Source: a virus (taxonomy: Duplodnaviria; Caudoviricetes). From it: a stretch of 64,000 nt of DNA. Position numbers and translations under genes: made by a program. The stretch spans positions 1 to 64,000 of IMG/VR virus record IMGVR_UViG_2974778117_000001. The stretch is one strand, 5' to 3'. Each line of letters opens with the position of its first letter. Position 1 is the first letter of the stretch. The notes below the pieces were generated by a model. That model saw only the letters and a list, made by a program, of their open reading frames with translations. It was not told the origin of the DNA and did not search any database. Below, piece after piece: positions 1-64,000 of this stretch.

Positions 1-2
1 TC

Positions 3-110
3 CTGTATGACTCGGATGTCAACGAGTATCTGGGCGGTGATGTGCTTGTGTACCATAACGGTGTAGAAGTCGTTGTGGAATTTGAAGAATGGGAATCGAG
101 CCACTGCTGA
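3..110 (+). CDS. Partial hypothetical protein ending EFEEWESSHC (WxxS..C C-terminal family)
   Basis: Manual translation of the frame open from the window edge to TGA 108-110. Confidence 0.6.
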   Translation: MYDSDVNEYLGGDVLVYHNGVEVVVEFEEWESSHC

Positions 111-121
111 GGAGAATGAAG

Positions 122-388
122 ATGACTGACAAGACCCAAGAAATCCGCGACGCGATTGACGAGATCGAGAGCAAGTACTTCGCTGCCGCTCGCCAGTGTA
201 CTTCCGCACAGAAAGAGTTCCTGGACTACGTGCGCAAGCTGGAGTCGACTGGCGATGAAGAAGAGGATGAACGCCTGGTGGATTTCGTGAACGACACCCG
301 CTACAACATCGGTCTGACCGAAGTGTACAAGTCGTTCAGCCTGGAACGCGCATCCGAGTTTGAAGCGTGGGAACCCAGCACATGCTGA
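122..388 (+). CDS. Acidic hypothetical protein ending WEPSTC
   Basis: AGGAG RBS near 110; ORF track. Confidence 0.75.
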   Translation: MTDKTQEIRDAIDEIESKYFAAARQCTSAQKEFLDYVRKLESTGDEEEDERLVDFVNDTRYNIGLTEVYKSFSLERASEFEAWEPSTC

Positions 389-639
389 TGGGCTATCGCT
401 GGCAGTGGTGGGCACTCTTGCCCATCTCACTGCTCTGCACTCTGATATCCGCAGTTTTGTACTTGATCGAATTTGCGATTGAGGTTACACTAAGGGTATC
501 GAGATACGCGCTCGCTGCATGGTTGCCGATCTCAGGTTGGATCTACACCAAAGCCTGGGGAAAGCAGACCAAGGCAATTACCAAGCAGATGAATCGCGCT
601 CGGTGGTACAAGTACAACGCATCCGTCACTCACTGTTAA
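382..639 (+). CDS. Small membrane protein
   Basis: Hydrophobic N-terminal segment; overlaps upstream stop. Confidence 0.6.
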   Translation: MLMGYRWQWWALLPISLLCTLISAVLYLIEFAIEVTLRVSRYALAAWLPISGWIYTKAWGKQTKAITKQMNRARWYKYNASVTHC

Positions 640-652
640 CAGGAGATATATC

Positions 653-950
653 ATGAGCAAGCGTCAAATCAACCCCCCGCGTCGCCGCCTTCCTGGAAGC
701 CAACAAGGACAACCTGGAGGAAGCGAAGAAGCTGAAGGCTCGACTGGAAGAGCTGTTCTCCACGTTCGATGTCCAGTTCGATGAACTGCCGGAAGATGAC
801 CTGCCGACGTGGTACAACGAGGAAGAAACGGACTACGAGGGTGATCTGGAAGAGACCCGCTACGCCATCCAGGAAGCAGCCGAAACCTTCGGACGTGGCT
901 TCAACGGCGAAGAAGGTTACCTGTGGACTCCGAGCACGACGATCTGCTGA
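653..950 (+). CDS. Acidic hypothetical protein ending WTPSTTIC (apparent indel in C-run near 673-678)
   Basis: AGGAG RBS; coherent phage-like codon usage after a one-base shift. Confidence 0.6.
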
Positions 951-1246
951 TGCTCGGTAAGCTCTTCAAACTGATCCAGACCAAGGTCGAAGGGATCAAG
1001 GCGAAGTTGGGTGGCGGAGAGGTGCAAGAGCCTCTCCCCACTCCGGACCAAGTCCGTCGCAACGGTCTCACACGGTATGAACGGATGCTGGAAGACTACT
1101 GGAAGAAGGCAGATGATCGCCATGATCGGGAACCATACCGATACAGTACCGCACCTTCAATTCGTACCTCTGGTAGCTGGGCAACCGATCCATACTTAAG
1201 CGCCAACCCGGTCGTGAACCCGGCGCTATTCGTCGCAATCTTCTAA
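950..1246 (+). CDS. Hypothetical protein
   Basis: TGATG coupling with upstream gene. Confidence 0.6.
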   Translation: MLGKLFKLIQTKVEGIKAKLGGGEVQEPLPTPDQVRRNGLTRYERMLEDYWKKADDRHDREPYRYSTAPSIRTSGSWATDPYLSANPVVNPALFVAIF

Positions 1247-1255
1247 GGAGTCATC

Positions 1256-1375
1256 ATGAAAAAGCTGTACGCAATCGCCGACTGGTTCAAGGGTTTCCGC
1301 TACGGCGGTGCGCTCAGCGGCTTCGGTTATCTCCTGGAGATCATCCTCCTGAAGATCGAAAAGAATTTCAAATGA
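1256..1375 (+). CDS. 39-aa hydrophobic peptide (MKKLYAIADW...)
   Basis: AAGGAG RBS, ATG 1256, TGA 1373-1375. Confidence 0.6.
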   Translation: MKKLYAIADWFKGFRYGGALSGFGYLLEIILLKIEKNFK

Positions 1376-1389
1376 TTTGAAAACAGGGG

Positions 1390-1437
1390 TTGACAGATCC
1401 TAAAGAAGGGTTTAACATATCCCCTGTAGTGTAAATA
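1390..1437 (+). promoter_or_regulatory. sigma70-like early promoter plus TAAATA late promoter at the head of the tRNA array
   Basis: TTGACA(1390-95)-17 bp-TAACAT(1413-18); TAAATA 1432-37. Confidence 0.7.
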
Positions 1438-1457
1438 GTTCGTAACGAGGCAGTCGA

Positions 1458-1533
1458 AGGTCGCTAGCTCAGATGGTTAGAGCATCGGACTTTAATCCGG
1501 TGGTCCTGGGTTCGAGTCCCAGGCGACCTACCA
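1458..1533 (+). tRNA. tRNA-Lys(TTT); anticodon loop reads CTTTAA, probably one T lost to sequencing error
   Basis: AGGTCGC/GCGACCT acceptor, canonical D and T arms, ACCA end. Confidence 0.85.
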
Positions 1534-1536
1534 AAT

Positions 1537-1613
1537 GCCCCGGTAGCTCAACCGGATAGAGCACCCGCCTTCTAAGCGGGTGGTTAGGGGTTCGATTCCC
1601 TTCCGGGGTGCCA
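1537..1613 (+). tRNA. tRNA-Arg(TCT)
   Basis: CCCGC-CTTCTAA-GCGGG arm, GCCA end. Confidence 0.95.
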
Positions 1614-1614
1614 T

Positions 1615-1689
1615 AGCGCGTTAGCTCAGCGGTAGAGCACTCGACCGATAATCGAGTGGTCGTAGGTTCAAATCCTACACGCGCTACCA
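1615..1689 (+). tRNA. tRNA-Ile(GAT), C33
   Basis: CTCGA-CCGATAA-TCGAG arm, ACCA end. Confidence 0.93.
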
Positions 1690-1708
1690 GTTTGAAGTGG
1701 TCTTAGGT

Positions 1709-1783
1709 GTGTACGTTGTTCGTATTGGTTCGGACGCCTGATTGTGAGTCAGGAGCATGTGGGTTCAATTCCCATCGTACACC
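1709..1783 (+). tRNA. tRNA-His(GTG), no encoded G-1 or CCA
   Basis: GTGTACG/CGTACAC acceptor, CCTGA-TTGTGAG-TCAGG arm, C73. Confidence 0.88.
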
Positions 1784-1815
1784 CCTAAGCCCATTTTGCC
1801 TCACAACTAAGGTTT

Positions 1816-1936
1816 GGGGTCGGCAGGTGTGAAGTGTCGACTGTCTTCTTCCAGGAGGACAACCAGATTAGGAGTTGCACGCTGAAGGTGCTGGAACACC
1901 AGACGCGTGAGTGGTTCGATTCCACGTGAGGACCCT
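1816..1936 (+). ncRNA. Candidate structured RNA with a T-arm (GTGG-TTCGATT-CCAC)
   Basis: Hairpins 1819-1841 and 1842-1861, T-arm 1911-1925, GGGTC/GACCC end pairing; lies in the tRNA array. Confidence 0.45.
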
Positions 1937-1989
1937 ATTAGTTTCAGATAAAGTTTCCAAGTTTCACCCGATTCTGGCAACGCAGAGAG

Positions 1990-1995
1990 TAAATA
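1990..1995 (+). promoter_or_regulatory. TAAATA late-promoter motif 5 nt upstream of the leader ATG
   Basis: Same hexamer precedes late virion genes at 23688, 34861, 41327, 49160. Confidence 0.55.
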
Positions 1996-2000
1996 CCTAC

Positions 2001-2084
2001 ATGAACAACATGTATAGCCAAAATCAGTTTTGCAAGTGGTCCGTAGAAGATGCGGGACACAGGTCTGTCTTTGAGAGTTGTTGA
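2001..2084 (+). CDS. Putative attenuator leader peptide MNNMYSQNQFCKWSVEDAGHRSVFESC
   Basis: ATG 2001 to TGA 2082-84; overlaps the antiterminator 5' strand; codons match downstream tRNAs. Confidence 0.7.
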   Translation: MNNMYSQNQFCKWSVEDAGHRSVFESC

Positions 2085-2116
2085 GGCTTAGTCTCACATC
2101 TTAGCGAAGACAGACC
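2062..2116 (+). promoter_or_regulatory. Antiterminator hairpin
   Basis: GGTCTGTCTTTG(2062-73) pairs with CGAAGACAGACC(2105-16), 12 bp, sequestering the terminator 5' arm; internal TGAGGC/GTCTCA hairpin. Confidence 0.7.
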
Positions 2117-2137
2117 CGCCCATAGAGGCGGGTTTTT
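2112..2137 (+). terminator. Intrinsic terminator of the tRNA-array attenuator
   Basis: AGACCCGCC-CATAGA-GGCGGGTTT followed by T-run 2133-37, 5 nt before tRNA-Trp. Confidence 0.8.
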
Positions 2138-2142
2138 CATAC

Positions 2143-2218
2143 ACGTCGGTAGCTCAATTGGCAGAGCGGTGGCCTCCAAAGCCACTGGTTGAGGGTTCAA
2201 GTCCTTCTCGGCGTGCCA
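2143..2218 (+). tRNA. tRNA-Trp(CCA)
   Basis: GTGGC-CTCCAAA-GCCAC arm, GCCA end. Confidence 0.95.
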
Positions 2219-2226
2219 AGATTCAA

Positions 2227-2301
2227 GGCTGGTTGGTCAGAGAGGTTATGCGGATGGTTGCAACCCATCATATGGCGGTTCGAGTCCGTCACCAGCCTCC
2301 A
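2227..2301 (+). tRNA. tRNA-Cys(GCA)
   Basis: GATGG-TTGCAAC-CCATC arm, U73, CCA. Confidence 0.95.
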
Positions 2302-2332
2302 AAAGAATTTCAAAATAGTTGCATCCAAGGGG

Positions 2333-2361
2333 TTGACAACAAGCGGTAAGCGGTATACAAT
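2333..2361 (+). promoter_or_regulatory. sigma70-like promoter
   Basis: TTGACA-17 bp-TACAAT. Confidence 0.8.
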
Positions 2362-2388
2362 ATAGGGACAAAGACGAAGGAGTTGGTT

Positions 2389-2610
2389 ATGAGCAACAAG
2401 CAACGCATTGACGAGATCCTGGAACAAGCCCTCAGCTTCGCAGATGCTGAAGAGGTGCCGGATCTGGATCTCATGGATGTGTGGGTCGAGGTGCTGACCG
2501 AAGCTGGCGCGAATCGCGCTGCAGGTTTCATCAAGTCCTGGCTGGACATCGAGTGGGATTTGAGTCTGGATTCTCTGGACGAGTTCATTGATATCCTCCG
2601 GAGTGAGTAA
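2389..2610 (+). CDS. Small acidic hypothetical protein
   Basis: AAGGAG RBS; ORF track. Confidence 0.75.
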   Translation: MSNKQRIDEILEQALSFADAEEVPDLDLMDVWVEVLTEAGANRAAGFIKSWLDIEWDLSLDSLDEFIDILRSE

Positions 2611-2709
2611 CACGTGGTGGTGTGGGGTTCCTGGACCTGAAAACCAGGTGGTGGAGGGTGACCTAAACCGTCACCCCTGAATGACGCGGGCAGGCGCGTA
2701 ATCCTGCCA
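2611..2709 (+). ncRNA. Candidate three-hairpin small RNA ending in CCA
   Basis: CCTGG/CCAGG, GGGTGAC/GTCACCC and GGCAGG/CCTGCC stems in a gap with no convincing ORF. Confidence 0.45.
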
Positions 2710-2715
2710 AGATTC

Positions 2716-2792
2716 AGGTTGCTAGCTCAACTGGTTAGAGCAATCGCCTCTTAAGCGATAGGTTCAGGGTTCAAGTCCCTGGCGACCTACCA
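2716..2792 (+). tRNA. tRNA-Lys(CTT)
   Basis: ATCGC-CTCTTAA-GCGAT arm, ACCA. Confidence 0.95.
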
Positions 2793-2814
2793 ATTCAAGT
2801 GAAGGAGTTGTTGG

Positions 2815-3081
2815 ATGCCGTTGTACAATTACCGTTGCGAAAGTTGCAATCACAAAGAGAAGATCATGTGTAGCGACTGGAGGGAACACGAGAACTCAGC
2901 GTGTCCCGGATGTGGTAAGCCCGAGTTCAGGTATCGACCTTGGGAGAGGGAGGAAGGAGACAATTCGTGGGGTCTGGTGTCACCGGAACGGCTCGGCAGA
3001 AACAAAGCGCCTCGAGACTTCCGAGATTACCTGACCGCAGTGGGTAAGGTGAACCCTGGCCACAAGATGCGTCTTCACTAA
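2815..3081 (+). CDS. FmdB-like zinc-ribbon protein
   Basis: MPLYNYRCESC...CPGCG motif typical of the FmdB family. Confidence 0.8.
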   Translation: MPLYNYRCESCNHKEKIMCSDWREHENSACPGCGKPEFRYRPWEREEGDNSWGLVSPERLGRNKAPRDFRDYLTAVGKVNPGHKMRLH

Positions 3082-3091
3082 AGTTTGCAAC

Positions 3092-3151
3092 CCGTCAGTC
3101 AGCGTGAGACTGGTCCCATTACAGGGACGTCGGCATCGAACCCCGACACGG
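3092..3151 (+). ncRNA. Perfect four-way-junction mini-cloverleaf RNA
   Basis: CCGT/ACGG closes three abutting 5-bp hairpins with no linker nucleotides. Confidence 0.6.
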
Positions 3152-3161
3152 TGAAGTACAT

Positions 3162-3238
3162 TCTGGATTAGCTCAGTTGGTTAGAGCACGCGCCTGTTAA
3201 GCGCGGGGTCACTGGTTCAAGTCCAGTATCCAGAGCCA
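3162..3238 (+). tRNA. tRNA-Asn(GTT)
   Basis: CGCGC-CTGTTAA-GCGCG arm, GCCA. Confidence 0.95.
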
Positions 3239-3246
3239 AGTTGTAC

Positions 3247-3322
3247 GGGCTGTTAGCTCAGATGGGAGAGCGCCTGCCTTGCACGCAGGAGGTCGTCGGT
3301 TCGATCCCGACACGGTCCACCA
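3247..3322 (+). tRNA. tRNA-Ala(TGC)
   Basis: G3-U70, CCTGC-CTTGCAC-GCAGG, ACCA. Confidence 0.95.
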
Positions 3323-3333
3323 AATTAGGTCAA

Positions 3334-3410
3334 GCTAGCCCCTTTCAACAGGGTCGCCAGTAAATGTCGTCGTGTAACTCGACCGTCACCAGACACGAAA
3401 GAGGGCTGGT
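3334..3410 (+). ncRNA. Candidate pseudoknotted small RNA
   Basis: 13-bp closing stem, GGTCG/CGACC stem and crossing CGTGT/ACACG pairing. Confidence 0.5.
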
Positions 3411-3418
3411 CAAATTCC

Positions 3419-3494
3419 GGGTTGTTAGCTCAGTTGGTAGAGCGCCTCTCTTACACGGAGGATGTCCAGGGTTCGAGACCTTGACAACCCACCA
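3419..3494 (+). tRNA. tRNA-Val(TAC)
   Basis: CCTCT-CTTACAC-GGAGG, ACCA. Confidence 0.95.
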
Positions 3495-3502
3495 AGTTGT
3501 AT

Positions 3503-3577
3503 TGCGCGATAGTGAAATTGGCATCACGTGGGTCTCATAAGCCCAAATTTCGGGTTCGAGCCCCGGTTGCGCAACCA
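3503..3577 (+). tRNA. tRNA-Met(CAT); initiator versus elongator unresolved
   Basis: TGGGT-CTCATAA-GCCCA, ACCA. Confidence 0.9.
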
Positions 3578-3584
3578 GATCAAT

Positions 3585-3659
3585 GCACCGTTCCTCTAAA
3601 GGTTAGGAGATCGGGTCTTCACCCCGACAATAGGAGTTCGAGTCTCCTACGGTGTACCA
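3585..3659 (+). tRNA. tRNA-Glu(TTC), U32-C33 loop
   Basis: TCGGG-TCTTCAC-CCCGA, ACCA. Confidence 0.88.
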
Positions 3660-3670
3660 AACATAGCAAT

Positions 3671-3754
3671 GCCCGAGTGGTGGAACTGGCAGACACACTG
3701 CACTCAAAATGCAGCGCCTCAGGCGTGACGGTTCAAATCCGTCCTTGGGTACCA
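3671..3754 (+). tRNA. tRNA-Leu(CAA)
   Basis: CTGCA-CTCAAAA-TGCAG, long variable arm, ACCA. Confidence 0.95.
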
Positions 3755-3761
3755 ACAATTA

Positions 3762-3845
3762 GGGTTGTGGCGTGCAGGGCACAAACTGGTCTTGAAAACC
3801 AGGCCATCCGAAAGGTTGAGGGTTCGATTCCTTCACGACCCGCCA
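3762..3845 (+). tRNA. tRNA-Ser(TGA), minimal D-loop
   Basis: CTGGT-CTTGAAA-ACCAG, variable arm with GAAA loop, GCCA. Confidence 0.88.
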
Positions 3846-3862
3846 AACATCATGGAGGTTTT

Positions 3863-4126
3863 GTGGACATCAGTCGTTTGGAGCATGCAGTACAGCAGCC
3901 TATGTGGCGCTTCTTCACTCCGAGGACGAGAACCCGCAAAGACTACCACGAATGGGTGTCAACGATTCATCTCATGCTTGCCCGCGACAATGAGCGCAAC
4001 GGTGACATGAAGCGAGCCGCTTGGCATCGAGATCGAGAACAGAACACGTGGCGCCCTTACCTCTCGTATGAGGCGAGCAAGACAGTCGATGAATTGCTGT
4101 ATGGCTGTCGTTGCAGGTGTCACTAG
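3863..4126 (+). CDS. Hypothetical protein in the tRNA array
   Basis: GGAGG RBS, GTG start. Confidence 0.65.
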   Translation: MDISRLEHAVQQPMWRFFTPRTRTRKDYHEWVSTIHLMLARDNERNGDMKRAAWHRDREQNTWRPYLSYEASKTVDELLYGCRCRCH

Positions 4127-4132
4127 AAACAC

Positions 4133-4219
4133 GTAGTGCCGGTGAAGTTGGAGAGTCACACCAGGCTGTAAACCTGGCGCCTTATGGCTGAGTAGGTTCG
4201 ATTCCTACGCGCTGCACCA
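4133..4219 (+). tRNA. tRNA-Tyr(GTA)
   Basis: CCAGG-CTGTAAA-CCTGG, variable arm, ACCA. Confidence 0.93.
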
Positions 4220-4223
4220 ATTC

Positions 4224-4298
4224 GCGTCGATAGCTGAGATGGATTAGCGAGGGGCTGAAAATCCCTAGAGGTTGGTTCGATACCAATTCGATGCACCA
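4224..4298 (+). tRNA. tRNA-Phe(GAA)
   Basis: AGGGG-CTGAAAA-TCCCT, ACCA. Confidence 0.95.
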
Positions 4299-4308
4299 AG
4301 TTAGAAGT

Positions 4309-4385
4309 CGGGTTGTAGTTCAGTTGGTTAGAATGCTTGCCTGTCACGCAAGAGGTCACGGGTTCGATCCCCGTCAGCCCGACCA
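4309..4385 (+). tRNA. tRNA-Asp(GTC) with C1-G72/A73 acceptor
   Basis: CTTGC-CTGTCAC-GCAAG, CGGGTTG/CAGCCCG, ACCA. Confidence 0.92.
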
Positions 4386-4393
4386 AATTTTCC

Positions 4394-4421
4394 TTGACAT
4401 TGTGACCAATGCGGTTACAAT
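4394..4421 (+). promoter_or_regulatory. sigma70-like promoter with palindromic spacer
   Basis: TTGACA-16 bp-TACAAT; ATTGTGACC/GGTTACAAT inverted repeat. Confidence 0.7.
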
Positions 4422-4429
4422 ACAAATGT

Positions 4430-4505
4430 AGCGGGTTAGCTCAGATGGAAGAGCAGTGGGCTTTGATCCCATTGGTCGGGGGTTCGACTCCCTCACCCGC
4501 CGCCA
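4430..4505 (+). tRNA. tRNA-Gln(TTG)
   Basis: GTGGG-CTTTGAT-CCCAT, GCCA. Confidence 0.93.
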
Positions 4506-4516
4506 TACATTAGCCT

Positions 4517-4606
4517 GGGTATTTGCGTGAGTCTGGTTTAAACGAGCTCCGTGCTAAGGAGTCAGGTCGAAAGGCCTCGTAGGTTCAAATCCTACAATAC
4601 CCGCCA
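4517..4606 (+). tRNA. tRNA-Ser(GCT)
   Basis: GCTCC-GTGCTAA-GGAGT, long variable arm, GCCA. Confidence 0.93.
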
Positions 4607-4619
4607 ACTTGAGGAGTAG

Positions 4620-5153
4620 ATGATGTTCAGCATTCCCCGCGGTTATCGTCAGTGCACTGGTGCCTGGTGGCTCGTCGGCACCTATTCCAACATCACCAAC
4701 GGCGCGCTGATCAAGCGCCAGATCATCGTGGATAACGGCGGTGATGATTGGTACCGCAGCACGAATGTCGTCACCCTGGAAGTCGATCATGAAGCCAGCC
4801 ACGCAGCTGGTGAACCGATCCTCCGGGCTTCAACGGAGTCCGGTTCGCTTTACCACTTGCCGCTGAGCAAGATGAAGCAGTCGGATCAGTTGGAGCTCAT
4901 CCAGAAGCATTCGGCACCGCAGGCAAAGATCTTCGATCCGTATGCCCAGGAATGTCAGGTCAAGCGCCTGATGGGCCTGGACGATGACTTCGATCTGAAT
5001 GATCTGGTCCCGGAACCGAAGCCGCTGACCCGTGATGATCTGCTTCGACTGGCACGCGAAGTGTCCGCCGAACTGGAGAAGATCAACAAGATGTACCGCG
5101 ACATGTTCCTCAAGGCGGGCATCGACCTGGAAACCATGAAGCGTATCGCGTAA
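4620..5153 (+). CDS. Hypothetical protein
   Basis: GAGGAG RBS; ORF track. Confidence 0.75.
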   Translation: MMFSIPRGYRQCTGAWWLVGTYSNITNGALIKRQIIVDNGGDDWYRSTNVVTLEVDHEASHAAGEPILRASTESGSLYHLPLSKMKQSDQLELIQKHSAPQAKIFDPYAQECQVKRLMGLDDDFDLNDLVPEPKPLTRDDLLRLAREVSAELEKINKMYRDMFLKAGIDLETMKRIA

Positions 5154-5158
5154 CATAA

Positions 5159-5232
5159 GCGAGAGTAGTTTAACGGTAGAATGTCTGCCTTCCAAGCAGA
5201 TGGTTCGGGTTCGATTCCCGGGTCTCGCTCCA
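5159..5232 (+). tRNA. tRNA-Gly(TCC)
   Basis: TCTGC-CTTCCAA-GCAGA, U73 CCA. Confidence 0.93.
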
Positions 5233-5236
5233 ATCA

Positions 5237-5431
5237 GAAAGTGCTGCTCTTTGCGGTAGTCCAGTGTAACCTGGTGATGACGACCTCGACGGAGGTGGGC
5301 TGGGTGGCGTATCGTCCAAAGTGAATCATCGTGCTGCAGACCGGTGAGTAGCGAAGGAACGAGATGCTTAGGATGCGATCCGCGGAGGCTCGAGTCGGGC
5401 ATAAGTAGCCCTTGCAAAGAGCAGCACTTTC
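5237..5431 (+). ncRNA. Candidate ~195-nt structured RNA closed by an 18-bp perfect stem
   Basis: GAAAGTGCTGCTCTTTGC(5237-54) is the exact reverse complement of 5414-31; several internal hairpins. Confidence 0.7.
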
Positions 5432-5440
5432 CTTTATTAT
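5412..5440 (+). promoter_or_regulatory. sigma70-like promoter overlapping the ncRNA 3' strand
   Basis: TTGCAA-17 bp-TATTAT. Confidence 0.65.
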
Positions 5441-5471
5441 GTAACCACCACAGTGAGGAGAAACCTAAATC

Positions 5472-5840
5472 ATGAGTCACAATCCCCAAGCCCCGACTGC
5501 CTTCAGCGCCCCGACCCAGGTCATTGGCGCTGACATCCATGTGATCTTGCCGCCCTACCTGATGCCGCTGAGCGAAGGTCCCGGCTACTACTTCAACGTG
5601 GACGATGAACAGCTGTACAGTCTGAAGTCGGGCAAGCTCCGCAAGATGAAGTACCAGCAGGCGAACTATACCTACAACCGACCGGCTGGCTGGTTCATCA
5701 GCGTGAAGGGTAAGCGTATCCACATCGGTCCCAAGAAGCTGAAGACCCGTGCAACCGCGTTCCGTCTGGAACGTCGTGCCGGCAATGTTCCGCTGCAGCA
5801 GGTCGAGTACGACGTCAACCACAACAAGAAGGTGCGTTAA
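5472..5840 (+). CDS. Basic hypothetical protein
   Basis: GAGGAG RBS; ORF track. Confidence 0.75.
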   Translation: MSHNPQAPTAFSAPTQVIGADIHVILPPYLMPLSEGPGYYFNVDDEQLYSLKSGKLRKMKYQQANYTYNRPAGWFISVKGKRIHIGPKKLKTRATAFRLERRAGNVPLQQVEYDVNHNKKVR

Positions 5841-5954
5841 TATGGGCATCATCAACTACATCCTGTCCAAGTTCGAGCGTCTGTGCGTGTTCGCGGGTTC
5901 GGAAGAATACCGCCGAAAGATGAAGCGATTGGGCTGGTAACCAAGGAGAAACGA

Positions 5955-7130
5955 ATGAGCGGCAACCTTTTCAGCGGCACTGACCGCATCCCGAATGACG
6001 ATATGATGGAGCTGCGACGCACCATCAACGATGCCTTCGGCGGTCGAGCGGTCATCCCTCCGAAGCTCGGTGACAAGGTGGACCACGGTGACGTGGACAT
6101 CTACTGGGACGGCGCAGACATCACGATCGCATCGGACCTGATCAACTTCTTCAAGGCTGAAGAATACGCGACCGATGGCAAGATCATCAAGGATGGTCTG
6201 AAGCGTTACATGAAGACCACCACGGTTCCGGACGAGTACGGCTGGGATCAGGAGATCATGTCGTTCCAGCCCCCGTCCAACCTGAGCATGAAGGTCAAGT
6301 GGGTGAACGGCTTGACCCACCAGATCGACCTGGTTCGACTGGACCCGGGCAAGTTCTTCTTCGGCACAGCCTACTACAGCTACAACGATGCCTGCATGCT
6401 GGTTGGTATGCTTGCACATCGCCTGGGCGTGAAGTTCGGTCATGACGGTTTGTGGTATGTCCTCCGTGATGGCGATCATGAGCTGGGACAGTACTGCTTG
6501 ACGGATGGTCCGATCAAGGCTCTGACCTATCTCGGCTTCGATGCTGAGAAGTTCAAGGAAGGCTTCGCCACCCGCGAAGAGATGTTCGACTGGGTCATCA
6601 ACAGCAAGTACTTCCATCCGAACGCGTTCAATCCGGACAACCGCAATCATCGCCAGCGTGCCCGTGATGCGAAGCGTGCGATCTATGGTGAGTTCACCGC
6701 TCGTGTGAACAAGCCGCCGACCGTCATGCAGAAGATCATCAACAAGCTGGTCCAGTTCAAGCTGGCAAAGAACATGCTGGTCAAGTTTGGTCTGCACCGT
6801 GAGCTGATCGAGACCACGAAGGAAGGCAACTACCAGCGTATGCTGCAGTCCTTCCCGGGCGTGGAAGAGTGGATCAAGACCAAGAAGGAACAGAACGAGA
6901 TCCGGAAGGCATTCAAGGAGGCATTCGGTGCTGACGCATACCGCAAACAGTTCCCGGACCTGTCGGAGAATGGCGATCTGCTCCAGAAGGTGATGCAGGC
7001 GAACAGCGAGAACTTCAAGGAGTTCAACATCTACGAGAAGGCGACACTGCTGGTTGAGCTGCGTTCTGGCTTGGCTAATGAAGACGCCTACCAGATTCGC
7101 GAGAAAATCTACCGTCGAGTAGTCGGATGA
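5955..7130 (+). CDS. Putative Pol-beta-superfamily nucleotidyltransferase
   Basis: HGDVDI and QIDLV acidic triad; AAGGAG RBS. Confidence 0.65.
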   Translation: MSGNLFSGTDRIPNDDMMELRRTINDAFGGRAVIPPKLGDKVDHGDVDIYWDGADITIASDLINFFKAEEYATDGKIIKDGLKRYMKTTTVPDEYGWDQEIMSFQPPSNLSMKVKWVNGLTHQIDLVRLDPGKFFFGTAYYSYNDACMLVGMLAHRLGVKFGHDGLWYVLRDGDHELGQYCLTDGPIKALTYLGFDAEKFKEGFATREEMFDWVINSKYFHPNAFNPDNRNHRQRARDAKRAIYGEFTARVNKPPTVMQKIINKLVQFKLAKNMLVKFGLHRELIETTKEGNYQRMLQSFPGVEEWIKTKKEQNEIRKAFKEAFGADAYRKQFPDLSENGDLLQKVMQANSENFKEFNIYEKATLLVELRSGLANEDAYQIREKIYRRVVG

Positions 7131-7534
7131 ACATCACTCAGAAGAACGTCCTGATCATTGACATCGATCATGGGGATAGCTCACACGCTATCCCCATTGA
7201 TGCCTACTGGGAAACCACTCCACAGGTCTTGGAAGATATGCTGGACACCAGCATCAAGATCTACTGGAACTGGCTGCGTGATTACTACTATCCGAAGGTA
7301 GAAGAGCTGATCATGAACCGCGAGCTGGACGGCGGTGCAGCCTGGGCTGAAATTCGGGACTTGCACGAAGAACAGCTTGCGGTTAAAATCAATGGCGTGA
7401 TGTACAAAGGCTTGCTGAAGGAGTTGACACAGGACATTCCCGGATTCGGCTATCGGAACGATCCGAGGCAGTTCCAGAAGACCTGCTACAACGTCCTGAC
7501 ACTGCAAGAGTGGATTGATTGCTCCCTGCCATAA
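7127..7534 (+). CDS. Hypothetical protein
   Basis: ATGA overlap; ORF track. Confidence 0.7.
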   Translation: MNITQKNVLIIDIDHGDSSHAIPIDAYWETTPQVLEDMLDTSIKIYWNWLRDYYYPKVEELIMNRELDGGAAWAEIRDLHEEQLAVKINGVMYKGLLKELTQDIPGFGYRNDPRQFQKTCYNVLTLQEWIDCSLP

Positions 7535-7721
7535 GGAGGTTTGAGATGGAACCGTTTGAAGAGTATGCCGTGATCGATGACTACGGCGATGATTGGGAAG
7601 AAGGTCCGATTGCCTTCAGCGGCGACACCTTCGAGCAGTGTGCGGAGTGGGCTGAGAGTGAGAACTACCACTCGGCAAGCATCGTCGGCATCCTGGAGAA
7701 TGGTCGTCGAGTCAAGATCGT

Positions 7722-8264
7722 ATGAGTGAGATCTTCTTCTGTAGCGATCACCACTTCACTCACCGCAACCTGATGAAGTGGTATCCGGACCGCAACAAGT
7801 ACGACACTCCGGAAGAGATGGATGAAGCGATCATCGAACGACACAATGCCGTGGTCGGCAAGCGTGACGTCGTGTATCTGCTGGGTGACTTCGGCTTTGG
7901 TAGCAAGGACAGCATTGCGAAGATCGCATGGCGTCTGAACGGTCAGAAGCACTTCCTCAGCGGAAACCATGACAAGGGCCTTCTGAATCACGACAAGTTC
8001 CGTCGCGCATTCAGCTCGATCCTGCCGCCGCTCCACATGATCAGCATTGAAGGGCAGAAGATCGTCCTGTGCCACTTCCCGATTTGGGAATGGGAAGGCA
8101 TCCATCATGGTGTGTGGCACCTGCATGGGCACCTCCACGGATCGAAGTGTGATGTTCCTGGAAAAATTCTCGATGTAGGTATTGACACCAACGAGCTAAG
8201 GCCTTATCATATGGATACGGTCAAAGCACACATGGATGCCAGACCGATTCGTAACCACCACTGA
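7722..8264 (+). CDS. Calcineurin-like metallophosphoesterase
   Basis: SDHH, LGDF, GNHD and HGHLH motifs. Confidence 0.9.
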   Translation: MSEIFFCSDHHFTHRNLMKWYPDRNKYDTPEEMDEAIIERHNAVVGKRDVVYLLGDFGFGSKDSIAKIAWRLNGQKHFLSGNHDKGLLNHDKFRRAFSSILPPLHMISIEGQKIVLCHFPIWEWEGIHHGVWHLHGHLHGSKCDVPGKILDVGIDTNELRPYHMDTVKAHMDARPIRNHH

Positions 8265-8829
8265 GGAGTTCATCATGCAGCTTACCCTGAACGGAACGCA
8301 GATCGCGCTGATGGCGGCATTGGTCGCTCGCGTGTGTCGTCATGAAGCCCACAAGCTCGAGACGACCACGATGTTCGACCTGACCCGCGATCTGGTCGAT
8401 CTGTCGAATGGCATTTTCGGCGAAGACCTGTTCGCAGCTGAGATCAAGGATCTCGGTCCCTATGGTAAGAGACCCGCACGGTCATCTTCACCTTCCAGGA
8501 CGGCGAGAAGATCTTCATCGAGTGCTGCCCGCAGCCGGAATTCGTTCCGAGCGGTGACATCGGTCCGGACAGTCCGCAGGGTGGCGGTTCGGGTTTCACT
8601 GAGCCGACTCGTCTGGCAGCCTGATGGCCAAGTTCAAGAAGCCCAAGTACACCGTTGAGTGTAGGCGACTTGAAAGCGTGCTCCAGTTCGTCCGCGAATG
8701 GTCGAGCTGGAGCGATTGCCAAACCCTGGAAGAAGCCGAGCAAGACCTCAACCTAGCCCTTGAGATCGGCGAGAAGTGGAACTACACCGGCTGGGAATAT
8801 CGTATCCGCAAACTGTGAGGAGAAAAGAC

Positions 8830-9096
8830 ATGAGCACCAACACCACCAAGACCGACAACACCACCGGCTACGTCGGCAAGCGGATCAGCACCAAGCAGTA
8901 CAAGCAGTGGCTGGCGCGTGCGTCCATCAGCGGCGCCACCAACCCGCCGGAGAAGACCGCTCCGGGTGAGCGTCACGGCATCCGCTTTGCGATTCAGGAC
9001 CTGGTGATCGGCAAGCCGCTGCAGTTCGTTCCGAAGTCGGCGGCGAAGGTCGTGACCGAGGCGGACAAGATCACCGCCGCTGTCAAGGGCAAGTAA
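8830..9096 (+). CDS. Small basic hypothetical protein
   Basis: GAGGAG RBS; hairpin plus T-run downstream. Confidence 0.65.
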   Translation: MSTNTTKTDNTTGYVGKRISTKQYKQWLARASISGATNPPEKTAPGERHGIRFAIQDLVIGKPLQFVPKSAAKVVTEADKITAAVKGK

Positions 9097-9136
9097 TCAT
9101 CCCGGGCGCTTCGGGCGCTTTCTTTGAGGGTACATC

Positions 9137-10017
9137 ATGAAGGCATTCATCACTGTCGGAGTCTCCTGCTCTGGCAAGACTACCTGGGCTGAAGCGCGTA
9201 AGCGTGAGTTCGGTGACACGATCATCTGTCGTGATAACATCCGCTGGGCGATCATGGAACAGCGTGGCCTGGTCCCGTGCTGGGCCAACTGGAAGTGGAA
9301 GGATGAGAAGCTCGTCACGCAGCAGCAGAACTATGAGATCGAGGCTGCGGCTGCTGTCGGACTGAACATCGTAATCGCCGACACGAACCTGAACGCTAGT
9401 CGCCGTGCCGCGCTGCGTGAGAAGCTGGAGTCCCTGGGCTACAACGTCCAGTTCAAGATCTTCGATGACATCACCCTGGATGAAGCATTGCGTCGTGACG
9501 CAGCTCGTCTGAACGGTGTCGGCGCGCACATCATCCACAAGCAGTGGGTGGACTTCAACGAGCAGTTCGGTCTGGATCGCTATGAGCCGGTTCCGGGTGC
9601 TAGCGCGTGCGTCATCGTGGACATTGACGGCACCGTGGCGATCATGCGTGACCGTTCGGCATACGATTGGAGCCGCGTTGGTGAGGATGATCGGAACACC
9701 CTGGCTTGCCTGGCAGTGAAGGCGTATCATCAGGCTGGCATCCGCGTGGTGTTCGTCTCCGGTCGTGACGCAGTCTGTGAACCGCAGACCCGTCGCTGGC
9801 TGAGAGATACGTTCGGCGACATGCCGTTCTTCCTGTTCATGCGTGGTATCGGTGATCAGCGCAAGGACACGATCATCAAGCGTGAGATCTTCGACCTGCA
9901 CATCCGCGACAACTACACGTCCTGGGCGTGCTGGATGATCGCCCCAGTGTCGCTCGTATGTGGCGTGACCTGGGCCTGAACGTTATCCAGTTCGGCAATC
10001 CTTACGTGGAATTCTGA
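9137..10017 (+). CDS. pseT: Polynucleotide 5'-kinase/3'-phosphatase (T4 PseT-like); apparent 1-nt deletion near 9917
   Basis: P-loop GVSCSGKTT, RD motif, DIDGT HAD motif, SGR; DDR motif and C-terminus recovered in the shifted frame. Confidence 0.92.
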
Positions 10018-10055
10018 GAAAGGGCCTTGCGCCCTTTCTCTTTTGCGTATACAAT
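10016..10055 (+). promoter_or_regulatory. Fused terminator/promoter cassette, type A copy 1
   Basis: 10-bp stem plus TTTT; -35 TTGCGC starts in the loop, then 17 bp, then TACAAT. Confidence 0.75.
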
Positions 10056-10811
10056 CGTACTACGTTCACACAGGAGTCAACCGATGAAGTACACCGCCGC
10101 TGACCTGATCGAGATGTTCCCGGGATGTACCGACCGCCCCCGAAGCGATTGATTCGCTGGAGATGTTGTTCAGTACTCTGGAATACGTCCAGATCGATGA
10201 GCGCATGCTCCACTTCCTGATGTTGGATCTGTCCAACGCATGGAAGCAGGCAGCCGAGTCTGGTTACAAGCGCGGCTACATTGACGGTCAGCTCCAGGCG
10301 TGGCGCGAAGCTCGCGATACCATCAAGCGCACTGAAGTGGATGTCGTCGAGGTTGAAGTCTTCTATCAGGGAGGGAAGGTATGAGCAAGGTCTGGGAAAA
10401 GCGCGACGTCGTGCATGGACCGTCCATGGTGGTCGGCTGGGCGCTTGCGTTCCTGGTGATCAATGTGGTGCTGTGGTCGAAGGACTACTTCAAGCCGCCG
10501 CTGGTTCCCGCACGTAGCGTGTTGGTTGAACAGAAGGCGGAGTGTGAGAAAGACATCCCGCGTAGCCAGGTATGCACGGCGCGGGTCTACTGGGAAGTAT
10601 CCGACAAGAAGGAGACTGAATGACATCGACTCTGTTCAATCGCATCGCTGGAGTCTTCACTCTGGCATGTCTGGTGGTCGCGTTGGGCGCTGCGATCATC
10701 GGTAACGTGGTAATGCTCGCTGTATTCTCGGTCATCACAGCTCTCTCCTTCATTGTGTGGGTTCTGTCGTATTTGATTCGCCTGATTGACGAGACGATTG
10801 TACGTCAGATC

Positions 10812-10840
10812 TTGCGTTAACAGGCATTTTCGTTTATAAT
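10812..10840 (+). promoter_or_regulatory. sigma70-like promoter
   Basis: TTGCGT-17 bp-TATAAT. Confidence 0.7.
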
Positions 10841-10869
10841 TGTGTTTCGTCTTTGAAGGAGAAATGATC

Positions 10870-11858
10870 ATGGCTCACGAAATCACCTTGCGTGCTGATG
10901 GCACTGCAGAGATGGCATTCACCGGACCGCGGGACGCGATCTGGCATGGACTCGGTAACAACCTGGACGAGAACGCTAGCTTGGAAGTCTGGCGTCAACA
11001 GGCAGGGATGGACTGGTCGGTGAAGGAGTCGCCGCTTCTGTATCGTGGGCAGAACGAGGACGGTGAGGAAATGAGTCTATCGTTCCCGGAACGCAAAGTC
11101 CTGTTCCGCTCGGACAACAAGGAACCGCTGGGCATCGTAGGCGACGACTTCAAGATCGTGCAGCCAGAGATGGTCATTGAGTTCTTCCGTGATCTGGTCG
11201 AGAACCACGGCATGAAGCTCAGCACCGCTGGTACGCTGTATGGCGGACGCCGCTTCTGGGCTCTGGCTGACACCGGCAATAGCGGTGAAGTGACGAGTGG
11301 TGATCGTGTTGACGGTCATCTTCTGTTGACCACCGCGGTCGATGGAACGATGTCCACGCAGGCGCGCTTCACCAGCACCCGAGTGGTGTGCAACAACACG
11401 CTGACCGTGGCTCTGCAGGGCTCGAGCAATCGCCCGATCATCCGAGTCACCCACAAGCGCGAGTTTGACCCGACTGCCGTCAAGATGGATCTGGGGATTC
11501 TGGATCGCGGTTGGCACGAATACATGCAGTCGATGAAACGCCTCGCCGACAGGAAGATGGACGCACGTAGCACGCGTGAGTTCTTTGAACGACAACTGTT
11601 CGATCCGGCACGTGATGCAGCATCGCAGACCTGGGGCACGATCCGAGAAGTGACCCGTCTGACCGATCTGGCTCTGGGTGGCTCCGGTTCGGATATGTCC
11701 CGTGGCACGGCATGGGGTGCATTGTGCGCGGTGACCGAACATTACACGCACGGTACTGGCAAGCGTGACCCGAGCCATCAGTTCTGGGACGCATACGCAG
11801 GCGGCGCCGATTCCAAGAAGCAGCAGCTTCGCAACGCTCTGGTACGGGAGTTGCATAA
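10870..11858 (+). CDS. DUF932 (phage/plasmid TIGR03299-like) protein
   Basis: MAHEI..WHGLG..AGMDW..TAGTLYGGR..RVVCNNTL..TAWG signature; true stop probably near 11856 (indel). Confidence 0.85.
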
Positions 11859-13183
11859 TGAGCCTGGAACGTTACAAGGCAATGCGCGACAAGGTCGGCG
11901 AGCTCTTGAACGAACTGGACTCTCTGATTGCGAACAACACTCAGTGGCAAGTGATCGACAGCCACGTGAATCGATCAAAGCGCGTGCCAAGAAGGAAAAC
12001 CTGAAGATGCGCCGTGGCGCCAAAGCGAACGGTAAGATCTACTTCTCGCAGGGGCGATGCAGTCCAGCCTCTCGAGCATTGGGATACATCCCGTGTAATG
12101 GCTTTACTCTGGTCACCTGTTCTGGCATTCCGATCTGGAAGCTGTTACAGATGAGGATTCCGGTAGAGTTTCTGGAAGAGATCAAGTCTAGTCAGAAGAT
12201 CTTCAGTTACGACAGTGTCAACTTCACCATCATGAGGCCTGGCAAATGAACAATCTTCTCGCATACCCACTGACCCTCTCGAAGCGCGAATGCGTGGACG
12301 AGATTCTCGAAGGCAACGACCAGGACAAGATCGATCTGATCTGTCAGTGGTACGACTACGAGAAGAACCACATGAACCGTCACAAGTGCTGGCATCACCT
12401 GATGCTACGTGACGGTACGGAGGTGGACGGTACCTACTACCCGAACGCAGACAGCTGGACCCGGATGACCGGCAACGGACCCGACCGACTGAAAGACTCG
12501 CAGATCGGAGCCGTGAAGATCAGCCGCAAACAATGGGACTTCGACTGATGGCCAGATACAATCCTTTGCTATCCGAGCAAGTGTTTGCCGTGATGCAACG
12601 ATCTCCGAAGCCACTGATGACGGCGGCAACCATCAAGAAGCTCCTTGGTGACGCCTTCTCAGTCGGATCGGTGACACAGGCTCTACACGTTCTCCGCTGT
12701 GATGGACGCGTTCAGTCTTTCTCCACCAAGCCTTTCATGTACAAGATCAAGGAGACGCCATGAAGAAGCAAGAATTCACCTGGGACAATCGTCTCACTGA
12801 GATGCTCAACGAACTGAAGAAGTCCGAGAAGGGCACCGAAGACCAGTCGGTCAAGTTCGTGACATCATCGCATATCTCAACAAGCGTAATAAGGAGGAGC
12901 CGCGTGGCTAACATCAAATCCATCACCAAACAGCTGGAAGATCTGACCGACGTTATCAAGAGCAAGAAGAATTTCCGGGTCATGCCGTTCCCGCTGATCA
13001 CCGCATGTATCCTGACAGTGCTGAAGTCGCTGGAGCTGATCACCCTGAGCTGGTGGATCATCGGACTGATCGCAGTGTTCCCTCTGGCTCTGGTGGTCTC
13101 GGTTCTGATCGTTCTGGGCACGCTGGCAGGCATCGGCATTCTGGGCGTTCTCGCATACGACTTCTTCAAGGGGAGGTTCTGAC

Positions 13184-13879
13184 ATGGCAATCCATCACTA
13201 CTCGGACGAACTGCTGAACCTGATCATCAAGACCGCGCAGGCAGGTGGCCCACTGTTCTATGTGGACCCTTACGGTGACGTCGAGGAGTTCTACTACGAT
13301 ACCGTAAAGGAAGTTCTTGAGCATATCATCAATGAAGGTTCCATGTTGCAGCTCGACAACTTCCGGCTGTATATGCTCGACCTGGATTCGATGGAAAGCG
13401 ACAGTGCCGAGCCGGAAGAGGAACCCAAGGAAACCCAGATCCGTGTGCGTGCAGACTACGAAAACGGACAGATCATCATCGAGGCGCTGGGCAAGGACGT
13501 GAAGATCTGTCCGAAGCTCCTTGACAATGAGAAGTTGCCGGTCAAAGAGAAGGGCGATCTCGATCCCGACAACTCGGTTTTCATGACTCTGAATGATGTC
13601 AAGAGCTGGTTGAAGAAGAACGGTAGCCGAACCGTTCGCGGTCAGTTCCGGAATGGTCGCTATCAATTCCGCAGCCCGAGCAGCGAAGGCAACTGCGTGG
13701 TGCTCTACTTTGAAGACACCTACGGCAACTTCTGGGCGTCGACTGGAAGCATCTTCAACAAGCGTACAGGCGGTGCAATCACAACGTTCAAGCCGACTGC
13801 GATCCCGAGAGGTGAGAACAAGTTCAAGGTGAATGACATCACCTTCAAGGCAGTTGTAACCCCGAAAGATCTGAAATAA
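13184..13879 (+). CDS. Hypothetical protein
   Basis: GGAGG RBS; ORF track. Confidence 0.75.
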   Translation: MAIHHYSDELLNLIIKTAQAGGPLFYVDPYGDVEEFYYDTVKEVLEHIINEGSMLQLDNFRLYMLDLDSMESDSAEPEEEPKETQIRVRADYENGQIIIEALGKDVKICPKLLDNEKLPVKEKGDLDPDNSVFMTLNDVKSWLKKNGSRTVRGQFRNGRYQFRSPSSEGNCVVLYFEDTYGNFWASTGSIFNKRTGGAITTFKPTAIPRGENKFKVNDITFKAVVTPKDLK

Positions 13880-13903
13880 TTTGAAGAAATCGCGGAAAAG
13901 GAC

Positions 13904-13932
13904 TTGACCTACCTTCGGGTAGGTCTTATCAT
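13904..13932 (+). promoter_or_regulatory. Promoter with UUCG hairpin spacer, type B copy 1
   Basis: TTGACC-17 bp-TATCAT; GACCTACC-TTCG-GGTAGGTC. Confidence 0.75.
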
Positions 13933-14171
13933 ATAGGGACATTGAGGAGGAACAATATCATGGTTTGGATCGTAGATGCATCAGAACGACGCGAAGCCGC
14001 CCGCGTGGCATTGGAAGCGTTCGTTGCTGGCTTGGGCTTGTCTGAAGAAGCGGCTCGTGCATATGCGGGCTTGATGGAAGAATATACCGATGCCGTCTAT
14101 GATGACGCTTCTGCATCGGCAACCTACTACGACGGCTATGGTGGCTGTCCGACTTGCGGAGGTGAAGGCTG

Positions 14172-14669
14172 ATGTCGATCTACACACTACTGGATGGCTC
14201 CGTTGAAGGCGCCAATGAACTGGCTGAGGCCTGGAAGCGTTGCATCGCTCGTGATGCCGATCTGCAGATCGGACTGGTGAACGCTCGCCGCGAACAGCAT
14301 AAGCGTCTCAAGAAGATCGCGGATCTGAAGACTTCGTTGTATCAGCTGTACGCCTTCGATTCTGAGATCACGGCACATGCTCGTTCCGTGCTGAAGCAGG
14401 AGCTTTTCCTGCTGAATGCCGAGCGCGTTGAAGGCGAGAATTTCATTCGCCGCTGCAAGGATCGCATCAAGCGTGTCGCCGCTGACCAGATCAAGGTCAC
14501 CGAGCAGATGTTCAGCCTGGCGCGTACCACGCTGGCTTCCACCAACCTCCGCGAAGATCAGATGGTGCGCTACATGAAGCGCGCAGGTGTTGATCTGTAT
14601 CGCGGTTGGTATCACAAGATCACGACTCAGTCGCTGATGAATCACCTGAACGCCACCTACATTCCCTGA
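14172..14669 (+). CDS. Coiled-coil hypothetical protein
   Basis: ORF track. Confidence 0.7.
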   Translation: MSIYTLLDGSVEGANELAEAWKRCIARDADLQIGLVNARREQHKRLKKIADLKTSLYQLYAFDSEITAHARSVLKQELFLLNAERVEGENFIRRCKDRIKRVAADQIKVTEQMFSLARTTLASTNLREDQMVRYMKRAGVDLYRGWYHKITTQSLMNHLNATYIP

Positions 14670-14680
14670 AGGAGAACAAC

Positions 14681-15292
14681 ATGAGCAACGCAAACATCGT
14701 CCTGACCGCCGCTGGCATCGTCACCCGCATCGCCGAGAAGGAAATCAGCAAGGTCCAGTCGAACCTGTTCCAGCTGCGCAAACGCGCCAACGAGGCGAAC
14801 ATCGAAGAGAAGAAGGTCCGCGAAGCCATCAACAAGGCACGTGAGATCGCCTTGACCGCCGGTGTTGACCAGGACGCCCTGGGTGCTTTCGTCGGCAAGC
14901 TGAGCGTTCGTCGCCAGCAGGCAGCCGCCAACGCCAAGAGCCTGGCGAACGAGATCCGGACCCAGCGTACGGTGATCAAGCTGCTGGGCGGCATCATCGC
15001 GGCGAACGCGGAACTGAACCGTGACGTCCGCGAAGAGCAGGCGCGACGCGCCAAGGCAGTCAACGTGGAGCCGGTCAAGGTCATCAACGTCTCGAAGCCG
15101 ATGGACGCCGCAACCAAGGAGTTCGTCGGCGGCTACGACATTCCCGACAGCCTGGCTTGCGATTGTCCGATGTGCCTGGAGAATCGTGAGGAAGAACAGC
15201 CGCAGCCGCTGGAACAGGACGGGATCATCAAGATGCTGGACGCCGTCTTCGGTCAGGGCGCCGGAAAGAGCATCATGGGCCTGGACCGCTAA
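14681..15292 (+). CDS. Coiled-coil hypothetical protein with CxCxxC
   Basis: AAGGAG RBS before ATG 14681. Confidence 0.7.
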   Translation: MSNANIVLTAAGIVTRIAEKEISKVQSNLFQLRKRANEANIEEKKVREAINKAREIALTAGVDQDALGAFVGKLSVRRQQAAANAKSLANEIRTQRTVIKLLGGIIAANAELNRDVREEQARRAKAVNVEPVKVINVSKPMDAATKEFVGGYDIPDSLACDCPMCLENREEEQPQPLEQDGIIKMLDAVFGQGAGKSIMGLDR

Positions 15293-16232
15293 GCCATGAA
15301 GCCCGGATCATTCTCGCCTGTGTCCTGGCTTTGTCGCTGACCGGTTGCATGGGTGGAATGATCCGGGCTGACGTGGAGGTTACGTCGGTCCGGTCTACAT
15401 CCAAACCAGTGTCGAAGCCCCTCTCAACAATGGCTACTACAGCCCCTATTACCAGGAGCCGCCCCGCAATGTCCGCCGTCCTATCCCATACCGACGCCGC
15501 TGAGTTGTTCATCAAGGCCCACAACGTCAAAGATCCGGTCAACCAGATCAAGATCGAGCACATCTTTGGGGCACTGGCGAATGATCGTGATACGCTGAGT
15601 GACCGCAAAGCATCATTCATCACCGATCAGGATACGTTCAAGAAGATGCTTGATGAAGACGGAGACCTCAACTTCCTGCACGACATCAAGAGCGGCTTGT
15701 TCATCTGTGACATGTACGCATGGCATCAATCGGTGATGGGAACGTTCGCCGAAGTAATCCTGGGCGCGGTGAAGGTCTTCCCTGGTCAGCACCTGGCAGA
15801 CAAGTACATCGAGAAGGGGCTCGGCTGGTTCCGATCCAGCTGCAGCTACAACATCACCATCAGCGGCAACATCGCCGCTCCACGCTGGACGGAATTGGAG
15901 TTTGACTATGTCGACTAAGAAACACTTACTGTATTCGTTTGTATCTGCGTTCTGGATCGCTTATACTTTGATTTTCGAGTCGAGGAGAACGGCGTGCAGA
16001 TAGCATTTGGTCCCACTTGTGATTACGAGAAGCTCACCTACTATCCCATCTTGTGGATAGATGAGTTCGCTCGTAATCTTCATGTGGCTTACATGAAGGA
16101 TGGATGTCGTTGCACAGTCCATCTCGACAAGGCACATGCGATCACCATTGACTACAAGGGTCAGTTCGTGTCGTATACCCTGGGCGACGACTACAATCAC
16201 GCAGTAATTGATTGGTACGGATAAGGAGCCAC

Positions 16233-17194
16233 ATGAAGTATAACATCACCGCGAAGGTCATTGCAGATTCGGTCTGCCACGTTCGTAAGACCAAGCGAAT
16301 CACCACCTTGGAACTGGAGTATCCACGCTTCATCCACGCAGAGTTCATGACGCATCGTCTGTTCTCTCGCAACGCAGCATCGAGCCGTGCGATCCCGATT
16401 GCCAAGGCGATCCGCCTGATCATCGAGAACACCGCCATCCCTTATCACTGGGGCAAGAACCAGCCGGGCATGACCGCGAAGGAAGAATGCAACTCGCTCG
16501 TGAATGTCGAGGTCGCAACCGACTGGTATCAGCTGATCAGTCGCGAGCATGCTTGGTATAAGGCACGCGATAATGCAATCGAGATTGCAGAATCCTTCGA
16601 CAGTGCCGGCTACCACAAGCAGATCGTCAACCGCATCCTGGAACCGTTCGCCATGATCAAGGTGGTCGTGACAGCAACGGAGTGGGGCAACTTCTTCAAC
16701 CTGCGTTCGCACCCGGATGCACAGCCTGAGATCAAAATCCTGGCTGACGCGATCATCGACGCATGGCGCTCAGTGATCCGAAGGAGCTTTCCGAGGAAGG
16801 CGATTGGCACGTTCCGTACTATGCCGACGGTTACTGGGTTCCCTACGAGATGGATGCTGCTGGTGATCTGCGAGACATCAACGGTCACACTGCCGAAGAG
16901 GCTCTGGCGATCTCGTCAAGCTGCTGCGCGCAGGTCAGCTATCGCGTTCTAGACGAATCGCTCGAGAAGGCGCTGGACATCTACAACAAGCTCGTCACGT
17001 CCAAGCCGGTCCACGCTTCGCCGTTTGAACACCAGGCTACGCCGATCATGGAATGGGACAGCAGCCCGAACTACTGGGAAGAAGGTGTCACTCACATGGA
17101 TCGCAAGTACAACCTGTGGTCGGGCAACTTCATGGGATGGATTCAGCATCGTCAATTGATTCCGGGGAATTACGCGGAAACCGTTGAAGTCTGA
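16233..17194 (+). CDS. thyX: FAD-dependent thymidylate synthase ThyX (split by an apparent 1-nt deletion near 16764)
   Basis: EFMTHRLFSRNAASSRAIP, HPDAQPEI and CAQVSY...HASPFEHQA motifs across two frames. Confidence 0.9.
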
Positions 17195-17240
17195 GTTCAA
17201 AGCGTATACAATAAGCAGACACACCAACGAGGAGTTTGTT

Positions 17241-17588
17241 ATGAGCGTCAATCTTGACCAGCTGAAGAAGGAACTGGAATCCGCCGACCGTGCTCTGACG
17301 GCGCGCAACGATGCTGTCTCGCTGACGGTAAGTGAATACCTGGACGCCAAGGCCCACCTGAAGCAGATCGAAGAGCGCTTCGTTCGTCTGGTCCAGCATC
17401 GCACGGAAGGTGTCCTGGAATACAACCGCCGAGCAAACAAGATCGCAGATGCTCTGTCCGAGGCGACTGGCTTCCAGGTCAGCGTTCCGACCAAGTACGA
17501 ACCGCAGTCCACGAACATCCTGGATTACATCGACGCGGAAGAGACCTGGAGCGCGAGCGATTCCTGGCAGTCGTCTGCTGTCTGCTGA
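17241..17588 (+). CDS. Hypothetical protein ending WQSSAVC
   Basis: Promoter TTGAAG-17-TACAAT at 17184-17212, GAGGAG RBS. Confidence 0.75.
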   Translation: MSVNLDQLKKELESADRALTARNDAVSLTVSEYLDAKAHLKQIEERFVRLVQHRTEGVLEYNRRANKIADALSEATGFQVSVPTKYEPQSTNILDYIDAEETWSASDSWQSSAVC

Positions 17589-17725
17589 TGTCCAAGGACA
17601 AATCACATAGCTGGACATTTCGGATCTGCACTTGGCACGTTTGTTCCAAGTGCGGTCTGATCCGGCTCAACAACAAAGCAACCAATCAGGCAGCCAACAA
17701 GGCATGTCCTGGAAGGGAGGACTGA
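17588..17725 (+). CDS. Small Cys/His zinc-finger-like peptide
   Basis: MSKDKSHSW...CSKCG...C; TGATG coupling at both ends. Confidence 0.6.
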   Translation: MSKDKSHSWTFRICTWHVCSKCGLIRLNNKATNQAANKACPGRED

Positions 17726-18224
17726 TGGAAGACCTGTTTGATCCACCGGCACGTGTCCCGAAAGAACCGCAGATGTACAACCGCAAGGCGGGCAGCAAGT
17801 ATGCTCTGTTCTTTGACGGCACCATCGAGTCGGCTGAAGACATCTGTCGCTGGGTGAACCAGTACTCGGACCCGCTCGATGATCCCCGTGCATCGTTCAT
17901 CCTGTCGGCTCGTGACGCAAAGTACGCTCACAACCTGATCATCTGGGGTGACGAGCATGACTGCTTTGAGCTCAGCCCGAACACCTGGCTTGTCCGGACC
18001 GAGTCCACGGACGAGTTCTATCCAGCTTCGGACGACAACTTCAGGATGGCATACGATGTGCACTGATCGCATCAACATCAGCATTGACCGTCTGGAAGAT
18101 CTCCTGATCCTGGATCATCTACCCGAGTATGAAGACGAGTCTTCCGGCGTGCCCGATTACGGCAACATCGGTTGGAACGACTATCGTCGGGAAATGATCG
18201 ACGTGATCGCGAGGTTGAGAGACG

Positions 18225-18710
18225 GTGCCTGATCTATGGGGTGAGGAGCCGATCACTCGCTTTCGTGATGAGTACGGCTTCCTCAGTAACTTCCACCTTT
18301 GCCCTGTGGAATACAGGGGCAAAGTGTTCCCATCCTCAGAGAACGCTTACCAGTGGGCAAAATCCAAGTACATCATCGCGCTTATTGACTTGACGCCTGA
18401 CTTCATCCCGGAGTACCAACGCCTGTTAGACAGGTACATGCTCAACTGTACCCCGGGCGAATCCAAGCGCCAGATGAAAGAAGCTATCCTAGACCCCTTG
18501 TTCCATGAGGAGAAGGATGCGATAATGCATGACGTGGTGACTGCCAAGTTTGGTCAGAACCCGGATTTGCGGAAACTGCTTATCGACACAGGCGATGCTG
18601 CTCTGATTGAGGGCAACGAGTGGGGCGATAAGTACTGGGGACAAGTGGACGGTGTCGGCAAGAACCGTCTGGGAATGATTTTGATGAACGTAAGGAGAAT
18701 CCAGAGATGA
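18225..18710 (+). CDS. NADAR (YbiA-like) family protein
   Basis: FLSNF, SENAYQWAK, KFGQNPDL, LIEGNEWGDKYWG and GKNRLG motifs. Confidence 0.9.
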   Translation: MPDLWGEEPITRFRDEYGFLSNFHLCPVEYRGKVFPSSENAYQWAKSKYIIALIDLTPDFIPEYQRLLDRYMLNCTPGESKRQMKEAILDPLFHEEKDAIMHDVVTAKFGQNPDLRKLLIDTGDAALIEGNEWGDKYWGQVDGVGKNRLGMILMNVRRIQR

Positions 18711-19372
18711 GTTACAAGCATATCAGCACCAAGAAGTGGGGTCACGAGCGTGGTCTGTCGTGTTGCTTCCGTCAGTGGCGCAGCACACATTCGCATTGCT
18801 CGCTGTTGCATGGGTACGCGCTGAGCGTGGAAGTGATGTTCGGCGCGAACGAACTGGACGAGCGAAACTGGGTTGTCGACTTTGGCGGTCTGGACGAGTT
18901 CAAGGCGTGGCTGGAGGACATGTTCGATCACACCACCCTGGTGGCGAAGGACGATCCGCAGCTGCACCTGTATCAGGTCATGAAGGACTCCGGTCTGATC
19001 GATCTGCGAATCCTGGACAACGTGGGTTGCGAGGCGACCGCGGAGCTGATCTTCAAGAAGGCGGTCGAGCTGTATGAAGACGAGCGTGTGAAGGTTCTGC
19101 AGGTCATCGTCCAGGAACACGATTCCAACGGCGCGCGCTACGTGCGCACTGAGGAAAACGCAAAGCCGATCTGGAAGACCGTGAGGTATAGTGATCTGGA
19201 TGATGTGGAGCAGTACATCGGTAAGACCGCTCGAATCTGCCTCGATGAAGGCGCAGACGTTGATGTAGGGACTGTCGTCACGGTTCACGGCACTGACTAC
19301 TCTGAAGGGATGTGGACATACTTCCATCTCGGCGGGAAGTGGTATGCAAGCGAGCTGGAAGTGCAAGCATGA
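18707..19372 (+). CDS. queD: 6-carboxy-tetrahydropterin synthase QueD with C-terminal extension
   Basis: HCSLLHGY, WVVDFG, FDHTTL and GCE motifs. Confidence 0.88.
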   Translation: MSYKHISTKKWGHERGLSCCFRQWRSTHSHCSLLHGYALSVEVMFGANELDERNWVVDFGGLDEFKAWLEDMFDHTTLVAKDDPQLHLYQVMKDSGLIDLRILDNVGCEATAELIFKKAVELYEDERVKVLQVIVQEHDSNGARYVRTEENAKPIWKTVRYSDLDDVEQYIGKTARICLDEGADVDVGTVVTVHGTDYSEGMWTYFHLGGKWYASELEVQA

Positions 19373-19634
19373 CAGATATCACCGAACGTGTCTGCGCTGA
19401 GCTTGGAATCACACCAAGCAAAAGCCCGACGGACGGCGGCGATCATGTGACTCGGATGCTCCTTTCGACCACCGTCGAGGATGCGATTGAGGAGATTCGT
19501 GCTTCAAGCGTGACCAAGATTCACAAGGTCACTCTTGAGCGTCTGATTAAACCACATTCGGTTGGTGAGCACACCACGGTCATCAAGATCAACTGCTTTT
19601 TCTAAACGGCAGCCAAATCAATCAGGAAAAGGAC

Positions 19635-19663
19635 TTGACCTGCCTTCGGGCAGGTCTTATCAT
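19635..19663 (+). promoter_or_regulatory. Promoter with UUCG hairpin spacer, type B copy 2
   Basis: TTGACC-17 bp-TATCAT; GACCTGCC-TTCG-GGCAGGTC. Confidence 0.75.
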
Positions 19664-20049
19664 ATGTGCATGGGGAAGATTCGCTTCCCTACTTCGGAGA
19701 AGAAGATGCACTACACAGTAAACGTCGAACGTTCGGATATGACCGCCCCGCGTTACTGGTCCTGCTACAAGCCGGCAAGCACTGAAGAAGACCATCGGTG
19801 CAAGAATCGGGACGAGTTGCTGATCGAAGCTTATCGTCAGGTTCTCGATCTGGATCTGGAAGGCAAGTACGATCCCGACTACTTCGGCGCTCATGTGCTC
19901 CAGGTCCTGATGGGAGCCGAACGCGACAAGAAGCGATTCGGCAAGGAGAACATCACCGAATTCGGCGCCTACGGCATGGACTCAAAGTCCTTCCTGGTCT
20001 CCGATACCACCCGGATCAGCGTTGCGGTCTGGATTCGCGAGTAATCACC

Positions 20050-20076
20050 AAGGCGCCTCCGGGCGCCTTTTCTTTT
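20050..20076 (+). terminator. Intrinsic terminator
   Basis: AAGGCGCC-TCCG-GGCGCCTT followed by TTCTTTT. Confidence 0.75.
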
Positions 20077-20083
20077 GCAGAAA

Positions 20084-20126
20084 GTTGAAGAAAGTACTTG
20101 ACACAATCATCAAAGTGTCATAGTAT
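20084..20126 (+). promoter_or_regulatory. sigma70-like promoter with conserved GTTGAAGAAAGTAC upstream box
   Basis: TTGACA(20098)-17 bp-TAGTAT; TGACAC/GTGTCA inverted repeat. Confidence 0.75.
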
Positions 20127-20596
20127 ATGACCATAGCGAAGGGGAATGGCCTCGACGCTTAAATCCAACCTTGAGACATACATCATGAAGAAGACCAAGA
20201 AGCAGGCCCTGAAGTCCGACAAGAAGCAGCAGATCCGCAACGCTCGCCGCGACAAGCAGCTGACGCGTTCTGTGTACGGGGTGCGCTAATGGGACAGTAC
20301 GCTCCCGACCCCGCATACCCGAGCATGATCCACTTCAAGCCGGACGACATTGCGAATAAGTTCCACTATCTCGCGGACAATCCGGTCAATCTCCGCGAAG
20401 CCATCAAGGCGGCGGTGGATCACTTCATGACGTTCCCGGAGCATCGTGCCACGATCAATGCGAGCTATGACCGCACCCTGATCGAATCGCGTCTGGAGAT
20501 CAAGAGCGAGTACATCCATACCCGCTGCATCTACTACGACTGCTTTGATCCGAGCGACTGGGACAACTACCTCGTGTTCACCCTGGAGACCAAAGA

Positions 20597-21526
20597 ATGA
20601 GCACCTATATCGAAGACCTGCTTGACGGGCTGGAACATAACCTGGACCAGCTGCTCAAGGCACACGCCGAGCCGACCTACCTGGGTTTCAGTACCAAAGC
20701 CGTCCTGGCAATCGCCCTCGGCATGACGGAGTACAGCGGCAAAATCTCTCGCATCGACAGCGCCCGCCTGCTCAACGAGCTCAACTTCATCCGTGACCTG
20801 GCAGCCGAAGATCCATGGACCAAGATCAGCGATGACATCGGCAAGCATTACATCGTTGGTCTGAACGACCAGGTCTATGTGTTGAACTCCGCGGCGGACT
20901 ACGGCATGAGCGGCGTGAAGTTCGAGTTCAGCAACGATAACATCTGGTCGCAATTCTCGCTGAACAACAACTCGGTCGACTCGGCTATCATCACCGCTCG
21001 TGATCTGGTCGACTACCACCGCCTCCGCAATGCCATCGCCGGTGCGTTGTCGTCCACCAGCACGCTGAAGACATATGCTGAATATCTGAGCATCGAAGAC
21101 CTCACCGACCTGTCGCCGAATCTGGCATGGATCGCAACGGATGCGTCGGGTGAAGTGTTCATCTACTCATCCGTCCCGCGTTTGGTGCTCAAGCAGTCGC
21201 CAGATTGCTGGCTGATTCGTGACATCTCGCGCCGCGGTGATGAAGATTTTGTGAAGCTCCACAATGGTGCACATAAGCTGTCCGGCAACTGGATGTCGAC
21301 GGTGGTGCACATCAGCGACCTGGTCGCTTACATGAAGTACCATCCGAAGAGCGCCGCCGAGTCGATCGCTATCATGACGGATAACAACCTCGGGGTACTG
21401 CGTGAAGACGCACTTGCCGCCGAAGCCGATCTGCAGAAGGCATTCGCTCGGATCACCCAGGTCTACAGCGAAACCGGCAACATCCGAGCGGCTCTCCTGA
21501 AATCTCTTGAAGATTTCTTGATCTAA
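20597..21526 (+). CDS. Hypothetical protein with WIATDxSGEVFIY..P motif
   Basis: ORF track; motif shared with 39818 and 40654 ORFs. Confidence 0.75.
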   Translation: MSTYIEDLLDGLEHNLDQLLKAHAEPTYLGFSTKAVLAIALGMTEYSGKISRIDSARLLNELNFIRDLAAEDPWTKISDDIGKHYIVGLNDQVYVLNSAADYGMSGVKFEFSNDNIWSQFSLNNNSVDSAIITARDLVDYHRLRNAIAGALSSTSTLKTYAEYLSIEDLTDLSPNLAWIATDASGEVFIYSSVPRLVLKQSPDCWLIRDISRRGDEDFVKLHNGAHKLSGNWMSTVVHISDLVAYMKYHPKSAAESIAIMTDNNLGVLREDALAAEADLQKAFARITQVYSETGNIRAALLKSLEDFLI

Positions 21527-21530
21527 GGGG

Positions 21531-21577
21531 TTGACACTTCCCGTACAGTATGATAGTATATGTGTACGGGAAGTGTC
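21531..21577 (+). promoter_or_regulatory. Promoter inside a 15-bp perfect inverted repeat
   Basis: TTGACA-17-TAGTAT; GACACTTCCCGTACA/TGTACGGGAAGTGTC with the -10 box in the loop. Confidence 0.75.
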
Positions 21578-22374
21578 CCGGATAACGAGACCACATCATG
21601 ATGCGACACAGTGAGTTTGACCGCCGCCAGATCGCCCTGATCAACAAGGCCCAGAAGGTTCGCAAGAAGCAGACCAAGGGCAAGGGAAACACGCTCTGCC
21701 TCGATGTCATGTACCGAACCTACATGGGTAAGGACTGGCTGAAGAAGCACAAGAACCGCAAGAAGCTGATCGATGATCTCACGCTCGATACCTGGTACTG
21801 GGAGGGTTACTGAAATGGCGAACATCAACATCCTGGAGAACGGAGCTGTCAAGCACGCCGTCATCCACGCTTACGCCGAACTGATGTCTGAAGAAGAGCA
21901 GGCCCGCTGGCAGCCGGGTGGCATCAAGGACATCGTGTTGACCATCGACGGCGTGGAGGTAGACTTCACCAAGCTGATCAGCTCGATCTACAAGCGCTTT
22001 GAAGCCGGCGTTCAGAAAGAAGCCCAGGAAATCGCGCTCGAGATGGTCAGCGGCGATCAGCGCCTGCAACGCATCCAGCAAGTCCTGCAGAACGTCGAAT
22101 GGCAGATCAAGGGCGCAGTCCGCGAAGCCTTCGGTTCTGAGTGGGTGGCTTCCGATGACTGTTAAGGTCGAGGTCCATGAGGATCGGCTGATCATTGGTG
22201 GTTGGACGCTACGCATCGAGAATCCAGGCAATAACCTAGCTCTCGTGTCTCATCCGACTCTCGGTGGCGCGGGCATCTGGAAAGAAGGTGTCCCCGGTCG
22301 TCGCATCCCTGAAGAGCTCTTCTTCGCTTTCGTTCATGACCTGCTGGTGCAGGCAAACATCCTGGAGTATACCA

Positions 22375-22823
22375 ATGAAGCCGTCTGAAATCATCGGTGG
22401 CGCGATCAATCTGATCGAAGACCCCAACAACTGGATAACCGGTGAGCTGTTCCATTACGACAAGGACGCCAACAAGACCTGTATGTGCGGTCTCGGCGCG
22501 CTGTCGGCTGCAGCACACAAGATCACGTCCAACGAAGGCAACATCCGCCATCATGAAGACTTCGATATTCTGGAGAACGACGCATACTGCGCCAGCGCGG
22601 CTGAGCATCGTGCGGCGGTGCGCGCCCTGGCTGAGGCAATCATGCCGGAAGGTACGTGATGGAGCCGGGCGAGGACATGTATGATATCGTGTACACCTTC
22701 AACGACGGCAGCAATCCGTATCAGCCGAGTGGTGAGCCCGATCTGGCTGCTGCAGCATCGCATGAGCGGATCATCGCAAAACTGAAAGAAGTCAAAACCC
22801 AACTGGAAAAGGAGAACAGGTAA
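22375..22823 (+). CDS. DUF6197-like protein (apparent indel near 22655)
   Basis: W.tG......CMCGLGAL...FND pattern across two frames. Confidence 0.5.
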
Positions 22824-23046
22824 TGCAAGAGCTGAACGATCAGAACAAGGTCCAGGAGCTGGCCCTGCAGGAACACGACTTCGCTGCTCAGCGCACCGAG
22901 CTGGCGGGCAAGGTCTTCACTCCGGATATGCTGCGTCGCCTGTTCGGCTCGCGGAAGAACAAGTCGAAGTACAACCGTAAGAAGCCGGAACGCAAGAAGG
23001 CACCGAAGACCTACGGCAAGAACAAGTAATCATGAAAGCAGCCCTC

Positions 23047-23412
23047 TTACGGATGGAGGGCTGCTTGGAGTTGAGCTTTCGCGGTCTCTAGTGTCGCAGC
23101 TTGCCTCTTAACAAGTGATGTCAAGAGATCAATTTGAGCTGACTGCGTGGTTGTCTTCGCAGTCAGCTCTCTTACTGTTTGCAAGGCCTGATCCGCCTCA
23201 ATTGCTACCTTGTTCAGCTCTTCCTGAGCCGACATCCTAAGATCACGTTCGTAGTCTCTTTGGCGGACAAGATCGTTGATCAGATCTGCCTCGGCTCTAT
23301 CCTTGGCCAACTCTAGCTTATCTCGGCTCCATCTCCGGGCCATCACGCCCAAGCCTGTGATCAGTCCCACAACACCCGACGCCGCAGCAGCAATTGCTGT
23401 GGTTTCGATCAT
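23047..23412 (-). CDS. N-terminal TM plus coiled-coil protein (holin/lysis-like)
   Basis: Hydrophobic N-terminus; under a minus-strand TAAATA. Confidence 0.55.
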   Translation of the reverse strand: MIETTAIAAAASGVVGLITGLGVMARRWSRDKLELAKDRAEADLINDLVRQRDYERDLRMSAQEELNKVAIEADQALQTVRELTAKTTTQSAQIDLLTSLVKRQAATLETAKAQLQAALHP

Positions 23413-23415
23413 GGG

Positions 23416-23646
23416 TTACTCCAGCCAAGTGATTAGTTTCCTCCGCCATGCTGGCAGAGCATGTTGTTGGTGCCAGACCCGATGGGCATCTAGATCGCCA
23501 TTGTGGAATGCGCGAGAAAGAGCGAGATCCAGTCTCTTGGTGATGCTCTCAATGTTATCCTCCGCTCTGTCCAGTCTTTCATTGACTGTCACCTGCAGCT
23601 CTGTAACCACGGATAGGATCTGAGCTAGGATTCCGTCATCTGTCAT
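23416..23646 (-). CDS. Small protein with GDLDAHRVWH motif (holin-associated type)
   Basis: ORF track; late promoter upstream. Confidence 0.5.
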   Translation of the reverse strand: MTDDGILAQILSVVTELQVTVNERLDRAEDNIESITKRLDLALSRAFHNGDLDAHRVWHQQHALPAWRRKLITWLE

Positions 23647-23672
23647 TTGCGTAGGCCCCTGAAAGTCAACTT

Positions 23673-23693
23673 TATTTACCTTGTAAGTAAATA
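23673..23693. promoter_or_regulatory. Divergent TAAATA late promoters
   Basis: TATTTA 23673-78 (minus) and TAAATA 23688-93 (plus). Confidence 0.7.
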
Positions 23694-23741
23694 GAAAAGA
23701 GGGAGCGCAAGCCCCGAAGTCTTAACCACTAAGGAAAGAGC

Positions 23742-24425
23742 ATGGCGGCAGAAACCTACGATCAAATCCGGGCTCGCTCGCCTATCGACACGCTCCAAGG
23801 AACCGAGCTGATTCTTGTACAGGATGGAGGCGTCACCAAGGGTGGCTTCGTCTCTATTCTCAAATCGTATGTGCTGAACGGATTCACGATCCTAGCAGAT
23901 GCGATTAGCGACGCGACATCAGTTGGTAAGAGCTTGTTGAAGGCAACCGACCAAGCAGCGGCACGGTCCGCTATTGGTGCAGCTCCAGTCTACACGACGG
24001 TCACTCAGACCGAAGCGGAGGAAGGAACCGCTACCACGGTAAGGAGCTGGACGGCTCAAAGGGTTCGTCAGGCTGCCGAGGCTGCAGCCAATGCACTGTT
24101 CAAGAAGAGTGGCCCTCAATCGAAGACCGCAGCCTTCCCACTGGACGCTTCAATGGTCAAGAGCCAGTTCGTTCAGTATACAGGTGCGACAGCAATCAAT
24201 GTGACTTTGCCAGCCACCAGCACAACGTTCTCGACAGACATGGATCCTATCCTGGTCTTGAACAACGCATCAGCCGCAGTGAACGTGACACTCAAGGCGA
24301 CTTCGCCGGTGACGCTGATCTGCAAGGATGCTTCTGCGGTGACAGCAGGTGAAGTCGTACTACCAAGATACAATAGCGCCAGAGTTCGCATGGTGAGTGC
24401 GGATAAGTGGTTGGTGGAGTACTGA
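23742..24425 (+). CDS. Virion fibre/decoration-like protein
   Basis: Late promoter; Ala/Thr-rich; TQTEAEEGT..WTAQRVRQA fibre-type motif. Confidence 0.65.
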   Translation: MAAETYDQIRARSPIDTLQGTELILVQDGGVTKGGFVSILKSYVLNGFTILADAISDATSVGKSLLKATDQAAARSAIGAAPVYTTVTQTEAEEGTATTVRSWTAQRVRQAAEAAANALFKKSGPQSKTAAFPLDASMVKSQFVQYTGATAINVTLPATSTTFSTDMDPILVLNNASAAVNVTLKATSPVTLICKDASAVTAGEVVLPRYNSARVRMVSADKWLVEY

Positions 24426-24426
24426 G

Positions 24427-25059
24427 ATGCAGATCCTTTTGCCAGTGGTGACAGCCGACTTCATCGGGCAATGCGCCGCCCTGGATGAAGCGATCAGAGA
24501 AGCAGCGGTCAACTTCCAGTTCACTTACACAGCCCGCGTTCCGACCTGGGACAACATCTACAATGTCCCGGACGTCGTGACTGAGCTGATCAAGCACTAC
24601 ACTCTCCGAGGATTCCTCTGTAATTACGATGGCGACGGCGGGAAACTCAGCATCAGCTGGATTGCTCCGAACATGTCGTATCTAGAGGTCAGCCGCATCA
24701 CGTTCAGCAATCCAGCGATGATCCCCAGCCTTGGCGTCGGTTTCAGAGCTGGCATGATCTACCTCTGCATGACGAATGGTCAGGATCTCAGGGCAAACTC
24801 AGATCTGACAATGCAGCGCGATCTGTTGCCAGCGATCAAGCAGGCAGCTACATTTGGCGCTCGTCAGCTAACATTCGGATTTGCGGGTTGCCCATCAGCT
24901 ACTGTCGTCGCGCTGTTCAAGGTTACATTCGACATGCTGACGGATCAAGGCTTCCAGATCACATACAACACAACCTCCGGACTGTTCTTCTTGAAGTGGC
25001 CTGACACCTTCCAGATCAACATGTACGCAGGATCGCTATCACAGGTCGTCATTCAATGA
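24427..25059 (+). CDS. Putative virion protein
   Basis: Late operon context. Confidence 0.6.
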   Translation: MQILLPVVTADFIGQCAALDEAIREAAVNFQFTYTARVPTWDNIYNVPDVVTELIKHYTLRGFLCNYDGDGGKLSISWIAPNMSYLEVSRITFSNPAMIPSLGVGFRAGMIYLCMTNGQDLRANSDLTMQRDLLPAIKQAATFGARQLTFGFAGCPSATVVALFKVTFDMLTDQGFQITYNTTSGLFFLKWPDTFQINMYAGSLSQVVIQ

Positions 25060-25664
25060 GTAAGCTGATCGTCGGGCAAGGTGCAGGCGGAGAGATTGGG
25101 ATTTGTTACAGCAAAGACCAAAGCCGCGTTGACTACTTGCCGTTGCCTCCCAATCCAGGTGATCCGTTGCCGATCATCCCGGTTGAAGGCTATGGCGATA
25201 TGTTCCGGGCAGTCTACGATACAGACGACAATGGTGTAGTTGACAGAGTCGACAAGGTTCTGATCTCAGAGGTCGAGAACCTCCAAGAGACGCTGGATTC
25301 AATCAGCTCACCTGGCGACAAGAACATCATCACGCGCAAGGCAGCAACCAATCTGTCTGCGCTCAAGATCGTCTCGGAGGGTATCAACGGTGTCTCTCCT
25401 CTGAATCCACAGCTCGCCGTCGATGCAATGGGTTTGGTCGGGATCACCTTGGAGTCCGGATATCCGGGACAAGAAATCAAGATCCAGGCAGGTGGTTCTC
25501 TAGAGGATCCCTTCTGGAACTGGAGTCAAGGGTTGATTTTCGCTGGACCAAACGGCACCCTGACTCAAACCCCTCCCACTACTGGATGGGAAATTGTGGT
25601 AGGCTTCTCCCCCAAGCCGACACAGATCAATCTCCAGTTTGACGAACCCATCCTTCTAGCATAA
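25056..25664 (+). CDS. Putative virion structural protein
   Basis: GDMFRAVYDTDDNGVVD and WNWS..IFAGPNGTLTQTPP motifs typical of phage fibre cassettes. Confidence 0.65.
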   Translation: MSKLIVGQGAGGEIGICYSKDQSRVDYLPLPPNPGDPLPIIPVEGYGDMFRAVYDTDDNGVVDRVDKVLISEVENLQETLDSISSPGDKNIITRKAATNLSALKIVSEGINGVSPLNPQLAVDAMGLVGITLESGYPGQEIKIQAGGSLEDPFWNWSQGLIFAGPNGTLTQTPPTTGWEIVVGFSPKPTQINLQFDEPILLA

Positions 25665-25678
25665 CAGGAAAGACAATC

Positions 25679-26192
25679 ATGGTACAAAAAGTATTGATCC
25701 GCGATCAGGGCGTGACAAAGCAGTACACCCCAAAGGACACTTCAGCTGGCGCAGCGGACGCCGGCAATCTCGTCGCACTGGGATCGAACGGCAAGCTGGA
25801 TATGACCCTTCTGCCTTCTGGTCTTGGCGATGGCACACGCATCGGCACAGCATCCGAAGCACTGGTCGCCGGCAACTTGTTCAGGAGTACGCAAACGCAG
25901 GCGCTTGGTCGGTGCGTAAGGCGGACAACTCCAATGGACGTTGGGCTACCGGATTTGTCAAGGCGGCTGTAGCATCGGCTGGTCAGGCAACCGTGTATCC
26001 GCTGGACGGCGTCAATGATGCTCTGTCTGGGCTGACCATTGGCGGCGTGTACTACCTGGGCACAGCTGGCGCAGCAATCGCTACTCCGTTGAATGCGGCT
26101 ACCGCAACCGCAGGTCGATTGACCAGAAGCTGGGTATTGCAAAGAGTGCAACCGAACTGGTCACTGACGACTTCGATTACGTGGTGCTGTAA
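25679..26192 (+). CDS. Putative virion structural protein (two apparent indels)
   Basis: ALGSNGKLD..ASEAL.AG..VRKADNS..GFV..YYLGTAG motifs across frames. Confidence 0.6.
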
Positions 26193-27280
26193 TGGCTAAC
26201 GTGCGTCCCATTGTCCGGAAGAATGGCGTGATGACGCAGATGGGAGCGGGAGTTGACACGATCGACCCCGCTCTAATCGCTTTTCCGGGAAAGAACAAGA
26301 TCATCAATGGCGACTTCCGGTTCTGGCAGAGAGGTAACAACTTCCCTGCCGCAAACGGTCAGCGATACACCGCCGACAGATGGCAGATCAATGGCACCGG
26401 ATCAACCGTATGGGCGCAGCGTGTAGACGTCCCGCCTGGCGGTGGTACAGTTCCTCTTCTGAAAGACTCGAAGTACATGATGCAAGTCATTGTGGATAGT
26501 GTTGCAGGTGATGGCAACTTCGCTCTAATCCAGCAGCGCATCGAAGGCGTCCGTCCGAACTCTGGCAAGACTGTCACAGTCAGCTTCAAGGCCAAGGCAA
26601 GCGTTGCCAATTTCAAGATCGGGATTGAGTTCCAGCAGTCATTTGGTAACGGCGGTTCTCCTGGCGTTGATTCCATCGGCACGTCGATTACGCTAGGTAC
26701 GGACTGGCAGCAGTATTCCGCCACCATCGTAGTTCCGAACATCATCGGCAAGACGATCACCGATAACGACTATCTGCAGCTTTCGTTCTGGCTGGATGCA
26801 GGTGCTAACTTCGCCGGACGATCCTTCGGAGCAGGTCAGAAGAGCGGCACTGTCAGCATTGCTGAAGTTCAGCTTGAAGACGGCACTTCGGCATCATCGT
26901 TTGAGTATCGCCCTGATGCACTTGAGTTGGCTCTATGTCAGCGCTACTACGAGAAGAGCTATGATGTCGCAAGTGCGCCTGGCACAGTCATTGTTGCAGG
27001 TTCGTCTGGCTCTGGTATCAGAACGTCATACTACTTGTCTTCACCTTGCACACAGTACACGGTGAGAAAACGCTCGGTTCCTGCAGTGTCGATCTATAGC
27101 CCGCAGTCTGGTCAGAATGGCAACTTCGCCGAATACAACCAGACTGGCAACTTTGTCGCGAACAGGATTGCGATTGTGTTGAACATCTCACAGACCAACT
27201 TTGAGATGCTCCTGGGTAATGGTGACGCTACAGTGACCAACACAGCTCGCTACCATTGGGTTGCAGATTCGGAGCTCTAA
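26192..27280 (+). CDS. Tail fibre protein with carbohydrate-binding-like domain
   Basis: KNKIINGDFRFWQRG...VQLEDG..FEYRP..ELALCQRYYEKS signature. Confidence 0.85.
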   Translation: MANVRPIVRKNGVMTQMGAGVDTIDPALIAFPGKNKIINGDFRFWQRGNNFPAANGQRYTADRWQINGTGSTVWAQRVDVPPGGGTVPLLKDSKYMMQVIVDSVAGDGNFALIQQRIEGVRPNSGKTVTVSFKAKASVANFKIGIEFQQSFGNGGSPGVDSIGTSITLGTDWQQYSATIVVPNIIGKTITDNDYLQLSFWLDAGANFAGRSFGAGQKSGTVSIAEVQLEDGTSASSFEYRPDALELALCQRYYEKSYDVASAPGTVIVAGSSGSGIRTSYYLSSPCTQYTVRKRSVPAVSIYSPQSGQNGNFAEYNQTGNFVANRIAIVLNISQTNFEMLLGNGDATVTNTARYHWVADSEL

Positions 27281-27281
27281 C

Positions 27282-27770
27282 ATGTATCAGTTGACATCCA
27301 ATCCGGACATCATTTTCAAGGAAGATACTGGGGAGTACATCCCCAGGGGCCATCGCCTTTGGGAAGAGTATGAGGAATTCTGTGCTGCGGGTGGTTCACC
27401 TAAGCCCGAGGCACCTCGCTATGGTGAGTATACACCTGAACACTTCCGCTACATTCGATCCAAGACATGGGAGTGGATGCTAGCGTGGGTTGTCGAGCGT
27501 CGCTACGACAGCATTGAGTCTTGCTGCAGCTACGTGACATCCAGTGTTGAGAGGTACAAGCAAGAAGCAACCTGTATGGTGGCTTGGCGGGATGCGGTAA
27601 ATATCAAACTGGAGGAAATGGTATTGAATCCGCCTCCAGGCATTTCCACTTGGGAACAAGTCCGTGCACTGCTCCCTCAGCCCGAATCGTATCCTTGGCC
27701 TGGATTGGATGAAATCCCGATGGCTAAACCAGGAGACGATCTCACCGCCCCGCTGATTGAAGTCCCTTGA
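27282..27770 (+). CDS. Tail fibre assembly chaperone-like protein
   Basis: MYQLT..IP..HRLWEEY..GG.P and YDSIESCCSY..WRDAV motifs. Confidence 0.7.
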   Translation: MYQLTSNPDIIFKEDTGEYIPRGHRLWEEYEEFCAAGGSPKPEAPRYGEYTPEHFRYIRSKTWEWMLAWVVERRYDSIESCCSYVTSSVERYKQEATCMVAWRDAVNIKLEEMVLNPPPGISTWEQVRALLPQPESYPWPGLDEIPMAKPGDDLTAPLIEVP

Positions 27771-27862
27771 CTTCCTACCTCTGATCTCTTTACATGGCGG
27801 GCGCAATCCCGCCATTTCTATGTGGAATGGTACTTGACATCCACACATAGAGGAGATATACT

Positions 27863-28369
27863 ATGTTCATGAACAAAATCATCCTAATGATCGGTCTTAC
27901 CTTCCCTTCGGTTATGGGCGTTTCGACGCCGGAGCCGCTTCCGGAAATGCCGGTGGCAATCGAAGAAGCGTATAGCGAGAAGGACGTTGATTGTCTGGCT
28001 CGGAACATCTACTTTGAGGCTTCCGGCGAATCGTTCACGGGTAAACTCTCGGCTGGATTCGTCGCGTTCAATCGCTCAGAAGCCAAAGCATTCCCCAACA
28101 CGATCTGCGAAGTGGTCTATCAGAAGAGCCGGGGAGTTTGCCAGTTCTCTTGGGTATGCCAGCGTAAGAATCATGTGCCAATGCTCCGCAACCCGATGGA
28201 TCATCAGGCGTGGGAAGAGTCGAAGTGGGCAGCCATCCAGATTCTGGAGGGAAGCGCCAAGGACCCAACACACGGTGCGCTATTCTACCACACGGTGGCA
28301 GTGAATCCGGTCTGGAACCGCAAGATGACGCAGACGGCACTGATCGGAACGCATCGGTTCTTCAAATGA
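27863..28369 (+). CDS. SleB/Hydrolase_2 cell wall hydrolase
   Basis: CLARNIYFEASGE, FPNTICEVVYQ, CQFSW, GALFYH and IGTHRFF motifs. Confidence 0.92.
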   Translation: MFMNKIILMIGLTFPSVMGVSTPEPLPEMPVAIEEAYSEKDVDCLARNIYFEASGESFTGKLSAGFVAFNRSEAKAFPNTICEVVYQKSRGVCQFSWVCQRKNHVPMLRNPMDHQAWEESKWAAIQILEGSAKDPTHGALFYHTVAVNPVWNRKMTQTALIGTHRFFK

Positions 28370-28372
28370 TTT

Positions 28373-28412
28373 GAAAAGAGGCCTTGTGCCTCTTTTCTTT
28401 TGCGTATACAAT
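28373..28412 (+). promoter_or_regulatory. Fused terminator/promoter cassette, type A copy 2
   Basis: GAAAAGAGGC-CTTGT-GCCTCTTTTC-TTTT; TTGTGC-17-TACAAT. Confidence 0.75.
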
Positions 28413-29120
28413 ACAGATCGGACAAGAGGAGATTCGTCATGTTTCCTGCGTTGTGTACGCTACTGCTGGTAGTGTGGCTCCTGTACGGCAAGGGTCCACC
28501 GAATGATCCACAGCACCCCATGCCCGCCGACCAACCAGTGAGGATTGCATAATGCTACTTGCAGGCAATAAGACCGTCTCCAATGAAGAGATGGACATCA
28601 TCGTCAAGACGATTCTGGACTATGTGTTCGGCGAGACTCCGTACAAGATCCAAAGCACGGAGCGCCTGCGAACCTGTCTCGAGGTGATTGTGGAATATCA
28701 TCGTCGTGGTTTCGTGATCGAAGACGAATTCCAGATTCCCTTCGCTGCGTTCTTTGACGAGAACCCGATCTACGTGTATGAAGAGAGTGTGATCCAAAGG
28801 CAGATTGACGATCAGGAGGCTACCATCCACGGTGCGCAACGCGCCATCATCAATCTGAACAATGATCTGCGAAAGCTGAAGGAGCGCTTCAATGTCGATT
28901 GAAGTTAGCCTCCCGAAGAAGGTCACGAACGTCAGCCCGACCGGCGATGGCTTTGAGGTCGATGTGTGGGAAGGTTATGAAGTGACCGCGCAAGTCAAGG
29001 CGCCGCATGGCCTTCTGTACGTGAACAGCACACGCTGGGCGATCCTCACACCAATCATCTACGTGAAGGCATGGTTTGCAGCCATCCGTCACGCAATCGT
29101 GTACCGCTGAAGGAGTCATC

Positions 29121-30230
29121 ATGTATCTGAATCTGCAAATGATGCGAGACGCACTAGGTCACGACGAGACCGTGCGTTTCAAGGAAGAGACCGTTGACGG
29201 TCGAGAGTTCGTGATCGTGTCGTACATGATCGCAAACGATGATCTCTGGCGACGGTCTTTCGGTGCGGAAGCTCGCGGCATTACCTTCGACAAGGCGACT
29301 GGCGAGTGTGTCAGCCGTCCATTCCACAAGTTCTTCAACGTCGGCGAGAAGGAGTTTACCCAGCCGGTTGCTCTGCAGAACACTGTGTGGACCGCATATC
29401 CGAAGATCGACGGTTCCATGATCACTCCGGTGATGGTGAATGGCAAGGTGCGCCTCAAGACCAAGAAGTCCTTCTACTCGAATGTGGCACGCGAGGCGCA
29501 AGCAAACCTGGACCCGTTCACTGAGGGTCAGATGGCAGCCTTCCTGATCTCCGGCTGGACTCCGATCTACGAGTACACGTCGCCGACCACCAAGATCGTG
29601 GTACAGCATGACAAGCCGGCGTTCAAGCTTCTGGCTGGTCGTTCTACTCAGGAAGGCCATTATCTGACGCCAACCGATCTCGCACTGAATGACACTGCGA
29701 TCAAGCCTGAGTTCCACATGGCAGACATCAACGAGCTGCTATATATCGCACGTGATCTGGAAGGTGTCGAGGGATGGGTGCTGGTCGATCACCAGGATGG
29801 CTACAATCGTGTGAAGATCAAGACCGAGTGGTATAACCGCTTGCATCGCGTCCTGGACCTCCGCGTTCGTGACGTGGTGGAATGGATCCGCGACGAGAAG
29901 CTGGACGATATGATGCCTAACCTGATCAGCATGGGAGTCGACACGGACGTGATCCGTGGCATCGAGAACCGTGTGGTCAACGCGATCAGTGATGCTGTCA
30001 CTCACGTGAAGACGGTGGTGGTCGGCGCATCCGGTCTGCCACTGAAGGAAGCCGTGCAGTTCATCGAGAAGCACGGCGGCATCTACGTCAAGGCTTGCCA
30101 TCGCACCTGGCGTACTGGTTGCATCGAGCCTCAGATGGATCTCATCGTCCGCCTGTACTTCCAGTATCACCTTCAGGACTACGAACTGACATCAATCGGC
30201 AACCCCAACTTCGGAGGAAAGGATGGCTAA
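29121..30230 (+). CDS. rnlA: RNA ligase 1 (T4 RnlA-like)
   Basis: EARGITF, PFHKFFNVGE, KIDGS (motif I), EGWV and KIKTEWY motifs. Confidence 0.92.
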   Translation: MYLNLQMMRDALGHDETVRFKEETVDGREFVIVSYMIANDDLWRRSFGAEARGITFDKATGECVSRPFHKFFNVGEKEFTQPVALQNTVWTAYPKIDGSMITPVMVNGKVRLKTKKSFYSNVAREAQANLDPFTEGQMAAFLISGWTPIYEYTSPTTKIVVQHDKPAFKLLAGRSTQEGHYLTPTDLALNDTAIKPEFHMADINELLYIARDLEGVEGWVLVDHQDGYNRVKIKTEWYNRLHRVLDLRVRDVVEWIRDEKLDDMMPNLISMGVDTDVIRGIENRVVNAISDAVTHVKTVVVGASGLPLKEAVQFIEKHGGIYVKACHRTWRTGCIEPQMDLIVRLYFQYHLQDYELTSIGNPNFGGKDG

Positions 30231-32525
30231 TCTGAACCGTCACGTCGGCTTCTGCCGAGAGTCTGAGCTGTCGAAGAAGCTCCGCAAGCTGAAGTCAACC
30301 GCCAAGAAGCAGAAGCTGAAGGACTGGGCGATTGATGTGCGCGAGGTCAAAGCTCTGTATGATGGGGTCCCGCGATTCCGTCTCGAATTGAGTTGGGAAA
30401 AGGATTGATTTCCTAATCCTCTGACGATACAATACATGAAACCCAACAGGAGACTGAAATGTTGATCACCTACGCTTGTACCTGAACAGCCTCGATAACG
30501 AGGGTCTGGAGACCGAGGCGTTCAACGTCTGGGGTATCGTGGACGCGTTGCCGCTCGGCGGTGTCTCGGAGAAGGAAGACGAGGAAGCCCGCCAGGAGCT
30601 CATTGAGCGTCTGGTCGGTCTGGACGAGGAGAGTCAGCATGGTCACTGACGCCGCCCGCATCGCCGAGCTGGAAGCAGAAGTCGCACGTCTCAAGGCTGA
30701 GAATCAGCAGCTACAGGACGACGTGAACACCGCCTGGCAAAACTGGGAGACGTTCATCGAGCCAATCAACAACTACTTCATCTTCCAGCCGTGGTTCAGC
30801 TGCCGCGACAAGAACGATGAACTCCCGAACGGTGGTGCTCTGAACATCATCGAGAGTGTCGAAGATGTGATCGAAAACTACCACCGTCTCGGATGGCTGG
30901 CAGCTTGCCTGAAGTCGTGCATCAACAGCGGCGAGTCGTGGTCAGAAATTCTGGAACGGCACTACGACGACGCCACCGATTTCTGGCGCAAAACATCAAG
31001 AAGGTGCCGTGATGTTCGACGCAAAGACTCTCCGCGAGATCAGCGAGTCGGTGGTACATGAGCCATCAGACAAGATCAAGCATCTGGCTGGACGTATTCT
31101 GGACCCAGCGCATGAGCGAGCGTTGAAGGGAAACGTGTCGTTCACAGCGACGATTGCCTCCGACAAAGGTACGGAAGGCGAGCTGATCTGCTATCTCGAG
31201 TCGCTCGGCTACAAGGTTCGGACCTGGGGCCATATTGTGCTGACACAAGACTCCGTATATCAAATCCACATCAACTGGGGGCGCAATGGATAATCTGACT
31301 CTCATCACTCCACAGCTCGCTCAACAGATCCAAGAAAGTTACAACAACCGTGAGGTGTACAACGCCCTGCTGGTTGATCGCGTTTGCAATCTGATCGAGT
31401 GGTTCATCGTCGAGTATGATCTGGGCGATGTCAATGACGACAAGCTGCGCCGCAAGGTGCGCGACAGCGTTATGTGGAGGACTGGAACCTGGGCATTCAC
31501 CAAGAGTCTCTCCAGCTGCTACTACAGTATGCATCTGGACAACGCTGGTCTGCACCATATCCTGGATGTATACAATGCCACCAAGCCGGCTGACTGCTAT
31601 CTGGATCTGAGCTGGAACTATCGTCAGCTCGACCCGAAGCGTAAGTACGACGACCGTGATGGATACGACTTCACCCCAGGTGATCAGTGGTATCTGACCG
31701 GCTTCTGGTGGAAGCGTCTCAAAACTCGTCTCTGGAGGTCATGATGGCATGGTGGAATGATTCATCGCAGGTCTATGTGACCATCAGCGGCGATGACCCC
31801 GACTGGATGAACCAGCTCTGCTGCGCCTTGGTGTATATCGAAGGCGTCAAGATCCGCGAAGTGAACTGGCGTGTCGCAAAAGAGCTCAACGCTCGGCTTG
31901 AGAACCAAAAGCGTTCTTGGCTGACTCGCTGGATGTACGAGACCGACACCAGCCCGGAGGCGCTCGAGAAGTGGAAGACAACCTACGACTCGATGGGTCA
32001 AAACTTCTACTCCGTGGAGACTTACGAGAAGTACCACAAGTATGAAGAGATCCGTGCCATCGAAGAGATGGTCAATTCCTGCATTCAGGGTCGAGCTGAG
32101 TTCAAGGTTCCGATCAAGCTGCATCGGATCATCACACAGTGGGCAGCGGCAGAAGCTAAGGATCCGTATGAAGATGACCCGCTGGAACAGCTGCTGAAGC
32201 GCTGGCGAGAAATCGGAGAGACTCACGGTGTGCGAGAGTTCACCGGCAATGATCACTTCCTGTTTGCCAATGAACTCAGGGTCGCGATGACCAAGGCGAG
32301 GCATCCGAATGTCCGTTGATGCGCATCATGAACCAGCATACAGCGCCTGTATCGGCGCTTGTGCCTGGAGTGTTGGTGAGTCCCTGGACGACTTGGACGG
32401 CTACATCATCAAATCGCCGAATAGCTCAATCGAGTCGGCGAAGTGTGGCTGGCGGGACATTGACCGCGATTACAAATGGTGGTGTCTGATCGACCAGCAG
32501 CGTATCAAGAACGAGAGCAAACAGC

Positions 32526-32995
32526 TCAAGCGGTGGACGCTATCTGACTTCGATCCTGCCATCCAATGACCAGGTAGGGGAAGTGCTTGCCGTTGATGTT
32601 CTCGTTGTAGTACAAGCGTTCACCGTTTGCGTCTACAGCTTCCAGAACATCACGCTTCCACTGTTCTCTGATTTCACAAAAGTTGACATCACGCTTTAGC
32701 TGATGCAAAGAGAGGATCTCGCGCTTGAAGCGTTGAGGTCCTTCTTCTTTGACGAGCTGCTTGATCTCGTCATTTGAACCGAAGTACTTCTCCCAATCCG
32801 ACACGATCTTAGATCGCCGCTTGGCGCCCTTGGCCTTGCGCATGCCACCGAAGAACTTCTTCCCGATGTACATCTTGCCATTGACCCGATCTGTGATCAG
32901 GTAGACAAATCCTTCCAGCTTCCCTACCATCTCCTGGGTGAACGGTTTGCCGTTGAAGGTCCAGGGTTCCAGTTCTACTTGCTTCTTGCGCGCAT
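32526..32995 (-). CDS. GIY-YIG-like protein conserved in T4-like phages (indel near start)
   Basis: WTFNG...GFVYLITD..GKMYIGKK..SDWEKYFGS..FKREIL..YYNENI. Confidence 0.75.
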
Positions 32996-33030
32996 TGGTC
33001 TAGTCTCAGTCCAGATTTGAGATGAAAACG

Positions 33031-33074
33031 CTAACCCCTTGACCTATAAGGAGAAAAGTCGGTCAAGGGGTTAG
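33031..33074. repeat. 14-bp perfect inverted repeat (possible terminator or operator)
   Basis: CTAACCCCTTGACC-16 nt-GGTCAAGGGGTTAG. Confidence 0.7.
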
Positions 33075-33695
33075 CCGTAACTTATTGATTCTATTACGAA
33101 AGGCTAGCCGGGCGCTACCGCTAGCATCTGCGTTCCACTGGCGGAAGCCCATCGTGACCGTGATCGTCTGGAAGTTGTTCATCTGGCTGTAGCTCAGATC
33201 GAGCGCGCCCACGTTCATGGGCCATGCGTCTACCAGCGTCACGGAGTATTTATCTCGCATCGTGTCATCCAGCGTGACGATCTTGATGTCTGAGACGTAC
33301 TCATTCCAGAAGTTCATTGTGTTGCTGGTCGTGTTCGTGACCGTGTTCTGCCATAGGTCAAAGAACTGTCGGCTGTCGGCTCGGCTGTCAGCGTAGAAGC
33401 TGAAGGTCACCGGATCATACAGCGAGCCAACCGGAACACGGAACGGAGCACCATTCATGACCGTCTCAATGGTCTGCATTGAGCGCTGCGGTAGCGTTGC
33501 CGTGTGACACTTGATCGACACCGATTGTGCGTTTTCGTTGTTGAATCGTCGGATGTTCGCTGTGTCCGACCAAGCGTGAGTGCGCACGCCTGCATTAACC
33601 GGCAAGCCTTGCGGGAGATTGAACTCCACGCGGTACTTGTTTGGCTTCATCATCCCATGTGTGAAATGGGACAGGAACTCTTCATACAGAGCCAT
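33063..33695 (-). CDS. Baseplate tail-tube initiator (T4 gp54-like)
   Basis: KPNKYRVEF..C..ATLP..YDPVTFSFY..FFDLWQ..YVSDI..DAWP..LDLSY; start at 33695 by TAATG coupling. Confidence 0.8.
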   Translation of the reverse strand: MALYEEFLSHFTHGMMKPNKYRVEFNLPQGLPVNAGVRTHAWSDTANIRRFNNENAQSVSIKCHTATLPQRSMQTIETVMNGAPFRVPVGSLYDPVTFSFYADSRADSRQFFDLWQNTVTNTTSNTMNFWNEYVSDIKIVTLDDTMRDKYSVTLVDAWPMNVGALDLSYSQMNNFQTITVTMGFRQWNADASGSARLAFRNRINKLRLTP

Positions 33696-34363
33696 TAGAC
33701 CTTCTTCCTCGATCTGCGTGTCTTCGGACGAGTAGCCGCCCAGACTTGTGATGCTCTTGCCTTCTTGAACTGCTGCAGCGGGAGAAGAGCGACATTGTCC
33801 CAATACATGCGGTCAATTCGGATGACCGGTGTGGTCACGTGACCAGCGAGGTAGCGCTTGATACATGGCGCGACCAACGGATGAACTGCCAAGCCCTTCA
33901 GCATCCCGTAAGAGAGCTTCATGTATGCTCGATCATCACCTGCGCGCCTGCGATACGTCATCAGCGTGTCTAGAAGCTTAGCCCGGAGGATTGGCGGCAG
34001 GTAGTGGAGGTTCAGCCCCAGCCAGCCGTCCGGATAGAACTCAATCGGGATCACGCAAGGCAGCGTATCGTACCAAGGCAGCGTGTCCTTGTGCTTCGGA
34101 TCGTATCCGTACACGAACATACCGCCGATGAACACGTTGCGTCCACGACGAGGTGCGAACGCTTGGTCTGGAACGTTGCCGCGCTTGATCTTGGAACCGA
34201 CCAGATCGTAGAACCACTTCAGCGCCTTTGCGTCTGCGCCACGTTCTGCCGACTTTACCTTTGCCTCAATGGTTGCCTTCTTGGTGAGCTGTGTCTGCTC
34301 AGTCGAGGTGCCGGGCTTTACCTGGACCTTGCGACGGGTTGGATTGATCTTGACGGTTGCCAT
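33695..34363 (-). CDS. DNA end protector (T4 gp2-like)
   Basis: GGMFVYGYDPKHKDTLPWYD..GLNLHYLPP..CIKRYL motifs. Confidence 0.92.
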   Translation of the reverse strand: MATVKINPTRRKVQVKPGTSTEQTQLTKKATIEAKVKSAERGADAKALKWFYDLVGSKIKRGNVPDQAFAPRRGRNVFIGGMFVYGYDPKHKDTLPWYDTLPCVIPIEFYPDGWLGLNLHYLPPILRAKLLDTLMTYRRRAGDDRAYMKLSYGMLKGLAVHPLVAPCIKRYLAGHVTTPVIRIDRMYWDNVALLPLQQFKKARASQVWAATRPKTRRSRKKV

Positions 34364-34854
34364 CACTTCTTCCTCTTTGCGATTCCTAGATCATACTCTG
34401 TCAAGACCCGGAAGGTAGCTCCGATGCTCTTTGCATACTCGGTTGCGTGCTTCCATTTGTCCTGATTCACCTGGTAAGTGTGTAGCGCGTTCAGGTATCG
34501 CTGTTCGTTCTTGCCCCGGCGTGGTGGTCTCGTTTCGCCGTCTGGCTTGATCTCGACTAGCATCGTCTGGATGCCGTCATGGGTTTGGAACTGGACGATG
34601 AAGTCAAGGTAGTAACGCCTGTGCTTACCGTCCGCCTGTGAGAAGTAGGGGATGATCAAGCCTTCGCTGTTCCACTTGACAACTGATGGATTCATATCAC
34701 ACCAGCGCATGAACTTCAGCTCCCAGCTCGATCTGTAGGTGATCTCCGTGAGCTTGCCGATGTACTTATGGCGGTTATGTGGAACGAACTGCCCTTGCTT
34801 GAACTTGACTTTCGCGCCGGGCTTGCGATCCATGGGTTTGATATGTTGGCTCAT
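34363..34854 (-). CDS. Head completion nuclease (T4 gp4-like)
   Basis: YRSSWELKFMRWCD.NP..WNSE..IPY..RYYLDF..EIKP..NQDKW. Confidence 0.93.
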   Translation of the reverse strand: MSQHIKPMDRKPGAKVKFKQGQFVPHNRHKYIGKLTEITYRSSWELKFMRWCDMNPSVVKWNSEGLIIPYFSQADGKHRRYYLDFIVQFQTHDGIQTMLVEIKPDGETRPPRRGKNEQRYLNALHTYQVNQDKWKHATEYAKSIGATFRVLTEYDLGIAKRKK

Positions 34855-34860
34855 CGCATG

Positions 34861-34887
34861 TAAATAGTTGTATCCTCTATCTATTTA
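34861..34887. promoter_or_regulatory. Overlapping TAAATA late promoters serving the divergent gp4 and gp48 operons
   Basis: TAAATA 34861-66 (+) and TATTTA 34882-87 (-). Confidence 0.75.
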
Positions 34888-34895
34888 AGGGCGTC

Positions 34896-35686
34896 ATGGC
34901 AGACCTTGTATACCCAAAGAGCCTGCGAGATCCAGACGCGAACCCGGGCTGGATCCAATTCAACTTCTTCGAGCGCGACAGTCCGAAGGAGTCGAGCCCT
35001 ATCGACAAGATTGCGCTGTATATGCCTGAGTCGATCAGTCAGCCGTCCACAGTTTCGTGGGACAGCGAGAAGTTCGGCTTCATCGGCAATGCGGTAGCGG
35101 CGGGTGCAGCAGCCTTCAATCGTGATCGCTCGCTGGGTGGAGCAATGCAGGCAGCCCAAACAGCCTTCGGTCAAATGGAAGGCGGTTCAGATGTGCTGAT
35201 GGCTCGCGCTATGGCGAACCTGGGTTCCGCGGCGGTTGGCTTGATGGGTGGCAATGTGTCAGCTGAAGGCTTGATGGGCGCAGTCGCTGGCAAGATCTTC
35301 AATCCATACATGACGATGGTGTTCCGCGGTATCGACTTCCGCAACTTCGCATTCACCTTCAAGTTCGTACCGTTCAGCGAGAAGGATTGCGACACCATTG
35401 ATGAGATCGTGAAGACGTTCCGCAAGAACCAGCTGCCTGAGTGGGAATCGGGACGCACCTTCCTCGGCTATCCGAACGAGTGTCAGATCAGCTACAAGTG
35501 GAAGGACCAGGACAACAAGTGGTTGCACAAATTCAAGCGTGCGGTATGCACAGCCGTTGACGTTGACTACACGCCTGCTGGCGGTTTCAACTCGATGCGC
35601 AATGGTATGCCGGCAGCCATCACCGTTTCGACCAAGTGGAACGAGATCGACTGGTGACACGCAAGGACGTAGACGAGGGCTTCTGA
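34896..35686 (+). CDS. Baseplate tail-tube cap (T4 gp48-like; indel near 35650)
   Basis: IALYMP..NPYMTMVFRGIDFRNFAFTFKFVP..FLGYP..VDYTP. Confidence 0.85.
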
Positions 35687-36225
35687 TGGGCTTCTTCAAC
35701 AAATTCGGAACCGTCAACTATTCTCTTGACGGTTACAACAAGGATGCGATGAACATCATCACCGCCGCGATTGTCAAGCGGCTGCGTGTCGATGAATCGT
35801 ATGTCCACATGCGTTACACCATCTCCGATGGCGAGATCCCGGAAGGTGTAGCCAATGAGCTTTACAAGGATCCGCAGCTTTACTGGACGATCCTTCTGGT
35901 CAACGCAATCGTCAATCCATTCCTAGAATGGCCCGTCAGCACCGATGTGCTTGAGGACATTGTCAAGGCCAAGTACGGCAACGTCAACAAGATCGTCGCT
36001 TGGCAGAACAACACGACTGGACTCTACTACGATGACGTAGACAGTGCAAAGTGGCAGGCGATGGTCGACAACGGACAGCAGCTTCCCATGGCGGTCCATC
36101 CCGTCACGGCATTGGCTTGGGAGAATGATCTCAATACCAAGCGTTCTCAGATCGTGGTGGTAGATCCAAAGTATATCAATCTTTTCGTAGACATGTTCAA
36201 CAAGGTAGTGGAAGGCACTCAATGA
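35686..36225 (+). CDS. Baseplate wedge subunit (T4 gp53-like)
   Basis: MGFFNKF..YTISDGEIPEGVANELYKDPQLYWTILLVN..EWP. Confidence 0.88.
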   Translation: MGFFNKFGTVNYSLDGYNKDAMNIITAAIVKRLRVDESYVHMRYTISDGEIPEGVANELYKDPQLYWTILLVNAIVNPFLEWPVSTDVLEDIVKAKYGNVNKIVAWQNNTTGLYYDDVDSAKWQAMVDNGQQLPMAVHPVTALAWENDLNTKRSQIVVVDPKYINLFVDMFNKVVEGTQ

Positions 36226-36253
36226 TCATTGATCGCGGCTCAACTTCGGAGAC

Positions 36254-37447
36254 ATGAAGAAGTTCATCGTCCGCATCAATGATATGGACGTGACTGAAGC
36301 TGTCGTCTCCGCTCATGTGTTCCAAGACGTGCTGGCGCTGACCAACACCTGTGTCGTCAACTTCAACGACACGAACAACCTCCTGATGAACATCCCGATC
36401 CGAGCTGGTGCTAAGCTGGAGATTGAAGTTCAGACTGACCTTGACTCTATCGGCGATGGCGAGCAGTATTGGTCTTTCGTCATCTATCGCATCGGCGAGA
36501 AGCAGATGCTGAACAACAAGCAGCAGGCTTATGCCGCGTTCGCCGCTGATGAGCGATTCTTGTTGAACCAGACCAAGCGTGTGCACAAAGCGTACACCAA
36601 ACAATCGACTTCACAGATTGCCGTGAACATCTTCAAAGAGTATCTGGGAGGCGGTCTCAAAGACGTTGATCCGACCGATCATGCTATCGACGTGATTGTG
36701 CCGGCGTGGACTCCGTTCTATGCTCTGAACTGGTTGCTACGTTCCAGCATGCGTAATGACGCGGCTGACTATGTCCTGTTCCAGAAGCACGACGGCTCGT
36801 TCGCTATGAAGTCGTTTGAGAACATGTACAGCAATCCGGCTGAGTCGAGCGGTATCACGTTCCAGGTGCAGGCAACCAACCTCCGCCAGAACGGTGAGGT
36901 GACCTACGATTACGCCACCGGCATCACAGCTTACCACTTCGAGCACTTCGACGCTTTGTCGAATCTCGCGGCTGGCTACTATCAGAGCCAGACAGCCAGC
37001 TATGACTTCATCAACAAGACGTGGAGCAAGGCTGACTTCAAGTTTGGCGACGACAACGCTGCCGACAAGAAGCGCCTCAAGCTCGACAATGACGTATTCA
37101 TGTCTGGCGAAGGTGTGAACATCACCTTCCGCCCGAAGATGCCTGGGCTGACTGCCAACGGCAACTATCTGGATTCGGTCGATAAGTGGCAAGGCAGCCG
37201 TAAGTCAAGCATGATGAAGTTTGAGCAAGAGAAGCTGGTCATTCAGATTCCGGGCTCTTGCGCAGCCAGTAAATGGTTTGGTAAGAACTGCATCGTTGAC
37301 TTGCCGTCTCAGGATTGGCAGTCAGATGAGCTGTACGATAAGCAGAGACGTGGCACATACTTGATCACGGCAATGGCACACATGTACAACAAGGACGCCT
37401 ACATGATCAACGCTGAACTTGTTAAGAAGAGACTTGAGAATGACTGA
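36254..37447 (+). CDS. Baseplate hub protein (gp27-like)
   Basis: Position between gp53 and gp5; IVPAWTP and GTYLITAMAH motifs. Confidence 0.7.
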   Translation: MKKFIVRINDMDVTEAVVSAHVFQDVLALTNTCVVNFNDTNNLLMNIPIRAGAKLEIEVQTDLDSIGDGEQYWSFVIYRIGEKQMLNNKQQAYAAFAADERFLLNQTKRVHKAYTKQSTSQIAVNIFKEYLGGGLKDVDPTDHAIDVIVPAWTPFYALNWLLRSSMRNDAADYVLFQKHDGSFAMKSFENMYSNPAESSGITFQVQATNLRQNGEVTYDYATGITAYHFEHFDALSNLAAGYYQSQTASYDFINKTWSKADFKFGDDNAADKKRLKLDNDVFMSGEGVNITFRPKMPGLTANGNYLDSVDKWQGSRKSSMMKFEQEKLVIQIPGSCAASKWFGKNCIVDLPSQDWQSDELYDKQRRGTYLITAMAHMYNKDAYMINAELVKKRLEND

Positions 37448-39100
37448 TCAGATTCATGGCGTGGACTATGGCGCTTACAAGTGGTGGGTGGGTTCGGTTG
37501 AGGATCGTGATGATCCTCTGAAGATCGGTCGCGTTCGTGTCCGAATCAACGGCTATCATCCAGATGACAAGGGTTTGGTGCCGACTGAGGCGTTGCCTTG
37601 GGCTATCACGATCAACCCGATCACCGATGCAGGACAGAAGGGTGTCGGTATGGCGCCAGTCGGTCTGCAGGTCGGGTCGCAAGTTACGGGTTTCTTCCTC
37701 GACGGAGAGAACGCTCAGATGCCTGCAGTCACTGGTGTGCTTGTCGGCGCTCCGAACGGTCGACCAGACACAAACCGACTGACACGCGGCGAAGAGATCA
37801 GCCAGACCATTGTCGAGGCAAAGAACAAGAATCGCCTGATCTCGCTGCCCTTGAGTTTGTCGAGCAGCCTCAGTTCCATCGCCAACATCCAGCAGAACAT
37901 CCAGGCTCAGGTCTCGAGCGTGACGAATCAGATGGCGCGCATCAAGAAGATGGGTGATCAGCTGAAGAATGCCAAGCTTACCATCCCGGGAATTCAGATC
38001 CCTGACATCTCGGCGGCGATCCAAGGTGTCAATGGACAGTTCCAAGGCTTGCGCGGCAATCTGCAATCCCTGAACTCTGCAGCGAACGGTGTCAAGACGG
38101 CAAGCGACAATGTCGTGAACGTCATCACCGACAACATCGCTCAGGTCTATCAGGAAGCCCAGAACATCAACAACGCGGCTTCACAGCTGGGTGGTGTCCA
38201 GAATGACATCAGGTCGCAGATCCTCCGCTTGCAGGGTGGCATGGCTGAGGTGACAAGCCAGGTAGACAATCAGGTTGAGGCACTGACCGACATTCCCAAG
38301 TCTGCAATGGCTGGAATCGACAATGCCGTCGGCGCTGCTGATCGTGCTGTCGGCTCGGTGATGAATGGTCTGAACGGTATCACTGGGAACATCACAGGAA
38401 CGCTCGATCAGCTGAAGAGCCTCGACAAGCTCCGCAGTCTGAACCCTGGCATCGGCATCCCGGATGTGTCGAATCTGATCGGCTCGTTCAATCAGCTGAC
38501 CAATGCCTTTGACGCAATCGGCAATCTGTCCGGCGCGATGAACAGCCTCAACCAGATCGTGGGCGTGATCGGTAAGATCAAGGGTCTGTCCATGGTGATC
38601 CCGAACGCCGCTACCATCATGGGCGCGATCACCGCATTGCAGGCTGGTCCGCTGAGCAACATGTTCATGCAGCCGTTGTCGCCGGCTAATCCGGAATATC
38701 CGTTCAACAAGGTGTTCGAGACGGAAGGCGGTCACGTTGAAGAGTTCGATGACACGCCAGGCTCTGAGCGCTACCAGCGATACCATCCCAGCGGCACCTT
38801 TGTGGAGGATCACCCGGACGGTACACGGTCTGAGAAGGTTGTCAAGGACCGCTACACGGTCATCATGGGCGACGACAGCATCCATGTGCAGGGCAATGTG
38901 AAGGTAAATATCATTGGCAACGCGGATGTTGTAGTGGTTGGCAACGCGACGACTCAAGTCAACGGCAACAAGATTGACATCGTCAAGGGCGACTACTCGC
39001 TGATGGTTGGCGGCAACATGAGCACCGCGGTTGGTCTCATGCGAACCGATGGCGCGGGCGTAATGCACAAAGTGACCGCACCTCAAATTGGCTCAATTAA
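37440..39100 (+). CDS. Baseplate spike (T4 gp5-like) with OB fold, helical insert and beta-helix
   Basis: WWVGSVEDRDDPLKIGRVRVR..LPWA..GFFLDG; YPFNKVFETEGGHVEEFDDTPG; VxGN repeats; probable end IGLN* near 39100. Confidence 0.9.
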
Positions 39101-39110
39101 GGAGAGGCGA

Positions 39111-39554
39111 ATGCCTAGCTCAACTGCTTCCAAGAAGCAACACGAAGATCTGATGAACTGGTACCTGAAGGGCGTGGATTTCACTCCGTCAGCTAACCTG
39201 TGGGTGGCTCTGTACGTCACCGCTCCTGCTACCGATGGTACAGGCGGCGTTGAGGTGAACAGCAGCCTTGGCTATTCACGAATTGCAATCCCTCGAGCGC
39301 AGGGCGCGGGCTCGTCCCAAGGTTGGCAAGGACCAACCGGCGTCAACTACGAGTACAGCAACTTCCTAGAAATCGTGTTCGGTGCGCCGACCGGCAACTG
39401 GGGCACAATCGTAGGTGCAGCGCTGATGGATGCTCAGACAGGTGGCAACCTGCGATACTGGGCGGCGCTGACGACGCCCAAGACCGTGAACAACGGCGAC
39501 GGTGCGCCTCGCATCCTGGCAGGTCAGCTCAAGATTCAGCGTGCAACATGCTGA
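39111..39554 (+). CDS. Phage tail/virion protein
   Basis: GGAGAGG RBS; LWVALYVTAP..GGVEV..YSRIA..WGTI..DAQTGGN family pattern. Confidence 0.75.
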   Translation: MPSSTASKKQHEDLMNWYLKGVDFTPSANLWVALYVTAPATDGTGGVEVNSSLGYSRIAIPRAQGAGSSQGWQGPTGVNYEYSNFLEIVFGAPTGNWGTIVGAALMDAQTGGNLRYWAALTTPKTVNNGDGAPRILAGQLKIQRATC

Positions 39555-39580
39555 TGTCTACTGAGACGATCTAATCAAAG

Positions 39581-39612
39581 AGAAACCCCGGTCAAGCCGG
39601 GGTTTTCTTTTT
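39581..39612. terminator. Bidirectional intrinsic terminator
   Basis: AGAAACCCCGG-TCAAG-CCGGGGTTTTCT plus T-run between convergent genes. Confidence 0.75.
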
Positions 39613-39817
39613 CCGATACGAAACTGGGGAACCGGAAGACCTTCCACTCTCCAGAGGTCAAGAGGGTCGATGACCCTCTCTTCCGTCTTCGAGAACTTGA
39701 CGCCCTTGTGCATGTTCCGGACGACTTTCTTGGTTTCCTTCTCGGCGTCCTTGTCCTTGACGATGTGAACCTCTCGTCTACCTTCGGGCGTGGTCGAGAC
39801 GAAACTCAGAAACTTCA

Positions 39818-40657
39818 TCAGTGCCCCTTCACGATGAAGCTGACGAGCTCCTTCGCCTGGGGCACGATAAGGTCCGGGTTGTTGCCGGCGCGAACCAGGG
39901 CGAAGATCACTTCAGCGCGCAGTTCGCGATCACCCACAATCTCCGATTCCTTCTCAGGGGTAGTGACTGGAGGATCGGGAACGAAATCATTGCGCTTCAG
40001 GTTCGCCAGGGCCTTCTGTGCCAGCTCCAGATAGTCAAACGCTGACATCAGACCGGCACCCTCGGCGCTGAAGGAATCCACGAGATCCTCACAGCTCAGA
40101 CGACGCCACGGCTCAGCGGGCAGCCACTCTTCGCTGGTCCGATCCACGCTGAGCCGTGGCATACCTTCATACAAGCCGAGCTGGACGCGAGTGTGACCAT
40201 CTTCAGTCTCGTAGGCATCGAAGCCCATCCAGATCGGCTGTCCGTCACCGCCAGATCGTTCGATGAAGGTGTTGATCGCCTCGATGTCATTTTCCAGGTC
40301 GTGCAAAGGCTGCACCGACAGGAAGTTCTGGAAGATCACTTCACTCGCCGGGTACTTGGAAGGTGCTTTTCGTATCAGGTCGAAGACTGACTGGAGTTCG
40401 GCGCAAGACTGCTTCCAGCCCTTGGTGTCATCGACGGTGTAGGGTACGACACTGAACACATTCGCATCGAACAGCTCTTCATTCGAGTCGATCCTCGGAC
40501 GCTTCTCGAAGATGGTGACCGTACCATCCAGATCGACTGCGATGAACTTGGAAGTGGTAGAACCACTAGTGTTCTCGATTTCCGAAAGCAGATCAACGCC
40601 TCGCTCAGTTGCTTCCTTGATAACCTTGTTCCAGAACTTGTCGGACTTGATGCTCAT
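39818..40657 (-). CDS. Hypothetical protein with FIAVDLDGTVTIF..P motif
   Basis: ORF track. Confidence 0.75.
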   Translation of the reverse strand: MSIKSDKFWNKVIKEATERGVDLLSEIENTSGSTTSKFIAVDLDGTVTIFEKRPRIDSNEELFDANVFSVVPYTVDDTKGWKQSCAELQSVFDLIRKAPSKYPASEVIFQNFLSVQPLHDLENDIEAINTFIERSGGDGQPIWMGFDAYETEDGHTRVQLGLYEGMPRLSVDRTSEEWLPAEPWRRLSCEDLVDSFSAEGAGLMSAFDYLELAQKALANLKRNDFVPDPPVTTPEKESEIVGDRELRAEVIFALVRAGNNPDLIVPQAKELVSFIVKGH

Positions 40658-41112
40658 TGCGAAATCTCCTCTTTGATTGCCACCGCGATGGTAGCGATTG
40701 TGATCAGGGGTACATCAATGTTATGCTCGCGCAGCTGGTCACGCAGCACGGTCATGATACGCCACGATGCGTCTTGAACGGTCTGAGGTTCTTCATCTTC
40801 GCACAAGATCCACTTCAGCTCAGAGTTCATGAAGAGCAGGGTGGGCGACAGATCACCAGCTCTAGCTGGTGACTGGATGGCAGACCAGGAACGATGGAAT
40901 TGGAAATTGTCGTTCGACATCCACTCTTCACCGTCCCACACCGGACAGTGATTGAACAGATAGACACGACCGTTCGGGTCAATGGTGATGGCAACTACCC
41001 TGTTCGGATCGATGGTTTCTTGCCATTGGTCTTGTGCTTGATTCACACAGAATTTCAGGGACTCAGCCTCACGGCGAAGCCACTGTTTCCATTCATTACG
41101 GGTTAGAGCCAT
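40654..41112 (-). CDS. Hypothetical protein with ITIDPNGRVYLF..P motif
   Basis: GAGGAGG RBS; promoter at 41139-41167. Confidence 0.75.
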   Translation of the reverse strand: MALTRNEWKQWLRREAESLKFCVNQAQDQWQETIDPNRVVAITIDPNGRVYLFNHCPVWDGEEWMSNDNFQFHRSWSAIQSPARAGDLSPTLLFMNSELKWILCEDEEPQTVQDASWRIMTVLRDQLREHNIDVPLITIATIAVAIKEEISQ

Positions 41113-41138
41113 GATAACCTCCTCATTGTGGTTCATTG

Positions 41139-41332
41139 ATTGTAACGGCATGCTTCCTGGATGTCAAGGGCTTGATCTTTTGACGCTCACGCTATAGTAT
41201 CCCTTTGTCCGCCAGGAGACTTCTAGGCTGCCCCCTTTTTACAAAAGAGGTGTAGTCGATCTGTCGCTTGCCCTACTGGTAGAAGCATTATAACGTCTGC
41301 TCTTTACAGCGGTCAAGGGGTCTGGATAAATA
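41139..41332. promoter_or_regulatory. Promoter cluster: three sigma70-like promoters and one TAAATA
   Basis: Minus TTGACA-17-TACAAT (41167-41139); plus TTGATC-17-TAGTAT (41172-41200); minus TTGACC-18-TATAAT (41316-41287); TAAATA 41327-32. Confidence 0.65.
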
Positions 41333-41356
41333 CCTGGGACTTAAGAGGCACTATAC

Positions 41357-43231
41357 ATGGCAGGTTTCAAACAATCCTTGAAAGAACATCGTCCAGTTTC
41401 GCTGATCACGTTTGACGGTGACCAGTTCGATCCTGTGCTGCGTACTTCGCTTGCCAATCCCCCGGTGATCCTGGATGAGTCGGAGTATCAGAACAACGCT
41501 ATCCTCATGAACGAGCAGCCAGACTTCCCGGGCTATCGCATGGGTATGAGCTCGCTTGTCGGGCTAGAGCAGACTGACCAATACGCTATGGCGTTCGGCT
41601 ATAACGGCTACAATGCCTTGAACCCGAGCGGCTGGACCAAGACTCTGCTGCAGGTTCCACATATCGCAGCACTCGGCTTCCCAAACAACAATGGCTCGTT
41701 CAGTCTGTCGTTCATGTACTATCGCGATCAAGACGAGAACGCTGGCTGGCGTGAGACTCGACGCTCCTTGGGGCAATCTTACACCGATACGCTTCAGCGT
41801 CCGATCCTCCGTAAGGCGGGTGTATTTGACATTTGGTGGGAGGATTACTGGTCATCTCAGCACGTTGTGGCTTTGGTTGGCCCAGACAACAAGCGCATCA
41901 ACATCCGCAATGACACCTTGGACGGTGCAACTCAATCAGGATCGGCTAGCCGATTCTACAAGCGCAACCTGCTGTTCACATGCGTCTATGACTGTCAGCT
42001 GACCAGCCCAGGTGTCTACACTTGCAACTGGATCATCTACATCAACGGCAGAGAGCGCGCTCGTACCACATGGACAGCGCTTGACACTCCGCCTGTGGTG
42101 AATGCCGTTTCACCTATCGAAATTGGTGGGCGCATCAACTCAGCCGCTGTCCACAATGACCGCAACACCTCGTTCGTTATGCTCGATCAGATTGGCGTGT
42201 TCAACAAAGCATTCACCCCGGATCAGGTGGCGTGGCTGTGGAAGAAGTGCTTGGCTTACGACGATATGATCCATGCGTCCTATCCCAACAACTTCTGGAC
42301 GATGGGTGACGCAGATAGCCAAACCAACTTTGCTATGGTTGACAGTTCGCGTTCTAGCGATAGACGAGATGGTGTATACATTGGTGGCAACCAGTTGGCA
42401 ATCCGTGGTCGGGCTGGTCCTCCACGTCTTGGTGGTTCGGCTGTCACGTTCACCAATGGTGGCATGGCGGCTGTCCACTATCAACCCAGCGGTTACTCAC
42501 CAGTCTGGAATCCAGACGCCGACTATACCATTGAGCTATGGACGACATTCTCCAACGCAACCCGTGGCGTGATCTTCTCGAATCAGCGAGATGACCGTCC
42601 TTTCCCAGGTATGCTGCTGGAATGCAATCGTCGCAATAATCAAGACTATCCGGGAGCATTGCAGTTCTCGGTGGACAGCTCGACGTTTGTCCAGACTAAG
42701 CAATACAAGGCGGACAACTCACCTTACCACTTCGGTGACGGTCAGTTCCATCATGTGGTCATGATCCGTCGAGGCACGACCATTGAGCTATGGGTTGACA
42801 GTGAGCTGCACGCCACAGCCAACACAGCCATCAATCGTGTAAGCTCTCCGGGTCCGGGTCAGATCTATCTGATGAGCACGATGCCCGGCGCGCTGAACGT
42901 GAACGGCACTATGTGCTACCTCATCACCTATCCATATGCTTTGCAGAGTCAAGAGATCAAGGCGCGGTACAGTTACCGCTACTTGTATCGCATTCAGGGC
43001 AATGTGACGCTGCAGGGTTCACCATATCAAGCGAACGTTCGTGTCTTGAACACGATGACAGGTGAACTGATCACCCAGACCACGAGCGATCAGTCAACAG
43101 GCAACTATTCAATCAACTTGTATGACAACACCTTGCTCGACCTGTATGCTCTAAATATCCAGGACCCGAACATTCGCTATCGTATCTATGGGCCTATCCG
43201 CCCTGCAGAACTTGAGGATCTACCGCAATGA
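41357..43231 (+). CDS. Virion protein with LamG/concanavalin-like domains and a C-terminal adaptor domain
   Basis: YTIELW..DGQFHHVVMIRRG..ELWVDS LamG-like pattern; late promoter. Confidence 0.75.
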   Translation: MAGFKQSLKEHRPVSLITFDGDQFDPVLRTSLANPPVILDESEYQNNAILMNEQPDFPGYRMGMSSLVGLEQTDQYAMAFGYNGYNALNPSGWTKTLLQVPHIAALGFPNNNGSFSLSFMYYRDQDENAGWRETRRSLGQSYTDTLQRPILRKAGVFDIWWEDYWSSQHVVALVGPDNKRINIRNDTLDGATQSGSASRFYKRNLLFTCVYDCQLTSPGVYTCNWIIYINGRERARTTWTALDTPPVVNAVSPIEIGGRINSAAVHNDRNTSFVMLDQIGVFNKAFTPDQVAWLWKKCLAYDDMIHASYPNNFWTMGDADSQTNFAMVDSSRSSDRRDGVYIGGNQLAIRGRAGPPRLGGSAVTFTNGGMAAVHYQPSGYSPVWNPDADYTIELWTTFSNATRGVIFSNQRDDRPFPGMLLECNRRNNQDYPGALQFSVDSSTFVQTKQYKADNSPYHFGDGQFHHVVMIRRGTTIELWVDSELHATANTAINRVSSPGPGQIYLMSTMPGALNVNGTMCYLITYPYALQSQEIKARYSYRYLYRIQGNVTLQGSPYQANVRVLNTMTGELITQTTSDQSTGNYSINLYDNTLLDLYALNIQDPNIRYRIYGPIRPAELEDLPQ

Positions 43232-44315
43232 CAATCATGAAGTCCGAGTGGACAACCCCTATCCAGATCGGCGATGATCTCGCCACACACAAAGACTGGT
43301 GGGCGTCGTTCCATGACGCGCTGATTAACAAATCGGTATGGACCTGGGAGCGAGTCACTGGTGACTTCGCAGACTTTAACTCCGTGACTGACGTGTCGTC
43401 GATAACCCCAATCAACGCAGGCTTCCGGATCTACAAGTTGGTGATGCGATGACGCTCTCTGGTCGATCACCGATCTATCTGCGCGTTGAGTACTGGAGCA
43501 ACTGGGACGGTACGACGTCCACAACGTCGGCACAGTCGACCCGTTCTTCGGTGAAGTATCCGCATGTTGTCGTCTACTTTGGTGGATCGGTTACATCGGC
43601 TGGCGTGGTTAGCGGCGGCACAATGTGGCAGTCATCGCCAGCTTACCCCAGCACGACGTACGCTAAGGGAACGGCGTCAGGTTTCACACAGATTCCAGCC
43701 TGTCAGAACTATATCTACACTGATACAGTGAAGGGACAATTTGCTATCGTGTTTGGTGCTTCATCCAAGAGTGGAGCATTGCCGAATCCATCTGGTGGTT
43801 ATCAGAAGTATGACGCTGTGCGTTTCACCTTTGAGCGTGAGTACAACATCGCCACAGGCGAAACGATGCCAAACTTCACGTCATTCATGATCACAAGCGA
43901 TCAGGCTTGGTCAATGACAGCCGCGTCTTCTGCCTATACAGGACGTTGGGTGAACTTTGATCACATCCAGAATGTTTGGGTCACACCATACGATCGCACG
44001 ATGTGTCGCTACCTAGGACAGTTCCAAGATGGTGGAGTATCTGCATACACAATGTATCAGCCATTCATGCTCTTCTCGAGCGCGCAAGGGTTGATTCCGT
44101 CTCGTTTCATGTATCTGTACAGAGCCGGCACAAAGACGCCATACACAGTATCGACTGTTTCAGTGAATGGCGTTCCTGTGGATATGATGCACCTTCCATA
44201 TCTGAGATGTGGTGTCATGGGAGCTTTGACTTCAGACATGAACTCATCGACTTCAATTGACGATTCAACTAACTGGCTGAGAAACACAGCCGTCTGCTAC
44301 GCAATGAGTCAGTAA
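43228..44315 (+). CDS. Virion/tail protein (two ORFs, probably one gene with an indel near 43445)
   Basis: GFRIYK...PIYLRVEY pattern continuous across frames. Confidence 0.55.
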
Positions 44316-44635
44316 TGCCAGATACCGTCTTGATCCCGAAGATCTACTTCGGAACAAACGCAACTCCAGTCTTTGATCGGTTTCTGCCCGCCGTCCAGAT
44401 GAATGGGTCGAAGACGATCTCAGGACGTGTGAGCGAGGGAACTGTACCCAAGGGTGGCTATCAGATGTTTCTGTTGATCCATGGGTCGCAGATTCCTATT
44501 ACACAAACGACGACAAGCTCTATCGGTGAATACTCGTTCACCGGCTTGCGCGACGATGTCATGTATGATGTCCTTGCGTTTGACCCAGTAAGTAAGTGGG
44601 AAGCGAAGGTATCATCGAAACGAATTGCAGGTTGA
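44315..44635 (+). CDS. Stand-alone carboxypeptidase-regulatory-like adaptor protein
   Basis: ISGRV..TTTSSIGEYSFTGL..YDVLAFDP. Confidence 0.7.
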   Translation: MPDTVLIPKIYFGTNATPVFDRFLPAVQMNGSKTISGRVSEGTVPKGGYQMFLLIHGSQIPITQTTTSSIGEYSFTGLRDDVMYDVLAFDPVSKWEAKVSSKRIAG

Positions 44636-44638
44636 TCT

Positions 44639-46095
44639 ATGGCATATCTAGAAGGCACATGCACAACAGGTGGAGTCGCCACCCAGGCGTCAAGGTTTAC
44701 GCATTCCGCACCGGGCAATGGGGAGCACCTGCATCAGGTATTAGCGACTTTGAAGGAAAGTGGCGAATTGAAGGTTTGGTCGATGACGTTCCGTATGACG
44801 TCGCTTTCGTGCATCCAGATGGACAGTGGGAAGGTAAGATGTCAAGTCGACGCATGCCTATCTTCGATCCGTTTGCCGATCCATACTGGGAAGACACAAC
44901 TCTACTCGTTCACTTTGATGACGTTGCTGGTCAAACCCCGACGAATGAACGCGGCATCACAGGATTCCGAATTGGAGGAACTGGGGCGTTGATTGCAGAC
45001 ACTGCTCCAACTCCCAAGTTTGGAACAGGAGCCTTGAACATCAATAACGGCGCCACTGCTGCCGGATGCTGGTTTGGCACAGGTGCATCAACCGGTATTG
45101 TCGCCGACACCAATCCTATGTATATGGGTTCCACTGACAACTTCACTGTAGAGGGTTGGTTCTATTGCCGAAGTGGCGTGGCGACCAACACCTACCGAGA
45201 CATCTGCATTCTTGCAGCCAACGACAAAGGCATCGTCATCAACGGCAGCAGCCAGATCGTCTACTACGACGGCGGCATCAAGATCCAAGGCCCAAGCATG
45301 ACTGATCTATATGATAAATGGGTGTGGCTTGTCGTCCAGAGAGAAAACGGCATAACGGGGATGTGGCTAGACGGTCAGAGAATCGGCACTTTTGGTGATA
45401 CGGGAGTCAAAAACGCTTTCCGAATCGGATCCAACACCCAAGCGTCTGAACAATTCTTCGGCGGTCTAGATGAATGGAGACACACGAGGGCAGCCAGATA
45501 TCCGGGATCTCCTGTGACTATTCAAGTTCCGACCGCTCCGTTCACACCAGGAAACCCAATCCGGTCAGATAGTTTCACTGTACCTCGTCTTTGGAATTAC
45601 GAACAGACCTTCGGTTCGGCAACTTGGACAATTACTTCTGGTAGATTGAATGTGGATCAATCTACCAGCTCGACAGTCTTTGTCAGGCGAGATTTCTCTT
45701 CACAGAACCTATTCTGTGAAGCTGAGATCTTCCAAGCTCAAGACTCTGGGTTTGTTTGGAGGTACATTGACACGAGCAATTACTACCTGATGTCTCTGAT
45801 GGATGATCAGGCACCGTTGGAACCTAATACTTTGAAGATTTACAAGCGTGTCAATGATGCTTATACACAGATCGGATCCACAACGCCAATCACCTTGACT
45901 CGCGGAACAGCCAACAAAGTGCGGATGGAGATGACGGGTTCTACTATCACTGTTCTGATCAACGGTACGCCAGTCGGATCATTCACCGATACATCAATCG
46001 CAGTCTCTGGTCGAATGGGCTTCAAGGCTGCTGCAGGTTCGGGCTATAACGGACAGCTGTCTGTTGACAACTTCAAGTGGGACACACTCCTATGA
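44639..46095 (+). CDS. Tail fibre/receptor-binding protein with LamG domains (indel near 44680)
   Basis: DPYWEDTTLLVHFD..FTVEGWF..GGLDEWRHTRAARY. Confidence 0.75.
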
Positions 46096-47075
46096 TGCCG
46101 ATGTTCTTCAATCACGATACGCCTGGCGCACCACTGCTAACGGGCGGACAGAACTTCAATCTAAGCCTCGTCTTGAAGTTCTGTCTGGTGCAGGCGGGCT
46201 GGACTGTCGTCTGGGAAGACGCGACGGCTCGCAAGATCTGTTTCCGCAATGATGCCAACGAGGGTAATGGCTGCTACTTCCTGGTCGATGAGACTCCAGC
46301 GAGCATGGCTTACATGGACATTGGCGAAGGCTGGGACGACACAACCAAGACGCTGATCAACAATGTGGCTCTTGCTAGCCCTTGGACACGTGGCACATAT
46401 AAGGGCGCATCAGCCGATAATCGCCAATGGTGGATTGTGGCGGACAATCGTACCTTCTATGCACAGATCAGTGGCAAGTTCCTGGGGCAGGCAGTCGAGA
46501 CAGTAGACGGAACCGTCGGCAGCTGGTACCAGTGGCCCTTTGCTGCTGGTGACTATACTCGATTTGACGGGAAGCCGGGTGTATTCCTCGCTGCGACTTG
46601 GTCGAACAGTGCATCACTTCCGTCTCAATCTAACAACAGCATTGGAGTTACTGGTTACAGCCTGCCAGACATGAACCGCTCAAAGCCGAGTATCGGCGTG
46701 ACAAGAGGTGCCGATGGTAAGATCGCTTCCTCTTGCGTCGCCGCTTTGGTGCCAGCTACGTATAACTCGGGATACATCATCGGTGAGTCATCTTCGGTGA
46801 TCATTGCCGACAATCCGTACTTGACATTCTCGCAAAACTACATGCTATACACGTCCAACGCCAACTCCAACACAATGGGAGTTAGTGGGGTATTCCGCGG
46901 ACTCTGGTATCCAAACTTCAGAGTCTACTCGGTATGTTCGGGCGTTCAGCTCGATCAGACTTGGCGTTCTCTTGGCAATAGCAATTTCAGTGAGCTGTTG
47001 ATCTTCGCAGGTAAGGACAGTAACTCGACTGGTAGCATCTGGTACATGGGTGTCGAAAAAGGAAGACCTTGGTGA
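46092..47075 (+). CDS. Virion tail-associated protein
   Basis: DTPGAPLL..VLKFCLV..GWT..RQWWIVADNRTFY family pattern. Confidence 0.7.
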   Translation: MMPMFFNHDTPGAPLLTGGQNFNLSLVLKFCLVQAGWTVVWEDATARKICFRNDANEGNGCYFLVDETPASMAYMDIGEGWDDTTKTLINNVALASPWTRGTYKGASADNRQWWIVADNRTFYAQISGKFLGQAVETVDGTVGSWYQWPFAAGDYTRFDGKPGVFLAATWSNSASLPSQSNNSIGVTGYSLPDMNRSKPSIGVTRGADGKIASSCVAALVPATYNSGYIIGESSSVIIADNPYLTFSQNYMLYTSNANSNTMGVSGVFRGLWYPNFRVYSVCSGVQLDQTWRSLGNSNFSELLIFAGKDSNSTGSIWYMGVEKGRPW

Positions 47076-49162
47076 GTAGCACAAATCAAATCCCATACGC
47101 TTTCGCCGGTACAAAGACGAAGATGCCCTATCTTGGTTCCGGCTATATCGCTGGCGAAGCGCCGCCTCCACTTGTTCCAGATCATCCGGACGGTAGAACC
47201 TATGTCGACTACCAGATCAAGCCTCTGGTTGTCAAGGTATTGCATGCAGACTCGTTCACCCCAATCTCTGAGGTGAAGTCTCTGCCGGATGGCACATGGC
47301 GCATTGAGGGCTTGGACCCAGCCCAGCGATATCAGGTGATCTTCCAGAACGACACCTACAGAGATAGCAGCAACACGCTATACAACTCCTTCATCCAGGA
47401 TTGGATCACGGCTGTCCCTATGCCCTATGTAGCTCCAGCCGATGAGCTGCTGATGGCTGTGCCTCTCGTCATGGAAAGATGGGCTATGCCGTCTACGATT
47501 CAGGCTTGGTCTGTCAATGGTGGCGTCTTGACGACTCCCACCTTCTCCGGGTCATTCACTGGAGTTACAGTCGAAACCAACAAGACTAGCGTGAATGTGC
47601 GGCTAGTGCCTGTGCAACAGATCGGCACGTACACCTTGCAGGTGTCGGCTATTAAAGACACAAACACTATCACGACCGGCTTGAGATCCTTCAGAATCCG
47701 ACCGCAGCAGGTAGACACACAGCAGTTCATCCGCTTTGCTTTGCTTGGTACAACGCCAGGCCCGGCTAGCGCTATTTCCACTTGGAATCGTGCGTTGAAC
47801 AACAATGGCACCTTGACAAACGGAACGTTCACTGCAGATGCGGACGCGCTATCGCCAGACTATCCTGTGTCTCTGAACAGCAACTGGTCAGCTGATATCA
47901 TCTCTGGTGGTATGTTCAATGATGGTGCAGGTAACTGGATCTCTCTGAACAACGGCTACAACAATGGAGTCACGGTCGAGGGTTGGTTCAATGTGTCGAC
48001 TTGGCCCACTACCGATTCAGCTATGCTGACGTCGATCCAGACATCCAATGCTGCATCATCGCTTATCGGCTTGACCCTTTTGCCATCCAAGAGGATTGGC
48101 ACAATCATGAAGTATGGCTCGACCAACTCGGCTAGGTTCGAGAATGTAGGTGAAGCCGACTACACGTTGCCGACTGGCGAGTGGTTCCATGTGTTGGTCC
48201 ACATTCCTCCCAGTCAAGCTGACGGCTATCTGTACATCAACGGGCAGTATGTGGATAAGTGGTCGATGATCAAGAGGAACACAGTTCCTACCAACACAAA
48301 CCTGACCATCGGCTATGTCACCTTCATGTGCAACAATGGTCAGGGCTGCACAGGAACAGCTGTGGCCAAGTGTAACAGGGTTGTGTGGCTTGAGAGTCGC
48401 TTCTCTAACCAGAACTTCACTCCGTCAAAGAACAAGTATCACGAGTATCAAGCCACCGTCCATTGTGCCACCTATGGGGTCAACGGCAAAACTGTGAATG
48501 AGATGAGCTCTTGCGATGGCACATGGAACACGACAGGTAACACAAACTCGAGGCCTGTGTTCGATCCAGTCGAGGGTGTGGTCTTCCCGAACACAACAGC
48601 GACAGATGGATATGCCTGGATCAACATTCAGCGAGGATATGGCGGTGTCAAGGGTTCGTTCTGTCTGGATGTGTGGTTCAAGCCACTGACGGCATATAAT
48701 GGCGACAAGAACATCATTCAGCTCGGCAACGCGGGCTCATCTGATGGACGCATGCACATCGCCCTGAACAATGGTAAGCTGAAGTCGTTCTGTGCGCCAT
48801 ACACAGCTGCGACGGGTGTCACCATGAACGGGACGACGGTGCTTAACAACAACCAATGGTATCTAGCCACCTTGTGCTGCGATGTGATCCAGCGCGAGTG
48901 GAGACTCTATCTGGATGGTACGCTTGAGGCTAGCATCGCTGACCCCACGCTTGCACCGTTGGCATTGCCGGCTACCTCGTCTCTGATCCAGATCATCTTG
49001 GGCGGTCGGCATCCACTGAGTACTGCAAGTGGTACGATTCCGTCATTCCATGGCGTCATCGGTGCAACACGATTGACTGTCAATGGACCTCGCTACTACT
49101 CCGGCTTTACGCCTACCGGCATCGGCGCATGGGATGCACTGCCAGCTCGCCCAGCGGCTTAA
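47072..49162 (+). CDS. Tail fibre/receptor-binding protein with two LamG-like domains
   Basis: N-terminal SLPDGTWRIEGLD adaptor; VTVEGWF..GEWFHV..YING and FCLDVWF..QWYL..LYLDG. Confidence 0.75.
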   Translation: MSSTNQIPYAFAGTKTKMPYLGSGYIAGEAPPPLVPDHPDGRTYVDYQIKPLVVKVLHADSFTPISEVKSLPDGTWRIEGLDPAQRYQVIFQNDTYRDSSNTLYNSFIQDWITAVPMPYVAPADELLMAVPLVMERWAMPSTIQAWSVNGGVLTTPTFSGSFTGVTVETNKTSVNVRLVPVQQIGTYTLQVSAIKDTNTITTGLRSFRIRPQQVDTQQFIRFALLGTTPGPASAISTWNRALNNNGTLTNGTFTADADALSPDYPVSLNSNWSADIISGGMFNDGAGNWISLNNGYNNGVTVEGWFNVSTWPTTDSAMLTSIQTSNAASSLIGLTLLPSKRIGTIMKYGSTNSARFENVGEADYTLPTGEWFHVLVHIPPSQADGYLYINGQYVDKWSMIKRNTVPTNTNLTIGYVTFMCNNGQGCTGTAVAKCNRVVWLESRFSNQNFTPSKNKYHEYQATVHCATYGVNGKTVNEMSSCDGTWNTTGNTNSRPVFDPVEGVVFPNTTATDGYAWINIQRGYGGVKGSFCLDVWFKPLTAYNGDKNIIQLGNAGSSDGRMHIALNNGKLKSFCAPYTAATGVTMNGTTVLNNNQWYLATLCCDVIQREWRLYLDGTLEASIADPTLAPLALPATSSLIQIILGGRHPLSTASGTIPSFHGVIGATRLTVNGPRYYSGFTPTGIGAWDALPARPAA

Positions 49163-49194
49163 ATAGAATGGAGTAAGTTCAAGGGATTCTATCT

Positions 49195-51015
49195 GTGGCA
49201 GCATTGGGGTCGCACATTCCAGTCAATCTGACGACCCCAATCTTCCTGGGTCCCTATTCGCATGTCCCCTCAAACTTGGGGGTGACATCGTTCTGTGATG
49301 GGATGTGGAAAGGTCTTGCGTACAACAAGATCGACTTCAACTTCCAACAGTTCTATCAGAACGCACCGTTCAACGCGGTTGACTTCACCTTCGATTGCCT
49401 CGTGCCCGACATCTGTGAAGATGCTTGGGTTCCTGCTGTATCTGGCGACAAGGTAGATGTAGAGTTCAACAAGGCCTACGTCCCCAATGTCCCCGGCTTC
49501 GCTGTGGATGTGGACTGGGCATGCTCTGGTCCCAAGCCGCCTGTCCTGTTTGATGGCTTCATCACGGCTTATGAGGGTGCAGCAGGCGAGGCTCGCTTGT
49601 GGGAACCCTTCCAGGCTCGGGCTTGGAATGGTGAAGCGGCATCAGCTGACCTCCAGCTATTCGACACACAGATCAAGGTCGGCATCACCTACACGGGTGA
49701 ATGGGCAGGCCTTGATGATCTGTCTGTGGTCTCTGGTCTGGCTCCTCGTGCCTACACAGGTGAAGAGCTACTAGCCACACTCTCGACCAGTACCACATTT
49801 GCTTTTGACAACTACACAGGTGAGTACTCTGTTGGTGATCTGACGATCCCAGCCCGTGCTGATCTGGTTCCGGTTGCCTACCAAGGCGAGTCGGCTGAGG
49901 CTACGGCTTCGGTCACGTTCGCCCTTTCTCCCACGGCTTACACAGGCGAGTGGGCTAGCACCTTTGAGCTGCAGCTCACTGAGTTCATCAACGCATACAC
50001 AGGTGAGTATGCGGAAGCCGCCCTGGCTACCGATGACACATTCTACCTGGACTACTACACAGGCGAATATGCTCTTGCGGACCTAGGCACCAGACCATCT
50101 GAACCACTGGGTACATTCAGGGCTTATGAGGGCAGCAATGCCTACATCGAGCTCAAGATGGCTTATGCCATCTACTTCTACCCAGAGGTGATCAAGGAAG
50201 GCCCATGGGTCAACCTGGATTGGAATGGTCTGAACAGCATTGATCTCACCAAGCGTTCATGCTGCCCAACATACGCTCTTGACTATCAGCGTATCGAACT
50301 GTCTGATGGTGTCCCAGTCGGCACCACATACACAGGCGAGGCTATCTTCTGTAGCGCTAGCCTTGAGGCTCGTCCACGCTTCAGCGCGACAGGCTTTGAA
50401 GGCGCCACAACCTACTTTGTGGACCCGATTGTCTTCACACCAGTAGCAATCAGGACAGGCGAGCGGGTCGAGATCCCAGCCACGCTTGAGACATTCGAGC
50501 TAGACATCAAGCTGTGCCCAGGTAACCTGATCCCTGATGCTGAGTTTGCGAATATCGAACTGATCAGCATCTACGACGAGAACTGCGATGCCCAGTTCGC
50601 CTTCACAGGTGAGACAATGCGGGCTGAGCTGTCAGTCATCGTGGGACAAGAGCCAAGAGCATACGAAGGCGCATGGTCTCAAGCCGATCTGACGGTTGAT
50701 CCTATCATGACGGCTATCGCCTATGAGGGTGCGGTCGGTAGGACAATCAACCCGGATATTCCAACAGGCCCAGCCTATGAAGGCGCCACAGCCTTCTTCA
50801 TGTTCGCGGAACCAGACTGGATCGCATACACAGGCGAGGCGTGCACTCTCACAAACCTGGCTACCGAATACTTTGTGGAGTTCATGGAGAACGGCTGCCT
50901 GACCAATGATTACACCCCGATTGACGAGAACGGCGATCCGATCCCCGAGCTAAATAATCCAGTGCCTGTGGAGATGGATCAGTTCCGCCACTCAATCCTA
51001 GCGAGATGCTTCTAA
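49195..51015 (+). CDS. Acidic virion protein with ~18 (A/T)Y(T/E)GE repeats
   Basis: TAAATA at 49160; repeats counted from the translation. Confidence 0.75.
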   Translation: MAALGSHIPVNLTTPIFLGPYSHVPSNLGVTSFCDGMWKGLAYNKIDFNFQQFYQNAPFNAVDFTFDCLVPDICEDAWVPAVSGDKVDVEFNKAYVPNVPGFAVDVDWACSGPKPPVLFDGFITAYEGAAGEARLWEPFQARAWNGEAASADLQLFDTQIKVGITYTGEWAGLDDLSVVSGLAPRAYTGEELLATLSTSTTFAFDNYTGEYSVGDLTIPARADLVPVAYQGESAEATASVTFALSPTAYTGEWASTFELQLTEFINAYTGEYAEAALATDDTFYLDYYTGEYALADLGTRPSEPLGTFRAYEGSNAYIELKMAYAIYFYPEVIKEGPWVNLDWNGLNSIDLTKRSCCPTYALDYQRIELSDGVPVGTTYTGEAIFCSASLEARPRFSATGFEGATTYFVDPIVFTPVAIRTGERVEIPATLETFELDIKLCPGNLIPDAEFANIELISIYDENCDAQFAFTGETMRAELSVIVGQEPRAYEGAWSQADLTVDPIMTAIAYEGAVGRTINPDIPTGPAYEGATAFFMFAEPDWIAYTGEACTLTNLATEYFVEFMENGCLTNDYTPIDENGDPIPELNNPVPVEMDQFRHSILARCF

Positions 51016-51018
51016 GTC

Positions 51019-52329
51019 ATGGCCACCTGCCTAGAGACAATCAACTCAACCCCCATCCCCAGTATTCCGGTGATCACACCCAATACTCAGATGGGGTTCT
51101 CCATCAACAGCTTCAATAACCAGCTGTTCCTGATGCAGTCAGCCCTGTTCCAGACAGCCAAGTTCACGGTACAGCTGACCACCATCAACCCCAACCTGAC
51201 CATGACATTCTATACCCAGACAGGTGGCAACTGGGTACCGGTGTCAAGTGTAGCAATTAATCAGACCAGCACCACGTTCACAGCCGACTTCCCGGCAGGT
51301 GAATATATTGTGTGCTTGAGGACCACGTCTGCCTTCGCCCAAGCCGGATATTTCGTTGGTGAATTTACAGGCTACAGCCAGGTTGCCGTGCTCCAGCCCC
51401 GAGCATATCAAGGTGAATATTCAGTAGGCACATTCTACGAGAAACCACGCCCACCCCAAGAGTGCAAAGAAGCCCTGTTCTATACGATCACAGAAGGTAG
51501 CATGCCTCCGGGCCTGTTCATGGACAACCTAGGGACAATCACTGGCATCCTACCTAACCTCGACTGCCTACCAGATAGATGGTCTCCCGCCGCCAACTGG
51601 TACTATGACGAGAACGATGGGTACGCATATCCGTGGGGTAGAGAATGGAGATTCAAGGTAAAGGTAGAGGTAGCCAACTATCCGGAATCCAACGCAGAAG
51701 ACTGGTTCTGTATCAAGATCCACAACAACTGGGACTTCGACCTGGAGAACTTTCTGAGACAGGCACCCTTCAAGAAGGTACACCAGGTTAACGTCATCAC
51801 CCAACCACCAGGCCTAGACACATCAGGTATGTGTATTCCATGTAAGGCACCAGAGCAGTCACCGATATATGTACCCCAACCAGTAAGGGATACAGGGTGT
51901 GCAGCATGTTCCGCCCAGTCAGAGGCACAACAGATTGAGCTGATCGAGATCCCGACGGAATTGTGTCAGTGCCCAGTAGAGGAAATTCTGCCTTGGTATC
52001 AAGACAATTTTTCTGAGGTCTTTGAATGTGAAGCGTTGAACGAGTTTGTGGGGGCGCTATCTGATTCGCCAAGCTTTCAGATCCTTAGACGGAAAGCAGG
52101 GTATCTCCCCGATGATCCGCTGACAGATCTAGTGAAGGAGCAGACCTTCATCGCCGTGTCAGCCTACAACAACTTCCTTCAGCTTGCACAAGTGACGATC
52201 AGCCCGCAGTCAGATCCATCCAGTATGACCGCGCTTCTACAACAGTGGAGGGACTACGAGAATCAAGTCCTGCCGACGAATCCACTAGTCTACACAGGGG
52301 AGAGCCTAAGTGTCGAGCTCACAGTCTGA
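51019..52329 (+). CDS. Cys-rich virion structural protein
   Basis: GSMPPGL..GTITG Ig-like motif; TAAATA at 50951. Confidence 0.7.
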   Translation: MATCLETINSTPIPSIPVITPNTQMGFSINSFNNQLFLMQSALFQTAKFTVQLTTINPNLTMTFYTQTGGNWVPVSSVAINQTSTTFTADFPAGEYIVCLRTTSAFAQAGYFVGEFTGYSQVAVLQPRAYQGEYSVGTFYEKPRPPQECKEALFYTITEGSMPPGLFMDNLGTITGILPNLDCLPDRWSPAANWYYDENDGYAYPWGREWRFKVKVEVANYPESNAEDWFCIKIHNNWDFDLENFLRQAPFKKVHQVNVITQPPGLDTSGMCIPCKAPEQSPIYVPQPVRDTGCAACSAQSEAQQIELIEIPTELCQCPVEEILPWYQDNFSEVFECEALNEFVGALSDSPSFQILRRKAGYLPDDPLTDLVKEQTFIAVSAYNNFLQLAQVTISPQSDPSSMTALLQQWRDYENQVLPTNPLVYTGESLSVELTV

Positions 52330-52567
52330 TACAGTCATCCAGGAGCTGGTACCACTGGTAGACCCATGTCTTCCATGCCCAGTGGACCCTGGCATCTTCA
52401 TCCCGGTAGAGCTACCCAGTCAGCTGTGTGAATGTCCTCCAGCGATTGAGCCACCTAGCCTTCTCCCTAACATAGAGAAAGAGACAATCGTGACTGACTG
52501 TCTCTTGGCGGCTCTCCGTGCTATGAGTACCCAGTACTACTGTGAGACTAGGCCTCAGGGGTGTTGA
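52310..52567 (+). CDS. Small Cys/Pro-rich protein
   Basis: ORF track; ELP..LCEC motif resembling the 51019 ORF. Confidence 0.55.
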   Translation: MSSSQSDTVIQELVPLVDPCLPCPVDPGIFIPVELPSQLCECPPAIEPPSLLPNIEKETIVTDCLLAALRAMSTQYYCETRPQGC

Positions 52568-55500
52568 TCAGTCTTCCTGATCTTCCTCCTCGTCCTCGTC
52601 TTCATCCTCTTCCGGATCGGGTGTGGTCTGGATGCAGCCGTTGGCTTTCCACCGTTCCAGTTCCTGAATGGATCGCTTGATCTGGGCAGCGGCTTCTCGG
52701 GCGGCTTGACCGGAGGCTTCACGTGCCTTGGCTTCAGCTTCCAGGCGGGCTTCCTCTTCAGCGAAGATATCGTTCAGGTCCATCATCTACTCCTTGTTTG
52801 TGTCCCTGTATTATATAGGGACTGATGGGTCAGGTCAAGGGGTGTTAGGCCCTGGGGATGATCTGACCGAAGTGGAAGTAGCCGTCGCGCATCTTGTTCA
52901 TCTCCCAGATGACGAGATCGTCTGCGATGGATTGCATTGCGTCTAGGCTGTATGCCTTGTGGACTACCATGTGTTCGGTCAGTGAGTCCAGACGCTCGTT
53001 CTTCAGGGCGTCCAGGTTCTCGTCTGGTGGGTAGCGCAGTAGAAGCTCATTACGGACCTCCCACTACGGTTTCTTCATCCAGTTCTTTCTGGACTGCGTG
53101 CCAGAGGCTATCCTCTACCAGGTAGATCTTGAAGTCCGACACGTCATCCGGGACGACTTCCTCTGAGGCCTTGACCAGCGCATACAGGTTGGAAGAGAGC
53201 AGGCTGAGTTCTTCGATGGTGATGTACAAGTGCATCATGGTCTGTGGTCTCCTTAACTTACACCTATTGTATAGGGTACAGGTGTGGAGTGCAAGGGTTT
53301 TCTTCAATTCATTTCAGTCACCTTTGTAGCGTAGTCCGGCTGAACCAGCGCCCACATGTACTTGGAGTAGGAGACCTCACGCCAGGGGCTCCAGCCTTCT
53401 TCTACCTTCATGCTGATCCAGTACACGGTTCTCATGGCTGCTTCTTCCATTCACCCTTGTTCAGCAGGGTCTGGATCATCTGCCGCATCACCATGGTCGG
53501 ATTCAGCATCAGCATGGCGTACAGGACCTTCCGGACTACGGACACGTACCGCTGTTGACGGGCGTACTTAGCCTCCAGCTTCTTATGGACGGATGCCAGC
53601 TTGAGGTAGTCCTCAGCCTTGACATAGCGTCCGTCCACGATCCACTTGGTGTCCTTCACGGTGTCGAGCCTACCATGCCAGCGCATGTCGACATACTCGT
53701 CACCCCAGCTATCGGTGCCCATGTAGGGGCCATAGATCTTCGGGTTCGTGTTCATTCGTGCTCCGGGTACTCGTCCAGGGAATCCAGCAGCATGTTGATT
53801 GCGATCCAGTCCCCAGGTTGCACCTGATAGACCATCCACAGCCCGCATCCGCTCTCTACCGGAGTCTGATTCTCCAGGGCGGCGTACAGTTCCGGGTCAT
53901 GTTCCTTGACCAGCTTGACTTCGGTTTCGGTGAGCGACAGCTGCATGTTACACCTCGCGGATCAGTCGGGACTTGCCAAGACGGGCTGCGTGGAGCTTCC
54001 CGTCCTTCGTATAGTAGGGAACAACCACCACACCCTGATCACGGTCAGCGCCTTCCGTATGAACGAAGGAATCGAAGTCCGGCTGATCACTGCGCTCCTG
54101 AGCCCACTTCTCCTGGAATGGGGTGAGGTTCAGATTCTTGATGGTTGCGATCTTCATGATGCGATCTCCTTACAGGACCAGGATGCTGTTGTGGTCATAG
54201 CTGCCGAGCGCGTCCAGGAGGACTTCGATCACCTCCGAAGCGTAGCCGGCGTAGTAGAGACCGTCGATCATGATGTCCAGATCCAGGTCATCCAGCTCGA
54301 TCTCCAGTCCGTTCTGGACCAGGGTGTTCTCCAGGTCTGCAGCGGACAGGTTGAAGGCCTTGACGAGGGTGTCGGCTTGGGCCTGGTCTTTGGCGATGAT
54401 CTTCATCTGGAATCTCCTGGGTTGGGTTCGTCTTACCTTACACCTATAGTATAGGACATAGGGTCAGATGTCAAGAGATTTCTTCAACTGATTTCGAGGC
54501 GAGACGAATCCATCAGGGTCCGGTTCACCATCAGCTTAAGCGGCGGGTCCAGGAAGGTCCATTCCATCACATCGAGCGCCTTGTGGACCACGGTGTGCTC
54601 CAGCTTGCCGAGTTCCAGGAGAAGCTCCGGCATACGGCTACCGATGGAGCACAGCTGCGAGCGGGTCATCTTGATCTTGTTCATGTCAGTTCTCAGTGGG
54701 ACCGCACCATCTGTGAAGACGACTCACCACAGTATGCGTCTCCACGGAATATCGGTTGCCGACATGCGAGATGTACTGCGCCTTGAAGTCCTCGTTCAGC
54801 TCGTCGCATACGGACTTCGCGTGCTTCTTGTCGGCGTAGACTCCGATCACCTGGTCGCCCAGGTCGATATGTTCTACTATCACATGTACGTCCATCAGTT
54901 CGTCTCCTTCATTTCAGCATATAGTGGATGGCGGTCATCATGATGTAGTTCCTTCAGTCCAGGATGTAATGCGGGTAGGCTTCTTCGGCGATGCCTTCAA
55001 ACCCACGGGAGGTCGGGCAGTGGCGTACGGCAAGCAGGGTTCCACCGTTCCGGGCAATGAAGCCAGAACGTTCTTCATCCGAGGCGAACCGGAATGAACC
55101 GACCGTGTGCCGACCCTTGAACTTGCAAGGCTGGATCGACTTGTAGAGCGCCACATAAGGCTTCGCGGCGTGATACTTCTCCTGAGTGCCGTACCCGAAC
55201 CACGCTGTCGTCTTCTTCATGTTTGCCGTCTCCTTAACGTACACCTATTCTAAAGGAAGACTCTCCTGGATGCAAGTGTTTTCTAACAGATCTTTCACCT
55301 CATTTCGCAAGATGAAGTCACCCAGGCTGTCCTCCACGATGGTGTCAATGGACTCATCATAGAAGGTCAGGGTGCCCATGTCAAACCGGGTCAGCTTCTC
55401 GATCTCAGCCGCGATGCTCTCATGGGCACCTTGCCATCCAGCCCACGCGGCTTGCGTTCCGAGATTCTCATACTCGCCTCCCCGCTTATGGAGGAAGAAT

Positions 55501-58192
55501 CGCCCCTCCGCCCACTTCTCAAACCGCGTTTGTAAGGAAGTCATGTCCCACCTGCACGTAGACGGTTGCCTTGGTCTCGACCCTCCAGCAGGTGCCGTCA
55601 CGGTTGAAGCTTGCATTCATGACTGGACCCACATGGAAGAACTCACTCATATCTGCGTTGCCGATCTTGGCCTGCACGTACTCGCCTCGTCCGCCGATCA
55701 GCCACGCCTCTCATATCGCACAATTGGCTTGATCACAGCTTACCCTCCAGTTGATCCAGTGCCGCACAGACGCTTGCGTGGACCTGATACTCCACACTGA
55801 AGACGGAGGTGTCGTCATTCTGTACACCATCATAGCACGGATCCAGCATTGCCATGATCACCGGGGCGTGCATGATCAGGGCCTCCAGCTCTGCCTCCGA
55901 CAGGAGCAAGGTCGTCAGGCGCTTCTTCGGTTTGGCTCGGGACGCCAGGATCTCGGTCTGTAGGGCGGAATGCGACAGCAATGTGGTCAACGCCCAGTCA
56001 TACAGGCTCCGGTCTACCATGAAGATGTTGACCTGACCATCCAGATGCTCGGCACCGCGGAACGACAGGAAGTTGTTCTCCTTGTTCTGGTTCAGGTATC
56101 CGGTCAGTTCCTTGTTGGTCTTCTGTAGCACTTCCCGCTCGACGGCGGTCAGAATCAGCATACGCTTCATGATATATCTCCTAGAATGTGTTTCGGATCT
56201 TGGACTGGAACCACTGCCGGATGTTGGCTTCTTCCGGATACTGTATCTTTCTGATCTTCAGTGGAGGAAGAGCTGGCATGGGCTGCACCTGAGGAAGCCT
56301 TGGCGCGACCAACGAGGGTATGAACCCTGGAGGAACCGGTGGCAGCAGTAGCGGAACTCTGAACATGTCTACCTCGCGGTGATCATGGCTACCAGCATGG
56401 ACAGCATCGCCGGTATGGACAACGGCAAGCAGTTCAGCGCTATCCCGACCACGATCAAGGCCAAACTCAGTCCCATACAGAAGGTGCTCACTGGACCAAT
56501 GTCCTTGAAGAACTGCTTCAGCGTATACCGGTGCTTAGAGCTCACGGGCAATCACCTTTCGGGCTTCCTGACGGTCGGCGCGGCGGATGCAAATGCCCAC
56601 TCGCTTGTACCGTTTGAACCCGTGATAGTGCCGGACGTCCTCCTCTCGGACTCGCTGACGGGCACGCTCGCTATTGCACATACGCATGACGCTCTCCTAG
56701 GTCTTGTAGAAGGTGAATGCAAAACTGAAATACGGCTCGACACCCCTGATCCCTACGCAGTAGCAACCGCTGATGGTCCGGACGTCGCTGTCGTTCTCGA
56801 AGAGCCTTGTCAGTGCATCATAGGCATCGCTCCAGGACTGACTCAGCGGACCGACGTTCATATCCACAATGATGTGCCCGTGTTCCAGCTTGACCGTCGC
56901 ATCCGGATACTGTGCCTTGATGTACTTCGCAATCGCTTCGGTTGACCGCATGCTACAACTCCTCTGGATGAACCCTTATTGTATACGCTATGCGGTCTTG
57001 GGTCAAACCTTGTTATGGTCAGGTTCACCTCGACCAGGTCTTCGACTTGCGTCCGGAGCTTGCAAGCGTGATACCAGGTGGTATGGAGGAGCCAGCCACC
57101 GCTGATGGCTTCCATCTGGGTGTTGATGATCTCTGCATACAGGTTGCTGTCGGCATGATAGATCGCGCCGAGGATCTGCGACGGGACGAACATCGTGGCC
57201 CGCTGGAAAGATTCCTCGATATGGAGACCGGCACGGATCTCGTTGAAGTCTCCCTCGTCCAGGATCTCTTTCAGGGGCTTGTCCTGATTCTTCACATCCA
57301 GGAGCTTACGCAGTGTCTTCTCAAGACTCATCTTCTTGTTCCTCCTTCTCTTCCTGTTCCAGGGCTTCCAGGGTTCGCTGCATACGGAGACGGGCGTACC
57401 AGTCCTCCGGAGCGAAGCAGTTCAGGATCGATTCTTTCATACCATTCAAGATCGACTCTTTCATACCAGACCCGCCATTTCAAGCTTCAAGAGCTTGTCA
57501 GAGATGATCCGGAAGAACTCTTTGTCCACATTGAACCTACAGAAGGACTCGTATCTTGTATGCGGACGGGACTGGAGGCGCTCCCATAGGATATGTTCAT
57601 GCCGACGGAGAGCTGCCATGTCGCGGTCGCTGATATGCATGTCGACCATCTGCGACTCGACGTAGTGGTTCAGCTCGTTGTGCGCTACCTGCAGCTCGAT
57701 CTTGAGAGCATAGTAGTCGGTCCGGAGGGTCAGCAGTTCTTCCATGGAAGCCACGTCACACAGACGCGCTCCAAAGTTCATGGGATCGGTCAGGCGGTTC
57801 AGCAGCTTGTCGACCAGTTCGCTCATTTCGCATCCTCCACTCGGGTCCAGATGTCACCGTCAATGTCCCAGGTCTGTTCTCCGATCTCCAACCTGGAGAG
57901 CTTGCGCATGCCGTCCATGTATTCTTCGGAGTCATCCGCATCCCAGCCGGCATCCAGTGCTCCAGCCAGGGAATGGTGTACCGCTCGATCGTCCAGGTGA
58001 GTGATACCCACGGTCACCTTGAAACGCTTCTTCTGGTCCTGGTACTTGAACGGACGGCACTCGACTTCTTCGGTGAGCAGTCGGTTCGCGGCTTCGATTG
58101 CCAGATACATCCGGTCTCGCAGACCTGGATTCTGATCGAAGTCCAGATTACAGACGCCTCGTGGAGGGTGTCGTAGACTACTTGACGGTCGC

Positions 58193-58405
58193 TCATTCGG
58201 CATCCTCCACGCGGACCCACTCGTCGCCATCCTCGTCAATCAGCGTCTCGCCGATCTCCATGGACGTGAACAGATCCACAATCTCGCGGTGGGTGTAGTC
58301 GCCATATTCCACGCTCAAGCCGAAAGCGATATCCACAGCGTCTTCCAGGTCATACAGCAGGAAGGCTTGCGGATTGGACATCTTGAAGCGCATCTTGTCT
58401 GTCAT
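58193..58405 (-). CDS. DxDGDxWxR family protein
   Basis: C-terminus MEIGETLIDEDGDEWVRVEDAE. Confidence 0.7.
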   Translation of the reverse strand: MTDKMRFKMSNPQAFLLYDLEDAVDIAFGLSVEYGDYTHREIVDLFTSMEIGETLIDEDGDEWVRVEDAE

Positions 58406-61400
58406 CACGATTCTCCAGGTTGGGTTCTTCTTGCGGTACGGGTATTATACCATAGGCAAGGGAGATTCACAAGGGTTTCTTACAATCAATTACACTCGAC
58501 CGTGCGCCAGTTCTTCAGGCGATCTACCAGCGCTTTGTACTTCGAGGCGTCGAGCGGACCAACCTTCTGGAACCTGGTATAGCTCCCGTCAACCGTGTGG
58601 GCGTATTGCTGATACATATGCGTCAGCAGGGTGCGACCCTCGTTCGATGTTAAGAGCTTACTCACGACGCCATGCGGGGCTACGATGTCTTCCAGTTTGA
58701 CCTGCGGCATGTCAGCCATCGCGTCCACCATGCGAGCATACAGAGGTGGAGCAATGTCCTTGAACTGCATGCAGTGCTCGTGATAGATGCGGTCGGTGTG
58801 AAGGTTCAGCAACTCGTTCATGAGGAGAGCGCGAGTGGACATCAGCTGTGCCACTGCCTCGTGCGAGATCATGAGATCACGGTACGTCATGCGTCAGCAT
58901 CCGGCAGGCGACCATCGTCAATCATGGTCTGGATAGCGGACATCACCGTGTTCCAGTTCTCGGCGGTCTTGCAGTTCCACAATTCCCACGCACCAGCTTA
59001 TCCACATAGGGCGCGAGGTAGCCACCTTCCAGAATCTTCCACACGTCCGGGAAGTGCACCTTGATTGAGGATACCTCAAGCGGGGTCAAGAAGATCCGGT
59101 GACAGGTCTCGGCAGTCATCGGCGGCGGCGTGGTCGGGTCCGGCACTTTCTCGGAAAGCAGTTCCGCGATCTGTGTCTGCAGCTGGGTGATCTTCTCCTC
59201 TCGGTCGCAGATCACCTTCTCCACCTGACTCGACAGATCAAGATACTGATCCACATACTTGTCACGGTAGATGCCGTACATATCCCAGCCATCGTCAGAT
59301 CGCAGGAACTTGATTGCGTCGTCCGACGCTTCATCAACCCGATTGATCAGGGTCTGGAGTTCTTGGCTCAGGTCAATAGCTTGCATCTGCATCCTCCCAT
59401 CCCAGGTGGACCATGACACGGTAGTGCAGGTCGCCGGTCACCTTGTAGACGAACCACTCCCGATCCGTGAATTCATCTCGCTCGCTGTGATCGAAGCACG
59501 ACCGGACCTCATCACACAGCGCGGTGTTCTCCAGCGCCAGCGTATGCAGGTCGTGCTCGGTCAGCCACATCAGCATTTCGTAGTTGCGTTCGGTCATGTT
59601 CTACTCCACTCTTGTCCAAAGATCGCCGTCCAGATCTCGATAGGTCTGCCCGACTTCAAGACGCATCAACCGGACCAGTTCATAGTCGCGAACGTAGTCG
59701 GGGACATGGTGCTGGGGAATCGAGTAGATGTTGCCTCGCTCACCCAGTCGGTCGTAGGTGTTCAACTCATACGTCATCACTCCCCCTTCTCCGTAGCCGT
59801 GTTCCTCGCCGTACTTCTCGAGGTCGTTGATGGTGCGCTTCAGCTTCTGGTAGAACTTCTTGCTATCCGTGCATCCGCTGAGCTTCCAGTTATCGTGGTT
59901 CTGATCCAGGGAGTTGCTCAGCTCCCCGTAGGTAAACTGGAACTCCTTCTCGTTCATCATGAACTCACGCTGGTCGCGGTCAAGCTTATGCTCGAAGCTG
60001 AGCAGGTCATCCTCGGTCACACCGTAGGATTCCTGGAGGTCCGGCTCGTCAATGGCGATGGCGACCTTGTATTGGAGTTCGTCCAGCGATTCCTGTGAGA
60101 TCTTGAACATTGTGTTTCTCCCTTGGCTTGACCTTATTATACGATGTCTGAACCAAGAATACAAGGCCTGATTGTCACCTCTTTTGGGTGATGGGAGCTC
60201 GCCAGCAAAATACCCACGACGAACATCAGGATGCTCGTTCCGATCAGTGCGCTCACGGCGAGTCTCGCATGTCTACGATCTTCCCGTCAATCAGACAGTA
60301 GGGATAGTTACCCTTGCCAGACATCGGCTCGCCGCCCTGGGCGTAGCAAGACTGATGCCAGTGATGGATCTTCTGCTGATCTCTGGTACAACCGTAGATA
60401 CACAAAACCGTCATGACGATCATGATGAAACCGCCGATTTGAACTCACTTGGCATTGCGCTTTCTCCTCTTGATCGGGGCTTTCCATAGTTCCACGTAGC
60501 GGGAACCGCAGTTGTGATAGCCTTGAATGTAGGCTTGCACGTCGCGCAGAGCCTGTTGATATCCGCCGTTCCATCCTTCGGTGGACAGCCCGCGAGCGTA
60601 CATGTTGCCTTCTTGACCCTTCAACAGACCAGCCATCGCGGCTTGCACACCCTCGTGCACGTCTTCGATCTTTCTTGTCAGTCGAACGCTCATGTCAGTT
60701 GTACCAGTCGGTGATGTAGTCGATCATGCAGCGAGCTTTATCGTTGTCAGCCGCATGCAGCTCGTCCAGGAACAGTTGATCCTGCTTCATCTTTCCGAGG
60801 TTCATGTAGTTGAAGAACGCTTGACCGGCGCGCTGCCCGCGCATGCTCTCGTTGAACGCCAGCTCCTTGTAGAACAGGTTCACGCGGCTCAGCGGGATTC
60901 GGAAGGAAGCAGTGTTCACTTCAGCCACTCCACGATAGCGCGGATGCCGGAGAACTGACCAGCTTCCCAGGAAAGAACGCGTACACCCTTCTGGCGGGCG
61001 CGTATTCCAGAGTGCGCTGCACAGCCTTCTCGTCCAGACGACGATAGCGGTAGTAGGCTTCGCCGGAGTAGAACATATCGACGTCGTCCTTGCGGTCCTG
61101 GACCAGCTGACCGTCCTTCGTCTCCATACGGATTCGGAATTCACTCATGACAATCTCCTAAGTGCCCCGGACTCTCATCCGGGGCGGTTGGATTACTCAG
61201 CTTCCATGATCACAGTTTCGGCGTCTTCGAGCTGGTCGATGGACAACCGTACACTGCGTGCGGCTTCCTTCGCCCACGGCTTGTTGGAATACCGCTGCAG
61301 TTCCACCAGCAGCTCTGCCAGCGCATCGCCTGCAGAGTTCACGAGGTCCAGGATCTCTTCATTGGTCTTCATAATCTACTCTCTGTTGGGGAATGTGGTC

Positions 61401-61965
61401 TTCCCGACCACACAGATATTGTATGATGAAGAGATCCTAGATGCAAGTACTTTCTTCAGATTTTTCTGATCTGAATGAAGAACTCTTGCTCGTCCCTGTC
61501 TGCGACAGTCGTGTTGAGCAGCTCCACGATCTTCTCTGCGTCTTCCTTGTTGCGAGTCTCCGTGATCGAAATGGTGTCATCCGTAGACTTGCTGTAGCAG
61601 CGAATCTCGAACACATGCGAGTTCATATCGGCGGCGACCTTGCCAGCCAGAAGGTGAATACGACGTGCCAGATCGTCTGAACCAGCCGGATAGTTCAACA
61701 GCCACTTGGTTGCCAGATGGCTGATGACTTCCAGTTCGTCAAATCGTAGATGTAATTCATGAAATCCTCTTGATCCAGCGCTTGCTGTAGTTGGGTGTCA
61801 GTTCGTTGTGGAGATTCGGCAACCATTTGCCCTTCTCGAGCTTCAGGACTTCCGTGATCTGGTATTCCAGGATCAGCTTGGAGAGATCACTCTCCTTGAT
61901 GACGTCACCGGTCATACCGAAGATCGTCATTTCCTGGAAGGTCTTCTCGTATCGTTGAGCTGGGT

Positions 61966-62162
61966 TCATGCGATACGCCTCCACCAGTCACCGTCACCAT
62001 CAGTGAACGTGCCGCCGATGATAAGCTGGTCGGCGATGTTCCACTCATGCGGTGATGTCATCGTTTTCAGCTCGGCGAGCGTGAAGCGCTGCACATCGTA
62101 CACGCCAGTGTGCAGCTCGAAGATCTTACGCCTGCCGGCTTATACGGCTCGGCTCTCGGCAT
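61966..62162 (-). CDS. DxDGDxWxR family protein missing from the ORF track (indel near 62131)
   Basis: Manual translation ends LIIGGTFTDGDGDWWRRIA*. Confidence 0.6.
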
Positions 62163-64000
62163 CTCACCTTCAAAGACTTCTCGACGGATCACCTTCAAGC
62201 CACGCAGCACATCATCGCGTGCTGGGCATTGCTGGTAGCCGAGCATGATCACCTCGATCAGTTCCAGCTCCTCACGAATCTTGGTCTTATCCATCACGGC
62301 TCCTTTATCACGATGATGTTCTTGTTGTTCACAGCAGGTCCGGCGCGTTCAGGGTTGGTCTCGCTGACGAGGTAGACGCAACCACCCTGACACGATGAAT
62401 GATGCGCTCGTCAATGCGTGCGCTGTTGCCCATGCGGGAAGCGAAGGCGACGATCTGTCCAGCCTTCAGCTGGACTCCTCTCTTGTCAGTAAGCAAGGTC
62501 ACCCCACGTGTCGTAGTAGTCGTTCTCAGCCCGCTTATCGCAGTATGCGTAGCGGAAGTCATTGGACGAGGTGAAGTTCTCGCTGATCCACTTACCGACC
62601 TTGCCGCGATTGAAGGAGTGGAATGCGCCTTCCTTGTTCTTCTTGTGCAGTTCGCGGCGCATCTTACGCCGGTCGCGGCGCGGATACTTCTGCTCCTCCT
62701 TCACCTCTCGACGGATCTTCTTGATCTCGGAAGAGGACAGGGATTCTTCAAACGGATACGGCATGTCGTTCTCCTCAGTGGACGCCGAAGCGTGAGTTGT
62801 CCTGGGCCAAGCCAGCGCCGACCATCAGAAGATGCTGCGGTCCTCCCATGGCTTCCGTCATCTTCTCGTGATCTTCACGATACAGGCGGATCGAATCTTC
62901 CGACCAACCAACCGCGCGCTGGATCACTGCAGCACGGTCCAGACCTTCCTTGTAATCTTCCGGTGTCATCGGTTGTTCTCCAGGTCGTTGAAAGCATCGT
63001 TCAGGATGTCCACGCAGCGCTCGGTATCATCCAGCGCGGGACGTGCCCACCACAGCTCCGGATCATCATACTGATCATCCTCAGCGATGATGCTGGCGTG
63101 TGAGCCAACAACCTCCTTGAGGTGATCCTGGAGTCGGCTCAACGCGTTGCGCGCCTGAATCATCAACTCCTCGGTACGATCATAAGTGTTCATCATCTAT
63201 CTCCAGGGCCTATTCCCTTGTCGTGCGATTATTGTATGATACACTATCCGAAGATGCAAGTACTTTCTTCAACTATTTTCCGATGATCGACTCATCTTCA
63301 TCGGGCTGACAGCTGCACTGGATGCGATATGGAGCCAGACTCATCGACCAGTACCAGCCCCGATCCTTGCAATACGTGCAACCGGGCGGACAAGCCACCA
63401 CGTTCTGCTTGTACCAGCGGATCGCATCGGTCACGTTGTCACCGCGGAAGGTTCCTGACAGAGTGCCGTCGCAGACCCACTCAGACGAGTTCGTGTAGAT
63501 GAAGACTCCGTCCGGCTCCTTGGCGAAGGCGACGATACGTTCATCGCTTTCGATCAGGGCGCGCAAGCGCTTCCCTGCAGTTTCGATTGGGTCGGAGTAG
63601 GATTCGAGACGGCGCATCAGATGTACCTCAGAAGTTGTTCGATGATGGAGCCCGGGACGTTGATGTAGACCGTGCCGTACATGCCGCGATTACCTTCAGA
63701 GCGCTGCGCATACAGCTTCTCGGTCTTCAACAGCTCATAGTACAGGTCAGTCGCGAGGTCACGGACACGCTTTCTCTGACAATCCGCCAGGAAGAGAGAC
63801 TGCGGAGACTTCTTGATCTTCGGGTCTTGATTCGATCCGGACGGATGACGAGAAAGTTCATACTCACCTCAAAGAAGTGGGGGCGACCGAAGCCGCCCCC
63901 GATGATTACGCCTTCGCCAAGATCACGGTGACCAGGCTGACGAACTCCGGCGGGAGGATCACATCATGAACGAAACCGTCCGACCATTCCACGCTGAGAA

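Follow-up and report, generated by a model that had tools for sequence, protein, structure and literature searches.

A candidate leader-peptide attenuator ahead of the tRNA gene array of a Menderavirus phage

A short open reading frame (ORF), a long hairpin and an intrinsic terminator stand between a predicted late promoter and the main tRNA gene array of a Stenotrophomonas phage. Together they may form a translation-coupled (leader-peptide) attenuator that gates late transcription of the array. The probability of this reading, which rests on sequence analysis, is put at about one half. A preliminary description had already proposed an attenuator here. The architecture and the link between codons and tRNAs on which that proposal was based are supported by the present analysis, and three additional observations favour it: the late promoter has its predicted +1 at the leader ATG, the tRNA genes of the phage are split between promoters in a matching way, and the Xanthomonas phages X1 and BUDD have a similar layout. 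However, the leader ORF lacks a Shine-Dalgarno site, sigma-70-like promoters bypass the gate, and the hairpin and the terminator contest only 5 nt. The predicted late promoter largely meets the first two of these objections.

The proposed mechanism is as follows. RNA polymerase with the gp55-type sigma factor of the phage would start at A2001 late in infection. The resulting RNA would begin with AUG, which 70S ribosomes could translate without a Shine-Dalgarno sequence. A ribosome finishing the 27 codons would cover 2062-2095 as the polymerase makes the terminator. The long hairpin would then be blocked, the full 9-bp terminator would form and transcription would stop at 2137. What if the ribosome lags, or stalls at approximately codons 2-17? 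In this scenario the hairpin at 2062-2116 would form first and hold the bottom pairs of the terminator, so that the polymerase would continue into tRNA-Trp, tRNA-Cys and the remaining 14 tRNAs. There is nearly one codon in the sensing stretch for each downstream tRNA species. Therefore, the switch would report general decoding capacity, or the loss of any of many tRNAs, and not the supply of one amino acid. We infer every step of this mechanism, including the start site, the translation and the direction of the switch. The timing of the coupling is uncertain given slow leaderless initiation, and a trigger by anticodon nucleases is pure conjecture.

Table 1. Features of the proposed attenuator, the tRNA array and the associated promoters. 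Positions are those of the window unless marked as genome positions.
Feature	Position	Strand	Details
Upstream sigma-70-like promoter	1390-1418
Late promoter TAAATA for four upstream tRNAs (Lys-UUU, Arg, Ile, His)	1432-1437	+	exact hexamer
TAAATA, predicted T4-type (gp55) late promoter	1990-1995	+	predicts +1 at A2001
27-codon leader ORF	2001-2084	+	ATG 2001, TGA 2082-2084; predicted leaderless, AUG at +1
Composite hairpin, candidate antiterminator	2062-2116	+	55 nt, -28.6 kcal/mol; outer stem 12 bp
Intrinsic terminator	2113-2137	+	stem 2113-2134, 8-9 bp GC-rich, 6-nt loop, T-run 2133-2137 (five U)
16 downstream tRNA genes, small ORFs interspersed	2143-5232	+	first two tRNA-Trp 2143-2218, tRNA-Cys 2227-2301
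Sigma-70-like promoter	2333-2361	+	11/12 matches; bypasses gate; probably early
Second sigma-70-like promoter	4394-4421		near-consensus; bypasses gate
TAAATA, 16 nt before tRNA-Pro	genome 148990		exact hexamer
TAAATA, 13 nt before tRNA-Thr	genome 149569		exact hexamer

The tRNA genes and the promoters that serve them

The window, the whole stretch of DNA that was analysed, covers positions 1 to 64,000 of an IMG/VR virus record 159.5 kb long and shows 94-98% identity to the Stenotrophomonas phages Moby, Mendera, YB07, Ps15, Marzo, Bhz51, BUCT608, Yut2 and Yut3. The source phage is a member of the genus Menderavirus, a Stenotrophomonas myophage that is distantly T4-like. There are 23 tRNA genes in the whole genome. 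Four are upstream of the leader (Lys-UUU, Arg-UCU, Ile-GAU and His-GUG), 16 are downstream of it and three are at 149 kb (Pro-UGG, Leu-UAG and Thr-UGU). The four upstream and 16 downstream genes of the window are the set that the preliminary description gave. It also remarked that tRNAs for Pro and Thr are absent from the array. This is correct for the window, but the phage does encode both, together with Leu(TAG), at 149 kb.

Several features of the surrounding DNA deserve mention in their own right. The gene for tRNA-Lys(UUU) at 1458-1533 has a 6-nt anticodon loop because its T-run is one T short, whereas the loop has the normal 7 nt in all six relatives checked. The difference is due either to an error in sequencing the homopolymer or to a genuine variant of the loop. 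Between tRNA-His and the leader module is a 150-nt segment (1786-1935) that is invariant in six relatives and cleanly missing in Bhz51. It has a T-arm-like stretch, GGTTCGATTCC, and may be a tRNA remnant, but neither ARAGORN nor Rfam calls a tRNA there. The Mendera annotation has a 31-codon CDS inside the segment that matches 1786-1935. Other changes in the neighbourhood leave the leader module untouched. These are an HNH endonuclease inserted between tRNA-Lys and tRNA-Arg in Mendera (L002 1722-2108), a GIY-YIG endonuclease inserted between tRNA-Trp and tRNA-Cys in Marzo (L004 1228-1692) and approximately 630 additional bases between tRNA-Ile and tRNA-His in Bhz51 (L003 573-1205). On the other side, a Pol-beta-type nucleotidyltransferase gene adjoins the array, within 5883-10017 of the window, and X1 and BUDD keep the same neighbourhood. 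The region 5883-10017 shares a late read-through unit with the array, which ends at a terminator at 10016. Finally, a permuted two-piece tmRNA of the betaproteobacterial type is located outside the window (genome 149229-149603), between tRNA-Leu(UAG) and tRNA-Thr. It scores 95.6 bits against RF01850 (gathering score 84) and 120 bits against RF04321, and the tag peptide that ARAGORN reports ends in the usual Ala-Ala. A ribosome-rescue RNA beside tRNAs fits a theme of stalled-ribosome management.

The T4 late promoter, TATAAATA, occupies positions -13 to -6 (PMC1524935). Applied to the TAAATA immediately ahead of the leader, this rule predicts that the late transcript starts at A2001. This is the A of the leader ATG, and so the late RNA would be leaderless. 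The hexamer is unevenly distributed, with 30 copies on the + strand and five on the - strand, whereas most permutations of the same letters occur 0-5 times. Copies are found 23-48 nt upstream of many long, late-looking ORFs that have Shine-Dalgarno sequences, and a purine is present at the predicted +1, six bases past the last A of TAAATA, in 27 of the 30. The phage encodes a homologue of gp55 (E = 7e-9 to T4 gp55; phrog_234, E = 5e-32). Thus the hallmarks of a T4-type late promoter, which are an A/T-rich -10 element, a phage gp55 sigma factor and a position before late genes, were all found. The copy at 1990-1995 is invariant in the genus.

How are the other tRNA genes transcribed late? The four upstream genes share one exact TAAATA hexamer, and tRNA-Pro and tRNA-Thr each have one as well (Table 1). 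Leader codons 1-19 avoid seven tRNA species, and precisely these seven are behind the other late promoters. No exact TAAATA occurs between the leader (2001) and 23688, and the next + strand terminator is the one at 10016. Late access to the 16 tRNAs would therefore be solely via the terminator that ends at 2137. One-mismatch variants of the hexamer do occur inside the array, and by their sequence they might act as weak promoters. At the second tRNA cluster (149 kb) no analogous leader was found; the late promoters there abut the tRNAs.

The sigma-70-like promoters at 2333 and 4394 put a limit on what the switch could achieve. They bypass the gate, which means that the whole array could be controlled only late in infection and that only tRNA-Trp and tRNA-Cys would strictly need read-through. 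A search by eye inside 2040-2140 found no sigma-70 promoter for these two genes. Perhaps, then, the element is a Trp/Cys-specific attenuator that responds to nothing but Cys codon 11 and Trp codon 13 and controls just the two tRNA genes next to it. These are indeed the sole genes between the terminator and the next sigma-70-like promoter, both codons are inside the stall zone, and a Trp-Cys pair comes after the module in both phage lineages that have it. However, one Trp and one Cys among 17 codons would turn up by chance about 10% of the time (hand calculation), and codon runs of the kind seen in trpL and in the polycysteine ORFs of mycobacteria are absent. In X1 and BUDD the leader holds one Trp codon and no Cys codon. 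Such a narrow specificity is very improbable.

The leader ORF and its codons

The 27-codon ORF is present as the preliminary description had it, and it begins at the predicted +1, as the short ORF of an attenuator should lie near the start of the transcript. A usable Shine-Dalgarno sequence was sought at its ATG and not found. The predicted pairing there is -3.4 kcal/mol, close to the median for random ATGs (-2.9 kcal/mol), whereas the real small ORFs of the array have AAGGAG-type sites of -7 to -9 kcal/mol. This makes translation plausible only on the leaderless late transcript.

Leaderless translation of the ORF is plausible by analogy. A PAAR-repeat gene outside the window (genome 66041-66300; phrog_281, E = 9e-21) also starts at TAAATA-N5-ATG without a Shine-Dalgarno sequence, and is probably expressed from a leaderless late mRNA for a structural protein. 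The X1 tail-tube gene likewise has TAAATA-N5-ATG and no Shine-Dalgarno sequence. In Xanthomonas, a genus in the family of the host, 14% of mRNAs are leaderless and most of these begin with AUG (PMC3300014). A different use of a leaderless start may exist elsewhere in X1 (L023 372-420; record 45171-45220). There a leaderless mini-ORF of seven codons stands behind a late promoter, and its stop codon overlaps the start of the next annotated gene in ATGA. This looks like termination-reinitiation loading of a gene without a Shine-Dalgarno sequence.

According to the preliminary description, codons 1-19 of the leader are all readable by tRNAs encoded downstream and cover 15 of those 16 species. Both points depend on assigning TCC to Ser-UGA; under strict wobble the run ends at codon 13. 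The companion claim, that these 19 codons include none for the tRNA species encoded elsewhere, holds for all seven of them. Matches to the exact isoacceptor, which had been singled out, show no excess: a hand count gives 12 of 19, where about 10 would be expected.

Is the coverage nevertheless exceptional? The permutation-type check of codon diversity that had been proposed gives two answers. For coverage of the downstream tRNAs, the leader is a genome-wide outlier. Its ATG ranks first among the 5,426 ATGs of the genome, and the best one outside the ORF covers 12 species. The nested in-frame ATG at 2010 (codon 4) also covers 15 species, in a 16-codon run. Even among all 318,916 positions the leader start ranks first. 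The probability of such coverage is about 2e-7 per ATG in a model of independent, identically distributed codons, with local Markov models giving a similar order, and about 1e-3 genome-wide over all ATGs, for a statistic that was framed after the fact. Plain amino-acid diversity is a milder matter: with 14 distinct amino acids in 19 residues the leader is in the top 5% (up to the top 5-7%), and p = 0.015 when corrected for the choice of prefix length. The regulatory codons expected of an attenuator are thus found in a variant form, as breadth and not as runs.

The modest diversity of the peptide (top 5-7%) and the lack of a Shine-Dalgarno sequence are what a chance ORF might look like. If that is what it is, the hairpin would be a processing or stability element, such as an RNase III-type site or a protection of the 3' end after an RNase P cut at tRNA-Trp. 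The terminator would then be a constitutive partial stop that lowers the levels of two rarely needed tRNAs. Trp and Cys are the rarest residues, and both the irregular ~23-bp helix of the hairpin and the just 5 nt that it contests with the terminator would suit this explanation. What does not fit is a late promoter that predicts a +1 at the ATG, the same layout in X1 and BUDD, and the ~1e-3 coverage statistic across all ATGs of the genome. The other three late promoters are located 2-15 nt before their tRNAs, which makes a 142-nt structured leader special. A chance ORF beside a processing element is thus unlikely.

Competing structures and their counterparts in X1 and BUDD

The 12-bp pairing of 2062-2073 with 2105-2116 in the preliminary description was reproduced. 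It includes one G-U pair and is the outer stem of a larger composite hairpin, an irregular helix of about 23 bp. The 5' half of this hairpin consists of leader codons 21-27, the stop codon and the sequence past it. As a whole, the 207-nt region folds better than its shuffles (z = -3.9). The terminator stands between the leader and the genes, as in known attenuators, and it does end 5 nt before tRNA-Trp (2143), as had been described. It has a predicted stability of -13 to -15 kcal/mol, matches the other nine + strand terminators of the genome in style and is annotated as a terminator in 4-5 relatives (Moby, Mendera, Marzo, Ps15 and Bhz51).

The two structures had been called mutually exclusive. 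They do compete, but this wording is too strong. Only 2112-2116, which pairs with 2062-2066 at the base of the hairpin, is contested, and four G-C pairs of the terminator are never sequestered. In the contested zone the pair probabilities are 0.2-0.8, and the terminator and antiterminator states, with 5 nt in common, are 4.7 kcal/mol apart. Because so few bases are contested and four G-C pairs stay free, folding suggests that the dynamic range of the switch may be small.

Constrained folds, in which a ribosome-sized footprint was blocked and the RNA refolded, were computed for this phage, X1 and BUDD. A ribosome blocked at the stop codon leaves the complete terminator in all three. With a ribosome blocked at codon 10, the antiterminator forms in this phage and in BUDD, but in X1 the terminator fold is still the minimum-energy one, by 2.2 kcal/mol, and the stalled state is ambiguous. 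Apart from this ambiguity, the ORF is placed such that a ribosome at its end blocks the antiterminator and an early stall does not. The two states are within 2-5 kcal/mol of each other in all three phages. By the same kind of modelling, read-through transcripts that come from upstream promoters and are not translated should prefer the antiterminator. Among Rfam leader and small-RNA families no match reached its gathering score (the best was RcsR1, with 21.6 bits against 60; Leu_leader scored 12 bits, on the wrong strand), and a PHROG match for the element was not found either.

Does conservation help? The element is identical in more than 10 Menderavirus genomes except for one substitution, in the terminator loop. 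This was considered as support and rejected, since the whole block 1709-2389 is equally invariant in the genus. For the same reason the genus offers no covariation or dN/dS test, and the alignment across related phages that had been recommended found no other variation within the genus and so no covariation of codons or hairpins. A search of phage databases for near and distant variant relatives returned Menderavirus only, with identical elements. IMG/VR, searched with a degenerate leader pattern, the neighbouring protein and a tRNA-Trp pattern, gave only another copy of Moby; metagenome contigs, searched by protein and tRNA-Trp pattern, gave no relatives. A broader tRNA-Trp pattern in IMG/VR found four unrelated phages in which the module is absent. 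Variovorax phage V45v66, Erythrobacter phage XM05, Pseudomonas phage pf16 and Stenotrophomonas phage BUCTxx99 have another organization and no module.

The Xanthomonas phages X1 and BUDD are more informative. Their nucleotidyltransferases beside the array have approximately 30% amino-acid identity to that of this phage. They encode gp55 homologues, have the TAAATA motif ahead of structural genes, and their arrays start with tRNA-Trp and tRNA-Cys. About 500 nt upstream of the array, both have TAAATA-N5-ATG, an unannotated 39-codon ORF and a five-U terminator (X1: L014 7549-7737). Until the 3' arm of the terminator is synthesized, the predicted fold is a composite hairpin in which ORF codons 34-36 pair with the terminator 5' arm. 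The two states are 2.2 kcal/mol apart and have 5-6 nt in common. The distance from the stop codon to the terminator end is 53 nt in this phage and about 58 nt in X1. Past the promoter and ATGAA, there is no alignable similarity between the Menderavirus and X1 leaders.

The codons of these leaders also follow the tRNA genes to a degree. X1 and BUDD encode all amino-acid isotypes downstream of the leader, and their leaders include the Thr, Ile, Leu, His, Pro, Arg and AAA codons that the Menderavirus sensing stretch lacks. The 39 codons specify 19 different amino acids in X1 (all 19 within the first 30 codons) and 18 in BUDD. The calibrated diversity p is 0.005 for X1 and 0.07 for BUDD, and combining these by hand with the 0.015 of this phage gives about 1e-3. 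The match is not perfect: no X1 tRNA reads the X1 leader codons CGA, TTG and AGT. Between X1 and BUDD the frame and the length of the ORF are kept, and 11 of the 12 changed codons alter the residue. Judged from these sequences, a regulatory ORF fits the substitution pattern better than a conserved protein does. In X1, 320 nt with another promoter-like repeat separate the terminator from tRNA-Trp. The 50-nt promoter-like element occurs before tRNA-Trp and again after tRNA-Val (L014 7944-7996 and 9844-9894), and is repeated in BUDD as well. It probably serves as an early or middle promoter within the array.

Could the module simply be an independent small late gene, with its own promoter, a 137-nt RNA and a terminator? 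It would then encode a regulatory small RNA or a 27-residue micro-protein, tRNA-Trp and tRNA-Cys would depend on constitutive read-through of a leaky terminator, and the codon match would be coincidental. A promoter-to-terminator spacing of about 137 nt is the standard anatomy of a small-RNA gene, and the RNA, with a less structured 5' part of about 60 nt, a very stable hairpin and a U-tail, looks the part. The tRNA clusters of T4-like phages are known to include stable RNAs without an assigned function. Between X1 and BUDD the central 21 codons of the ORF are conserved, as they might be if an RNA structure or a peptide were under constraint. On the other hand, the peptide varies freely between X1 and BUDD, and the element has no Rfam or PHROG match. 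A small gene also offers no reason for the exact coincidence of an ATG with the predicted +1 in two lineages whose sequences are not similar (a chance of about (1/64) squared, hand calculation), for the competition between hairpin and terminator and the placement of the stop codon that recur in X1 and BUDD, or for the codon/tRNA partition and high diversity in both lineages. It is somewhat unlikely for these reasons.

If attenuation is the correct reading, it might extend beyond this genus. Distantly T4-like phages might carry "codon checklist" leaders, that is, leaderless late mini-ORFs that sample nearly all of the tRNAs whose genes follow. If any one host tRNA were depleted or cleaved, whether by anticodon nucleases or through decay after host shut-off, the ribosome would stall, and read-through would reach the replacement tRNAs and, in this phage, continue towards RNA-repair genes up to the terminator at 10016. 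This wider reading is tentative and rather less likely than not.

Significance and comparison with known systems

Why phages carry tRNA arrays, and how these are timed and dosed, are open questions. At present the arrays are explained as a means to compensate for codon usage, to replace host tRNAs as that pool decays, or to escape defences that cut tRNAs. In full-text literature searches, no account of attenuation at the tRNA genes of phages came up. If the proposal is true, the phage would gauge its decoding capacity directly and would provide tRNAs when they are needed. Leader-peptide attenuation would then extend to RNA genes, codon breadth would take the place of codon runs as a sensing principle, and leaderless late mRNAs would have a use. 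The element, which is small and portable, could act as a natural translational-stress sensor.

The closest parallels are the attenuators of amino-acid operons (trpL, hisL, pheL and leuL, and the multivalent thrL and ilvL). They share with the proposed element a promoter-proximal short ORF, a terminator before the genes and an alternative hairpin that overlaps the 5' arm of the terminator, such that a ribosome at the end of the ORF leads to termination and an early stall to read-through. However, they control biosynthetic enzymes and not tRNAs. Leaders of the trpL type have runs of one regulatory codon, in contrast to the near-maximal codon diversity found here (15 of 16 downstream species in 19 codons). 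They also have a 1:2 pause/anti-antiterminator hairpin, which is apparently absent from the phage element. It follows that untranslated RNA should read through here and not terminate. Further differences are the predicted leaderless mRNA from a phage late promoter and the lack of a match to any Rfam leader family.

Two other kinds of system are related in part. T-box riboswitches also tie genes for translation supply to the state of tRNA through a choice between terminator and antiterminator. They bind one uncharged tRNA directly, without a ribosome, whereas no T-box features or Rfam match were found here. The second kind comes from mycobacteria, where leaderless polycysteine short ORFs are cysteine-responsive attenuators, according to a bioRxiv report (10.1101/834739). 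As described there, they resemble the phage element in that the operon transcript opens with a leaderless short ORF, which is a translation-dependent sensor for the genes downstream. Unlike it, they sense one amino acid by means of Cys runs, belong to actinobacteria and have protein-coding targets.

The last comparison is with the late promoters of T4, which depend on gp55, gp33 and gp45. The promoters of this phage are similar in their TAAATA core, a gp55 homologue, a purine start 6 nt downstream and a position before structural genes, but conservation does not extend to the first two bases of the T4 octamer. A distinctive use of such a promoter, as predicted here, would be to start leaderless mRNAs and to stand at the head of a tRNA operon.
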